Part shown: positions 1-64,000 of the stretch, in pieces
Numbering within the stretch: position 1 is the stretch's first letter
How the letters are laid out: every line of letters starts with the position of its first letter
The notes under the pieces: generated by a model
Told to the model about the DNA's origin: nothing
The model's database searches: none
What the model saw: only the letters and a program-made list of their open reading frames with translations
Origin: Styela clava
Taxonomy: Eukaryota
Reading direction: 5' to 3'
Length of the DNA: 64,000 nt
Assembly: GCF_964204865.1 (NCBI RefSeq)
Contig: NC_135252.1
Location: 3,596,001-3,660,000 of the forward strand
Program-made: the position numbers and the translations under genes

Positions 1-67
1 CGGCGAATTTTCCTGACACGATTATTTATAGCTGCTTAATACAACTGTCTACTTTATTTAATTCTAG

Positions 68-3000
68 GTCTTCTCGTGAACGTCGGCATCGATCATCCCG
101 ACATAGAAGATCGCGATCTCCTAAGCATAGTCGCAGGTAATTATTTTCTTCTTGGACAAGATTTCATAAAAATCAATCAACAGCCTCTTTGCTGGATCTT
201 TATTTAATTTATTCTTACTATCCTTCCTTTTTGTTCTCGGTATGCTCTTAGAAACGGCCTCCATAGTAAAGTTGAGGCTGACAAAATGAAAGACGCTTCT
301 GGTAAATCAGCGTCAACTCATAGGAAAAACAGGTAAAATATGCAAGTATGTGGAGTGTTGTATTTCATTGTTCATTCCACGTTTTTTCTGGACAGGTTAG
401 ACGCCGGAGTTTCACATCAGGTTTTATAGTGATACCCGTAGTGAAAAAAAAAAAAAAATGTATAAAGACTGGAATAGCAATAGGCTATACCAGATTTTTA
501 TCTGCATTAATGAAGTTATTAACGATGATTGGGGGAGGGTCTTTCAGAATTGTTCAAAGTCTAATTGGAGTTATTCTATTTACTTTAATTCTGAGTCCTG
601 GAACTTAAACCTCTAGCTGTGGTTCATACATTCTCAGACACCTGAGTTCCATTTCTTTTTACGAGGGTTAGGAATTTTACACTCTAGCCCTGACATGGGT
701 AAACTGCGGCTCGTTGGGTAGTTCAATCTGGCCCGCTTGATACTGCCACAATCAAACTAAAACCAAATTTTGATGTTTTAGCCAAAAAATAGCTCAAAGA
801 ATTTGTTGAGATTGCGATTGAATTTAGTTTTGGCACGAGGCTTATTGTTTTCCACTTTTACTTTTGTAACACTTTAAATATTGTGCATAGAATATAACTT
901 TTATTTCACACTTACATGGCCCGCCAGTCAAGTGGGCAAAATTCTTGACCCCTGGCCTAAAAACCTTGACCCCCCCTGCTCTAGCCGATTTGTATTGCCC
1001 TGTTACTTTGTTGGGGTTGAGATTGGAACCTGGTATGGCATTAGGTTGTATGTGCTAACCAGTAGACCATCACAGCTATAAATTCATTTTCCTTTATATT
1101 TTGTATGAATTTTTTACAGTTGGAGCAGGTCTCCTTCACCTCCGACAGGTTACGATAGAGCAATGGATGCTCAGGAGCGATTAGCAAGGAGGTTGGAGCG
1201 GGCAAGAGAATTGATGAGAAGGAAAAATGAACTAAGTAAGAAAGAAAATACAGATGCAAAAAATATGAGTGGCTTATCAGCCCTTGATAAAGTTCAAGGT
1301 ATCTTGTTTTGAATATTCTTTGCATAATTAGTTAATTACACAACTTTAGAGTGGTTAACAACATCTTATAGAGCAGTAACCATCGCAACCATTATTGTAT
1401 GCGAACACCATCTTTTGGTAATAATTTCATTCCGAGTTATATCATTCGAGAAATCTTTTCTGCAATGAAATTGCAATTCAAAACTTATTCCTAATTCTTC
1501 CACTCAAAGTGTTATCTGCGTTCCCATAAGCTACCTATTTTAACATTCATTTTTCCCTTGTATGTATGTGTATATTATAGGCCACACTATATTAACTATT
1601 TGGTGTAAATACTTTCAGCATGTCCACAAAGTTACATCATTTTAAAGTAAAGTGGTGGTTTGTAATAATATCTGTATTATTGATCTTTTTAATTTTATAA
1701 TTTTGTCAACAAATAATATTACTACATTATCTTTTCATTAATTTTAACTATTGTATTCTGTTTTATTTTATATTTCAATTCATTCTACAGAAGCTGTTAA
1801 ACGTGCTAGTCAGATAGTTTCTGGTGATTCGACTGTGAACACATCTCAAGAAGGAATTAGTGCTGTGGTATGTAATAATATTTTACAGTTTGTTGCTTGT
1901 TTGTAATTGCAATTTGCAAATCATAATTACAAACTTCAGGACACATCCTTTTTTACATTCATTGTAATAGTAATAGACACTTATTTCATTTCATCGTGGT
2001 CTATTCTGAGGTCTGAAAAACTCATCATTTGATCATTGCTTTGTTCTTAAATATTGGACCTAATTTCTTTTGCTTATTATCATGTACTCCCGTAGTGAGT
2101 GTACCAGGTTAGGGTTGGGCCCATATTCTGATTTTCCCTATTTTATTTTCTATTACGAGTCGAGGACTGTCTGTGTTAGCAAAGTGGATATACCCCCTGC
2201 CCATAGGTTTCAGTCCCTTTACACAACTTGATGTAAAGTAAGCGAACAAAATTAGTTACCTCCAAATTGCTACACATACTTCTGGAGCGCCTATCGTCAA
2301 GTTCAGATTTGCAGGGATTGCATTTTATGTTATAGTTTCTTTGCATTTAGATTTGGTGTTCAATAACAAAGTATTTTTACTTCATACTAGGCATCTGCTC
2401 AAATCGAAGCTCTGAAAGCGAAAGCTCTGGCTGAAACTGGAATTGAAGTTCCGTCATATTATAATCCACTTGCCGTTAACCCAATGAGTTATGCACATCA
2501 AGCCATGAAGCGAAAAATGCTTTGGTCCAAGAAAGATGTAAGTATCATTACATATTGTTTGTTGAACCCTGATTTGGCTTTATATTTTAAAATAAATCAA
2601 AATTACCTAATAACATTAAGTTTAATTAATTACTGTTGACTGTGATATTCATTTTGAAAATATTATTTTAGGCCCTGTATCGTATTGGCCAATTTTTTTC
2701 ATGGAGATTCTGGTCAAGTAAAGTTACTTAATGATTTTGAATATTCCTAATGTATTTGGTTGCCAAATTTATTTTTATTTTTTCATCATAATGTATTTTC
2801 AAATTGATGATTTATGAGTTAATAAATAAAATATTTTTGAACTCGATATGCTCAGATATGGGAATTATTCTTGCTTCTTGGGCATTTATTGTATATTATC
2901 TTGGCACAGCAAGCTGATACTATTATCGGAATTATTTTTACACCTATGATGATTGACTATATCCTAGCAATATTGTTAATTATCTTGCATTGATTCGCTG

Positions 3001-3714
3001 ACTAGTGGTTTACATAAAATATTGAAAACCTAGCTTTCAACAAAACCACTCAGATTAAATATTAGGTCCAACAGGTCTGTTTATGTTTTACATCTTTGCT
3101 TGAACAGGATAATGAGAAAGACAAAGAGAAACAAACTTCAACTATCCCAGGAAAGACTGCATTGTGGAGTAGTGTTAAGTTCGGTGATGATAAATCAAAT
3201 GAAAAGTTTGCAAAACTAATGGGAATCAAAGGAGATCAGGTACTTAAACACCTAGCGAGTAGTGTATCTATGCTACCTATATGATATGTTGTTTAAGTGC
3301 TTGAGTATGGATGCTGTCTAGTTACATTTGTTCATTTCAACTCTGTAACATTGAACATAAATGCTTTTTAGGGTAACGGATCCGAAGATGCTGAGGCAAA
3401 TGCAATAATTAAGAAGCAAGCAGAAGTTTTTCAGAACCTTGATATGCAATATCAACAAGCGAGGATTACAACACATACACAGGTACATGATTACTGAGAC
3501 GAGACTTCATGAAACTTTTTCGAACTTGCTATTTGTGTTCATTAATAACAACTTTTTGTTTTTTGTATTTTAGTTTATTACTTTGAGAAAAATATTTTTC
3601 GATGCTTGCTCATCAACAATAATATTCTTTTTACAGAGAGGACTTGGTCTTGGATTTTCAACATCGATGATAAACCCTAATACATCAACACAACAACCAA
3701 CTTCTACGACTTAA
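68..3714 (+). CDS. RSRC2: Arginine/serine-rich coiled-coil protein 2, 3' part (5' end lies outside the window)
   Basis: Phase-consistent GT-AG exons 68-136, 252-332, 1120-1298, 1791-1867, 2391-2537, 3108-3239, 3372-3482, 3637-3714 (TAA). Translation has an RS tract, SRSPSPP..AMDAQERLARRLERA, KALAETGIEVPSYYNPLAVNPM..KRKMLW, KFAKLMGIK and FQNLDMQY..THTQRGLGLGF (RSRC2/SMAP-domain motifs). Confidence 0.93.
690..978. mobile_element. Non-autonomous hAT MITE in RSRC2 intron
   Basis: 8-bp TSD CTCTAGCC at 682-689 and 979-986; degenerate TIRs (CTGACATGGGTAAACT ... CCTTGACCCCCCCTG); internal GGCCCGC subterminal motifs. Confidence 0.75.
2083..2291 (-). mobile_element. ~210-bp MITE family B (GG termini, internal GGTTAGGGTT)
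   Basis: Reverse-complement homolog of 51326-51538 and of the partial copy 50049-50172; degenerate 8-bp TSD TATTATCA/TATCGTCA. Confidence 0.75.
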
Positions 3715-3943
3715 TGAGTTTGCTGTATTGTTTTTGCTCTATTTTTTATGATTTAATTATTAGCATTCTGTGCAACATTGATCATTATGATCATAAAACA
3801 CTGATGGTATAAATTTGAATGAACAGACATGCCATTGTCCGGTATGCTCATAAAAGTATGTTTGAATTTCGGGATGTTTTGGTTATCTTGTTGAATATTT
3901 ATGCTTACAACAACGAGAGAGTAACTTATAAATATAGGGTATA

Positions 3944-4035
3944 AAGTATTGAAATAATTTGGAAAAAAATCATTTTGGAAAATTTATGGTCATTAAGTAT
4001 TGAAATAATTTGGAAAAAATCATTTTGGAAAATTT
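3944..4035. repeat. Short tandem duplication (~41-bp core, ~51-bp period) downstream of RSRC2
   Basis: AAGTATTGAAATAATTTGGAAAAAA(A)TCATTTTGGAAAATTT occurs twice. Confidence 0.8.
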
Positions 4036-4318
4036 TCTCTCCAAATTAGATTATGGGAAATCCATGTTGTGGCGCAAGATTTTCAAATGGCTAAACTTGG
4101 AATGAAATAAAAGTTTCTAGCGGACACATCCCTATTCCAGTACTTGATATTTGAAGGCGATTGGTACTGTATTCCCAGAGAGTGACCAGTTTTTTTCAGC
4201 AGCATGGAAAAAACCCATAATTAAGGAAAACTATAATGATTTATATTTAGTTTTCTCAGTATCACAAATTTCGATATGTATTAAATCGAGTACATGCAAC
4301 TGAAACAAATCGCTGGCT

Positions 4319-4433
4319 AACTAATTCCATACCCGACATGGACTGGTAACCGGACGAGGGACCGTGATACGCCATATGATTAAGCCGTCTTATCGGCTTC
4401 CCTCTCCCCCTGGATAAATATTTAAATCTTATC
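4319..4433 (+). mobile_element. 5'-truncated copy of the tRNA-derived SINE
   Basis: Matches the 3' ~115 nt of 39760-40095 (CCATACCCGAC..GGTAACCGGACGAG..GCCATATG..TAAGCCGTCTTATC..GGATAAATA). Confidence 0.85.
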
Positions 4434-5049
4434 ATTGAGTGCAGCACGGTTTAAATAATGTGAATAGTATTAATTTAGCAAACCTTGATCACCTAGACAA
4501 GTAACTTGCCGAGGATGGGATTGCATTCAAGGATTGTTCACTGTAATTCATCTTGTGTATTGAAAATTTAAGACAAAAGACAACTACTGGTACTTTGCAG
4601 TTCAAATAAAAATCTTAATGTTTTCCCAGTGCGATTTTACCGATTCTAAAAACGTTTGGTTGTTAAATTTATCCGTTTGATGTTGCCGCTTCATTTGTTT
4701 ATATATTTTTTTCAGTCGGTTTATATTTAAATTTATCTCTGATAAAGTTGTATATATGTATCACAGAAACTTCAAAAGAGTCATGTTGAGTTGTTGTTTT
4801 CTGTCAAATTCCAATCGTATTCTGCTTGACTTGGTTTTTACTCTGATTCTTGACAGCCAATCTAGTTTTTTCTTTTATTTGCCATCTCTGAATTTTCATT
4901 TATTGTAATCCATGTATATAAAAAACAAGTTTTGTATTTTGGTTGTTTGTAAACCCGAACTGTGGGCGAATTGATTAATCGATATCGCTTTGAATGGCAG
5001 TTTGAACTCCTGATGTATCATTGTCGTCTGTCTGTGCGAGTGTACTGGT

Positions 5050-5976
5050 TAGGAATGGGCCGAGATTCGAGTCGAATCCACGCATTTTTTGGACTCTGAT
5101 TTGATTTCGAGTCCACGTCATTTTTACCGAGTCTATAATCATTTTTGTTTTTACTAATTTCCGCCTATGTTTGTACTTTTACCTCTATAAATCTCAGTAC
5201 ATACCCTGACTCATTAAAATTCAAGGTTAGATCTGTAAGAATATCCCTCGTGTGTATTATAAACACTCTTGATAAAAACGACGACAGACAGCCAGAACGC
5301 ATGTTGAAAACTGTTGATCGCTTATAAGAATGATGTCGCTTCAAAACTATCTATTCTATACATGTGAACAATAAAATATGTGTTAGCGCAATATTTTTGA
5401 GTTTTCGATTCACGAAAAAATGAAACATGCTCGGAGTCTGGATCGACCCAAAGGGGAATTTCATCTGTATATCTTTTAAATCGAATTTATTAGGTACCTC
5501 TACTACTAAAATTGCAAGCAGATGTACCACATTGTATTGACGAGTGGCATTTGCGCACGCGACATAGAAAGTTTGCGGCTGGAATTATGTAAAAGCATTG
5601 TAGTCAAAAGCTTTTTTATTTTCCATATTGACATGTAAGAATTTCTAAATAGCCGCCCAGAATTAACGTAGGGTGGCGGGCTGGAAATCCAGTTCACAGC
5701 CAAGGCGCACATTGACCCACGTTTACGTTTGTATTATGGCCGCCAACGAGGAAAAATATATTTCTAAGATGATTCGACAGCTACCTGCGGAACCATTAGG
5801 CAAAAAAAGATGAGCTACGACGTATGTTTGTGAGCGTACGTTGCTGTAGCATGGTCAAAAACGTGTTTTTCTGCTATTCCATTGTGACGTCACGGACTTG
5901 GAAGATTCGGTTTGAGTCCTTGACTTATTACTCGGATTCGTCGTATCTCTGTAAAACTGGACTTGTCCCATCCCTA
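5050..5976. mobile_element. Non-autonomous hAT (Ac-type TAGGGATG TIR) element
   Basis: Perfect 8-bp TSD GTACTGGT (5042-5049, 5977-5984); TIRs TAGGAATGGGCCGAG / TAGGGATGGGACAAG. Confidence 0.85.
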
Positions 5977-6084
5977 GTACTGGTTTCAAATTGAGATTTG
6001 AAATGATTTACGTTTGGCAGATAACGTTCAAGAAGTCATGAAATTGACGGATTTTAATTACTGTGTTCAGTCAGTCTTCTTATT

Positions 6085-6700
6085 TTCCACCCCATGATTG
6101 AATAAAACGTTCGCCTCCCGACAATAGCACGTTACCATATCCAGAATACATCTGAATCAAATGTCGATGGGTTTATCGTTTGTTTCAGCGGAGGGATATC
6201 TCATCCGGTTCCATTACATTTGAACCCACGTACATTTGAACCCATGGCAATTGCACCTGTATGCTATTGCACCTAAGGAATTTTTTTTGTTTTTCGGATA
6301 GTTGAACCTACACTAACCCTAACCCATGGGTTTTAGCACCCGCATATAGATTGAACCCGTGGATATACACATGGGTTCAAATGTACGGTCACCATCTCAT
6401 CCGTGTTTTCCTCTAGTTAGGCGGGAGAACGTTGGTGATTGCATGTTGGATTGTTGATGCGATGTCTCTTATTAGCGCGGGAGGATTTACCACCCCCATA
6501 ATTAGATAAAGCATTCGTCTCTCGGGAATAACACGTTACCATATCAAGGATACCACGAAACAAATGTCAATGGATTTGTCGTTTGTTTCGGCGGAGGGGG
6601 AATCTCAATAATGTTTTTCTTGTATAGGTAGGAGATTGCATTTTAGATTGTTGGTGTGATGTATGTATTGATCTCTAATCAGCGCGGGGGGATTTCCTCG
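6085..6700. repeat. Diverged tandem duplication (~205-bp unit x2), first unit interrupted by a MITE
   Basis: Shared blocks CACGTTACCATATC, CAAATGTC.ATGG.TTT.TCGTTTGTTTC.GCGGAGGG, GATTGCAT.TT.GATTGTTG and AGCGCGGG.GGATTT in both units. Confidence 0.7.
6207..6393 (+). mobile_element. MITE family A (GG-terminal TIRs, 9-bp TSD; Merlin- or MULE-like)
   Basis: TSD ATCTCATCC (6198-6206, 6394-6402); imperfect TIRs GGTTCCATTACATTTGAACCCA / GGTGACCGTACATTTGAACCCA; internal CTAACCCTAACCC. Confidence 0.92.
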
Positions 6701-7024
6701 CTCGTTGACTGAATGAGGTATCCCATACTCGCAAGCAGCCCACTTGAACCAGTCTCAGAAATATTTTGGTCGTTGGCAGATATGGAAATACGTTGAAATT
6801 TTTTGATCGTGATTTTCAGAGGCCCTAAGGCTTAAGCGCTTGAGACTTTTGTGCCCCATATAAAAATATAATAATAATGTAACTAGTGTTCCATGTTTTC
6901 TGAAACTGATCAAGTAAGTTTCAGTAAGAATATTTCCACGATGATCGATTTCTTGACCTATTTCCGTAACAATGACGAAACAATTAAAATTTGTCCAACC
7001 GCCCAGACAAATATCCAGACATCA

Positions 7025-7327
7025 TTACTCATCGATCTCGATCGGTAAATATGTTGATAGGTATCTATCTGTTTGTTTGTCTGTCTGTCTGTTAGACACT
7101 TTCCTATGTTACGCGATATCTCACGAAAGCGAGGTTAAATCTGTCCAAATTTTGCACGTGCATTCATCATATCTCGGAAGCCTATTGGTTTTGGAGGAGT
7201 TATGTCGTATAATTAGCGATTTATTTATTAATTAGTGATGGGACACGCGGTGTCGCTATTGAGTCAGAGTGAAGGATACACGCCGTTAGATCGATAAGTC
7301 TGCGGTCTCTGATCGATATCTCTCGTT
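7025..7327 (+). mobile_element. Helentron-associated (HINE/DINE-like) non-autonomous element
   Basis: Sub-terminal inverted repeats ACTCATCGATC (5') and GATCGATAAGT (3'), a (TGTC)n microsatellite near the 5' end, and a short 3' hairpin CGGTCTCTGATCG. Confidence 0.55.
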
Positions 7328-7488
7328 GTAAACATTGCTTCGTTGTTTTGCGTTACTTGCCAGTTTCAATTGTGTTTCCAAAAATTAGTTCTAAGCCAAA
7401 CAACTTGATAGTTATTATGCCTTCCGAGGAGCTTTAGTTTAGTTGCAATAATCAAATATTAGTCCCACAAAATTGCGACAGACTAGAC

Positions 7489-8368
7489 CAGTGGTCGGCA
7501 AACTTTATGTACACGCGGGCCAAATATGCACATTTCCGGTAGCGTGCGGGCCGCATTAATTTCCGCCTGCGAACAATTACGACATTAAACTTCAAATTAT
7601 GGCGCACTCCACAATCTAATCTGTGCCACAGTGAAACGTGTATGTTGACTTTCTTGATATATATATATATATTATCAAACAATACATTGTTTCAATTCAC
7701 TTATTATCAATTATAAGGATGATGTTTTTTCTTTGTCATGGCGAAAGCGTTGAAATCAAATGGCAAGTCCTCCAAATGACCGTTCGACAAGCGAGTACGA
7801 AACCTATTCTTAGTATGATGCATTTTAGATAAAGCTGCTCACAGCAATATACGCTTCCGAACGTGCACATTACACGTTTTGCACTGTCGCACAGCTTAGC
7901 AGTGGTGCAGCTCGGGGTCGAATTTCGTATTTGCAATAACACGTTTCGTAATGACGTTTAACATTGAATAACTTAATAAATAACTGCGATGTTGACGCGG
8001 TATATCAAGCTGGTTTTGAAATGCGCAAAAGAAAAAAATATTTTCCGTCCAAGCACTTCGGAATGTTCGGCTCGACCCTTATTGCAAACTTCCCTCCGTT
8101 CCGGGACGTTTTTATATTTTTAGAATTTAAAATAAACTCAACTTATAATTACTACCATCAGGTAAACGACATACACATACAACTGACGTTACTTACGACA
8201 AAAAGCGCCGTACAACAGCACTCGTTACCACGTAAATCCGTGTAGAGACAATAATAAATTTATAATGAAATCCTTGTTTTATGCATTAAAAGTCGGGACG
8301 TTCGAGGGCTGCAAAAAATTAGTTCGCGGACCGCATTTGGCCCGCGGGCCACAGTTTGCCGACCCCTG
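7489..8368 (-). mobile_element. Internally deleted hAT (Buster/SPIN-like) element with transposase C-terminal relic
   Basis: TIRs CAGTGGTCGGCAAACT / CAGGGGTCGGCAAACT; degenerate TSD GACTAGAC/TACTACAC; minus-strand peptide AKRVMCTFGSVYCCEQL resembles the hAT dimerisation motif SMFGSTYLCEQLFS and is frameshifted afterwards. Confidence 0.82.
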
Positions 8369-9668
8369 TACTACACCAACGGCACGTAGTCAAATAGTTT
8401 TACTAAAATTTATGTTTTTGAACATGTAAACCATATTTTAAGCGCCAACTCTCCGAACAAGCAAATTCTGTTTTGTTTTATGTTTTTCTATATTTTATTA
8501 AAAAAAAGTTTAGTCTATTTAAAAGCCTGTCCATGCTTTATTATTCTCTCGTAAGTGGCCGAAAGGAATCAATGTAAATTAGAAACACACGATATTGGCA
8601 ACCGTCACCTTTGTTTTGAACAAAATTTCTCCTCATTCTCTTTCCTTCTTTTGTAGTCTACCAGTCAGTAAAACTCCACAACAACGCACACGTTCAAATA
8701 CCGCACATACAAATAATTCGTTCGTTTTCAGCGTTGTGCTTTGCTGTTTTATCTTTGATCAATCGTGTATCCAATAAACAACCAATGAATTGCGTGATTG
8801 ATTTTAATGCATAAACGTGGAGCTAATATCGTTCAGGTCTGTACCAAATACGCAAACGGCTGATGGGCTTATAACTGCGGAAAATGCAAAGTCCATGAAT
8901 ATTCTTCAATATTCCGAAATTTTAATCGCTCATGAGATTGATAAAAGCGAATTAAAGTGGCCTAAGGGAAAAGTGACAAACATTCATTAATTCAACTACA
9001 AAATGAATAAAAAAAACGCGCAGTGGAGCCGAGCATTTTTTAATCTTCCATGTATACCTCAATCGACAATAGGATTTATGTTCTTTTTGCAACAACAGAC
9101 AAATAACTATTCTTTTGATATGCACTGATAATGATTTTAATGAGAATTTCATGTTCACCGTATATCGATGAATCGTATTCATTCTATGCTCAAACTACCA
9201 TCGGTTCGCATGGAATGTCAAAAATTAAGAAGAAATTTTGCCGACACTATATAAGAAGCTTTTCCTTCCGCTTAATTGTTATGGTATATCCCATCATCTG
9301 ACACAATTCTATGTGCGGCAACAATATGTCATCTTTATATATAGGAAGAAGGCATCAGAACACACCATATGCAAAATGCAGTCGGTAAGATGATCCCGCA
9401 CCATACACACCAGTATTCAATACAGAGAAGTAGTACTCGTCGAGTAAGAAGGGGGTTATAAAGGCTGATAAAATTGGCGAATATGTTTTTGATTACATAC
9501 TCGTATATCAGTTTGTATAGATTTTATACGAACAGAATTGGCTAGATCAGATATTGCTTTTTAAAATGAAATGAAAATAGAGTATCGAATTATATAAATC
9601 ATTACAAACTGCTAAGAATCTGAAAAAAAAAACAGAAAATATAGAAATAATCTAAATATATCAATATC

Positions 9669-12600
9669 ATGGCGAAGACATGTGGAGCTGGAGTATTGAA
9701 ATGTCTGATTCTCGTAATAAACACCATTATGTTCCTCGGAGGCCTGTGCCTTGCTGCAGTATGTAAGTATTTATAGCGACAAATTTTCTAGAAAATTGAT
9801 AACCGACAATGTATATATAGCAAGCTTTCCAATCCGCTTACGGTTGACGACAAAAATTCAAATGTTCTGAACTAAATGTCCATTATTGTGAAAAGAACAC
9901 TAAGTCATGACTTTTGAAGCATTTTTTTTATAATTTTCATTGATCAATGTATTTTCAAAGTCGCTGTGTGTCGTTTTGGACGTGTACTAATATTCCATAA
10001 TTTTTGCACGTAAAAATTAAAATCCATATTTTGAAATCTTCATAATTTGTTTAGCTGGATATACTGCATTCAACAAGGAAAGTTTTTTACATCAGATGAT
10101 ATACGGAGCCAAAATACAAAATGCAATGACGGGAATCTATATTCTGTTCGCAGTCGGAATCGTGATGGCTTTAGTTTCGTATGTATATACTCATTTAACG
10201 CATTACAAAATTCGGTGACGACATTTCTAATATGTTTTTCTCTGGCTTACATTCTCATTGATGTTGATAATTAGACTGCTTATTCACTGTAAAAATCATG
10301 GATATTATTATCTAAAATAGTGACAAATTCTATATCGTTTTTTAAACCCTAAGGTTGTTGAAAAAATTTTATATTAGATATTCTTTGTCCGACGTAATCT
10401 TTATAGTTAATCCTCATTCAAAATTTTACAAACGTATTGCAGAATTCTCGGATGTGTTGGAGCTGCAAATGAAAATAAATTGCTCTTATGGATAAATTTC
10501 TTCTTTATTCTTCTCATATTCATTATGGAACTTGTGGCTACTATATTATGCTTTTACAAGTACAAAGCTGTCGAGGTAAAACATGTTATTGTATGATTCC
10601 GAGTTTTGTTTTATTATGTAGAACACAGTAATTGTGAATTACCAAATAAAATATATCGGTAGAATATAGTACCGAGAACTGTAGTTTTTATTCAGATTAT
10701 ATGTATATTTCTCAACAACAGAAACATTTGAATTTCATACGTATAAATATGAATAATTTAAAATAGCCTCTCCGCGCCACAGTTCATTCTAAGAATTATT
10801 TTCATCCAAACTTAAAAATGGGAAACTAAACACGGTCGTGACCATTCAAAGGAAGTAGATTTTTTATTAAAAATGTAGAAACGGTTCCCATTTACTGTAA
10901 TTGTTGATAGCTTTAACCCGATGTTTAAATCCAAAATGATATTACGCAACATCGAACAAGAATCTAAGTTTCCAAATGGCAGTGCTGAGTTTTGCTTTAT
11001 CGTGGGGCATTCAGTTCAGCTTCTAGCAAAGGTACATACTTAAAATACGCACCCGGTTCAGGTTAATTATCCGTACTTCATTTTATAATGTGTATTGTGA
11101 TCTTATTTTTAATATCATTCCTGAATATTTTATTACAACTTCCGAATTACGTTTACCTGTTTTTACAGAAAGATGTCTTGACTACAATCAAAGATAGTTC
11201 TCGACTACATGCAAATGAAACATCTGCCTTGGCTCTCGTGAGTAAACAAGTTATTTATAAAATTATCTAACACCCAGAGACATGGCAGGTAGATTTGGGG
11301 AAGGGGCAACGTTATATTGAAATGTCAAATCAATTTGTCTAGATCATTTTTGACCGCTTTCTTTAATAGTATATAAATCAACTGAGATATTCTGTCTGTA
11401 AAGTTAATACATATAACCATGGCTCCACGGTCAGATGAGTTGAATATGCCAAGTATAATCATTTCATCGTTACATATTCCATCAGCGTTAATGAAAATTT
11501 GGGATATTCGACTGACAACCAGAATATATAAAATCATCCCACGTTTCCTTGGTTCACTTCCGTATGGTAGGTTTCAGTGTTGTGTCAAAACAATATTGTG
11601 AGTTTAACAAGTTACATAAATATACGTTATATGTTGATGCATGTTGGCAACTGGTCAAACAGTAATAATATTCATTACTTTAGAATAAATACACGGCAAA
11701 GAATACACAAATAAGAAAATCCCAGAAATAAATGTAATTCAGTCCTGAATCCCCTAACTAAACAATTTTCACATACATTTGTGTTTTCCAATCAAGTCAG
11801 TATAAACAATTGTTCAAATGCAATCACAACTGCGTTGCCATGAAAAACAATATTCAGTTTATATCATGTTTGCTTCTGATTCTGCATAAAAATAAATGAG
11901 GTCTAAATAATGTACTATTTTCACAGGTGAGAACAGTTTTGTCGCATATTGAATCGTCTGGAAAATGTTGTGGACTGCATGGTCCCAAGGACTACGGGGA
12001 CAAAATTCCTCAGTCCTGCTACGCACCCGCACCTGTGACAAGCAGAACTGAAAACAGAAAGTCATCTTTGGCTGATTCAGAGTATGTAGCAATAATAGTA
12101 TTCATAGGTAGTTGATACACCTGCTTAAAATTGGTGCATTCGATTAAACTACATCAGACAACATGAGTTATGCTTCGTGTAAGTTTTACATAAATTGTAA
12201 CACTTGTATCGTTTACCTCGACAATAAAGTAACTTCGTACGAAACGCTTTTTTCTGGGTAAATCGTGGAGCTCGACATATATATGTCTTATTGTCGATGA
12301 TTCAACCGCAAATAAAACTCAGAGTGCTAAGCTTCAGGAAGACAGACAACAACGTTCTGATAATATATCTGTTAATTTGATTTTCTTTTAACCCAACAGA
12401 ATCGATTTGTGTCATACATAACATCATCCATGTTATTTGTACCACCGGCCATTTTATCCGTAAATTGTTTTCATTCTTAGTAACCCATCAAATGACGCAC
12501 CTGTGGAATCAGGAGGTGAATTAGGAAGTAACCCGGTAGCGGCAAACGGTAAGCAACAAGTAAACCTTTAGTACCACTGCTACATCAAATAAAAATAAGT

Positions 12601-14129
12601 TGTCATAATTATTTTTCATACATATCAGCACCATTGTCCATGTCTGCATCGCCTTCTTCTACAAGCTCTACTGCTTCTTCAACCTCGACCACTAGTTCCC
12701 CTGGAAGCCCAATTTCTTCCTCCACAACAACTATTCCTACTACAACAACTATTCCTACAACAACAACTATTCCCACTACAACAACTATTCCTACTACAAC
12801 AACTATTCCTACTACAACAACTATTCCTACTACAACACCAACTTCAAGTTCGCGAGCTGCAGAAACTCCAACAACAGAAATTTCTGAGCCTATACCGGGT
12901 TTGATCGGCGCAAGTACTGCAAGTGCAAGAAATAACGTGACAGTCCCGTCACCGACGGAAATCATTACCAAATTGAGAATACTAACAACAGCTGTCGAAG
13001 AATTATCAAACGCCACCGTATTACAAACTACAGGTAAAGTTTCAACTGTGATTTCACACCTAATCGTGACACATTAACTACTGGGCTATTGCTTTGGCTA
13101 AAGCTTGTTGCTGTCGCTAGTAGGTTATTTACTTTTACTTATTTCAAAATTATATATGTGTGCTCTATTTATGGGATTCGTTTATCACTTCGAAGTTTTG
13201 TTTGATGGCGTCATCAAAATTAAAAAGTTCGCGCCGTGCCATGGTTCCTCGATCACATCTCAGTGATCTGGTGGTTTGACTACTTACTGGTACTGTAAAA
13301 TATTTGATACTGCGGTAGGCCTACTTCGTTTTGGTCGTCGTGTCCATATATTTGAGCATTGCTCTCTTTAATGTTTCACAGCTCTCATATTAATAGGGAT
13401 TTCAGAAATAAAGGACAATTTTCGTTCTTTTAACTTTGGTAAAGGACAAGGGCAAAAAAGCTGAATAAAGGATGGTCCTTTTAAATGAAGGTTGCTTGGC
13501 AACCCTGGTTTATGTTGGGCAATTTTTTACATGTGTCCTTACTTTCTATTGTTACGTCATAATGGTATTTGTTTCTGCTAGTTTCACAATTTAAATGCCG
13601 ATGCAAAAAACAGTTGAAAGAGTCGTAGTCAACACTAAACTACGTTCGTTCATTCATGTAATTTTTTATTTAACTTGAGATCAAATTTTTTTGTGTTGCT
13701 GAGCTCTGCAACTGACATTAACTTAACAATAAAAGACTGAATTTGGTGAAGGTTGATTCAAGTCTAGAAATATTTGGTAATATACGTACCAAATGCTTAA
13801 TTTAATTCATCACTTAAAAGTACTCTCAGGTGGAGGTCAACATCGTTCAGATTGTTGCAGAAGGTGTTCCCCTTCTATGCGCTATTAGGCATGGAACAAA
13901 CATGTTTCAACTGCTGACTCTCTGTTTATATTTTATAGGAAGCAACGGTTTGCAGCCAATCAAAACCAATCGACGTCCATACACCGTGGGATGTGCGGCA
14001 AAATTGAAGCCATATGTATACGCCGCCGGTGGTATAGCAATCGGCATTTTGATTCTCGAATTACTTCTTCTGATATGCATAGGATGTCTTCTTTGTGAAA
14101 TTGGAACTGGATATGAATCTCTGGCCTGA
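9669..14129 (+). CDS. Tetraspanin (CD63-like C-terminal GYxxL), ~412 aa, with mucin-like insert in EC2
   Basis: Exons 9669-9762, 10055-10178, 10443-10575, 11169-11237, 11927-12081, 12481-12548, 12629-13033, 13939-14129, all phase-compatible. Four hydrophobic helices, ILGCVGAANEN after TM2, CCG, PQSC, final GC before TM4, C-terminus GYESLA. Confidence 0.88.
12723..12838 (+). repeat. Coding 18-bp minisatellite (ACAACAACTATTCCTACT) x~6.5 encoding (TTTIPT)n
   Basis: Tandem array directly visible inside tetraspanin exon 12629-13033. Confidence 0.95.
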
Positions 14130-15255
14130 TAGTGACATTGCAATGATGACGATTCAGTGAAAAGAATTTCTATTATATACACTTTAAAAATATTTTGTAA
14201 ATAAGGATTTCATTTTACCCTTTTGCTTTAGTTAAGTTTCCATTGCACATATTACACAAGTAAGAGAGTAATCAATGTAACAAATAAAGATATGATATAA
14301 TAAAGATGCCCTGAGATTTCTGCATTTGCTTTATCTCCGACGTCAACATTTCATTTATGTATTAGACAAATCCTCCCATACGTTTATTGACGAAGTATGC
14401 GGTGACAGGTGATAGGCCTACTACCAAAAGCCTGAAGCAATAGTAAAACCCCATAATATTCAATTTTGCGAAGAATTCAAGTTAACGAATGTGAACGTAT
14501 CAGAGCAATTAGACCTGATATTATATTAAACTATTTTACAAAAAGCAGGTTTCTGCACAACCAGGTTCATATCGCCAAATAGAGAAATGCCTGATTAAGC
14601 TATAACTTGAAAAGACATCACGTATGTCATTTTCATTGCATATGTGTTCTTACAATATCTTTCGTGTGTTTTACTAAAGTCACTAAAATATGACACAGGG
14701 CGTGTCTGTTTATTAACAAACTTCGTGCACGCGAGGCGAGTAACTGTTGTAAAGAACAAAGTTGTCAAAAAATTGTTCAGTTGGTCGATCACCTTACAGT
14801 TACAATGCCAATAAGAAGGAATCGGACATGTTTTTGAAAAGCTAGGGACAGTTTTGGCGGTTTAAAGGTGGACAGTGTTATGCGCGAACATTACTGTATA
14901 TTATCCTAGTTAGTGAATTCGATTTATTTAGTGGGTACGGTAATTTGAGTTAACGGCCCAGTTTAAAACGTTAAAAACCGATAATTACTTTTAATTTTTT
15001 AATCGGGTAACTATTCCTGCTTCAAATATTTCCCATTTCAAAAATAAAAAAATAAATACGGTCGAATGAATAAATTTGTCTTAATATGAAAAACTGCCAT
15101 TTTAACCTTAATAATGACGACATACATGTATCCATGAAATTCATCACGTCTATATCATTATGTCGCCCAGTCTGTCTGGAGTTTGAAATTCAAAAGTATC
15201 CTAATGAGACCGACTACCTCGTGGTCTGAGTGTCTCGTTTTCGCATACTCTATAT

Positions 15256-15459
15256 GGTGACCGTACATTTGAACCCACGTACATTTGAACCCATGTCTAT
15301 ATCCGCGGCTTCAATCAATATGCGGGTGCTGAAACCCATGGGTTAGGGTTAGTATGGGTTCAACTATCTGTACAACAACAAAAAATTCCATAGGTGCAAT
15401 AGTATGCAGGTGCAATTGTCATGGGTTCAAATGTACGTGGGTTCAAATGTAATGGAACC
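15256..15459 (-). mobile_element. MITE family A copy
   Basis: 9-bp TSD ACTCTATAT (15247-15255, 15460-15468); reverse complement of 6207-6393 with one extra GTACATTTGAACCCAC unit. Confidence 0.92.
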
Positions 15460-15822
15460 ACTCTATATATATATATTACATCTTTCGTAGCATTACTGGT
15501 GAATAATATATCATTCCTCTCATTAAAATAAACAGGTTTGCGATAAATAAAAGATTTTTAAATGGCAATAAAAAATATAATTCTCAGATTGGTTGTTGTT
15601 TCGATAAATCAGGTTGTGTACCAGATGATGGTTCAGGTTATGCGACATTTTGGTGCGCATACTTTAGGAGTACAAAAAAAAACTTTGGTTAGGAATTACT
15701 GCGTTTGTAATAGACATCTTTGTCCAGTGAGCCCAAGTAATATGTTGAGTTAGAATCTTGGTGAATATATAATATTTTGGAAGAGTTTAATATCAGCAAA
15801 GCGTAACCATGAAGCGTCAGTA

Positions 15823-16376
15823 GTGGAGTTGCGATCCTGGGAAATTCCGATCCCGGGAATTTCGGCTTTTTTCCTAACCGGCTGAATCCCACCACTGACT
15901 TGAAGTAGAATTGTTCCAAAACGTCGTCAAAAAATTGCTGACTTGGCGACAAATATCCATCAAAGATTGGTATGTGCTGAAAAATACGATCGGGACACCA
16001 ATAAAAAAGCTGAATATTTGACCAAAAAAGATAGAAACCACGATTAAGACACTCAAACGACGTTGGCGCAAGAGCTTTATACGCGATGACATCGGAGATA
16101 AACGGCGGTGGCGGAGAAAGCAATGCTGCCGTATGGGACAAGCAGGAGAGGCCAGAAAAGATGGAAAAGTTGTATGACGCACTAAAAACAATCAAACCTA
16201 CGCCAGTTGAGGCTGAATGTGTATTTTCAGCTCTTGGATTTTTTAAATCATAAATCGTCTTAATGATGGCACTCTCGATGCTCTCATGTTTTTGCGGCAG
16301 TTTCATAATAAATAAACATGACTGCTTATAATATTTTTTGTGTGTGTTTATTTTTTTTAATTCTACTAATCCCGGG
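15823..16376 (+). mobile_element. Degenerate hAT element with transposase C-terminal relic
   Basis: ATCCCGGG(A) motifs at both ends; plus-strand peptide LYDALKTIKPTPVEAECVFSALG (~16170-16240) resembles the hAT PTSVxxERxFS motif; contains stops. Boundaries are approximate. Confidence 0.55.
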
Positions 16377-17565
16377 TAATCAATGCTTTGGCGAAACGTA
16401 AACAGAATAGCTAAAACGTGGTGGATTGTGAGGAAGCGTGGGATATACTTGGAATGGTAGGAATTATTCTAATTGTGGATAAATTCAAATCCTGTTTATT
16501 TCAGTGTGTTTATTTTTTTAACTAATATTAATAAAATATATATTACTCCACTAATAATTTAAAACTAAACATAAAAAAAAAATGGGGAAAGCAAGAATGG
16601 GGTCTGATCTTATTGAGTGCCTCTTATTTTGCTTGAATTTGTTTTTGTATCGTTTTTGACTGCGTGAAACGCTACGAAAGTACAAAATAGGACACTCTGT
16701 CAGCCTTTGTTGTCCTCAGTTTTCGGCTTAGGTCTGAATATAGATGTTCGACTCAGTATTTTCCTTGCGAAATAAAAGCGTCCTCAAGAATGATAAGCGA
16801 CTGATAGTTATTTAGCGTGGTTTCCAAAACAGTACCGGATAATTAGATAGTTCTATTAATAAATTAGCCCTTCTGAAACGAAATTTGTAAAATCATATGC
16901 CCAATGAATATATATCAACAGGTAGCGTTGCGGCAGAAGGTTGCCGAAATTGCCTTTTTGGACTCAAAATTCAATCGCAGATCTGAAGTTACACCTTCCA
17001 CAACAACGCATTTTTACGCTTCAGTGAAGCATGAGAAGTAAACAATTAATTCCTCCCAGACTCTGTGGAAGCTCGTGTCGCTTTCCAGAAAAAAGTGAAG
17101 TTCACCCTATTTCCCACCAAAATTGTTGACGTCATACGTTCTTTACTGTTTTGTTATATGTATATATAAAATCGATGCACATTTATACTACATTTTTTCA
17201 TGTGATTTGGGGTGAGGAGGATTATCATGCGACACTGCTAAAAAATATATATGTATATAAAGAAAATAAACATTGAAATCATAAATAGTCTTTGTTCGCA
17301 TTCAAGTGAAAATACTCCATCAATACGCTATCAAGCGCACATCTGGGTGACACAGACAAAATGTCAAATAAATCATTTGACATTGACAGTATTTTTCCGA
17401 TTCAAATTTAAATGCAATTTTCAATCAGTATTTAGTGGTAATATTGATTTTTTAAATAATCTTTTCCCTTTTCTTTTTTGAATATATATATATATATATA
17501 TATACTATTTAATTTTTATTCATGGGCGATGTGGACTAAAACATGTATGTGTATATTTTGGATTC

Positions 17566-17801
17566 GGTGCTCCCGAAGTATGCAAATCAAGATGGCGGAC
17601 ATCGGAACGTAACATGGGTAACAGGTTAGAGTTAGGCGATAATTTTTTTCCAATTTTCCTTATTTTAGTCCTATTATCAGTTCGAAGACTAGCCAAGAGC
17701 CCCCCGTAGTATTTATAGCTAAAATTATGGCCTAACCCTAACCTAGTACACATATTACATTCCGATGTCCGCCATCTTGGTTCGCATACTTCGGGAGCCC
17801 C
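17566..17801. mobile_element. Foldback MITE family C (~80-bp TIRs, GG termini, 8-bp TSD)
   Basis: TSD TTGGATTC (17558-17565, 17802-17809); TIR GG.GCTCCCGAAGTATGC.AA.CAAGATGGCGGACATCGGAA..GGTTAG(A/G)GTTAGGC; internal segments shared with family B. Confidence 0.9.
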
Positions 17802-18175
17802 TTGGATTCTTGCCTGAATTGACGAAACGCTTCCGCGACGGATCCTATTCATACAAGATCGGCCACAATCAATACCAAAGCAAGACGGACGGCATATCGG
17901 CTAATAGAACAACTAAGCGGTCACGCCGGCAATAATTCACAAATCATCTCGTGGATCGGGACGAGAACCATACATCTACTCTACAACACGATTGCGTACT
18001 CTTTTTGACTCGACGCTCATTTATGCCCAGCATATGTACTCACCAAACTTGGCAAAAAGATTCATTCACCAACCCTTCATTTTCTATAACTCGCAATCTC
18101 TCACCCAGGTGCAATGTTCCAGCAAGGGGAATGAGTTCTCATGCCTGGCAGTGAATGCTGGAACCGTACTCACAT

Positions 18176-18871
18176 TAGAGATGTATCGGTAATATCGGCC
18201 AATTTTTCGGTATCAGCTAAATTTAGACCGATATATTAAAAATTAGTTTAGAACACTGATCTTAAAATTATTTTTATTTTTTTCTTGGGTAGATCGTGAA
18301 CTATGAGCCATGCACGTCCCCACCCCCGCTAATAGAAACAGGAATCGTATTCTGGCCTGTTTCTAGCCATTTATCAGCTAAACCGGCTCAATCGATTTGA
18401 GTATTTTCGCTGCCAAATTTTTAATACTACATGGTAATTATGGAAAAATATATCAATCTAATATTAGTGGATGTTCCGATGTGTAAAATATAAAATACGA
18501 CGTTATAGTGGTCCAAAATCCTGCGCACGTAACTCAATGTATCAGTCCCATACGATGAGTAGGCTAAACATTTATTTATTTTACCACCAACGGTAGCCAA
18601 ATCCTATTAGTTTTCTAATTGAACACCGAGATTACTACTAGCGCCAGTGCTCAATGCATCTGAATCAGTTAACGCATTTGGATCCCAAACATCTACTTCT
18701 CAATAAATATGTATGTGTGTGATATTTCCTTTTTTATACGGAAATAATGTGTACTATTAATAATGCTCAAAGACTATTGCTTTGGCACACTTGAGGTAAT
18801 AATTACATAGTATCGAAATATCGGCGTTTTCAGCTGGTATCGGCGACAAAAGTGGTATCGGTACATCTCTA
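18176..18871. mobile_element. Old hAT-like element (TAGAGATGTA(T/C)CG TIRs)
   Basis: Inverted termini TAGAGATGTATCGG / TCGGTACATCTCTA with ATCGG subterminal repeats; no TSD recognisable. Confidence 0.55.
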
Positions 18872-19648
18872 ATTTATGGTACATATCACGTTAGTAGTCA
18901 ATGTCCAATTTTCGATTTATTTTGAAAGAACACCAAAGAATGTCTTTCTAATCAATTGTATCTTGAATACACTGTTTTTATTTTCCACAAAGAATATATT
19001 CTGAGTAAGTTTATGACATACAAGGCAGGTTCAGCAAAGCAATTGAATGATTCAAATTGAGACTAAAGTGGGGGAAATATCAACTCTTCTATTGCACATG
19101 AAGTTGTGTAGAAAATTGAGTGTAAAAGAAATATAAATAAGTTCACAATCCTTCAAATATCAATAGCTTATTAATGGCTATTTACAACGGTTTGAAGGTC
19201 CAAGCTCTTTCTAAATCCTGGTAGCCCACTACCAAAAAGTGGCCGTGCCTCTCTAACAGGGTTAATATTACAAAAATTCTGAACACAGTTATTTTCACAT
19301 ATTTGTCTCTCTCATTTAAGCCCCAGCAGAAATTGTTGTAAGAAAATGTGTGACTTGGTTCTTGGTAGATCTTAATTCATTATTTTCCTAAAAGCTATGT
19401 CTAGCATAAATATCAACTAAATTTCAGAGGGTTAGACATGATAGTCAGTGAGCTTGAGGTTTGTGAACTACTAATCTAAGTTTTGTTTAATGAATGTGTG
19501 TGTGTGAAAACTCCCACAATTACAAATTTTTCTCTACAATGTAGAGGCTCACTTAATAACCAGTAAACTGAATAACAGCATTTGGAATGTCGAGTGTTTA
19601 ATAGACATAAAATTCTGATTCTAATGTTTCGGCCATTACTTACTGTCA

Positions 19649-20527
19649 CTATGGAGGGGTGAAACCATAGAAGTATTCATGCCGCAAGGCCTCATCAGCT
19701 AGCATCCTGTGATTAGGAATCACAACAACCAATTTGCGAAGCAAGTCACGTCCTTCAGCTGACAGTTTGGGAACTACATGATACCAAAGCGGGTTTGCTG
19801 GATATAAGGGAAAGGGTTTGTAGTCGGGAAGTTTAGTAATACCTGGCCATGTGTGCTCTGTAGGCGTACCCAATAATTTGAAGATTCTTTTTAACTGGTC
19901 ATCGACATCATTACCAGGGAAAAGTGGAACGCCTGCATTTGACAATTCTGCAAAAATACATCCCGCACTCCATGTATCAATAGATGTTGAATATAACTTT
20001 GCTCCAAACAAAACATCGGGTGGTCTGTACCACAATGTAACAACTTCCGCTGAATAACATCGAACAGGAATACCGAATGCCCTGGCAAGCCCAAAATCAG
20101 CGAGTTTGAGTTCTCCATTTTTGTTTATCAATAAATTCTGAGGCTTGAGATCTCGGTGTAGAATATTGTGGCTGTGACAATATGATAAGCCTTTGAGAAG
20201 TTGATACATGAATGATTTGACAACTAATTGATCAATTTCACCACCGCATGTGTCGAAATATTTTTTTAAATCCTGATCACAGTATTCAAATACAAGTGTA
20301 ATTTTCCGTTCACTGTGTAATACATCATGTAATCTCACAATATTTTTGTGCTTAAGCTCTTTCAACAAGCAGATTTCGCGCAATGCTGAACTTGGAACAC
20401 CTTCGTCGTCATCATCTAGTCGTACACGCTTCAAAGCAACAATATCCAAGGTCTCTTGATTTTTTGCTTTGAAAACTGTACCATAGGTTCCCTCGCCAAT
20501 CTTCTCAATCTTTTCATATTTATGCAT
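19649..20527 (-). CDS. CDK5: Cyclin-dependent kinase 5, 292 aa, intronless
   Basis: [30 protein letters not shown] helix (diagnostic of CDK5), [36 protein letters not shown]; single uninterrupted ORF; first ATG at 20527. Confidence 0.98.
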
Positions 20528-20603
20528 AGTATAAATTCCTAACCAAATACTAAACAAGAATTATATAAAATGATAAAGTATTATTTACAAACAATTTGTA
20601 CTA

Positions 20604-21827
20604 CTATTTCCATCTATCTAATGAATTAAGTAAATCAGTTACAACTTCTAATAGAAGAATGTTTTGATATGATGTATCTTTTTCATCATTATTTCCAGAA
20701 TCTGTGCTGATTTCATCTCCACCAGATGCCTTTTTGCTCAAATTTGCTTTTTTACTCTCCTCAGTACTTGAGTATTCATCATCCTTATTATCAATTGTGG
20801 ACACCGTGCATTGCACTTTGGCCTTATGACAAACATCAGCTATATATACTTTTTCATCGTCAGACACTTCATTAAAAAAGGTAGAGTCTTTGTCGATTGT
20901 TGATATGTCCAATATAAAATTAATGATTGCAAGGCAGCTTGCTACAGTGACATCAGTTGGATTCGGCCCAACTTTAAAATCCACCATTGTACTCCATTTT
21001 TGACAACAGTTCGAAGCCATGTGGAAAACATTAGATTGGTCTATAAATAGTTCTTTACTTTTACTTTCTTCAGTAGTCAAAATATATAGAGTGTGTAAAC
21101 AGTTCTCAAGACCCCGTATTGTGCTATCATCCTTAGATAACTGCAGTCCTGCCTCAGCGAGAGCATTGACAAAATTAGGTTTTGAAAACTTTGATATTAA
21201 ACTAGGCTTGGAGTCTAAACATATATCTAATACTTGAAGAATATTTTTCAGAAGGTCGCAATTACTAGAACTATTAAGTATGAAACCTAAATCATCCATA
21301 TATTGTGATAATGATGATTCCATCAAGTCAAGCCATACAGGCCTGGATTCTTCGTCTGCAAGACATGTGTTTATGAGACGTCCCATCTCAACAAGGGTAG
21401 GAGAATCACGACACGAGAACAGTGACAATACAGCCACCTTGAGTTCATCATCATTCGAAATATGGGAGCATGCTTCTCGAGTGCAAGCCATGTTACCCAA
21501 GACACCAACAGTTATCTCAGTCAACCTTGGAGATTTACTGTCGATGATAACATCACGAAGAAGTTTGGTTGCATCAATTTCAACAAGGAAGAGTGCAAGC
21601 TGCTTTTCAACACATAAATCCCAGAGTCGGCATGACTCATCCTGTAAGTCTTCAGGTATATCCATTGTATCATTATCACCACTCTGCTTTTCGACTTCTT
21701 TGCACATATTGACTATTGTCTGATAAACCCACTTTTTACTAATAGCCGTGTCTGCAACCATGTCTTGACGAAAAATGTCTTGTTCCTCTTCAAATTCATG
21801 GGGAGGAGAAGGATTTCTTTCCACCAT
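20604..21827 (-). CDS. SAAL1: Protein SAAL1 (serum amyloid A-like 1), 407 aa, intronless
   Basis: N-terminal RNPSPP, SKKW, ESCRLWDL, SKSPRLTEITVGVLGNMAC, DSPTLVE and FILNSSSNCDLL match conserved SAAL1 blocks. Confidence 0.88.
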   Translation of the reverse strand: MVERNPSPPHEFEEEQDIFRQDMVADTAISKKWVYQTIVNMCKEVEKQSGDNDTMDIPEDLQDESCRLWDLCVEKQLALFLVEIDATKLLRDVIIDSKSPRLTEITVGVLGNMACTREACSHISNDDELKVAVLSLFSCRDSPTLVEMGRLINTCLADEESRPVWLDLMESSLSQYMDDLGFILNSSSNCDLLKNILQVLDICLDSKPSLISKFSKPNFVNALAEAGLQLSKDDSTIRGLENCLHTLYILTTEESKSKELFIDQSNVFHMASNCCQKWSTMVDFKVGPNPTDVTVASCLAIINFILDISTIDKDSTFFNEVSDDEKVYIADVCHKAKVQCTVSTIDNKDDEYSSTEESKKANLSKKASGGDEISTDSGNNDEKDTSYQNILLLEVVTDLLNSLDRWK

Positions 21828-24800
21828 TATATCAAATTATAAAACTTGTGACTTAGCCTGCCGAGACAACAGCTAACTGGGATGCCAAAAAATTCAGTTT
21901 GAATGAAATCGATCTAATTTATAAAATATCATTTTTTGAAAATTCAGAGAAATAACTTTATTTGTTCCCACCACACCCTTGCCCAGCCTTCGTTTCGGTA
22001 TTCGAAGAAATAGCTGGCACGGGTGTATTCCTAACTCTGCCCTGTATAAATACATATACCGGTATATCTTTTTTAATTAAACAACTCCCACGGCAAAGCG
22101 ACTAAAATTAATTACTGGGATAATTTTTACTATCCGAATAGCGGATATATCCGTATATTTCGTGTTTTAACTATCCGGTTAACCAATCGAATCGGTTTTA
22201 CGTGATTTTTGTGGTAAATTGATCAAAAATCAGTTTTATTGCAAATATATACACATACAATCAATGTAAGAGCATATATATAAATGAAATCATGAAGATA
22301 AAGAAAATCATGCATTTTTTTGGTTAGAAGTATCCAGAAAAGGCTAGTATACAGCGGAGACAAAGTCCACGAAAAGTCGACAGCAAGAAGGGTGGTATGG
22401 TAAAAAATAAATGAAGAATGGAAAAATAAAGAAATTGTCTCCTGCTCTCCAGTGGTGAAAACTGTTTAAGCCACCGAAAAGGTTTTCAGAAGAGCGAGAT
22501 TTATTTATTTTATTTTTTTTTAAATGAATCCACAATGTGGATTATTCAATATGTAAATAATAAATAAAGATATATTGTGTACCGCAAGATCGAGATTTAT
22601 TACTGTTTCTCCATTGCATATTGTATGAAGCACATCAATTGTGGACAGCGTATCTAGGGTGTGGCTCGTGCCATAGGCGCCGTTTGAACAGGGGCGCAAA
22701 AACGGCGGAAAGTATTAATAATAAAACGTTCCAATGAAACAATTTCAAGTTGGGAATAACTTAAACTCGTATTTTTACTCAAATAATAACATAGAAGTAT
22801 CCTAATTCATTAATAATCATTACAAATTGTCAAACAACTATCAAGGGGGCGCATTTTCAGACTTTGCCATGGGCGTCATTTTAAGTCTGGATGTTCTTTC
22901 TGCTTCAACAGTGATAGGTTGGAGGTCGCCATGAAGCTTCAAAGACTGCACATTCCTTTTGGATCGTTATTTTGTTTAGATTTGCAGTACTGTATGGACG
23001 GATTTAGGATGCTGACTTGATGGCTCGCTCTAGTTCCTGTTTGGGAAATTCACATGTTGTTTCTTCACGTACTACAGTCGAAACTAGTGGAGGGAGAGAT
23101 ATTTATTATTATAACAATTACAACACTAATATAAACATAAGCCAATAAAGAAAATATTTTAACAGTAATTACAGTGGTTGAGAAATAATTCTTCCGGGTC
23201 TACGTCAAGCAACTTTTGCATTAGGTTCGCTGCCAGAGCGTACGGCTTGTTTTTGTTTCCATAATTCTCCGAATGTATCAAGTTTATTTCCCGTCAGAAA
23301 ACTCCGACAATATACCGAATACCAATGGCAAAAATAGACATCACCAAAACCACCATCCTCCAGACTGCCCCATCCACACCCTTTTAAGCTTTTCAACTGA
23401 ATTCGTTTACAGCCTTGATTATACATCCAACCTCACTGTATAAAGCGAATGAGCTCTTCTATTACATAATAATCACATGGTGACCGCGATGAGATTATAC
23501 CACTGAACTGGAAATATATAGCTCTGTGGATTATAGTGATTGGTCTGTTTTCCCCTTGTGGATGAGCCTGAATAGGTTGTTGGCAATTCTCACAGTGTTC
23601 GGATGCGGTTGCCTGGTTGTAGTATCGACGACTGATTCAAAACCCATTCCGTCGGTATTTCAGGGCGATGAATATGTATTTTTGAACTATGAAAATCATG
23701 GCTGCGGCTTTTATATGATATATAAACTAATCAATGTGAAGTATGTTCAAGCAATTTATTGATTGTAACAAAATAAATTTTACATTTCATCGTAGATCTT
23801 GGAATTTTTCGAAAAACGATATCTTAAAAATAAGTGGCAGTCAATATTGTCAAAACTTATTATAAACGGGCATTACACCACTCAGTTTAAGACCGTAGAG
23901 TGCTGCAGTATTTTAGAATAATTATGCTTTTATTTTGTATAAGTAGAAGCAAATGCGAGATATCATGTGCAAATTCAAATTAATATTATAAGACTCATGA
24001 AATGCTCTCACTGGAGTGAATTGAATATTTTACATAACAGAAAAATCATTATCCGTTGAAAAGTTCGGCTTTTTTAAGAGTGGTGTAATTGTGGCCGCTA
24101 TTTCAGAATCCGTTACAAGGAAATTTCCAATTCTGATTTTGACCTCCGCACTCCCCTTTGAAAATCTTGGCTGTGCCACTGAAAGCATGTATCCTATTGT
24201 AACGAGAGTCTAATCGTCTTCCTTTATGACATTTTGTGTCGGAATAATATGCAAAATTCAGATTAATCACACCCGAGATAAGTACTTCGCAGGCCTTCGA
24301 ATAAGAAATTATGAAGGAATCCACCCTCTACTAAGGATTAATCTAGTTTTACATGTTTACGGTTTTACGACTACTGATTCTTTTCAAGAATCTCAATGGC
24401 TTAATCCAGGGGTCACCAACCTTTTTGAAGGCGAGGGCTACTTTCTGGATACCGATTAAGCCGAGGGCTACCAGTTCAATGTGAACACTTTTAAAAAAAA
24501 GTCAATTAGCTTGCTTGACCCTCAATTATTGATAATTACCGGTATTTAGTCAAGTAAAAAACATTGATAAACTTTGGGATTCTTCAGGAAATCAAACGAT
24601 TATCACAACGTAGCAAATAAATTACTAGCAATGACACTTCCATTTTCAAACTGAGTGTTTTTTAAATTGATTTTAAAGTGATCCCTACAATAATATCCTC
24701 GGAAACCACAGGTCCACAATGTACCTACTTATTTACAAACACCCTGCATAGCCCTAAGATGAAAAAACCTAACAGTTGTACTGCCGAATGTTACATTTAC

Positions 24801-25438
24801 AAACACATTTAACTAATTATAAATATCTTGTTTTCAACAAGGAGAAAACCAAAATCGAACAAATCTAGTCTAATGCTCTCCACCATAGTGTGTTGTACTC
24901 CTGCGTGTAACTTGACACTGTAACTCTGAGCGGGTCTTGCAGATTTTCATCAGTAAGGCGTATTCCGTGCTTAGTTCCTTGTGAAGTTCATGTCAAAAAA
25001 TGTTGATTCACCAAGATACCTAGAACCAAACACTGATCTTGTAACATAGGATTGCTGTTTGAATTAAAAGGTGAGCTTTTTCTGCCCGTACTGCGCTGAC
25101 CAATGAAATATGACAAGATGTGTAATGTCCCTTCGCTTTGTCGTCGCTATAAACTCCCCGCAAATGAGACATACGCAATCTGTTTTCACGGTGGTAAAAG
25201 GAAATCCACCTCCCATTCATCATGAAAATGGTAGGTTTTCTTTCGATTTTCTGCCATTTTAAAAAAAAATCAATAATCGTATTATTGGCATTGCTGCTCC
25301 ACAAATCAACGAACACGAAAAAACGCGAGTTCGTGGAAGGCGACATCTGTGTGATAATCTGTGTCATAATTGGGAGAGTATTAAATGATCCGTTACGTTA
25401 CTGAGGTCAAATAAAAGTTAGAATGATCGTTGTCATAA

Positions 25439-25946
25439 TGGACCTTTCCCCGACCTTTGACCCCCGAAAGATTCTTCCTATACTTTACCATTGCAAAATG
25501 TTCGAAGCTATTTTAAGAGTGCCTTTGCGAGTTGGAGCCTGTAAAATGGGGCATGTGTTTCAACTTTCAAACCACCATCATGATTCATCGCATACAACAA
25601 TCTGTTTTTTAAATATATCGGTAAAGAGTTTTAGCCTAGTTTATCACAGCTATTTCCACACAAATTTTTTATTACTGCATTTAAAGTAAAACTTCTAGGA
25701 AGACAGAGTGATCATTGAAATATCTAATTTATATTTAAGTTTCCGAAACACAACTGAAAACTTACGAATAGAGTTCAAAAACGCGAAAACGAGGTAACGT
25801 TTACGATCACGCTTGAAAATCTGTCTGAGTGAGAAATGTGTCTGAGCGGATGCGAAAAGGGAGCATTGTTACGTCACTTTTTGCATCTTGCTGATTGGCC
25901 AATGTCACGAAGTAAACAAGGAAGTCGATGCTCGGGGAAAGGTCCA
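25439..25946. mobile_element. PIF/Harbinger-like MITE
   Basis: 15-bp TIR TGGACCTTTCCCCGA with 3-bp TAA TSD (25436-25438, 25947-25949); homologous to 30236-30707 and to a fragment at ~54450-54735. Confidence 0.78.
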
Positions 25947-26034
25947 TAATCAACAGGGGTTTATTCCCAGTTCCCAAATAAGACTTAAGTGTGATTTATA
26001 CAAGAATAACATGACAAAAATTAATTGATGTAAC

Positions 26035-29000
26035 CAATGACATTAAACAACATGATGCGCAACTCCGGCATTTTTGGCCGAAGATCGTATCCGATAACAC
26101 GCTCCAATGCACATACTTGACGAGCGGATGTGTGCTGCTTTCAAGGCATAGCACGAATGGTGTTCGTGCCTGCTTTGACAGTTGTTGTCGATTTTAATGA
26201 TATTTTTGGAAAGTTGAGTTAAAAAGAAAATCGAAAAAAAGTAAGGTAAATACTATTGTTGTACATCACACTGATAAGTGCATGTGGGAAAGCCAGCTTT
26301 TTCAAATACTACGAAGTTATTAATTCAGTACCGTGCGTAGTTGCGCATTTGCCGAAATTGCATATTTACTTACCCCTTATGGTTTCAAATAGTTCATGCA
26401 CCTCCATTTAGATTTTTTTAACCAATGGGGATATATACTCATTGCTGTAACATACTATTGCCCCTTCACTTTTATTTGTGTATTGAATCAAAGGGTTAAC
26501 ACCTTCACCTAACATTCACACCGTCTCTCAAGTATATGAAGCCACGAATGCCTGTAATTTTCGTACTAAACCCCTTTATTAGTTGTTTTATATACTAAAT
26601 TCAGTAAAACATTTTTTACATTTAACATGAGATATTGGATTTATTAGCTTTTCCATTCTAAATCATATAGACTGCTTTATTTATTCTTGACGAAAATTAT
26701 TAAATTTCCTCTCTTTCTTTAGATGTGAATGTTGTGGACAAACCTGTCCAGGCATTGTGAGATTTCTGCAGCACAAGAGGCAATAGCAAAAATAGTAAGT
26801 ATATCAATCAAGACATTAAGCCGACATAAAGCAAAACTTTCAACTATTCGTCTACTAACCCCAATTATTTCTAACCCGTCATTATTTATTCACAGGACAA
26901 CTGTAGCAGAATGGGAGATTTCAGAAGTCTGGCGAAATATCAGTGACAGCGTGATTCCGAGACATATAATCAGAGTACTCCATAAATGTTTGCAATATAA
27001 GAACAACTTATGGAGGCATGCAAAGCCATTTGTCCCTCCGGTAGAGTTGTGTATGGCCCCCACATCCTGCAGGGCTTGAGGAAAATACCTAAAAATTCCG
27101 AAGCGTAAGATTGCATAAGAGGTCTTATTTGTAAAAAGGCCAGGCATACTTAAAACAGCTTTGGAAATGTAGATTACGGGTCACTCACTACATCTGTGTA
27201 AGAATTGGTTCATCAACTTTTGGTAGTACTATAGGAGAAATTCAGGGAAGGGTATAATCATGATTCATGATAAAATACAGTTCAATATTTTGGACAACTT
27301 CAATCTAGACCAGGGATGTCAAACTCGCGGGCCCAGAGAACTTCCAGTGCGGCCCTCGAACGCTAAACAATAATTGTAATGGTATTTTGGAATTTTTTTT
27401 TATCTAAATGTAAAAGATTTTTCAAACTTCCGAATTAAAGTGAAATTGATTATTCACGCAGAAAAGAATTTACTGAAATTAGTTTTGAAAAATTAATTTT
27501 TTTTTTGTTCACATTTTGACCCAATTGTGAATACACATCAAGCTAGCAAAAGAATACTTGAATAAAACACTTGAGTGAATAAATTAAACGCAAAGTACAC
27601 GAAGAATGTGGCATTTTCGAAGAAAAATGGGAGTTGCAATATTTCTGCATTTCTCAAAATTCTGAAGCACATTGTTTAATTTGTCATAATTTCATCAGTA
27701 CAATGAAAAAACACAATAAGCTCAGCAGTCAATATGACAATTTCAAAGACCAACTTCAAAAAGAAAATTTCCATGTGTTGGTATATTGATATAATTATAC
27801 AACAACTTATTTACTAAAAATCAATATCAATAAGAATTCAAGCAATCCTATACCACGCAATGTGGCGCGAAATGTCTTGTCGAAAAAATCTGTCATTTGT
27901 TTGTTTACTGATCTATACACTTTTTTGCATTACTGGAACTAATTAAACATTCTCAAAGATCCAGATTAACCCATGATCATGTGACCTCGTTAGTTAGAGT
28001 TGGTACTATAAAATCATTTCAGCCTGGTGGCCTGGCCTTAGTATGCTGGTGACACAAAAAAGATGCCAATAGTCAGGGCAAACGTAATCGAGTAAACATT
28101 GAGTTTATACTGTAGTATTTTTGTTAGTTTTAGGTCCATATGTTTGGATTAGGTCATTTTTAGTGCATGTATTATATTCTTTCCTTATCCAAAGCTTGTT
28201 CAAAAATGATTTTGATGGTTGTACATAGAATTTTATGATTTTTGTAATAAATACAGTAACTTGCAATAATGGTGGAATGCAAAGATTAATATGTAATTGC
28301 ATTTAAAATTAAAGAAATTAATAAAACTTAATCCAACTGTTTAATGCATCACAATATATGTCACAAACTAAAACTATCTCAAAAATATTATTCAAGTATG
28401 CATTATCAAAAACTGTTTGCGGCCCTTTTTACAATTTCCACAATGCGATTCGGCATATTGTATGACTTGTATTGTAACTTGTATTTGCTGTCGCAATGTA
28501 TTATCTCAATGTGTCAAACTTTTAATTAGTGTGCATATTTTGCTTTCAGGTGACATAAATGTATTGTCTTGTTTATTACCTCAGCTTGGAGTATTGACAA
28601 GAAAAAGGTGCCAGTAAATTACGTACAAATTTTTTTAACTCTTTGTTATAATCAGAATTCACAATCAATAGGAAATATAAACAGCCAACAATCAATGAGA
28701 ACTATATGCGAGATTCATCAGATTAAATTTGTCTTCTAAAATCGGAGGAAGGCAAAACATATAGGTAGTTTCCATCCACACAAGTCTTTCAAGAAGAAAT
28801 GCTCGAGCCAAACTAAATGAGCATAATCAGGTGATCGGTAAGGCTGCAAGTTGAATTCAGACCTGCAACCTCCTGCATAGAAGATAATATTAATTAGTGG
28901 GCTATGAGCTAAATTCAGACACAAACCTATCTACGAGGCAATATGTACCATCAATGTCACCTACGATAAACTGAATATGTTATATGTCTAATAAATTCAC

Positions 29001-29511
29001 TTACTAAAGCAAGTTCGATAGGTGCAAACTTTGTGTTATGGAATTGTATCACAGCACCGTTAAGAGAAGTATAAACAGTTTTGCTGTTTTGTATGACATC
29101 CTCTTTGAATGAAATTTGATTTTTAAGTGCAAACATTAAAATTAGTAACCTAGAACATTGTCATTATCTGCAAAATGTTCCACACAAATCTTCACACTAT
29201 CGCGTTTGTAATCTTCTCTGATAAAAAAAAACGTCTATGATGTCCAGAATTACTCTTTACCGCTAGCTTGTGTGCCATTCCAGCTTTCCGAGCAAAACTT
29301 CTTAGATATAATAATGATTTTCTTTCGTTACAGGCGCAAAAAGGCAGGTACTACACGTAAAGAAGGCGCCGAGTAGCAAAAGCGAACGGAAAAACGGTCG
29401 CGAAAGGCGACGAGAACTATGTGCATTGGAGCGTATCATGAAATACAATCATTCGCCTGTAGTCTTATGGAGTGACGTCAGAGTTGCCTATCATGTTGTT
29501 TAATGTCATTG
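26035..29511 (-). mobile_element. Degenerate P-superfamily-like (THAP) DNA transposon
   Basis: ~30-bp TIR CAATGACATTAAACAACATGAT..GCAACTC; 7-bp TSD ATGTAAC (26028-26034, 29512-29518); minus-strand relics VKICVEHF and LNGAV (THAP-like, ~29040-29220) and FFLKDLCGWKLPICFAF (P-transposase-like, ~28750-28800). Confidence 0.68.
27310..27830 (+). mobile_element. 5' fragment of a SPIN/Buster-type hAT nested in the P-like element
   Basis: TIR CAGGGATGTCAAACT; peptide KRKVHEECGIFEEKWELQYFCISQNSEAHCLICHNFISTMKKHN (BED-finger N-terminus of SPIN/GTF2IRD2-type transposases). 3' boundary is approximate. Confidence 0.72.
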
Positions 29512-30235
29512 ATGTAACTTACTTATAAGCGCCGGTATTAAGCTCTTTTTGGAACAGACCTGCGGTCGACTCATGTGTGTGGTCTTCACGGGCGACTTGG
29601 TGCCCGCGGGCAACAGGTTGGTGACCCCTGGTTAATCATTGAGCGTATAATGCATTGACATCCAAATCAATTAATCCAAATTTTATGCATAACTGGCTAA
29701 TAATTCTCACATATATTGGTCATAAGTCTTTCAATTTCATTTGGCAAAGTCTGTTAGAATCGGATCATGCTTGTTTCGGAAAAAGCATACCCAGCTCAAC
29801 AGGAATTCGGCGGTAACAAATGTAGGAAGGGTCCTAAACAATCCATTAACTCAAGCGCTGGAAAAAAGCGAATTAAAAGTAATAAGAACGCGCTTTACAT
29901 CCGGTGATATTACTGGTGACATTGTCCCTGTTCGGTCGTTCCTCCCGTGCTGCCAAATCGGAAAAACTTTAGGGCCATAAATCACTTTATGTCACTCAAA
30001 TTAGCGACCGGAAGTTTTTCTTTGAAGTGCAGCGTCTGAAAACACGTTATGACCTCGGCCTATCAAAAGATCAAATACCAATGTGATAGTTAGACCGTTA
30101 GGCGACAAAACATAGGTATAAGACAACATAATAATTCAGAGACATAGTTAACAAAAATTAGACAGAATGTCTGAAACACTTCGGCGAAAGAAAACACTCA
30201 CAACGCAAAAGAGAAATAGAAACCCGCCGTGCGCA

Positions 30236-30707
30236 TGGATGTTTCACCGACCCTTACCCCAGAAAAATTATCCCATACTTTACTATTGCAAAATATTGCA
30301 TGCTTATTTTGCTAGTGTTGGTGCTTACAAAGTGAATTGCATGATCAAAGCCATCATTTTTATCAAAATATACAACCAGGTACCGCTAACAGGTACTGAT
30401 AGCTAATTTTAGCATACCGCGGCGTAGTCTATCCCAGTTTTTTTGGAACTTAACTGAAGCTCATCGGAAGATATAATGACAATTAAATTTCTTTATTTAC
30501 AACAAATTTTTGGAAACACAACTAAAATCTGACAAATAATACGCAAAACCACGAAAACGAGGCAATGTTTACAACAATGCTTGGATATCTGTCTCAGCCA
30601 ACGAAGTGTCTGAGTCAAAATTGCCATTGTTACGTCATCGTTTACTGCTTGCTAATTGGCCATTGTGACAGATAAAACAAGGAAATCGATGCTCGGGGTA
30701 ACATCCA
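30236..30707. mobile_element. Diverged copy of the Harbinger-like MITE
   Basis: Termini TGGATGTTTCACCGA / TCGGGGTAACATCCA; internal similarity to 25439-25946. Confidence 0.7.
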
Positions 30708-30970
30708 TTATGTATGAAGATTGGGAATTTCTGGTAATCCACGTGCTAAAATACACCAATGACATTACACTCGCGTATTACGTGGTGCAAATTATGCACG
30801 GAGAACTACGGTCCTTCAAATAAAATAATTTCAAATGGAACTTCTCTATATTATTTCTGAAATAAAGGTTTTACAATAAGGACTATACCTAATATCAAAT
30901 CTTTTTGGACATTACTGGCTATAACGTATGAATGTCGCATAGTTTAAGCAATGTTTACATTTGGTTTAAG

Positions 30971-31173
30971 GGTTCCATTACATTTGAACCCACGTACATT
31001 TGAACTCATGGCAATTGCACCTGTATGCTATTGCACCTATGAATTTTTTTTTGTTTCACGGATAGTTAAACCCATACTAACCCTAACCCATGGGTTTTAG
31101 CACCCGCATATAGATTGAACCCGTGGATATACGCATGGGTTCAAATGTACATGGGTTCAAATGTACGGTCACC
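30971..31173 (+). mobile_element. MITE family A copy
   Basis: 8-bp TSD GGTTTAAG (30963-30970, 31174-31181). Confidence 0.92.
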
Positions 31174-31999
31174 GGTTTAAGTGTTACATTATTTTCGTAG
31201 TGGTTTAATGTGCTGGCATTACCATGTGGCATGTCTCAACCCTCATTTAAGTTTTAGCTACTCGTCCGATGTTTTTGTCTTGTGTGTTGTGAGTGTTTTG
31301 TACCGTACCTTGGGGAAGTAACGAAAAAAATTATCTTTTATATTTTCTTTATTCATACCTAACAAATACATTCACCCCCCAAAAATAATCTGGCTTGCAC
31401 CACAGAATATGATGGTTTTCTATTTGAAAGATACAAGAAAGTACGGGCTAGCAAGAAAGTAAAGACTACCGTACCTAGTTTTATGCGAAAATCTTGTGCA
31501 GTACCTATGCCTGCGTTTTATATGCCACTGCAGAATTTGCTTTCCTTCCTGTTTGTTCTCGAGAATATCCCGTTTGGTAACTTGGTCTGTCTGTCTGTAG
31601 GTACGGTAGGTAGTTTAGTGCTATGTTCCACGTAAATCCTGAAATCAGCCGCTTGGTAAAAATCCAAGCAAAAGTACCGTGAGATACCGTATTTCAAGAG
31701 AGAGATTTTAGAAAAAAAGTATATTACAGTATTAGGGTGTCATGGCCAAGACCAAGGTGGCATAATTCATCATTTTTTCAAAATTCATAATAAAGTAACC
31801 TATCTGACTATTGTTAAATATTTAAGGTTAAGATCATCAGTCCTTTTTTTCATGAGAGAATTGCTTTAACACACGATTTGCATGAAAGTGTTGACAATGC
31901 ATTTGTTGTATTTTAAAAATAAATTAGAGCTCTGGCGGATGTGATACCGGTACCTTGTGCAGTTGTGTGATGATATTCTACTGTTTTACAAAATATCTT

Positions 32000-32295
32000 A
32001 GGATAGGATAGGATTTACATATTTATCCCGGAGGAGAGGAAAGCCGATAAGACGGCTTATCCATATGGCGAACCACGGCCTCTCGTCCGGTTACCATTCC
32101 AAGTCGGGTATGGGATTAATTATTAACCGACCAGCGGTTACGTGAACCACCCAACGACGACGAGGAGTCCAGCAATCCTCTCGCACATAACCATCCCTGT
32201 ATGGGATTTGAACCTGTGAACCCACGCAGAGTAATTAGAGGTGCGGTGGCGAGCATATTCCTAACGCTTAGCCCGTTGAGCCACACCGACGCGCC
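32000..32295 (-). mobile_element. tRNA-derived SINE, full-length head, internal ~45-bp deletion
   Basis: Reverse complement of 39760-40095; (ATCCT)n tail; A and B boxes present. Confidence 0.9.
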
Positions 32296-32627
32296 TTTCG
32301 TTATTTTCCATGGTGTCACTGTCATAACTGCATATATACAGTATATAGGCCCATTGCTGTATTGGGAGGGAGGCTCAGTAGTTTTTTTTTAACGTTTGGT
32401 ACTAACATCAGAACTTATAGTACTGTACTGTGACTGTGTGGTACCGTAGGCGTAGTGCACATAGCACATTTGATAGTTTTTTGGTTTTGCATAGTATCAC
32501 TCTATCTTCTGATCATGGTACAGTTATTTATGTTTATTTTTTTAATAATTCTATTTAACAGTATTTAAAAATTGATAACTTGAAAAAACCTGTTGAAAAA
32601 CAAAAGAACACTGGATTTTCAGTTGAA

Positions 32628-34040
32628 ATGGATGTTAATATACATTCAATATCATCTGTTAAGGAGCATTTAAATAACCTTCTCCAAATTTATAATCAAT
32701 TCAAGTTTCTGACGGACTCTTACATCATTGAGTTTTTTATAGAAAAACACTGGATGAAACTTCCATTAAGATGGAGGGAAATTCTGGATAGAATGAGCCC
32801 AAGCGGATTTGCTAAAGAGGTCTTTGTCTCATCAAGTTGTGTTTCAACAGTTTTGCCATTATCTCTAATTGCGTTTAAAGCATGTTGTTTAAAATTATCA
32901 CTGTCAAGATCATACAATACTGAACAAGATACTGGAGAATTTTGTCATTCAAATCCAAGTCAAAATAAACTTTTGAAGCATATATTCAGAAAACACGTTA
33001 ATCCGAAAAAGCAGCATGAAATAAGGAAACTATCAAAGATAATAACTGATGTTGCATCCAAAGCAAAAGTTTCAAAAGTTGCTGACATTGGTTCAGGCCA
33101 AGGTCATCTTTCAAGATTACTTGCCATCGGACATGGATTTGATATTACATCAATTGAATCAGATGAGAAGAATGTTGATAAAGCTAAACAATTTGATGTA
33201 GAGTGTATTAAACAAGTGTTGAAAGACAATCCAAATCATTATCAGACATTGCCTAATCATGTATTACATCATATCGATCCTTTTATATCTGAAGATTCAT
33301 TTTTCAGATTGTTTATTTCAGAGCCAAATACTAGCAATGATCCTCATATTCTACTGTCAGGACTTCATGCTTGTGGAGATCTTAGTTCAACAATGATACA
33401 TAGTTATGTTGAAAGCGAAAAAATAACTGCATTAGTTTCGGTTGCTTGTTGTTATATGAAATTAACTCAGGATGTCAAAAGATGTAGTGTAATGTCAAAC
33501 CAAATTGAGTCAAAATCTGGTTATCCATTAAGCAAGTTTGTTCAATGTATAAAGGATCATAATCTTTCTTACAAAAGCAGAGAGATATCATGTCATGCCA
33601 ATGAAGTCTTTGCACAAAGGCTTCAAACAAATTGTGATCATTTAAAGATTCATTGTTATCGAGCAGTTTTAGAGCATATATTACGACAAAAACATGCGGA
33701 TATGATTAGAATTGGAGTGCAAATATCTAAGAAGGCATATCTGAAAACTTTTCAAGAATATCTTGATCTATCGTGCGCAAAATTAAGTCTTTCCCCTATA
33801 TCTATAGCTAATAATATTGAAGTTTCATCAATGCTATCAGATTGGGGTAAAGTTGTTCTTTACTATGGTTTATGTTTAATGTTAGCACCTATAATTGAAT
33901 CTATAATATTGCTGGATAGGGCTGTTTATTTGTTTGAAAATGGCTTGGATTCATCGATACCATGTATTTTCAACCCAGAACTGTCGCCAAGGTGCTTTGC
34001 CTTGATTTCAACTAAATCTGTGAGATACGATCAAGGATAA
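32628..34040 (+). CDS. METTL25B: Methyltransferase-like 25B (RRNAD1) paralog a, intronless
   Basis: DSYIIEFF, KHVNPKKQHEI, DIGSGQGHLSR (SAM motif I), GLHACGDLS, VACCYMKL, HCYRAVLE, LAPIIESIILLDR, IFNPELSPR; first ATG at 32628 after TTTTCAG. Confidence 0.9.
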   Translation: MDVNIHSISSVKEHLNNLLQIYNQFKFLTDSYIIEFFIEKHWMKLPLRWREILDRMSPSGFAKEVFVSSSCVSTVLPLSLIAFKACCLKLSLSRSYNTEQDTGEFCHSNPSQNKLLKHIFRKHVNPKKQHEIRKLSKIITDVASKAKVSKVADIGSGQGHLSRLLAIGHGFDITSIESDEKNVDKAKQFDVECIKQVLKDNPNHYQTLPNHVLHHIDPFISEDSFFRLFISEPNTSNDPHILLSGLHACGDLSSTMIHSYVESEKITALVSVACCYMKLTQDVKRCSVMSNQIESKSGYPLSKFVQCIKDHNLSYKSREISCHANEVFAQRLQTNCDHLKIHCYRAVLEHILRQKHADMIRIGVQISKKAYLKTFQEYLDLSCAKLSLSPISIANNIEVSSMLSDWGKVVLYYGLCLMLAPIIESIILLDRAVYLFENGLDSSIPCIFNPELSPRCFALISTKSVRYDQG

Positions 34041-34185
34041 ATTCACAACTAGTTTATATATGTGATCGCAAATCAAGAACACATGCTTCTCAGAAAGTTG
34101 GGAGATATATTGGCTGTCACTTATCAGAGGGTGTGTTCTGATCCTAATTTTATTGTTTTTTTATTACATAAAGATCCTAATAACT

Positions 34186-35604
34186 ATGCAAATAAACTCG
34201 GACTCCATTTTAGCAGTGAAGAGGCATTTGGAAGCCCTGCTAAGAATAACGAATTATTATCAAAACTTCACCGATACTTATGTTGTTGAATTTTTTGTCG
34301 AAGATCTTTGGAGCAGGGTTCCTCACAAATGGAGAGAAGTTTTGGATGAAATGACTTCATGGGAATTTGCCGAAGAGATATTTCAACCTACATTGAATTC
34401 CGTATATTCCAGAGTTTATCCACTGTCCTTACTTTCGTTTAAAGCTTGTTGCAACAAACTGCAAATACCCAGACAAGTAGATGGTCTTGATAATTCAACC
34501 ACAAGCCGACAACAACTTAGTAAATTGTTCAATTATGCTATGAAGAAGCATATTAATATGAAAAAACAGCATGAATTAAAGCAACTTTGTGAAGTGATTG
34601 TTAACGAGGCTGCAAAATCTGGTTCTTCGCATGTGGTCGATGTTGGATCTGGCCGTGGTCATCTGTCCAGATTACTCTCTATTGAGCATAACTTTAAAGT
34701 AACATCTATTGAATCTGATGATAAAAATGTTGAAAGGGCAAGAGTCTTTGATAAGGAATGTCTTGAATTTGTTTCAAAAACTGACTCGAATGCAATTAAA
34801 ATTTTGCCCACGCACATAACACACCATGTTAAACGTTATATATCGGGAGATGAATTTGTGACTCTGATCAAAACAGATTCCTCTATCAACAATGATCGTA
34901 TATTACTCTCAGGACTCCATGCATGTGGTGATCTAAGTCCAACTATGATATACACATTCGTTAACTGCAAGGAAATTGCCTGCCTAATTTCAGTCGCTTG
35001 CTGCTATATGAAATTAAGTGTCGATGAATTGGGAACCCAAAAGGCAGAACCTCATTATAGCGTCGAAGGGGATAAATTAGGATATCCAATGAGCAAATAT
35101 GTGGCTTCTATACAAAACCATCAAATCAAATTCACCAGCCGGAAAATTTCATGTCATAGCAATGAGGCATTGTCTGAAAAGATGCTCAGTGATGGAGGAC
35201 ATTTGAAAGTTCAATGTTATCGGGCTGTATTAGAATATATTTTACGCAAAAAGAATCCCAATATGATAAGACCTGGGGTACATAACAATAACAAAAAATC
35301 GACAAAGAAAACATGCTTGTCAAAGTTTGCAGACTATTTGGTGCTTGCATTTAATAAACTTGATATTCCTGTGCCAACTAACGAAGAATTTGACAATATT
35401 CACATTAAGCAAATGTTGTCCAAAAATCATAGAGTTGTAATATTTTATGCTTTGTGTTCAATGTTGGCTCCTTTGATTGAAAATATCATTCTTCTTGATA
35501 GAGCTGTTTATTTGTATGAAAATGGATTTGATTCTTCAGTTCAATGTATATTTGAACCCAAAATTTCTCCAAGATGTTTTGCTCTTTTCGCAAGTAAATC
35601 ATGA
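34186..35604 (+). CDS. METTL25B: Methyltransferase-like 25B (RRNAD1) paralog b, intronless
   Basis: Same motif set (DVGSGRGHLSR, GLHACGDLSP, VACCYMKL, IFEPKISPR); first ATG at 34186. Confidence 0.88.
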   Translation: MQINSDSILAVKRHLEALLRITNYYQNFTDTYVVEFFVEDLWSRVPHKWREVLDEMTSWEFAEEIFQPTLNSVYSRVYPLSLLSFKACCNKLQIPRQVDGLDNSTTSRQQLSKLFNYAMKKHINMKKQHELKQLCEVIVNEAAKSGSSHVVDVGSGRGHLSRLLSIEHNFKVTSIESDDKNVERARVFDKECLEFVSKTDSNAIKILPTHITHHVKRYISGDEFVTLIKTDSSINNDRILLSGLHACGDLSPTMIYTFVNCKEIACLISVACCYMKLSVDELGTQKAEPHYSVEGDKLGYPMSKYVASIQNHQIKFTSRKISCHSNEALSEKMLSDGGHLKVQCYRAVLEYILRKKNPNMIRPGVHNNNKKSTKKTCLSKFADYLVLAFNKLDIPVPTNEEFDNIHIKQMLSKNHRVVIFYALCSMLAPLIENIILLDRAVYLYENGFDSSVQCIFEPKISPRCFALFASKS

Positions 35605-35990
35605 ATGTTTATGCTTTTCACTGTTGACATTGTTGCTAATCATTTTATGAACAGTTATTTGTTTTTACTTCATTGTTGGCTACTTTATCTTATCATGAAT
35701 ATATATATTTTTAATATTTATATGCAATCTTGAAATAGATAAAATTTTTAACAACATTAACAAGGAATTTAATACAAAATTATAAGCCAGTAGTAGTATA
35801 AATATTACAAGGTTACACAGTACATCATAAGCACTGAAAGGGTTGATTGTCATTGTTGACGTGAACAAGCAATATTATTTCTACATACTGGAAGAGTTAT
35901 TTGGTTTCAAATTGAATTTTTTCTTGATTACAGATCCATAGAAACATAGAATTTTTACAACTTTCATGAAAAATTATCAGTTCATGGGCC

Positions 35991-38900
35991 ATGGCAGACG
36001 ATCCGGAGCAACGAAGATTGCAAGGTACAATTTATTGTTACTTAACACCTTTGATTTCCAATAAATCCTGCACTGAAAATATGCTGCATATTATCTTCAC
36101 CTTGGAGGCATGTATGCATATCTCGCTTAGCCTTGATGTATAACGCTGCCTGTTGACTATATAATAATATTATGTGCATAAAATAAAAATTAACATGGTA
36201 ATTTCAATTGCCATTGGAAGAGAATGGTCTTTTCTGCAGGATCCATATGGATGGTAAATTAGGATGGAATCCACATATTAGTAGGAAACACTGCCCGATA
36301 TAAAGTCTGTAATTTTATTCATTTTAATACTGTGCCTAAAACCAGGCCATGTTGAAAATTCGTCAAGAGAATAATCTGTTTGAATGAGTATATATATGCA
36401 CAACAATATTGTACTCTTCAAAAAAATTCTTCATTTCCACAGCCCTACTTCGTTTTGCCACTGAAGCTGGAAGTCATGGCAGTGAACCGGTATCTGGAGC
36501 AGACAACGATCCAGCAGATAGAGCGTGGTTAAATGAAGCTCTTCAAGATTATGCTTCAGGTATATTTGACCCGGTAAGTATCAAGACTGAATTTACTAAC
36601 CTACTATTGAGAAGAACATATTGAGGTGATTTCTGCATTATAGGGTAGAATAATATTACCAAATTGCAAATGGTTGTATTCCTTTTCAAATTCATTCATA
36701 AAAACACTGATTCACTTATTTAAAATGTGATGTCAAGGTCAAATACATGAAGCAGCAACTGTCCATCGTGTACAGATATTTGCAAAGTGGAGAGAATGCA
36801 GATTCATCAAATAAGCACAGTGACATAAAGTTAGAAGATGTACACCACTCATTAGAAGAGATATCAGATAACTGTGATCGATATGATTTAGCTTCAGACC
36901 TTCATAAAATTGGCGGATTTGACGTTTTGCTCCAGTGCCTTAAATACAAAGAATCAGGTATATGGTAGGTGGAAATTTGTATCAAGTGTTCATATTGGAC
37001 AATCATACTAATTCAAGATGTCACAATCGTTTCATCCTATTGATATACTGCAGAAGTTCTCGCTTGTCATTGGAATTTCTATGCTAGAAGCTTGTAAGCA
37101 AGAATCTTCATTTGAGAAAATATTCTACAATGCTTATTCACATCTTTCGCTTTAAACAAGGCCAATCCTCGGACCACTTTGCCATTTGGTTGAATCCTTG
37201 ATAGTGTGGACTGAAGGTCCCCTATCAGTGGGTACATGCAACTCTTCTTTCAGTACTCTTTTCTTTTCACATCTGGTTGGGGACTAGCTTTGTATTGAAA
37301 AATCATAATTAGAAAATGAAACTATGAATTTATTAAAGCGTTTCTACCTGGATATAAATGTCATGAATTGTAGGCTAAAATATTATAGTTTTTCTTGTTT
37401 CCTTTGCTGTCCCATCTAAGTAATACATTATATACAGCTGGAGGGCATGTGATGTCATTGCAACTGCTGCTCAGAATCATGAATATTGCCAGAATGCTCT
37501 TGTGGAAATGAAATTTCTCCCAGTATTGTTACAACTGATTGATGACACATCAGCAGGTGAGCTAGCGGTCTTGGAGATGTCATACTCTATAAAATAATAT
37601 ACCTTTCAGGATTTATTCCATCCTACAGTCAGCAAGATTGAATTATTAGTTGTTCCCAAATCCAGTTTTATTGACTAAATCAGTGGCATGCCTTGTAATA
37701 GAGCAAAGTAAATCGAAAATCAAGGTAAAGCTTAATGTTATATCGACTTCAGAGTACCAGTTTTTCATGTGTTGGAGATTGTGTTAACCTATAGGCAATG
37801 ATACCCACTGTCTAAACTTTGATCTGTTCAAACCAGAAGTTTAAAATGTATAATTATATGTTTTCATGTTCATAAATTATATTGCAAATTTTCAGCTATG
37901 AGTAAAAAACTTCACAATCTCGCTTTCTAGATAACAAAGTGAGGGAAAAGGCTTTCTATGCTTTGTCATGTACATTACGTGGCAATGATGATGCTGTGGA
38001 TCATCTCGAAAACAATGATGGATTTTCAGTATTAGTTCGAGCAATGCAAAGTGAAGTTCCAAAACTCAAAATGAAATGTGTGTTCTTTGTTAAGTCATTA
38101 TGTGAAGATGACACCAAGTATGCCAGGTATATTTTCTTTAATTGTATCATCTGCTACTTAGGTTTGAGAAAAATAGCTGATTACATACTGGAATATCTGG
38201 ATATACATTTATATTATCCATTTATTTATATTATTAAGTGTTTTTGAAAATTTAGTCAAAGATCTAATTCATTCATTTGTATATGGTCCACACTCTTATT
38301 TTGTTTTTTGCTATTTCCTTATCATAATATATTTCTGTATCATTTTCTATTCCAAAATTCCACTAATGTTGATTTTTTCATTTCAGGATTTTTCATGAGC
38401 GAGGAATAGAACAGCAAATCGTGGGAATGTTGAGGGATCATAACATTGAGAAAGATGATCCGGAAAATTTAAATATCGTTGAAAATGTCCTTGGATGTCT
38501 TTGTTCATTAATACTAACTTTCGAAAAATCAAAGAAAGAATGCCAAGATACAAGGCAAGCTTTAATACATTTTTGATATTATAGTCTTTTAAGTTTAGGA
38601 CCTAGGAGTTACCAGAAGTAGTGTGGATGACTCAATCAATTAATAGTTGCTTCGGAATTATGTAATGGAGATGGAGAAAATTCAACACTCGCTATGTCGC
38701 CTTTATTTAGGATAGTATTGAACTAGGAAAATGGTCACACATACTATACACATGGGTCAATAGAAAAGTAGCATGAAAATAATCAATTTACAACCAGCTG
38801 GTGATCTTGATCAATATTGTTTCTAAATTTCGGAGAACACCAGTCACTAACTAATTTTTTTTCACAGCTTTGGTCTGGCTCCACTTTTACGTCAAATGAA

Positions 38901-39006
38901 GGAAAAGTTTAAATCTGGTACTGGAGAGTTTGACGAATGCATACGATTCTGTGATTTAATATCAGAAGCTTGTTTTAATGATGATGATACAGGCGAAGAC
39001 CGTTGA
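35991..39006 (+). CDS. HSPBP1: Hsp70-binding protein 1 (Fes1-type nucleotide exchange factor), ~337 aa
   Basis: Exons 35991-36024, 36443-36573, 36738-36964, 37438-37556, 37931-38126, 38387-38554, 38868-39006 (last intron GC-AG). LQALL..A, WLNEAL, DLHKIGG, WRA..IA..AQN, VREKAFYALS, DGFSVLVRAMQ and C-terminal ..CF....DR. Confidence 0.9.
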
Positions 39007-39759
39007 AGTTGCATTAAATGGTGTAACACCAGAGGAATAAAGTAATAACAGCAGCAAGGGGAAATTGATGACAACAGTTTCTCAAGACGGAGAACCGTTC
39101 CCATGTCTAGATTACTGCGAAATTTCTATATCAATAAATGAGTAAATGGACAATTTTGCTTTCTTTTCAGTTCATGCTAAAGTAGCATTTGAGGAACCGT
39201 GATAAATTGAGGCTTAAAGGTCTGTTCGGATTTTTAGTCAAAATGCACATTGCTATATCTGCTTCTTGTTCTTTGGCATAGGAAGCTATGGTAATGAATT
39301 CCAAGATAGAAGTCAGTTCAGTGGAGAGTTCATGATACTCTTAAAGCCGTAGCCAGTGCTTTGTTCGTGTGATATACCGGTACCGGTATATAATTGCGAG
39401 GGATGATTTAGAGTTGAAAATTCATAAGAGTAACTAATCATTTATTGGTGGTGGAAAGAATTGCCAACCGTGCTTTATTGCTTGCCGTTTATAAAAATTA
39501 TAAACTAAGCAATCATGTGTCGCAGTCGTTTGTTACAAACACATTTAATGATCCGGGAGAACGACTCCCGAAGTCCATCAAGATCAGTTGAGATGTTGAC
39601 AGTGGCGAGACATGAGGGCGCGTGCCCGCTGTGCTAAAAGATGATATGCAATCTATTTCGGCATTCTGAAAACTTAATATTTAATGAAACGAACAAATCA
39701 TATAACAGAAATATCTGAACTCGAGAATTCATGAAATTTTTATCGGGCATACAGGTACA

Positions 39760-40095
39760 GGCGCGGCGGTGTGGCTCAACGGGCTAAGCGTTAGGAATAC
39801 GCTCGCCACCGCACCTCTAATTACTCTGCGTGGGTTCGCAGGTTCGAATCCCATGCAGGGATGGTTATGTGCGAGAGGATTGCTGGACTCCTCGCCGTCG
39901 TTGGGTGGTTCACGTAACTGCTGGTCGGTTACGGCTTCCTCCACCACCAAGTCCATGCTCCCGAAAACAAACAATATAACTAACCCCATACCCGACTTGG
40001 AATGGTAACCGGACGAGAGGCCGTGGTTCGCCATATGGATAAGCCGTCTTATCGCCTTTCCTCTCCCCCGGGATAAATATGTAAATCCTAATCCT
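39760..40095 (+). mobile_element. tRNA-derived SINE, full length
   Basis: A box TGGCTCAACGGG, B box GGTTCGAATCCC, short ATCCT(A) tail, 7-bp TSD AGGTACA (39753-39759, 40096-40102); at least 4 copies in the window. Confidence 0.92.
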
Positions 40096-40490
40096 AGGTA
40101 CACCTTCAAAAATGCCAGTCTTTTCCTAAACGAAACGAGAAGAAACCACAAAAACAGCAAAGCGTGTGCGGGACCATGTCACATCGTTTAGGATTTGTGT
40201 ATATATACCTCAGGAACACGCTCGCCACCGCACTTCAGATTACCTACCCTGCGTGATAGTTTCGCAGGTTCGAATTCCCTAGGGCAGGGGTGTGCAACCT
40301 TTGTCACAGGCGGGCCAGATACGAGTATCTGGGTGAAGCCAAAGTGAATATATTTAAAGTCACTTAGGGTGAAGCCGCGGGCCGCACCTAGAAACTCTAC
40401 CCACGAAAGGCGCTGGATACGAAAAATCCAACCAACGAAAATTCTTCTCATAAAAAAATCGCTTTGGCTAACGTCAGATTTCTACATACT

Positions 40491-40885
40491 TTAGGGATAA
40501 ATTCGTTATTTCAGGTAAAATACATTAAAACGACTGGAAATTGCTAATTTCGAATTTCTCCAAATTCACGAATTTGATCGATATAGGGCCCGTTGTAATT
40601 AGACAAACAGATGACAACCAAAAATATAATTGGATCGATGACATATGGTAATTAGTATTCCAAACCCGAATCGATAACCCTAATGGAATCGATATCACCA
40701 TACGCACATACGTATAAATAAGGTTTCAATTGGATATTTGGGAGAGATGTATTAAAAAAGGTCTCGTATTTGGGAGTCAAGTCGTATCAGTGTCGTTTCG
40801 TCATGTCTTCATCGTTTGTTCTCCGTGTATATCTACAACATTAATCTACTTCAACAACGTTCAACGTGTTTTTATTGGCTAAAAT
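40491..40885 (+). repeat. 395-bp direct repeat, copy 1
   Basis: Near-identical (a handful of substitutions) to 42678-43072. Confidence 0.95.
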
Positions 40886-42270
40886 GTCGATCCCGAACAA
40901 AGGATAGCAAGCTTTCTGATGTGGAGTCGAAATCGCTAAAGGTGACCCAACAAAACAACAACAGCACATATCGAAGAAGTAAAATACCGACAACAACACA
41001 AGCGATGGCACTGCTGAGATGAATATTGAAGCATTACAGAACACAATGGTACGGAATCGGAAAAGAATCAGACGATGGATAAAGACCAAGTCCACACAAT
41101 GAACGATATGAACTTCTGTTTGAATTCAAAAATACAAGGTGAAAAATCGTATCAGGCTAAATTAAACTGATGATATAATACAACTATATATAATAATTAT
41201 AATTAATTCGGATCTTAATTTCTATGAATTGCTTGAAAACAGACTTTGAGTGTTTACTCAAATTGCAACTAATCTCATGGCCAATTGATTATACAAGCAA
41301 GGTGAATATTCAATTTCAAAATTCTTGTGATTTATAATAATTAAAAAATGACGGATGTAAACTATTTCAATTAGATAGATTTCATCAACACTGAACTATT
41401 TTTAAAAGATGATTCAAACGAGTCACTCTTTTTAGCGTTTATAACATCGTCATAAGAACGGTGCATAAATGAGCTCATCAATATATTCGTCAAAACGAGT
41501 ATATGAAAAGCGCTATATTTTTTTTTTTTTTTTTCAAAGCCCGAAGCTGGCATTATCAACTTATCGCAACAAGCGAACTTACAAAGCGCTATTTTTTCAA
41601 AAACATGAGCAATCGTATTTCAGTGTGACGAAGTATATTGGATTGAAAGATCAGTTTTATCTGTCGAAATCAAATTTAAAAAACAATAAATCGCCTTTTC
41701 TTTTCTAATCTACACTCTCACTCTCGTCCTACTTCCCTCTTATTCTCAAATCTTCTCGTCTCATATTTTTGAATTTCAGTATGTATATTTTTCAATTGTG
41801 TTTTTTTTTCGTTTTTTCAATGTTTTATAGTGAATTTTTTAGAACGTATAGGCACCATAATTATGTCTCAAAACCCGGAATTCCATTCCAAAAGAAGGGA
41901 GTATTTTATAGGGAAAGATTAGTAATTTGGACGAACATTTTTAAATACATAGAAAAAGGCTGATTATTAGTATTGAAGAAATTCTCCGAATTCATAAATT
42001 AGATCGATAAAAACCCATTTTAAATTTAAATTAGGCAACATATGGCAACGAAAAAATAACTGGATCAATAACGTCCAGGTGGTAATTAGTATTCAAAACC
42101 TCAATCAATAAGGCTAATGGAATCGATAGCATCATTCTAATCCTCGGAATATAGATTTATAGATCAAATCCTAATACTATTCTTTACAATTCTGATTAGG
42201 TTAAAATCCTGGGAGAGACATGATTATTGTTGGTTTGCTGTATATAAGGGTCGCTATCGCTGTAGTATTA

Positions 42271-42330
42271 TCCAGTCTTGTAGGATCCAATCTTGTAAGA
42301 TGTAGTCTTGTAGTATCCAGTCTTGTAAAT
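42271..42330. repeat. 15-bp tandem repeat x4 (T(C/G)(C/T)A(G/A)TCTTGTA...)
   Basis: tccagtcttgtagga/tccaatcttgtaaga/tgtagtcttgtagta/tccagtcttgtaaat. Confidence 0.8.
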
Positions 42331-42677
42331 ACAACCTTGACGTGTATACTGTTCAATAAACTAAAGAAGAATTGTCGCAATTGTCGTTTGTCTGCTATCA
42401 TCTATTGTCTGCTGGGGGCGAGCGCCTACATAACCGAACATCGAGGTGAAGAATAATTCGTGCAAGTTGAAAGACAAGAGCCAGTGCTCCGATTAAAGAG
42501 CTACGAAAGATCTCGTTATATTTAGGAATTCTCAAATCTTCTCGTCCCATATTTTTGAATTTCAGTATGTATATTTTTCAATTGTGTTTTTCGTCATTTT
42601 CAATGTTTTTTAAATTTACGTATAAACGTTAGGTGACAAATATGCTCAAAACTCCGATCCAAACGGCGTAGATATAT

Positions 42678-43072
42678 TTAGGGATAAATTCGTTATTTCA
42701 GGTAAAATACATTAAAACGACTGAATATTGCTAATTTCGAATTTCTCCAAATTCACGAATTTGATCGATATAGGGCCCGTTGTAATTAGACAAACAGATG
42801 ACAACCAAAAATATAATTGGATCGATGACATATGGTAATTAGTATTCTAAACCCGAATCGATAACCCTAATGGAATCGATATCACCATACGCACATACGT
42901 ATAAATAAGGTTTCAATTGGATATTTGGGAGGGATGTATTAAAAAAGGTCTTGTATTTGGGAGTCAAGTCGTATCAGTGTCGTTTCGTCATGTCTTCATT
43001 GTTTGTTTTCCGTGTATATCTACAGCATTAATCTACTTCAACAACGTTCAACGTGTTTTTATTGGCTAAAAT
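42678..43072 (+). repeat. 395-bp direct repeat, copy 2
   Basis: Near-identical to 40491-40885. Confidence 0.95.
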
Positions 43073-44587
43073 ACGAAAGGTCGAAAACTTAAAAAACGCG
43101 TGTAGTGGTATTGGTTCATTTTAGGTTAATTCAATGCAGTGCTTGAAGAAGGGATGTCCAATCTGAATTTAATATTCGAATATCGCGACCTTCGAATATC
43201 GTTTTTTGTGTTTATAGGAATACCGAATATGGCGCACATATCCTAGCGCCACCGTCCACGTTTCGATTTACAACATTTTACAATTATTTTATTTTTTATC
43301 GTAATCGAAGGCAGCCGTGTGCGGCGCGGCAATAAATTGACTGGCATCTCATTGGCCAGTTTGTTTCCCGCGGGTACGTGCAGTGTGTTGCTAGCGAAAT
43401 TCAGTGAGAAGACGAGGATACGACGAAACAATGAAAAAAAAATGAATTTCATATGTGTGTGCTCATTTTCGTACATTACGTTCTCTCTTAGTAGTCAACT
43501 TTTGCCGCAAACTCCGACCGCCGTCCCACTCTCCGCGGTCTTCGTTTTTAGCCCAAAGTGATTATAAGTCACTTTGGTTTAGCCTAGCCTAGTCGGCCAA
43601 CGCCAAAGGTAAACAAACATGCCGCTCGTAGTTTTTATTCGGTATTTCTCTATTCCCTCCATTTATACCTTTTCTATTTATTATGCAGTAATTTAATTAC
43701 GGTTTTAACCATTATCATAATTTATAAAAATGTAATGTCCGAGTTTTGTGGGGGCATAAAACGGACTAGGGAATTTACAGGTAAAAAATGTGTCGCTACT
43801 TACAGAATTTTCTACGTACGAAGAGGGCTCCGAAACTAAATAATTGTGTAGGTTGAGTTTCTACTGTATTTGCAAGCACAAATTTTTAAATTGGCATTTC
43901 TCCGCGGGCCGCACAACTTGTTTTTGCGGGCAGCAGTTTGCACACCCCTGCCCTAGGGGATAATTCTGTGCGAGATGATCGCTGGACTCCTCGCCGCCGC
44001 AGGGTGGTTTACGTAACCACTGGTCGGTTACCGACACGGCTTATGTCATTATGTCCATTCATCTGAACAATTAAATGACTGACCAACTAATATAATATCC
44101 GACATTAACTCGTAACCGGACGAAAGGGCTTGGTTCGCCATATGGTCGTCGTCTTATCTTCTCTTCAACAGGATAAATATTTGAATCCTACCCATATGTT
44201 TTAGTGCCATCGCTCTCCAGTTGTTAACGGCATTTTTTAGTTTTATTCCTGTCAACGAAATGATAAACCTTCCTAACAATGACCGCCACCCAAGATATTC
44301 ATTGTGCCGTTTAACTTCGTTCTAATTGGCGATTATGCTACTTTATAAACTTTCTTTTTTATCCAACCAGTCTTGTATCATCTTAGAACAGTCCTGAATA
44401 CCCTTCTTAAAGCATCAATTCAGATCATACAGATTACATTTCTGATTATAATTAGGATTTAAATGCAGAAAATATTAAGCATTAAGTAAACACTTTACTT
44501 CAATGAATGCCATGCAACAGAAAGAAAGAATCAACATATATCATGATCATGTAACAGTGATTTTCTAATGAAAAAAAGTTAAAATAT

Positions 44588-47500
44588 TCAAGATTCCTCG
44601 CTGGAATACTCGGTGGAATGCCATTCAGCTGTTTGCTCATGAACAACGATATCCGGTTCCCCACCTTCCCCTTCTGCCATAGGTTCGGTCACTGTAAATC
44701 AATAGGTTGAAATGGTATTACACATGACTCCATGAGGCTGCAAGACCCACAATAAGGATTCCGACACGAAAATATGACAATGTGGGATTAAAAAGAGAGA
44801 ATAAACCCTTAATGTGTCGCTAACATTTACTGAATGTACAGAAGGATTAGTATTTACTTGCGGGTCATTCAGTTAGACCATTATTTTGAAACTTTTGAAA
44901 GGGTATTTTTCTTTTGCTAACCGTGATGCACTCCACGAGCATATTATCGCAAGTACCAGTAATTCTTAACTTGGGAATGATTAAATACAACTAGAAACAA
45001 TTCTAACGTTTACACACTGGAGTATTAAAACACAATTATCTTAAACAAAACTGCAACATGATTATAATTACCAAATTGTTTTCAACTCAAACAGTAAACC
45101 TTTACCTTGAGATATTACAGTTGATGCAGGAACCATGACAGGCACAGTTTGCATTTGTGTGAAAGCTGTGAGCATTTGAGGCAATTGAGCAGCATCCATA
45201 TGGAATTGCACTGAAATAATAAACATCCTTGTCAAACTTTTTTCAATTTAAAAAATATCAAACTGGATAGCATTCCCAGAGTCTGAAAATTGAAAAGGAT
45301 TTGCTAACAGCAAGGTCGCCAGACTCAGCACTCACCCAGAAGTAAAGGAGATCTATTTCTGAGCAAAGTTATGGTTAAATATTGAAATATAGAGAGTTGC
45401 TGAAACTATATAAAATTATGGTAGTGCAGTGTTCACCAGTGAATTCGGATTGTTGAGAGACTCGAATCAGATCAAGTCAATAAAATCATGTGGTTCCATT
45501 ACATTTGAACCCACGTACATTTGAACCCATGACAATTGCACCTGTATGCTATTGCACCTATGGAATTTTTTTTTGTTTAACGGATAGTTAAACCCATACT
45601 AACCCTAACCCATGGGTTTTAGCACCCGCATATAGATTGAACCCATGGATATACACATGGGTTCAAATGTACGGTCACCAAATCATGTAAACATCACTGT
45701 ATAGTGCAATATAGCCCTTAATAATCCCAAATTTTCATACTACCAATTAATTACTTTATAATAAACACTCCGCAACAGGAAATGCAGCCACAAACAACAA
45801 TACAAAACAACAACGTCGCATTAGTCGGTACACATCTTTCACAGGCCAAGTCTCACGCCCATTCAAATTTCAAAAAAGGTTCACCAAAACGCTGTATTAT
45901 GTTAAAAATATTGAAACGAAATTCCCTGTTATGAAAAAAACGACTAAAAGGAAACTACAAAAAAATTCTCTTCTGGTGACAGCATGTCCCAAAAGAGCTG
46001 ATGTTAAAATTGCTTTGTTAATTAATGACACTTTTATTTTGAGATGAGTTTTGAAAGGCTAAAGTCTATTGATGACAACACTTTACCTGGCTGAAATGTA
46101 TGCATTCCTGGCAAGGACGATACCGGAGTAGTTGTTGTCTGAAAGGTTGACTCAGAATTGACTGGATCTGATATAATAGGACCAACCTTACGTCTGAAGG
46201 TAGACATAGGTGGGACTGATGCAGATCTTGACATTTGTGTCGTGTTGCTCAACCCTTCTGTAATAAGTTTGAACATGAAAAGGGAATAGAGGTTAAGCAT
46301 TGCAAAAAAATATTCAATCTAATCAAAATTTGATGACTTTCACCATTGCGTTTTAAGACGGTACCAAGAAAAACGTCTTCCTTCTTCAAAAACGTGCCTC
46401 CAATACATGCCAGAATATAAAAATGTCTCTTTTGAGTCAAATGGATAGAGTGTATGGAACCGTTTTATGCCGAGTAAAAGGCCACCAAATCTAATAACAT
46501 ATATGATAAATATGAAAAAAAAAACGGAACACTGGTTAAATCACTGACACTGACAAAATACACACTGTTTTACAATGAGCATAATAAAACCAGAACTTCA
46601 ACATATTTCAAGTGTGCTTTGTATCATTATATGTTATTATTCCCATCATACCTGTTATTGCGACTGAACTGATATTTGTTGTTTCACCAACCATCTAAAA
46701 AAATTGGATTTCATATGAATGCTTGGCAATGCCTTGTATTACACAGAGTTAAAAAAAACGAATCACATCATCATCTGTTAAAAAGTTATGAATCTCATCC
46801 CCAAAGTGCTGTTTGTTGCTTACAGGAAAATTTTCGCAACACTTATTCCATCAAATTTTCAATTTTTTGCTTCTTGGGGAGACATTTAACAATGAATGCG
46901 TATAAACTGTGATAACTTGGACAGCTATTTTTAAATTCATCGCATTAAACATGTCACATTTTGACCAGGCTAAATTATGATATATTATATGAAGAATGCT
47001 TATCATCTCTCTCTTGAAACTTCAAACTGGGCGCGATAGTCTAACGGTATAAGTGATAGACTTAAGTAAAATGGCAACACAGGTGTGAAACACCACAACA
47101 ATAATAAATTGGGTATGTAATTATGAACTGAAAAGACTCCGGTTCTTCCAAACTATGCTGATTACCTTCCTCTTGTGCAGAGTTTTGTTCAGAGTAAAAG
47201 GGCATAAAATATGTCATATTGAAAAAATAAAAGTAGTTATTGGCCAACCTGTTGAGGCAACACACATGTGACCATCATTCCTGAAGGAATATGGCTGACT
47301 CCTCCTATAGTTACTTGTTCACCTATGACTGGGATAGCAGAGTTTGTACTGACATTCAGAGGAACAACAAAAGTGGGTTGACCCTGCATTGCTGGTTGAT
47401 ATGTTGGCAAAACTGTGCCGTGACTGATTTTCGTCAAAGTGGATGCCGGGGGTAACGCCTTTTCTGTATAGTTTGATCCTTCTATTATAGTAGTATATTG

Positions 47501-50500
47501 AATATTTTGATATTCAGTTGCAACAGGCATCGAATAGGTGAAATGTTGCGGGCCATGTTGAGATTCAACCGTCGTCAGTGATATAGATGTAGAATGATCA
47601 GGACTTTTCTCTTCAGTTTCATCTGTATTCAAATAAAGCAAGATTGTTTGTGGATACAATACAACAAAATATCAAAGAACTTGGGCAATATGTATTTTGA
47701 ACACTGACTTGATACAAAAGATTACAATACACAACAACAATGTACAGGAAAAGAATTCAATAAAGTTGCCAAAACTTAGAATAAAGTTCAAATCATGAAG
47801 CATAAAGTCTGGAACACATAATACCACAGCAGGTTGAAAACCTTATTTTATAAATATCTTCTTAGCATGAATGAAGCATATATTCTGTGCTTAGGCAATG
47901 AACTCGTATGAATTAATATCTGGTTTAGAGCGCTAAACTTAACTGTGTTGGCATCGCAGGCTACACATGTTGACTTCAAATTCCATGTGTTCTACCTAGG
48001 GTGCAGTAGTTTCAAAAATAGAAACTCCTTACATATAAGTGGGAGCTTGTACAGAGCGCTGCTCTGGAAGAGAGGAGTGATATTGTCGTATATAAAATAT
48101 TTAAACAGATATCGCAATTTTTTATTTTTGACAAAGTGCAATATGGAATTTGCAACTTGATTCAATTAGTTAGTCCACCTTAAATATTTATAATACAAAG
48201 AAATATGAGCCAAACAAAGATGAATGAATTACCGGTTGAAATGATATCAACTTCCTTCGCAATATTATTGATTATATTTTCTTCTTCTGCATTTGCATCT
48301 TCAACAATATTTTTTATTTCGTCTGGATCAGGAACAGGAAAACTGAATGTTGCTGTTACCTTAACCTGGAGTAGAATGTTTGAATTACTTTGCTTTGCCG
48401 ATTTATTCTCCCTTCTCACATAAACTTTTAAATTAGACTGGTAAAATACCAATGAGGTGGAATATTGTTGTTTCCGCAAGTTGATTCAAAATATTATAAA
48501 ATACCACAATTTTGATTATGATAAATTCTCTATAAGATACCGAGATCACAAATTGTGATTATAATATAGTTCTTATTGAACAACAAAAAAATTTGATATA
48601 TACATAAATATAAAGATAGAAAATCAATCATTGGCACAGTTGATTACATATATTCATTATGTGATGAGATAATGTACCGGTAACTCCGAAAATTAAATAA
48701 AATTAAACATTCCAGCAATGAATATATGTCAACACTTACTAATTTGACAAGGTTCAGAAAATTGCCTGAGGCAACAAGTACAAGTATGAGATTCGTAATG
48801 GAAAATCGCTTCAACTGCAACTAGGGCTTGGGAGATGGTTAGAAATTGAAATGGATCCAATCCAACCAAGCCACAGTAGGCTTGTATAGGGTATGAGGAA
48901 AGTATAAATGTGAAAAAAGTATTAGATGGTTAGAAGTCAGCGCCAGCCTCCAAAAGTTCTGGTAGCTCAGGATCCCCCTCATACATTATGGTAAGCCTGG
49001 CTCCTGATCCAACAAACTAACATTGCCTCCACAGTCCCCATGCACGATTGTACCAGTAACTCATAAATTTTCAACTGTATGTTTGTTAGAATTCTACTAA
49101 TGAACAATTAGTTGTAAAAATACTCCTCATCACCATACACATCCATAGCTTTACACTACACAGAGCTACTAACCTTTCGTTTCTTTCTCATTGGTAGAGG
49201 CTTCTTCATTTCGGCAGGAGGTATTCCATTCCTCCATATACCAACTTCATAATCGTTTACTACTAATTTATGTGTTTTTTTCTTGTGCTCTTTTAAACTC
49301 CTGTTCGCTTTATACCTTGCGCCACATAACCCACATATGTAGGGCTTCTCACCTAGTAATATTTTGCAGCATATGATAAAGTAGAACAGTCAAAATATTA
49401 GGCATGCTACGTTATTAAATTTATGTTGCAATAGAAATGTCCATTTAGTAATGATATTTTTTAAATTGAGACTTGCGCTAATAATATAAGAAAAAAAGTC
49501 CACCTATTCCAGAATCGGATTTTTAGTATTTATCCCAGAGAAATAAGAAGGCGGAATAAGAAGGCTTAATTAAGAGGGTGAACAACAACCCGCTCCTGTC
49601 TGAGCAATTAAAGCAATTCGATAAGTGTTATTTCTAAAAAAAATCATCAAAAAAATATATACCTGTATGACTTCTTGTATGTTCAACGAGTTTTGTTTTT
49701 CTTGGAAAACTTTTCCCGCATTGATCACATACATATGGTCTGCTTTTATAATGAATATCAGCAATATGTCTTGATAATCCACATTTATGAGCAAACATCT
49801 TCATGCACAATTCACACTGAAATCTAAGTTTACAATTGATTGTTTGTTATTTGTATTTGTTAATATTTGTAGCAAAAAATGTCACTGCTGTCCGAAACAC
49901 TTTCTATTATGTAAATATTGCATAAAGCGAAAATGATATTTGTGTGTTACAATGCAAAGGCGGTTAAAGCTAAACTTTATAGACCTAACTGTGTTGTAAT
50001 CTCAAGTTTCACATCTTGGGCCAAATCCCCATGCTCACCACTTTACCAGGCGCTCCATAACTATGTGTATCAATATGGAGGTAACTAATTTTGTTCGCAT
50101 ATTTTACATCAAGATGTATAAAGGAACTGAAACCAATGGGCAGGGGGGATATTCACTCGGCAACACAAACAGTCAATATATCATTACATGACAGTGGCTG
50201 CATATACAGAGCCTTGTTGGGAGCGAAAGGCAAAAATAAGCGTCATATAGAGAAATTGGCTAACTCACAAATCCCCAATAGAATGTCTTGTAAAAATACC
50301 AAATTATTACAAAACAATACCTTCGTATTCCAGCATGTTGTAATTCATGTTCTTTTGCATGAATTTTTTGCACAAAACATTTTCCACAAACAGAGCATAT
50401 GTAAGGTCTTTCACCTATGAAACAAATGGAGCATCCATTTAAAAATTTTATTACATTGAAACTTTACAAATTCAGCAAGTTTGGTTGCCTAGTGGTTAGT

Positions 50501-53500
50501 TAAATCGTTCGACTGAACTATGAAGGCGTCACAGAATAAAATCTCCGGCTCAAATCTTATGATCACCACCTCACACAGGATGTATTAAATCGGGTGAGAA
50601 ATGCAAAAAGGAAAGATTCTGTTGTTTTCTATCGCAGCAACTCACCTACACTGGATTCTAGTGTGATTCCAATATAGAAAATTTCCATAAAAACCGGTAT
50701 TACTTGCAAAAATTCAATAGTACAGTGCTGTAATAGACACTTTTAATGTAACGTTTTATCCATACTATAAAGAAATACAGTATGCTTTTTGCACCTAACA
50801 AAACAAACAAATGCGAAGAATCGTTGAAAGTTTGATCTTTGTAAATGAAATCGGGATTCTATACATAGCATTTTCTATGAATGAGATCTTTTACTCCTTA
50901 CCTGTGTGAAGCCTCATATGCATTTTTAAACTGCTCTTATATGGAAATTTCTTCCCACAAAAATCGCAAACAAATAATTCATCACCACTGTGAGTTCGCA
51001 TATGAAGCTGCAATAAACAAGAAGTCAAATGATAAGTAATAAATAGGAATACAAATTTCAAACCAAATTGAGCATCTTGAAAAAATTGTGAGTGTAAAGC
51101 AAATTTAATTCCTAGTATAAATTGAAGACGACTAGAATCTTTTCCGAATAGTAGATTATTCGTTTTTGGCCATTCCTACTTGAAAATTAATATTTTTATA
51201 CTAATAACATGGTGTGATATTTAATACACTATGCAATGTTGCTGTTCAGAATATTACTTGCTGAAGAAATGTTGTCCTGAAGTCCTGAATAGATTATCAT
51301 ATTTTGGCCATGAGTAGCTAGAATAGGCGCTCTAGAAGTATGTATACCAATATGGAGGTAACTAATTTTGTTCGCCTATTTAACATCAAGTTGTGTAAAG
51401 GGACGGAAGCCTATGGGCAGGGGAATATTCACTTGGCTACCACAGACAGTCCTCGAACTCATAATAGAACTAAAATAAGGAAAATCACAATACAATTATG
51501 GCCTAACCCTAACCTGGTACACATACTATGGGATGACTGTTAAAATATACATACAAACTTCCAACACAAGACATACCTGCATCACATATAAACTTGTAAA
51601 TGATTTCTGACACAATGTACATTGTGTTCTCATTTTTTTAACATTGTGAGATGATAAATGTTGAGTCATTTCTTGTTGAGTATGAATAACTTTGTTACAA
51701 ACATGACAATTCTGTCCTTCTCCTGTGTGCCAACGTTGATGACGCTTCAATGCCGATCTTAAACACAAATATCGTATTTGAATTGACAGGTTTTATTTAG
51801 TCATGTATTTCCTGGTTTGTAATACAAGAGTTTCAACACATGAGAGACAGTGTTGGAATTTAAAAAAAAAACATTTGAAAAAAATTACAAAAAAATGGAT
51901 GCTTTTTAAGCAATTTTTCTAACCAAAACAAAATTTAAAGCAAAATTTAGAAACCCAACAACTGGGGTTTCAACACGAAAGAGCAAAACTTAAAAAAATG
52001 AGGCAAACCTATATTTTTGATTTTCAAACTCCTTCAACTTTTTATTAAAATACTTGGTGGATATCGCTTCAAATTTTGATTAAAAAATCAGCCTAGAAAG
52101 AATTTACGTCTTTATCATTTTTTCAAATAAAATTTGTTTATAATTTCAACATTCGTCCCTTTGTCTTGAAACCCCAAGTTCCTAATTTTGATAAATAAAT
52201 TTGCTATAAGAACTTACTTAATTTTTTGACATATTTCAGATAGGATTTACAAATATGATGTAATTGAAAAATGCTAGTTTGGATAATTCAAGTTTAGAAA
52301 TATCGATTTTAATATTAAATACACAAAAAGATTCGTTGAACTTACCGATATTTAAACTTTTGGTTGCAATAAGAACATATCAACTCTTCTCGGTTATGAG
52401 ATCTCATGTGACTCTGTAATGATGACATGATTAGTCAACTGAATATAATGTCAAAAAATTTTGCTAAAACAATAGCCTTCCATGAAAAGTAAGATAGCAG
52501 GTAAGTAGAAAATGGAAAAGCCGCATTATTATCAATTACGCACACCTACCGAAATGAAATTATTTTAAAACAACACAGCACAAGGAAAATAAAAAAAATA
52601 AAACACAAGTCCTATTTGCTACATGCTACATAATAAAAAATTGGTGTATCAGACTTACACTATCAGTTTATTTTACAAATTTCTACACTTTTTAAAACAA
52701 ACTCCATCAACTATAAAAGCATATTAAAGTTTAAACCAGCAGTATTGAATATATACCATCATGTTTTTTGCATTTGAAGTAATTTTGCCACAAAGGTCGC
52801 AAGCTTGGGATTCTGGAGTGATATTTTCTTCAGAATCTTTCTTTTTTCCCTGGTGAAAAATAGTAAGATTGCATCAAATATTTTGTCTTAACAATAAGTT
52901 AACATATTACAAAGTGTACAAACTGGTTGAGTGCACATAAAATTAATGAAGCGGGCTCGCGCTGGTGCATAGATGTCAAACCAATTGAATATCCAAACAG
53001 ATTCAAACTTGATTTTATGAAATATTCGGTTTTAGACATCTATATATGGGATATACTTTTTTCATGACTAGCAAAATAAGCATATGAGCAGTTAGAATTT
53101 TGACACCACACATTGGAGTTACAACGTTCACAGCCAATACTATTTTACATGACTAAACTAAATAAATAGCTCGTGGCAGCGTAAAAATATGGGTAGGTTA
53201 AAATACATTATGTCGCATTTCCAGTTTGGTGAAATTATTTTTTAGGTTAGCTTTAGTATACCTTCTTCCTTTTTGCTTTCATGCCTCTTTTTGTTCTAAC
53301 ATATTCTGAATCATCATCATTGCTCTCATCATCATACTGTAATGAATAATATAATTTTGATCATCATCTCAAAGTAATGACCCTTGACTCCAATTCAAAT
53401 TGTCAGGAAAAATCATAAAAATGTAATTGGCCACTGACATTTCTCAGAGCCATATATATGTTTATCAGTGCGACACAGATGTCAGTAATTTGTGCTTGAT

Positions 53501-56500
53501 TCAAGATTTCAAGTGAACAGTATCAGGGAAACAGCTGGGTGGAGGAAAACCCCACACGGCAAACGTTCTTGAAAACAAAACTTACAGTATAGAAATTTTG
53601 CTGATATTAGTAAATTCAACAATGAATGATTTGCAATTGGCGGTTTAGAACGCGGAGCAATGCAAACACTTTTTGTGAGTAATAAGGAAAGGTTATCTAT
53701 AGCCAATAGATCTGTGAGTTATGATACAAAATAAACTTATATAACATGGAATGACATTTGAGGTCATTTATTCTGTCATACTAGAACTCAATTAAAGAAA
53801 AACTTTAAGTTTTCAACAATAACATACTTCAATATCCTGGTTTTGCTCTAGAATGACAGCACGTTCTTCAACGGGTTCCTGCTGATTTCCAATTGCATCC
53901 TTAAAAAAAGATAGAACAGACTGTAAATTTTTATATTTAAATAATGCATTATTAAAGTCTTCACCTAGAATTAGTGGAAACATTTTGAAAATGACTAACT
54001 CTGAAAGGGTGATATCTGATCATCTAATCCAGGGGTCACCAAACTTATTTGACCGCAGGCCAGGTATGACTCAAACTGTGTTGAAACGGGCCGGACAAAA
54101 ATTTTTGTCAGTATGCAATACAATAAATTCACAAAAGTTGGGAAATCCATTCACTTTATTCAACAATATAAATTCTACATTTCTGAAGATTTGAATCAAA
54201 TTCTTTATCGCAGAACATATATCGATTAAGAACATCATAGCAAAACAAATATACAAGATGTCTAGATCTAGAAAACTATCCCAAGGTTAGCTATTAGCAA
54301 AACATTGCTGTCATGCATAGCCGCATGTAAGCAGTGAGCTACAAAAGTTAATGAGCAGTGCACAAGAGATTACAGTACTATAAGCACAAAATGCACGTTC
54401 GACATTCATTTTAGTACAAGGAACGTACGAAAATGTTGCGTTCCGGTAGAGAATTTCAGCCTATTATATCACAGCTATTTCTAGTATAATTTTGGATTAC
54501 TGCAATTACACTACAACTCCTAAGAAGGCAAAATGATGATTGACTCATTTGATTCATACTTAAACAACAAAACCAAAAACTAACGAATCGCATACAAAAT
54601 CGCAAAAACGAGGTATTGTTTACAAATACAACTGAAAATCTATCTTTGAATGTGAAAAGGCTTGTTACGTCACTTTTTGCATCTTGCTGATTAGACAATG
54701 TTACGAAATAAACAAGAAAGTCGATTCTCGAAACATCTCCTGGAAACAAAATTTCGGACAAATTCCTGTTCATGTTATTGCGGGCCAGATGAAAGGACTC
54801 CGGATCCGGCTTGCAGGCCGTAGTTTGGTGACCTCTGATCTAATCTAACATTCAAATAATTTGAGAATAGTCTAGAACAGGGGTGTGCAACCTTTAATAT
54901 AGGCAGGGCCAGATACAAAGAACTGAGTCAAACGTGGGCCACACCTTTATTTAACATAGGCTCTCTAGTAGTTGCAGGCACAAAAAATTTGGTTATTGAC
55001 CTTGTGCGTTGTTCGCTTCGCATAAGCTTTGTAACGCAAAGTGATTGGAATTACTCGCACATACTAGATTACCGTATTTATTCGATTATAACGCGCAAAA
55101 TTTTGAACTGAATTTTAGGCAAAAATCAATGCTGCGCGTTATACATGAGGTCTGAGAAATACGGTATTGAAAATGTGGTTTTAAACATCTGAAACGTGCG
55201 TGCGCTCGCGCATGCACATTCCAATGCAGGACTATTTCGTGCAAGCACACGCACATGCGACAGCTCAGCGTGCGTTTAACATTCGTGCAAGCGTTCGATT
55301 TTGTGCAAGCACACGCACATGCGACAGCTCAGCATGCGTTTGACATTCCCGCTGCGTTGAGAATATTTATTTGCCATTATCGTACTGTACTGTAGATACC
55401 CATTATATATTACCCATTATCTATTATGGCAAGACAAAAACGTTCTGCATATAGGGCTGCATTCAAACTGGAGGTTGTTGATTATGCGGAAAATCTCATG
55501 GAAATAGAAAAGCTTCTAGAGAATTCAATGTACCAGAGACAAATGTCAGAGATTGGAGAAAGCAGAAAGTTGTTCTAAAAGATATGAACAAAACAAAGAA
55601 AGCGCGGCGAGGGAGACAAGCCCGGTACCCAGAGTTGGAGAAGGAGCTTTATGATTGGATAGTTGATCAAAGATCTAGTGGGTACATCGTCACTTCGCTC
55701 CATATTAGACTCCGTGCACAAAAGATTTGCAAAGATTCAACCTTTAAAGCATCTAATGGTTGGGCACAAAAGTTTATGAGAAGGCATGGACTTGCACTAC
55801 GCCAGAAAACAAAAATTGCACAAAAGTTGCCTCAAGATTTAGAAGAAGAGTTTTGAATTACTGTGTGCTTTTGATAAATTTTTGTTCATGCTGTGAGTTG
55901 TTACCTTATGTGCTTACCAGTAGTTAGTAGAGAAAAAATAAAAAAAGAATTTTATACCAATTTTCATTCAAAATTTAAAGGTGCGCGTTATACACGAGTG
56001 CGCGTTATAATTGAATAAATACGGTAAATTTAAAAATTCACCGCAGGTTGCACACCCCTGGTCTAGAACACCAGTTTTTAAACCACCTGTTTGATTTGAC
56101 TGGCTGCGATCAGAATGTCTTGCACCCTCCTGGCTCGATGTGAACAAATATACAATGAACAACTCAGAAAATATTCAAGTAAGATTGACTACTAGATTAC
56201 ATATAGAAAGCAAGATAAAGTGCTTACATTAGAGTATCCAGTACCAGTGATTGTATATTCTTGAATCACTCCGCTACTATTCAATTCTTGTGAATTCTCA
56301 GTATTATGCTGTTAAATGTAAATATTGTAATGAAGTAGAAAACGAACAGGATGATTATCAAACTCACTCATTTTTATGCTTACCCCAACCATTCCAATTC
56401 CATCATTAGTCACAGGTTCTAATATCTGGTATTCCATTGCAACTTCTTCTTCAGAAACTAAATTCAAATTACTCACAATGGAGTCATCTCTTATTTCTGG

Positions 56501-59500
56501 TACTACACCAACCATTGTTTCTGATGAGATTAGTTGCATATTCACCGCTTGTTCTGATTCTGGATACAAGATTACAGATTCAGATGATATCTGTTCTTTT
56601 TTCTTAGATTTCTGATTATTTTTCGCAGTTTTTATATCACTGATAGATTCGTTAATCTCAATAGCAAAAGTACTTCTCATCATATCTTGGAATTTTTTTG
56701 CGGATGCCCGTTGCGGAGGCCTGGTTGGACTCAGAACTTTAGAAGATGTTGTTGTCTGGTTTTTATCTGCCTGGTGAAGCTGTTTAGTTGATTGTTTGTT
56801 CGAAACTGTAAAAACCACATATATTGAAATTTTAGTTTATATAGGTTGGACATCTAGATTACGAAGCTTGGTTACTGATTGATCATAATAAAGCTGGCCA
56901 CCTCACAATAGGCATAAGAAATGGGTTAAGTTAAGAAAAATTCAGGCCCAGCTAAATGTAGTATATAATATTGAAATCTATACATAACATTATCAATAGA
57001 TGAGAAGTGGGTGGTGCGGGATCTCATAATAATCTACATAGCGCAAATTAATAAATTGAAAGCTAATTATGCATACCAGTCTCTTCTGCCACTTGTGCAC
57101 CTCTTTTCTCCTCTGTTTCATGTTTTTTCATATGAAGCTTCAAAACAAAGCAGACGAATGATAATAACTTACAAAATGAAGTAAAGGTTTGCATATAGAG
57201 CATAACCAACACAATCAAAGATTAAACCGCTGATCAAATTTCTCTGAGATTTAGCACATAGAAAAAAAATTGATGACAATAGCCTGTCAAAAACATGCTT
57301 CATTTTTTTATCTCATAAGTATTTTTTTTTTTCGAAACAGTTTCACTGTCCCAGAATTTTTTTGTGTTGGGACATGAGCTAAAATGTATTTAGCATTCAT
57401 ATTGTAACACTAACCTTCATAACATAAATACTTGTAAATTTTTTGTTACATACAGAACAAGACATTTGTTCAGTGTTTTGCGCTCGCATAGGAAAACTAT
57501 CAACTTGTTGGACTTGTTCATCACTCGTATGCTGTGACAAATGTCTTTTCAGAGCAGATCTAAATTGAAAAAAAATATATTGAAGCTCTTCCTGAATACC
57601 ACTGCTCGAGTTTGTTTGGTGTTCAATTTGGATACAGTAATCAGGCATTTGGCTATGATTATTAGTTTATTACAATAGTTATAGAAGTCAATTTTATACA
57701 CAAGTTAGGGCACAAAATATAAGTCTGGTTCATATGATGGTCTGGTGATGACACGGGACGAATTTTGTTATTTTGGAGAGAAATTATTAGTACTTGGTGT
57801 AGTTTCACTAATATTGTTTAACACACAATGTAAACTGTTCAGATTGCGCAAGAGCTAAGAATCCATTAAAGAGTTTTCATACATAGTGAGGGATGAATAA
57901 AGAGATCCAAAATAAACAAAAAGAGGTATTTGTCAAAAAAGTTTGGTGTATTGAGCCTAAATAATGTTGTGATCTTAAGTTAGATTTCACACGATGCCCA
58001 CCAAACTTAGAATCAAAAGATCAATTTTGCAGGCTCTGTTAAACTAGGAAGATTCTGAACCTTTCGAAGCCTATTAAATACATCTCAATATCAATAACTA
58101 GTTCACCAGAGTAACATGTACAGGATTACCATTATATGTATAATTAAATAGTATTAGTTATTAGAGTTGTACTAAAATAGCTCCAGTCATTGACAATTTC
58201 AACAATCAAGCTCCATATGACATACCTGCTCTTGAAGGTTTCTTGGCATTTGTTACAAAAAAATTCAGAAGATGAATTGTCAGCAATTGTAGACTGCAAA
58301 GTAAGAAAAAAAAACTTGAAATGCTAATGTGGATAGGATCTACAAAAAATATACTTCCATCAAAACTAAGATTTCAAAATACACTCACATGTTCCACCTG
58401 CTCATCAAAAGTCTCCTCATTCTCTTCCAAGTCTTTTTTGAATTTTCGGTCGCTGAGTTTCGTACCGGACTTTTCGATGTTTAACATTAGGTCATTACTT
58501 TCATCGTTTTCCAAAGAAAGGTGTTTCTTTTTCTTGGCTTTATGATTTCTGCTAGAGGACGCTAGAGGACGAATTTCCTGAGATTTTTTATTACTTTTGC
58601 TCTTACTTTTCTTTGTTCCACCCAGAACAGCAGGGGTATTATCAGATGAGGAGGAGGAGGATTTCGAAGAATCAAATTTAGAAGCAGAAGACCTCTGTGG
58701 TCTTTCAGGGCTCTGTACCTCAGTCATTTTCATTTCTGTAAGTGTAACAGCAGACTCAAGATGCTCTGTTAAAGTTTTGATTTCCAGACATCTTGAAGCT
58801 TTCAGAAAGGCATGTAGCAAAGATGAATCTATACTTGTATCATCTACAGCTGTTGATGACGCTGAAAAAAATACAATAATTGTTTAAACAAAGAAAAGAA
58901 AATACTACCTCCAATAAATACATTATACGTTTAACCTAGTGTTCCGAGTGTTGGACTCAGAGGTTACTGACATCGGGCTCAAGCATGATGACCGCCACCT
59001 CACCCACAGTACTTTGAATAGAGTAGGCAACGACGAACCATAAAGATTCTTATTTTCCAAAAATGGTAGCACATTACATATTTGTGACTTCTTGTGCAAG
59101 GCCTTGTTCAGAGTAAAGGGGAAAAAAAAATCGTATGAATTTGCAGCATACCTTCAACATGTTTAATCTTTGATGATGAAATCCTCTTTGATTTTCTAAC
59201 GCTGGATATGATCTTACCTAAATAAGCAATTGCAATATAACACTAATTTCATTTGTAAAACATTAGTTTGAGCAACAAAACATTGATAAAATGCAGTGCA
59301 TTTAATATTTCAGTATTCATCTTAAAAAACTGCATGCAGATCAGCCTCTACAAATGTATAATTTCATTTCATAACTAAGACTCATAAAACGAAAATAACT
59401 TTCAACCTACAATATTCTGAAGGAATTTGACTCACCTTTTTGAGGGGATTTTGTTTGGAATAAATCGACATTGCCACTGTATATGTAATTCAGAAGGCTG

Positions 59501-60516
59501 TCCATACATGAGCTCACAACATCTTTTGGAAGTAAAACAAAAATCTTCCCAATCGAGCCCTCAGGGGAGGTGACCTAAGAAAATTGCCTTTTGTTATAAA
59601 TGGATAGAGATAACAAATATGCATTACAAAATTCATAACAGCTAAAATTTAGTTGGGTTTGTAAAGGAAAATATAAATAAAAAAGCAGTACGCATGAAAA
59701 AAAGGGAAAAAACATCTGGCTAGTTTTCGGCTATACAAATTTAAACGAGTGAATATAATAAGCCATGCATACAACATCATTTAATGGTCTTCAAAACTTA
59801 TATCTGCAACAAATAACTGGTTAATTATTCCCATACCCATGGACTGAAAACTAAACAAGAGGATGTGGTTCGCTATATGTTTAAGTCATGTCATCGACAT
59901 TCTTCTATTTCGAAATCCTACATTTAAGTAGATTTTTTGGTGTTTTTTTCATTTGTTACATCTAATTGAATACATGCAGTAAACGAAGCATGAACGGACA
60001 TGTGTTTCCTGGTCTTATTAAACACTAAACAGGCAAACATCGCTTGTTTGCATATGGCCTCATCAGCTTACAAGCGTCAGCTTGATATTGCTTGTGCACA
60101 AATTCCGGATATTAAAAAATCAATTTTGTGGCACGAAGTCTTGAAAACTAGTCAGTTCTCATTATGTCATTTATGTGTGAGTGATAAACATTGAGTGAAG
60201 TGGGAAAAATAACTACATAACTTTGCAAAAATTGTTCAAACAGTAACTGATACATGCTTTCATCCTTTATTAGCTTAGCAATCAATAAAATATTCTTTAC
60301 TTGTAGCTTTCCATCCATCGAATCTTGGAGCAATTTGTCAAGAACAGATGAAGCGGAAGATAAAACACAACTATGAGCATTGAATGTTTGATCAGAGTCT
60401 ATGCATTTGAGCACAACATCACAGTATTTTCCTTGCTTTTGTTTTTCATGGAGGCTAGAAAACATTGTCGTCTGATGTTCACTCCAGTTATCTCGATGAG
60501 TGGTTGATACCATCAT
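44588..60516 (-). CDS. BTB/POZ + 11 C2H2 zinc-finger transcription factor (ZBTB family), ~1209 aa, 24 coding exons
   Basis: Phase-consistent exons: 60516-60301, 59574-59436, 59217-59152, 58861-58389, 58293-58226, 57559-57415, 57137-57077, 56805-56384, 56308-56228, 53899-53828, 53336-53262, 52849-52757, 52413-52346, 51757-51577, 51007-50902, 50414-50321, 49823-49663, 49352-49174, 48365-48233, 47622-47249, 46694-46652, 46257-46087, 45210-45106, 44691-44588. BTB motifs YCDVVL, FNAHSCVLSSAS, LLNYIYSG; HTGERPY and HTGEKPY linkers. Confidence 0.87.
45492..45679 (+). mobile_element. MITE family A copy (ZBTB intron)
   Basis: 9-bp TSD AAATCATGT (45483-45491, 45680-45688). Confidence 0.92.
51326..51538 (+). 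mobile_element. MITE family B copy (ZBTB intron)
   Basis: Homolog of 2083-2291; contains CCTAACCCTAACC; degenerate 9-bp TSD GCTAGAATA/GTTAAAATA; partial copy at 50049-50172. Confidence 0.75.
51960..52180. mobile_element. Small AT-rich MITE-like inverted repeat
   Basis: Termini AACTGGGGTTTCAACACGAAAG / rc AACTTGGGGTTTCAAGACAAAG. Confidence 0.45.
54030..54837. mobile_element. Non-autonomous hAT element
   Basis: TIR CAG(G/A)GGTCACCAAACT; perfect TSD ATCTAATC (54022-54029, 54838-54845); carries a fragment of the Harbinger-like MITE. Confidence 0.88.
54878..56060. mobile_element. hAT MITE with nested pogo element
   Basis: 16-bp TIR CAGGGGTGTGCAACCT; perfect TSD GTCTAGAA (54870-54877, 56061-56068). 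Confidence 0.92.
55072..56024 (+). mobile_element. Internally deleted pogo-family (POGK/Passer-like) transposon
   Basis: TA TSD; TIR CCGTATTTATTC(G/A)ATTATAACGCGCA; frameshifted ORF from ATG 55426: RSAY.AAFKLEVVDYAE..GNRKASREFNV.E.NVRDWRK (Brinker-type DBD), then YPELEKELYDWI..FKASNGWAQKFMRRHGL (CENP-B HTH); DDD domain absent. Confidence 0.9.
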
Positions 60517-61299
60517 TTTGCACCTGCATAGATTTACATTAACCATTATATCAATATTTTAGTAGCCAATTTATTAAGAAAAAATGTCTGAGTTCTTTTG
60601 TAGACTTGGTGATTTCTTATTTTTTGTGTTAGACGGTCAGGTCAATAATTTTAAAAATTTGTCGCAGTCCAAAATATTGAGGGAAGAAATTTATCATCGT
60701 TTTTTTGAATGCATTCTTTAGTGAGAGAAGGGAATAGATCATTTTGACTTAGATGCCAGATTCCCAATAACAAAATTTGGCCAAAAATTATTTAATTATC
60801 ACTTACACGAATTATAACATAAATGAAAAAAATACCCAAAATAAACATCCAAATACAGAAATATAAAAATTAATAATCAAGTGCATTTAATTGGACTATT
60901 CATTTAGCTCATCACCTATCAAATCACAATTAAACAGTATCAGAGTATGCTGATATTATTTGTTTTGATGAAAATGAGCTATTGGGCAACAAAACTACAG
61001 TCATCTCCTAATCGTTTGCAAGGACTAGCAAGGCGCGTGAGTTTTTATCTTATAAGATTTGTTTTGAATACGGGTGCCGTATCTAAATTCTAACCCTGCA
61101 CTCCAACCATCAGCTGAAAGACGCCATTACCACAGGGTTAAACTGAACCTCACAATGCGGATTCCTAAATCTGAAATACTGGTTGCAATCTGCCTGACAT
61201 TTATGAAAATTCTAAAAGTACGTGAAGTTATATAGACTATATTTATATATATAATTAATTAATACTACCTTTCCGTAATCCTTCGGGCGAACTTCACTA

Positions 61300-61530
61300 T
61301 ATAAAATCAGCAAAGAACACGAGGCGTGAATGGCTTATAAATTGCTTTTTTTCTCAAACCCTCTATTTTTGTGTGACGTTTGGGCGGTGCGAAACCACGT
61401 GATCGGCAGCCCATTCGTGTGTATCGTAAACAGATGCAAAGATATCCGGGATAAAAAATTCAATATTCGATAATTTCTGCGTTTCTATTCAACTACAATC
61501 AGCGCGGCGTTACAGCAGTGATTGGCATTT
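61300..61530. promoter_or_regulatory. Candidate bidirectional promoter between ZBTB (-) and EFR3 (+)
   Basis: Local CpG enrichment with TGACGT (CRE-like), GGGCGG (GC box), CACGTG (E-box) and ATTGG (CCAAT) between divergently oriented genes. Confidence 0.45.
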
Positions 61531-62048
61531 ACAGATTTAGCCTGCAGTCAAATGAGTGCGGATTTGGTAATGCTGTAATGGAAACAAATGGCAAGTTTTT
61601 ATCCATTATTTTATCGTCTTTTATGCTGATTATGGAGTCAAAATAAACTTTACGCATATGAAAAAAATAAATATGTAGCATTATAGCCTTACCGTACCGG
61701 TAGTTCTCAACCAATCACAGAATGATCCATGGCACACTGCTCGGCCACAAAATATGAAAAATTACTTAAATACAGAAATAATAAATTTAGTTCATTTGTG
61801 TCACTATACACAGATAGATACATCATACAGCTATAGTTAAATTTTGATTGTAGTAGCAATGAATAATGATGGTGCTTCTAATTATTAAAGTTGGAGTGCC
61901 CGTTTTTTCGAAGAGTACCGGTACCGGTATTTTGTTTGTTTGTAGTTTTCCCTGGCATGAAAATGTTAATGGGCCACAAAATTAATCGGTTGAGAACCAT
62001 TGGCCAGATTTTTATTTATTTATAGGAATCATTGGTATTGAGCTGGAC

Positions 62049-62164
62049 CAGTGGTTCCCAAAGTGGGGTCCGCAGATCTTGCAGGACCTCCTGTGGCAGG
62101 GAATCATTAAAAAAATTACAAGGGGTCCGTCATGGATTTTTTTTAAAAAGTTTGGGAACCCCTG
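62049..62164. mobile_element. 116-bp hAT MITE
   Basis: TIRs CAGTGGTTCCCAAA / TTTGGGAACCCCTG; TSD AGCTGGAC/GGCTGGAC. Confidence 0.8.
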
Positions 62165-62536
62165 GGCTGGACCATCGGCCAACATAGTCAACACTAATAT
62201 AGGGTTGAACTCTGATCTGCTTAAAGTTGTTTATCTGGACAATTCAATATCAATGGGATGGGACCACAGTTTCACATTGCACAATTTTGTTAGAATTTAT
62301 TCAAAAATGTATTTAACATACTGATATATGTATATACGGTACATATTGCAGTATTGGATGTAAAATGGCATTGGGGCCACTTTATTTCCTGTGTGCTGTT
62401 TTTTAGACAAAACAAATAACAGTTATTTGGAAAGTATAGCTCGTAGTCGTATACTATGATTTTTATCGATAATGTATGCATTGTTATTTTTTAGGATACA
62501 GTTTAATTATAAACTGATGCAATAGTTACCGAAAAG

Positions 62537-64000
62537 ATGACAACTTGTATGTGCTGTCCTGCTTTTCGTCCTCGTTACAAAAGGCTTGTTGATAATATAT
62601 TCCCAACTACGCATGATGGAGGACTTGTTCGTAGTGAAATGGAAAAATTGACTTACTATGCAGTTTCGGCTCCTGAAAAACTTGATAGAATAGGAGAATA
62701 TCTTGCCCACAGACTAACAAGAAGCATCAGCCGCAAACGAGATGCATCTGTTTTCATAGCAATGGAAGCTCTTGATCAACTTCTTTTAGCTTGTCATGCT
62801 CAGCAGATTAACTCCTTTGTTGAAAGCTTTTTAAGAATGGTTGCCAATCTTCTAGAATCTGACAACCTTGATTTCCAAGCAGTCGGAACAAATTCTTTCA
62901 TCAAATTTTCTATGATAGAAGAGGATACTGCATCTTATCACAGACGCTATGACTTTTTTGTATCAAAATTCAGTGCAATGTGTCATTCTAACTTAGATAA
63001 TATGAGAGATAGAAAAAAGATACAAAGCCATGGCGTTCGCGGTATTCATGGTGTGATTCGAAAAACTGTAGCAGATGAGCTTCAAGTCAATATATGGCAA
63101 AAACAACACATGGACAAAATTGTGCCATCATTACTTTATGTAATGATGCAAGAACAGACACAAGAACCAAGTCCTGGGAGACGAGAATCTTTTGCACACA
63201 ATAAAGACACAGTAGAAAATATTGGCATCAATGCCGGAGATTGCTTACGAGAGTTGTTATCAAGAGCAGCATATGGTAATGTCGGCTCTGCTCTACGTCC
63301 AGCCCTTGCTCATCTCGATGCCCACAAAAAGTGGAATCCAGTGAATACATTTGCAATCAAATGTTTCAAGGTGTTCATGTTTGCGATTCAAGCTCAATAT
63401 ACTCATGTCATTGTAAAAATGCTGCTTGACCATTTGGATGATCAAGATATTGATCAAGGAAAATTGAAAGCGAGTATGCTAGAGGTTCTTTGTGCTGTAG
63501 TTGTTATTCCATCTTCATCACCTATAGGGCCAGCAGTAGTTGAAGTTTTCAGTCAACTTTCGCGCCATCTCAGATATTCAATTGAAAGTAAAAATCACAA
63601 GGAGCAAGAAATTTTTCAAAAGGCTTTTATAAACACTATTGGGGTTTTATGCAATGTTCTACCAGACTTTCAAAAGTTAGAAGCTATGGTGTTTTTTGTA
63701 ACCAAAGCAAAAGAGATTATAAATAAAAACTTACACATTCCGGATTCCAGTGACAAGAAGCATCAACGACTGCTGAATTTAACCCTAAAAAGTCTATATC
63801 GGATCACCGAAAACTATAAAAGTAAAAATCTGTCGGGCCTCAGCTCAAGTTTACTGGACCCACTCATTAAAGTGTCAACTGCTTCATCACCCAGTAATAG
63901 ATTGATTATACAAAATGTTCTTATACGTTTACTCGATAGAGAAAAGAATTCTGATTCGTTAATTGTTTCTAATTCAATTTCTGGTGTAGAAAATATGAAC
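62537..64000 (+). CDS. EFR3: Protein EFR3 homolog (PI4KA complex membrane anchor), N-terminal 488 codons; continues beyond the window
   Basis: MTTCMCCPAFRPRYKRLVDNIFP..MEKLTYYAVSAPEKLDRIGEYL, EALDQLLLACH, EEDTASYHRRYDFFVSKFSAMCH, VIRKTVADELQ; no intron in 1464 bp; N-terminal Cys palmitoylation cluster. Confidence 0.95.
   Translation, partial: MTTCMCCPAFRPRYKRLVDNIFPTTHDGGLVRSEMEKLTYYAVSAPEKLDRIGEYLAHRLTRSISRKRDASVFIAMEALDQLLLACHAQQINSFVESFLRMVANLLESDNLDFQAVGTNSFIKFSMIEEDTASYHRRYDFFVSKFSAMCHSNLDNMRDRKKIQSHGVRGIHGVIRKTVADELQVNIWQKQHMDKIVPSLLYVMMQEQTQEPSPGRRESFAHNKDTVENIGINAGDCLRELLSRAAYGNVGSALRPALAHLDAHKKWNPVNTFAIKCFKVFMFAIQAQYTHVIVKMLLDHLDDQDIDQGKLKASMLEVLCAVVVIPSSSPIGPAVVEVFSQLSRHLRYSIESKNHKEQEIFQKAFINTIGVLCNVLPDFQKLEAMVFFVTKAKEIINKNLHIPDSSDKKHQRLLNLTLKSLYRITENYKSKNLSGLSSSLLDPLIKVSTASSPSNRLIIQNVLIRLLDREKNSDSLIVSNSISGVENMN

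What the first reader, a model, noticed from the sequence alone, without database searches (positions are those of the whole stretch)
11927..14129. Tetraspanin with a ~195-aa mucin-like stalk inside its large extracellular loop
Seen: between PQSC (exon 11927-12081) and the last EC2 cysteine (YTVGC, exon 13939-14129), two phase-compatible exons add a Ser/Thr/Pro-rich segment with (TTTIPT)n repeats and an NVT sequon. The protein ends in GYESLA. Established: the EC2 variable region of tetraspanins is normally a few tens of residues, and GYxxPhi is the CD63/LAMP endolysosomal sorting signal. Inference: this is a tetraspanin-mucin hybrid presenting a heavily O-glycosylated loop closed by the EC2 disulfide, possibly a lysosomal or extracellular-vesicle glycocalyx or adhesion protein.
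Basis: partly seen in the sequence, partly recalled or inferred. Interest (0 to 1): 0.8.

Follow-up and report, generated by a model that had tools for sequence, protein, structure and literature searches.

The report
Sea-squirt tetraspanin with mucin-like loop
This is a real, transcribed four-pass membrane protein (a tetraspanin) whose outer loop carries a long sugar-attachment-type Ser/Thr/Pro stretch; sea-squirt relatives share the layout, public databases hold them under generic names, and I found no paper describing it.

Summary
An 8-exon gene (ATG 9669, stop 14127-14129, + strand) encodes a 412-residue tetraspanin. No exon-skipping joint was seen.

There are 196 residues between the third EC2 cysteine (PQSC) and the fourth (YTVGC). 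Exon 7 supplies the mucin-like core: 74% Ser+Thr in its best 50-residue window, and six TTTTIP units from an 18-nt tandem repeat.

The layout is a family trait. An unnamed transcript protein (P0003) and Ciona intestinalis "tetraspanin-9"/LOC100181415 have 123-143-residue T-rich inserts at the same spot. A Ciona savignyi fragment (H2YBU3) is also T-rich there. One relative has only 22 residues. Every sequence that reaches its C-terminus keeps G-Y-x-x-[L/V/I] there.

The AlphaFold model of P0003 has a confident tetraspanin core, closest to CD9, and a disordered insert.

Glycosylation, cellular location and function are untested. My best reading is an O-glycosylated loop pinned at both ends on a tetraspanin that cycles through endosomes or lysosomes. 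I class it as a new variant of a known kind, of moderate interest. The scan's only other note on this feature is the same stretch of the same genome. The spliced protein was never joined; exons were searched separately.

The parts
9389..9668 (+). 5' UTR as covered by RNA contigs; in-frame stop at 9648 upstream of the ATG
   Evidence: Contigs start at 9389-9415 and run unbroken to 9762. Upstream stop and no earlier in-frame ATG.
9669..9762 (+). Exon 1 coding part: start codon, short N-terminal tail with Cys residues, TM1 (with the polar Asn)
   Evidence: Translation and hydropathy maximum 2.46. Joint 9762>10055 in 4 runs.
10055..10178 (+). Exon 2: small extracellular loop and TM2
   Evidence: 55% identical to P0003 residues 33-72. 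Joint 10178>10443.
10443..10575 (+). Exon 3: inner loop (ILGCVGA) and TM3 with Glu
   Evidence: PF00335 34.5 bits, profile 62-102, above the 32.1-bit cut-off on its own. Joint to 11169.
11169..11237 (+). Exon 4: first part of EC2, NET sequon
   Evidence: Joints 10573/5>11167/9 and 11237>11927.
11927..12081 (+). Exon 5: EC2 with CCG (11966-11974) and PQSC (12008-12019), then the first 20 residues of the insert
   Evidence: PF00335 26.3 bits, profile 133-179. Joint 12081>12481 in 4 runs.
12481..12548 (+). Exon 6: 68 nt, acidic/Gly-rich linker of the insert
   Evidence: Joints on both sides in 4 runs.
12629..13033 (+). Exon 7: 405 nt, Ser/Thr/Pro-rich core (51% S+T overall, 74% in the best 50 aa), NVT and NAT sequons, less biased last ~35 aa
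   Evidence: Unique in the genome. Joints 12547/8>12628/9 and 13031/3>13937/9.
12724..12837 (+). 18-nt tandem repeat, 6.3 copies, encoding TTTTIP units; 6-nt in-frame insertions next to it in some RNA contigs
   Evidence: TRF score 214, 95% matches. Units listed. Insertions at 12837 and 12841 (table 4).
13939..14129 (+). Exon 8 coding part: last EC2 cysteine (YTVGC, 13980-13994), TM4 with Glu, tail GYESLA (14109-14126), stop 14127-14129
   Evidence: PF00335 17.9 bits, profile 177-223. 52% identical to the P0003 C-terminus. Hydropathy 2.95.
14130..14800 (+). 3' UTR (continues beyond 14800 in two runs)
   Evidence: Contigs run from 13937 unbroken to 14800 and on (table 8).

Best explanation
A single-copy gene, probably of an ascidian, encodes a 412-residue four-cysteine tetraspanin. 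The short variable sub-loop between EC2 cysteines 3 and 4 has been expanded to 196 residues by two extra exons and an internal 18-nt repeat. SHOWN: the exons are spliced into the main mRNA. The core is a tetraspanin. The insert lies exactly between the parts of the Pfam profile and removes nothing. Relatives in Ciona and in another unnamed species carry T-rich inserts of other length and sequence at the same site. Every family sequence that reaches its C-terminus ends in G-Y-x-x-[L/V/I], with the Tyr about 6 residues after TM4. INFERRED: by homology with CD81, the two ends of the insert are pinned side by side to the adjacent cysteines of the CCG motif. The insert is therefore a closed, disordered loop on top of the EC2 stalk. 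In the Golgi it is densely O-glycosylated on Ser/Thr, plus 2-3 N-glycans, and stiffens into a bottle-brush hairpin that reaches far beyond the usual tetraspanin ectodomain. The (G)YxxPhi tail is read by AP adaptor complexes, so the protein is internalised and/or sorted to late endosomes, lysosomes or related vesicles. There the glycan loop acts as a protective or anti-adhesive coat on the luminal (equivalent to outer) face. This would be a tetraspanin counterpart of CD68, endolyn or the LAMP hinge. The confidence given is for the whole mechanism; the architecture alone (expressed tetraspanin with a conserved PTS insert) I hold at about 0.9.
For: The gene model is phase-consistent, with GT..AG at every intron. 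All seven joints are present in contigs of 4 runs from 3 studies. Pfam PF00335 matches exons 3, 5 and 8, with exon 5 ending at profile 179 and exon 8 starting at 177. There are four hydrophobic segments, plus the CCG, PQSC and GC motifs. The PTS core has 58% S+T and 13% P over 100 aa, with six TTTTIP units. Relatives P0003, P0005, P0009 and P0010 carry inserts, with Cys3-Cys4 spacings of 143, 123 and 128 aa in the three full-length ones. P0003's best matches in this genome all lie in the window gene. The GYxxPhi tail is present in all 7 family sequences that reach the C-terminus. In the AlphaFold2 model of P0003 the TM bundle and stalk have pLDDT 70-89, while insert residues 187-312 are below 50 with no secondary structure. 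The best structural and sequence matches in the PDB are CD9, CD53, UPK1B and CD81. (G)YXXPhi signals of CD63 (GYEVM), LAMP1 (GYQTI) and cystinosin (GYDQL) bind AP-1/2/3/4 (PMC5297682). Indels seen in the coding repeat are multiples of 6 nt, while UTR indels are 1, 2 or 4 nt.
Against: No glycosylation, localisation or tissue data could be obtained, and run names are coded. No O-glycosylation predictor was available. The YxxPhi motif is followed by one extra Ala here, unlike CD63 and the LAMPs. From my own knowledge, many plasma-membrane tetraspanins also carry YxxPhi tails, so the motif does not prove lysosomal residence. The Ciona inserts are Thr/Ala-rich (30% S+T over the whole insert, 35% in the best 100-aa window, 29% Ala), which is less mucin-like by strict criteria. 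The structure model is of a relative, not of this protein, and rests on a shallow 9-row alignment (mean pLDDT 62). Contigs cannot exclude a minor isoform without exon 7, which would stay in frame.
Confidence: 0.5

Rival explanations
1. It is a cell-surface mucin-type tetraspanin. The glycosylated loop works at the plasma membrane of an epithelium or blood cell as a barrier, lubricant or anti-adhesive spacer around tetraspanin microdomains. The YxxPhi tail only sets the rate of endocytic turnover.
For: The architectural evidence is the same. The core is closest to CD9/CD81, which are surface tetraspanins. The motif is not at the very C-terminus here, in P0003 or in P0004.
Against: Gly-Tyr at about 6 residues from the membrane near the C-terminus, conserved in every sequence that has the tail, is the pattern of lysosomal membrane proteins (PMC5297682). 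From my own knowledge, CD9 and CD81 have no such tail.
Confidence: 0.3
2. The insert is a tolerated, largely neutral low-complexity expansion (replication slippage inside a permissive loop) with little or no dense glycosylation and no function of its own. The protein works as an ordinary tetraspanin.
For: Insert sequences are not alignable between species, and length varies from 22 to 196 aa. Each species has its own repeat. One family member manages with 22 residues (P0004). Other tetraspanins of this genome also have modest S/T-rich additions of about 55 aa in the same sub-loop.
Against: A long T-rich insert is kept at the same site in at least three or four species that are only 45-59% identical in the conserved core. 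Composition stays Thr/Ser/Pro/Ala-biased although the sequence changes. Indels stay in frame. Any exposed luminal stretch with 74% Ser/Thr is expected to be a GalNAc-transferase substrate (inference).
Confidence: 0.12
3. Exon 7 is an optional cassette, and the main protein is a tetraspanin with only the short exon 6 linker.
For: Exon 7 is 405 nt, a multiple of three, and joining exon 6 to exon 8 recreates the same Gly codon.
Against: No 12548>13939 joint appears in any of four runs, while the inclusion joints appear in all four at the depth of the neighbouring exons. Relatives' transcripts and models include the insert.
Confidence: 0.04

Closest known systems
Ciona intestinalis 'tetraspanin-9' (XP_018671832.1 / A0A1W2W6B4, 340 aa), C. 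intestinalis LOC100181415 (345 aa), Ciona savignyi H2YBU3 (fragment)
   Same: Same family: collinear, about 45% identical in the TM and CCG exons. 4-Cys EC2. A 123-128-aa Thr-rich insert between Cys3 and Cys4 in the two C. intestinalis proteins. G-Y-x-x-V at the C-terminus.
   Different: The inserts are Thr/Ala-rich with other repeats (TTAPKVA in C. savignyi). They are shorter and cannot be aligned to this one. Ciona has a dibasic RNKR/RRKR site just after Cys3 that this protein lacks. They are known only as automatic predictions with a generic name.
CD9 / CD81 (vertebrate 4-cysteine tetraspanins)
   Same: Four TM helices; CCG, then C, then C pattern ('4-cys CCG--C--C = CD81 family', PMC2965184). 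They are the best sequence matches (6k4j 1.9e-14, 5tcx 1.7e-12), and CD9 is the best fold match, for the relative P0003.
   Different: From my own knowledge, Cys3-Cys4 spacing in CD81 is about 14 residues, against 196 here. They have no PTS segment and no GYxxPhi tail.
CD63 (LAMP-3)
   Same: A tetraspanin with a C-terminal GYxxPhi signal (GYEVM) that binds AP-2, AP-3 and AP-4 and directs it to late endosomes and lysosomes (PMC5297682). It is heavily glycosylated.
   Different: CD63 has a 6-Cys EC2 (PMC2965184 Table 1), N-glycans only and no mucin-like insert. Its motif is at the very C-terminus.
CD68/macrosialin, endolyn (CD164), LAMP-1/2 hinge
   Same: Functional analogy: a luminal mucin-like O-glycosylated segment combined with a short cytosolic YxxPhi tail on endolysosomal membranes (own knowledge; LAMP tails in PMC5297682).
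   Different: They are single-pass type I proteins with unrelated folds. The mucin segment is a free N-terminal stalk or a hinge, not a loop closed by disulfides on a four-pass protein.
Membrane-tethered mucins (MUC1 type)
   Same: PTS tandem repeats with length polymorphism, presented on a membrane anchor.
   Different: They are single-pass, with SEA or other cleavage modules and hundreds to thousands of repeat residues. Here there are about 100 residues, anchored at both ends.

Membership tests
Tetraspanin (Pfam PF00335) | Match to the family profile | tested here: met
Tested exon by exon. Exon 3 scores 34.5 bits (cut-off 32.1), exon 5 scores 26.3 bits and exon 8 scores 17.9 bits. The matches are collinear at profile 62-102, 133-179 and 177-223.
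Tetraspanin (Pfam PF00335) | Four transmembrane segments with polar Asn (TM1) and Glu/Gln (TM3, TM4) | tested here: met
   Hydropathy maxima are 2.46, 2.07, 2.81 and 2.95 in exons 1, 2, 3 and 8. Asn, Glu and Glu are visible in the TM1, TM3 and TM4 stretches. Only a simple Kyte-Doolittle window was used, not a dedicated TM predictor.
Tetraspanin (Pfam PF00335) | CCG motif and at least two further conserved cysteines (PxSC, GC) in the large loop | tested here: met
   KCCGLHGP, PQSC and YTVGC are present. Exactly 4 Cys lie between TM3 and TM4.
Tetraspanin (Pfam PF00335) | Tetraspanin fold | tested here: inconclusive
   The fold was shown for the relative P0003 only (model pLDDT 70-89 in the core; Foldseek top hits CD9, CD53, UPK1B, CD81). 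The window protein itself was not folded because its exons may not be joined.
Mucin-like (PTS) domain | High Ser+Thr and Pro content over about 100 residues (rule of thumb from memory: at least 40% S+T and at least 5% P) | tested here: met
   The best 100-aa window has 58% S+T and 13% P. The best 50-aa window has 74% S+T.
Mucin-like (PTS) domain | Tandem repeats | tested here: met
   18 nt repeated 6.3 times with 95% matches, giving six TTTTIP units.
Mucin-like (PTS) domain | Luminal/extracellular position, accessible to Golgi GalNAc-transferases | tested here: met
   It lies inside EC2, between TM3 and TM4. The topology is inferred from the family.
Mucin-like (PTS) domain | Dense O-glycosylation actually present | not testable with these tools
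   No predictor or experimental data were available.
(G)YxxPhi endolysosomal sorting signal | G-Y-x-x-bulky hydrophobic in a cytosolic tail close to the membrane | tested here: met
   GYESL, with the Tyr at the 6th residue after the TM4 hydrophobic stretch. The consensus is given in PMC5297682.
(G)YxxPhi endolysosomal sorting signal | Conservation in relatives | tested here: met
   GYKSLA, GYTPV (twice), GYEKVEE, GYNSLA, GYIGIA and GYEAV.
(G)YxxPhi endolysosomal sorting signal | Motif at the extreme C-terminus, as in CD63 and LAMPs | tested here: not met
   One extra Ala follows the motif (GYESLA). Whether this matters is unknown.
(G)YxxPhi endolysosomal sorting signal | AP-complex binding and lysosomal localisation | not testable with these tools
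   This needs cell biology.

The most novel reading that the evidence does not exclude
The EC2 loop of this ascidian tetraspanin family has become a fast-evolving, length-polymorphic glycan display module. It would be a 'loop mucin' anchored at both ends, a type of membrane mucin not described so far. It would serve cell-cell recognition (gamete, blood-cell or self/non-self discrimination) rather than only as a passive coat. The hints are species-specific repeats, 22 to 196-aa length variation between relatives, and in-frame 6-nt variants among individuals.
Probability: 0.12. Interest if true: 0.75.

Novelty: new variant of a known kind. Interest (0 to 1): 0.5.

Why it matters
[quoted passage not shown] Here a whole family lineage has turned the small variable sub-loop of EC2 into a repeat-containing, mucin-like module by gaining exons, while keeping the rest of the fold and a sorting tail.

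If the loop is O-glycosylated, this would be a membrane mucin held at both ends on a four-pass scaffold. That is a different geometry from all single-pass mucins. It would also show naturally that the Cys3-Cys4 loop tolerates inserts of about 200 residues, which is useful for engineering display on CD9/CD63-type vesicle markers.

The finding also corrects a silent annotation: the Ciona relatives are filed as plain 'tetraspanin-9' or 'uncharacterized'. It is a lineage-specific curiosity and does not solve any open problem, so I rate its interest as moderate.

Tried and rejected
1. The word search with whole P0003 was swamped by low-complexity words and returned only itself and a hemichordate CD63-like protein.
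2. The repeat of that search on residues 1-192 was wasted because I set the E-value limit too strict, at 1e-8.
3. The third search (Ciona, residues 1-186) found only Ciona proteins. The taxonomic spread of the family is therefore poorly sampled.
The source organisms of P0003, P0004, P0006 and P0007 remain unknown.
5. The big search with exon 8 found no 100% self hit. This gene's own predicted protein is either not in that library or hidden behind a 50%-identity representative. I could not check by exact look-up because that needs the joined sequence.
6. I asked whether other tetraspanins of this genome with large open frames carry EC2 mucin inserts. They do not. The arrays on C4, C6, C10 and C18 have long C-terminal cytoplasmic tails and only about 55-aa S/T-rich sub-loops.
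7. I asked whether exon 7 is a copy of a mucin gene or a mobile element. It has no other copy in the genome.
8. Rfam found nothing in 9000-15000. The high RNA depth in the last intron is a dispersed repeat, not an RNA gene.
9. Six literature searches for a mucin-like or Thr-rich insert in a tetraspanin loop, or for ascidian tetraspanins, plus one for Styela clava tetraspanins, found no description. PMC3510090 mentions apomucins and tetraspanins as separate genes.
10. Searching, folding or looking up the full spliced protein as one sequence was left out.
Full report
**What is in the sequence**

The + strand between 9669 and 14129 holds eight exons that fit together in phase:
- E1 9669-9762
- E2 10055-10178
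- E3 10443-10575
- E4 11169-11237
- E5 11927-12081
- E6 12481-12548
- E7 12629-13033
- E8 13939-14129

The ATG at 9669 is preceded by an in-frame stop at 9648, with no earlier ATG. Counting whole and split codons gives 412 residues.

Every search with window sequence was done exon by exon. Fold and full-length comparisons used database relatives instead.

Yes. One search for public runs found nine low-share holders (0.23-0.33 of the sampled words, about the exonic share of the stretch) and four high-share DNA holders.

Contigs of four of the low-share runs, from three studies, were laid on 9200-14800. They carry all seven joints, each GT..AG:
- 9762>10055
- 10178>10443
- 10573/5>11167/9
- 11237>11927
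- 12081>12481
- 12547/8>12628/9
- 13031/3>13937/9

One contig of 1024 nt (run X5) links E1 through to the first part of E7. Others link the second part of E7 to E8 and the 3' UTR. The runs are only guessed to be RNA. But spliced contigs cannot come from this genome's DNA, because exon 7 has a single copy and hence no retrocopy exists.

No joint skipping exon 7 or exons 6+7 was seen. Skipping both would break the frame (68 + 405 nt). Skipping exon 7 alone would not, and contigs cannot exclude a rare isoform.

Contigs break inside the 18-nt repeat (12753-12796). Three of the four runs show in-frame 6-nt insertions at 12837 or 12841. Indels in the UTRs are 1, 2 or 4 nt.

**Is it a tetraspanin?**

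Pfam PF00335 matches:
- E3 at 34.5 bits, above the family cut-off on its own
- E5 at 26.3 bits
- E8 at 17.9 bits

The matches are collinear. E5 ends at profile position 179 and E8 starts at 177. Nothing of the family profile is missing, so everything between is extra.

There are four hydrophobic segments with the usual polar Asn/Glu/Glu. The CCG, PQSC and GC motifs are present, as are membrane-proximal cysteines. Exactly four cysteines lie in the large loop. Among vertebrate tetraspanins that is the CD81-type pattern (PMC2965184).

**The insert**

Between the Cys of PQSC and the Cys of YTVGC lie 196 residues. They come from four pieces:
- 20 residues from the end of E5
- an acidic/Gly linker (E6, 27% S+T+P)
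- E7
- 17 residues of E8

E7 is 51% Ser+Thr overall. Its best 50-residue window is 74% S+T with 12% Pro. Its best 100-residue window is 58% S+T with 13% Pro. It contains six TTTTIP units from an 18-nt repeat with 95% matches. It has two N-glycan sequons (NVT, NAT), and E4 has a third (NET).

The last ~35 residues of E7 are less biased. The mucin-like part is therefore about 100 residues, not the whole 196.

**Relatives**

The full-library search with the E8 peptide gave seven hits. Four matter here.
- **P0003** (368 aa) comes from a transcript assembly and is unnamed. It is collinear with the window exons at 52-59% identity in the TM exons (E1-E3, E8) and 59% (20 of 34) over the CCG part of E5. 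Its best matches in this genome are all in the window gene. It has 143 residues between Cys3 and Cys4, with poly-Thr runs.
- **P0005** is Ciona intestinalis XP_018671832.1 'tetraspanin-9' (340 aa), with a 123-residue Thr/Ala-rich insert.
- **P0004** (248 aa) has only a 22-residue Pro/Ser/Thr/Ala linker.
- **P0006** is a C-terminal fragment with a Thr/Ala/Lys-rich stretch before the GC motif.

A further search added two more:
- C. intestinalis LOC100181415 (345 aa, 128-residue insert)
- C. savignyi H2YBU3, a fragment that breaks off inside TTAPKVA repeats

The inserts share position and composition but cannot be aligned. The flanks align well. Every sequence that reaches the C-terminus ends in G-Y-x-x-[L/V/I], sometimes followed by Ala or Glu-Glu.

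The only named close relatives are Ciona proteins, which supports a tunicate origin of the window. I did not test that.

**Structure**

AlphaFold2 was run on P0003 with a 9-row family alignment. It gives pLDDT 70-89 for the four TM helices and the EC2 stalk helices. Residues 187-312, which are the insert, score below 50 with no secondary structure.

Foldseek ranks CD9 (6k4j) first, then CD53, UPK1B, Tspan15 and CD81. phmmer against PDB sequences ranks CD9 and CD81 first.

From published CD81 structures (my own knowledge; the reference is cited within PMC2965184), the two cysteines of CCG pair with Cys3 and Cys4. Both ends of the insert should therefore be pinned next to each other. That step is inference.

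**How common is this?**
- In this genome, Pfam finds at least 40 tetraspanin exon matches.
- The ones with suspiciously long open frames were fetched. They turned out to have long cytoplasmic C-terminal tails, with only about 55-residue S/T-containing sub-loops.
- Exon 7 has no paralogue.
- Six searches for a mucin-like, Thr-rich or repeat-containing insert in a tetraspanin loop, or for ascidian tetraspanins, found no such description. A search for Styela clava with tetraspanin found no paper.
- The one paper holding all the terms treats apomucins and tetraspanins as separate genes.
- A global survey of PF00335 proteins could not be run.

**Mechanism**

Shown: an expressed, conserved tetraspanin with a disordered, Ser/Thr/Pro-rich, repeat-bearing loop and a conserved (G)YxxPhi tail.

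Inferred:
- The loop is densely O-glycosylated.
- AP adaptors read the tail, as for CD63 GYEVM, LAMP1 GYQTI and cystinosin GYDQL (PMC5297682).
- The protein therefore resides in, or cycles through, endosomes and lysosomes, where the glycan loop acts as a protective or anti-adhesive coat.

The main rival places the same molecule at the cell surface. A neutral low-complexity expansion is less likely, and a cassette-exon explanation is disfavoured by the RNA data.

**Limits**
- One word search was wasted by my own too-strict threshold.
- Run and organism names are coded, so tissue of expression is unknown.

**Verdict**

The architecture reading is supported and the functional reading is open. It is a new variant of a known kind. 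The family already sits unnoticed in public protein sets, but its peculiarity appears undescribed. Interest is moderate.

Noticed in passing
window 13180-13370 (last intron of the gene): A ~190-nt dispersed repeat. The first look gave 916 candidates in the genome, and scored copies are 73-87% identical. It explains the very high RNA-contig depth (up to about 2000) and the many loose ends at 13321-13372. Probably a SINE- or MITE-like element present in many transcripts. No Rfam match.
   Followed up: partly
P0005 and P0009 (Ciona intestinalis) just after Cys3; P0010 (C. savignyi): The Ciona relatives carry a dibasic RNKR / RRKR site, matching the furin-type consensus, a few residues after the PxxC cysteine at the start of the insert. 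If cut, the loop would be opened while the disulfides hold the two halves together. The window protein has ENRK there, and P0003 has nothing similar.
   Followed up: no
window 12837 and 12841: In-frame 6-nt insertions (CCAACT in one run, CTCCAG in two runs) beside the tandem repeat in RNA contigs. In addition, all contigs break at 12753-12796. This suggests allelic length variation of the repeat region between individuals.
   Followed up: no
window 14174: All four RNA runs lack 4 nt of the 3' UTR relative to the assembly. This is either a fixed difference of the sequenced individual or a small assembly error.
   Followed up: no
G000 C4:17.80-17.82 Mb and 18.37-18.38 Mb, C10:14.387 Mb, C6:7.58 Mb, C18:13.07 Mb (L002-L006, L008): Tandem arrays of an unusual tetraspanin subfamily. 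Its last exon encodes CCG to PQSCC, a ~55-aa S/T-containing sub-loop, TM4 and then a ~200-residue cytoplasmic tail ending in ...SLE(G/D)W. Another note of this scan (s1-822989) may refer to one of these arrays.
   Followed up: partly
G000 C17:14377989-14378765 (L007): An intronless 6-Cys CD63-like tetraspanin gene whose tail ends in EYEHVA. This is again YxxPhi followed by a single Ala, as in the window gene.
   Followed up: no
P0002 (4092 aa): A very long protein that matches the exon 8 peptide (GC motif plus the start of TM4) in eight separate stretches. It was not fetched or examined.
   Followed up: no

What the first reader, a model, noticed from the sequence alone, without database searches (positions are those of the whole stretch)
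40411..43072. Unclassified 2.66-kb modular cassette with 395-bp direct repeats, nested in a hAT inside a SINE
Seen: the segment is bounded by an 8-bp direct repeat ACGAAAGG (40403-40410, 43073-43080) and has no TIRs. It contains near-identical 395-bp repeats (40491-40885, 42678-43072) that lack TG..CA LTR ends. A second repeated block, ATTCTCAAATCTTCTCGTC..TTCAATGTTTT, occurs at ~41742-41826 and ~42528-42607. There is no long ORF. Inference: a non-autonomous element of an unrecognised type (pseudo-LTR/Penelope-like, Helitron-captured or virus-derived), or a piece of a ~2.19-kb tandem or circular unit. High repeat identity implies a recent origin.
Basis: partly seen in the sequence, partly recalled or inferred. 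Interest (0 to 1): 0.7.

Follow-up and report, generated by a model that had tools for sequence, protein, structure and literature searches.

The report
Three-LTR retrotransposon hybrid with TT–AA ends
This is a gene-less copy of an LTR-type jumping gene, carrying a piece of a sister family's terminal repeat that was likely patched in during reverse transcription; the kind is known, but its ends read TT…AA instead of the usual TG…CA and its primer site is predicted to pair with the tRNA at two separate places.

Summary
The repeats are real, but the boundaries and the reading are wrong. The insert is 40490–43070. It has 394-bp LTRs (TTTAG…CTAAA, 8 differences) and a 4-bp TSD, ATAC. The 8-bp 'TSD' and the first 79 bp belong to the host hAT: 19 of 19 host copies read through the empty site. 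The insert belongs to a dispersed non-autonomous LTR family; 17 of 19 called copies have their own 4-bp TSD. A tRNA-Trp primer site follows the 5′ LTR. The middle module is a second LTR type, B. Elsewhere B bounds a broken gag-pol-env Gypsy element with CsRn1 marks (DUF7041, CHCC gag) and a weak gB-like env. The window copy is a one-off A–I–B–I′–A hybrid: 720 bp of B lies between two copies of a 64-bp A block. Other copies look like frozen reverse-transcription intermediates, so template switching in a shared particle is likely (~55%). Two traits are unusual: neither end is CA, and a second block complementary to the tRNA-Trp anticodon arm is kept across the env-bearing lineage. None of the 8 earlier scan notes shown concerned this family.

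The parts
40212..40284 (+). Left part of the tRNA-like SINE interrupted by the hAT (includes the hAT's left TSD CCCTAGGG, 40277-40284)
   Evidence: Aligns to the neighbouring SINE 39760-40099 (D10, D16)
40285..40489 (+).
   Evidence: TIR and 8-bp TSD; 19 of 19 host copies span the empty site. 'hAT' rests on the recalled TIR/8-bp TSD pattern; no transposase was tested
40486..40489 (.). Left 4-bp target site duplication ATAC
40490..40883 (+). 5′ LTR, type A, 394 bp, TTTAGGG…GGCTAAA; TATA-like TATAAAT at 40713
40885..40896 (+). Primer-binding site for tRNA-Trp(CCA), decayed here (TGTCGATCCCGA; TGGTGACCCCGA in several other copies)
   Evidence: tRNA-Trp genes of this genome; leaders compared
40907..40928 (+). 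Second block complementary to tRNA-Trp (anticodon loop, 3′ anticodon stem, variable loop); predicted second pairing site
   Evidence: 19 of 22 columns match; 0 of 1000 shuffles reach the score
40929..41741 (+). Non-coding internal region of A type, largely shared with B-type copies; about 180 bp also 69-70% alike to family D
41742..41805 (+). First copy of the duplicated 64-bp A-type block, ending in the T-tract where the sequence turns from A type to B type
   Evidence: Diagnostic columns; 63 of 64 identical to the second copy
41806..41906 (+). B-type pre-LTR segment with purine-rich tract AAAAGAAGGGAG (41890)
   Evidence: last 70 bp 99% identical to the gag-pol-env copy L170
41907..42527 (+). 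Inner LTR, type B (starts TATAGGG; TATA 42241, AATAAA 42355, 15-bp tandem 42270-42327); lacks the last 13 bp and a 14-bp piece near its end
   Evidence: B bounds the coding copy L170
42528..42676 (+). A-type pre-LTR segment: second copy of the 64-bp block, then the purine-rich tract before the 3′ LTR
   Evidence: junction motif found with family sequence only here
42677..43070 (+). 3′ LTR, type A, 394 bp; 8 differences from the 5′ LTR (7 transitions, 1 transversion)
43071..43074 (.). Right 4-bp target site duplication ATAC
43075..43950 (+). Right part of the hAT-like host, ending GTTTGCACACCCCTG; TSD CCCTAGGG at 43951-43958
   Evidence: (I1)
43959..44199 (+). Right part of the interrupted SINE
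   Evidence: D4, D6, D9

Best explanation
The insert (40490-43070) is a gene-less LTR retrotransposon with two 394-bp TT…AA-ended LTRs, a 4-bp target duplication and a tRNA-Trp primer site, likely copied and integrated by the enzymes of a CsRn1-like, env-bearing Gypsy lineage of the same genome, and its extra middle LTR was likely gained by template switching in a particle that held two sister families. Shown: ends, TSD, empty host site, primer site, dispersed copies, solo LTRs, a coding copy with the same LTR-B, and the A-to-B and B-to-A junctions. Inferred, step by step: (1) Pol II transcription starts about 30 nt after the TATA box of LTR-A. (2) The RNA is packaged in trans. (3) tRNA-Trp anneals by its last ~12 nt and, predicted, also by its anticodon and variable arm to a second block 10 nt downstream. 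(4) During plus-strand synthesis the growing strand left the A template at the shared T-tract (~41800) and copied the pre-LTR segment and LTR of a co-packaged B minus-strand DNA to 13 nt from its end. It then rejoined the A template 64 nt back, which duplicated that block. (5) An integrase that accepts AA-3′ at both ends inserted the product. Odds: the element class about 95%; particle-level origin of the hybrid about 55%; function of the second tRNA block about 55%.
For: TSD: 17 of 19 auto-called elements have a 4-bp TSD directly against the ends, and 0 of 19 a 5-bp one. The end motifs were part of the search, so the TSD is the independent test. One miss (L022) is a mis-called end and shows AAGT on both sides. 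Empty site. Primer: the LTR-end+PBS pattern has 26 matches against 1 in the reversed control; tRNA-Trp genes. Partner: L170 is B-LTR, gag, pol, env, B-LTR, 7545 bp, TSD GTTG, with DUF7041 gag, CX2HX9CX3C, RT/RNase H and a weak gB match. Its RT is 87% identical to family G3 and groups with G3 and G2 (SH-aLRT 98, quick tree). Trp PBS, 4-bp TSD, CHCC and right ends AAA/ATA are the published CsRn1 marks (PMC2582038 section 6). Shared particles: L064 is a whole B LTR plus PBS, joined to an A LTR exactly 30 nt after its TATA start, then A internal and A LTR, under one TSD ACCT. That is the shape of B plus-strand strong-stop DNA joined to an A RNA 5′ end, and one integration used a B end and an A end. 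L068 is LTR-A, 41 nt of tRNA-Trp complement, purine tract, LTR-A, which looks like RT reading far into the primer. Both 64-bp blocks in the window are A type and nearly identical. Second tRNA block: visible in all 16 distinct full A leaders listed (read by eye). The duplex test gives p≤0.04 in A, B, C, D, E, G2, G3 and L170, but not in the TG…CA families G1 and G5.
Against: No coding element with A LTRs and no intact one with B LTRs was found; L170 has interrupted gag and pol frames and a deleted 5′ LTR end. Genome searches score only the 40 best candidates. No B copy closer than 91% to the 721-bp patch turned up, nor an A LTR closer than 92%, so the donors are unseen. One homologous plus one non-homologous junction is also what DNA-break repair leaves. 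One element (L009) has no matching TSD. The second tRNA block may be an inherited relic: the alignment-score test misses for G2 (p 0.25) and G3 (p 0.052), and the duplex test is also weakly positive for G4 (0.030) and L078 (0.027), which lie outside the clade. The gB matches (27-33 bits) are below Pfam's 43-bit cut-off. The transcription start is inferred from the TATA box only.
Confidence: 0.85

Rival explanations
1. Same element, but the B patch came after integration. A break or stalled fork in a plain A-I-A copy invaded a genomic B copy at the shared T-tract, copied 720 bp and was rejoined 64 nt back by end joining.
For: One homologous and one non-homologous junction, plus a 14-bp deletion between GT dinucleotides near the second junction. 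It needs no co-packaging. The junction is unique in the assembly.
Against: No B donor above 91% identity, though a patch younger than the 2% LTR divergence should have one. The duplicated block differs at 1 of 64 sites, about as much as the LTRs, which fits one event (weak). L064 shows that A/B hybrids arose before integration.
Confidence: 0.3
2. The hybrid arose during minus-strand synthesis from a read-through B RNA, or a B element inserted into an A element and later recombined.
For: Tandem copies exist (A-I-A-I-A in L065, TSD ACTA), so RNAs with an inner LTR can exist. RT template switching between RNAs is established.
Against: A true insertion would keep B's CCTAAA end and a 4-bp TSD; the window's B lacks both. 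Recopying a 64-nt stretch of RNA already degraded by RNase H is disfavoured (recalled).
Confidence: 0.15
3. One reading: a non-LTR cassette of a new type, with an 8-bp TSD (Penelope-like, Helitron-captured), or a slice of a tandem or circular unit.
For: No TG…CA ends and no long ORF.
Against: The 8-mer is host sequence; 4-bp TSDs, PBS, solo LTRs and a gag-pol-env copy; no Rfam match in 39500-44500 at E≤1.
Confidence: 0.02
4. The three-LTR arrangement is an assembly error.
For: No contig bridges the B-to-I′ junction with 31 letters on both sides, and runs X2 and X4 show no listed piece across it.
Against: The LTRs differ at 8 sites. Three overlapping contigs of run X1 (42487-42538, 42509-42549, 42520-42562) tile the junction without a difference, though X1 may be the assembly's source. 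Contigs of X1, X2 and X5 run from 28-30 bp inside the 3′ LTR into this host copy.
Confidence: 0.04

Closest known systems
CsRn1 clade of Ty3/Gypsy (CsRn1, PwRn1, AgCR; PMC2582038, passages and section 6 seen; PMC3601003, passages with Table 3 seen)
   Same: tRNA-Trp PBS, 4-bp TSD, CX2HX9CX3C gag motif in the coding relatives, right end AAA or ATA; GGCTAAA fits 6 of 7 positions of the published 3′ motif MSYYAMA.
   Different: Published left ends are TGT (TGTGGYG); here TTTAG or TATAG. The PwRn1 paper found no env; the relatives here have a gB-like third ORF. The window copy codes for nothing.
gB-type env-carrying Ty3/gypsy elements of ascidians (PMC13524379; passages and 9 ascidian rows of supplementary file 1 seen)
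   Same: gag-pol-env order, HSV/gB-type env; 1 of the 9 ascidian rows has a Trp(CCA) PBS.
   Different: The passages seen give nothing on LTR end dinucleotides, TSDs, extended primer pairing or non-autonomous derivatives. No sequence comparison with those entries was made.
TRIMs and tandemly arrayed TRIMs, L3I2 (PMC4717578, passages; PMC10886601, parts 1-3 of 6)
   Same: Non-coding LTR-PBS-PPT-LTR elements moved in trans; three-LTR arrays under one TSD; animal Helenus TRIMs also make 4-bp TSDs.
   Different: About 2.0-2.5 kb, above the <1000 bp TRIM limit; the middle LTR comes from another family; the tRNA-like sequence is antisense and follows the LTR, not inside it as in Helenus.
Ty1/Ty3 bipartite primer-binding sites (PMC5371799, passages)
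   Same: Two tRNA-complementary segments; in Ty1 they are separated by a small loop, as predicted here.
   Different: Here the second segment matches the anticodon and variable arm of tRNA-Trp; Ty3 pairs the acceptor, TΨC and D arms of tRNAi-Met. Pairing is untested here.
Non-canonical LTR ends in plants (10.1101/137141, passages; its supplementary motif table could not be opened)
   Same: First base T kept; TA…TA, as in families D, E and L078 here, is listed.
   Different: TT…AA and TA…AA are not among the motifs named in the passages seen.

Membership tests
LTR retrotransposon (non-autonomous) | Long direct terminal repeats with short inverted ends | tested here: met
   394-bp pair, TTTAG/CTAAA
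LTR retrotransposon (non-autonomous) | Fixed 4-6 bp TSD and an empty site | tested here: met
   ATAC; 17 of 19 copies with a 4-bp TSD; 19 of 19 empty host sites
LTR retrotransposon (non-autonomous) | tRNA PBS after the 5′ LTR | tested here: met
   decayed in the window copy (10 of 18 match)
LTR retrotransposon (non-autonomous) | Polypurine tract before the 3′ LTR | tested here: inconclusive
   Clear for B (AAAAGAAGGGAG, 5 nt before the LTR); short and interrupted for A
LTR retrotransposon (non-autonomous) | Canonical TG…CA ends | tested here: not met
   TT…AA (A) and TA…AA (B), fixed by the TSDs. Exceptions are published, so this does not exclude the class
CsRn1 clade | tRNA-Trp PBS and 4-bp TSD | tested here: met
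   definition
CsRn1 clade | CHCC gag signature CX2HX9CX3C | tested here: met
   Present in the B-LTR coding copy and in G1, G2, G3, L078; the window copy has no gag
CsRn1 clade | Left end TGT, right end AAA/ATA/ACA | tested here: not met
   Right end met; left end TTT or TAT
CsRn1 clade | RT groups with named CsRn1, PwRn1 or Kabuki | not tested
   No named reference was in hand. The tree held 7 elements of this genome and 40 of the 120 listed homologues. Filed as CsRn1-like, not as a proven member
TRIM | Length under 1000 bp | tested here: not met
   Two-LTR non-coding copies mostly 1.6-3.3 kb; only L068 is TRIM-sized
Helenus (tRNA-derived LTR) | tRNA-like sequence with boxes A and B inside the LTR | tested here: not met
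   No Rfam match at E≤1 over 39500-44500; the tRNA-like block is antisense and outside the LTR
Penelope-like, DIRS/Ngaro or Helitron cargo | No fixed integrase-type TSD and no tRNA PBS (recalled) | tested here: not met
   Fixed 4-bp TSD and PBS present

The most novel reading that the evidence does not exclude
An env-bearing Gypsy lineage of this animal has dropped the CA rule at both DNA ends (TG…TA, TA…TA, TA…AA and TT…AA within one clade). It primes with a two-point or near-whole-molecule grip on tRNA-Trp that includes the anticodon arm. Its reverse transcriptase renews that grip by reading far past the usual stop in the primer: there are fresh 41-50-nt tRNA copies in L068 and L085, and a decayed near-full-length complement in family E. 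Its gene-less satellites share particles across families and leave hybrid cDNAs as a fossil record of the process.
Probability: 0.35. Interest if true: 0.6.

Novelty: new variant of a known kind. Interest (0 to 1): 0.37.

Why it matters
The class is known, so the locus itself is modest. Three points would interest a transposon specialist. First, TT…AA and TA…AA ends would be missed by searches that demand TG…CA, and they show an integrase lineage working without CA at either end. Second, the conserved second tRNA block gives a natural case for testing extended primer pairing outside yeast. Third, hybrids such as L064 and L068 preserve reverse-transcription intermediates and point to co-packaging of different families. 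The case also shows how a repeat native to the host element can pass for a TSD.

Tried and rejected
Rfam scan for ribozymes or tRNA-like parts: 0 matches at E≤1. ORFs: none above 94 aa inside the insert; tblastx of the window copy and two family copies against nine coding or related elements gave nothing. Eight new LTR-end+PBS sites gave one more A copy, two copies of family C and no Gypsy gag-pol. The junction pattern had 3 matches; the 2 outside the window hold no family sequence. Helenus/Ajax were considered because of the tRNA-like block and rejected. Expression: no RNA holder was listed with certainty; X5 is only guessed to be RNA, so it is no evidence either way. The raw-read run X16 was too thin at the junction (2 reads laid). 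The careful tree did not finish; the quick one is reported. My 'env' label for G5 was not scanned, and G4 and G5 sit on long branches. Literature: searches for TT..AA / TA..AA ends (the one LTR paper's hits were TGTT..AACA), for extended PBS with read-through, for bipartite PBS in Gypsy, for CsRn1 with env in ascidians and for non-canonical ends in tunicates found no description of these two traits. The library lacks most subscription papers and Repbase was not available, so this does not show absence. The strand displacement-assimilation model and the m1A58 stop are recalled; two searches gave no passage on them.

Full report
Observation. The two long repeats, the second repeated block and the lack of a long ORF are real. 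The nesting is also real: a hAT-like element (40285-43950, TSD CCCTAGGG) splits a tRNA-like SINE. The boundaries are not as given. I removed the insert in silico at ATAC and aligned the result to 19 other host copies (the best 19 besides the window's own, of 62 matches). All 19 run through ...CTACATAC|GAAAGG with one ATAC, and 16 of 19 carry ACGAAAGG at least twice within one mismatch. The 8-mer and 40411-40489 are therefore host sequence. The insert is 40490-43070 with TSD ATAC.

A dispersed LTR family. The cassette has 80 matches in the genome, a lower bound since 40 of 202 candidates were scored. The usual copy is LTR-internal-LTR of about 2 kb. Two LTR types occur: A (TTTAGGG…GGCTAAA, ~400 bp) and B (TATAGGG…TCCTAAA, ~630 bp), about 72% alike over part of their length. 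Of 19 automatically called elements, 17 have a 4-bp TSD hard against these ends, and none has a 5-bp one; six are solo A LTRs. The two misses are a mis-called end (L022; AAGT on both sides) and L009. The window's LTRs differ at 8 of 394 sites (K2P 0.021). Other A and B pairs are about 95-98% alike, while several related families have 99-100% pairs. A and B are thus recent but not the youngest.

Primer. After the 5′ LTR comes TGGTGACCCCGA or a variant, the complement of the 3′ end of this genome's tRNA-Trp(CCA). Ten bases on, a second block matches the complement of tRNA positions ~29-49 (19 of 22 columns in the window copy; 0 of 1000 shuffles as good). Seventeen leaders were tested. By duplex energy the block is significant (p≤0.04) in all A, B, C, D, E, G2, G3 and B-coding leaders, weakly also in G4 and L078, and not in G1 or G5. 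By alignment score G2, G3, G1, G5 and L078 miss p 0.05. The spacer between the two blocks differs from family to family while the block persists, which suggests selection; inheritance of a relic is not excluded. L068 holds 41 nt and L085 50 nt of near-perfect tRNA complement, so RT appears at times to copy far beyond 18 nt.

Partner. Searches from the PBS and from an integrase-bearing ORF found several Gypsy families: G1 and G5 end TG…CA, G2 and G4 TG…TA, and L078 TA…TA; G3 copies start TATAG or TGTAG and end CCTATA. One copy, L170 (C13), is bounded by B LTRs with TSD GTTG and holds gag, pol and env homology, with interrupted gag and pol frames. Pfam gives DUF7041, RT, RNase H and a below-threshold glycoprotein B match, and the CHCC motif is present. 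In a quick tree of 47 RT regions, L170, G3 and G2 group together (SH-aLRT 98). Trp PBS, 4-bp TSD, CHCC and right ends AAA/ATA are the published CsRn1 marks (PMC2582038, section 6), and gB-type env Gypsy elements are reported from ascidians (PMC13524379). That the host is a sea squirt comes from earlier scan notes and was not tested. No coding copy with A LTRs was found.

The hybrid. The window copy reads A, internal, B, 149 bp, A. Diagnostic columns show A-type sequence up to the T-tract near 41800, B-type from there to 42527, then A-type again, starting 64 nt back. The B part stops 13 nt short of its end and lacks 14 nt nearby. The junction is unique in the assembly and is tiled without differences by three overlapping contigs of run X1, which may be the source sample. 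Other hybrids exist. L064 has a B left end and an A right end under one TSD, and its A piece begins 30 nt after the TATA start. L063 has an inverted B part inside an A copy, and L065 is A-I-A-I-A. L064 is hard to explain after integration, so A and B genomes likely met before it. I therefore favour a switch during plus-strand synthesis onto a co-packaged B minus-strand DNA (~55%) over DNA repair after integration (~30%) and read-through RNA or nested insertion (~15%).

Comparison and novelty. It works like a TRIM or tandem-array TRIM (PMC4717578, passages) but is too long for the name and has a foreign middle LTR. It is CsRn1-like but fails the TGT left end, and its placement against named references was not tested. 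I found no description of TT…AA or TA…AA ends, or of an anticodon-arm second block in Gypsy elements. That search is limited, Repbase was not available, and the LTR_retriever supplementary table could not be opened. Verdict: a new variant of a known kind; interest 0.37.

Noticed in passing
L079 (G000:C1:22487390-22492036); L081, L085, L086, L089, L090: Family D, non-autonomous, ends TATAGCA…TGCTATA, 4-bp TSDs, LTR pairs 97-100% identical. L079's only stop-free frame over 90 aa is a 444-aa gB-like env piece: an env-only satellite element.
   Followed up: partly
L184, L185 (family E); L053, L054 (family C): Further non-autonomous families. E (TATAGGG…TCCTATA, LTRs 100% identical) has a decayed complement of almost the whole tRNA-Trp after the LTR.
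   Followed up: partly
window 41303-41476 and ~41620-41790: Internal blocks shared at about 70% between A/B and families D and E; candidates for packaging or dimerisation signals.
   Followed up: no
L144, L195: Solo-like A LTRs followed by 8 nt of PBS and then a repeat of the LTR's last ~22 nt before the TSD; another likely RT slip.
   Followed up: no
G000:C10:6856924-6939346: Tandem array with 63 of the 74 tRNA-Trp pattern matches, interleaved with tRNA-Cys genes in the part scanned.
   Followed up: no
G000:C2:25.1-26.1 Mb: Near-identical copies of the host hAT recur every ~100-140 kb, suggesting a large segmental array.
   Followed up: no
L099-L100 (G000:C17:~3.998-4.011 Mb): A G2 element whose LTR is fused to ~700 bp of extra sequence and repeated in tandem as 1428-bp units.
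   Followed up: no
L188 (C173), L175 (C14:21.30 Mb): A-like LTRs next to env remnants and a B-like LTR; possibly further A/B hybrids of coding origin.
   Followed up: partly
window 45485-45686, 15262-15293, 31134-31166: Small inverted-repeat element built from a 16-bp unit (CGTACATTTGAACCCA) at three places in the window.
   Followed up: no
window 39760-40099: A second, apparently complete copy of the tRNA-like SINE just upstream of the interrupted one; Rfam gave no match.
   Followed up: partly
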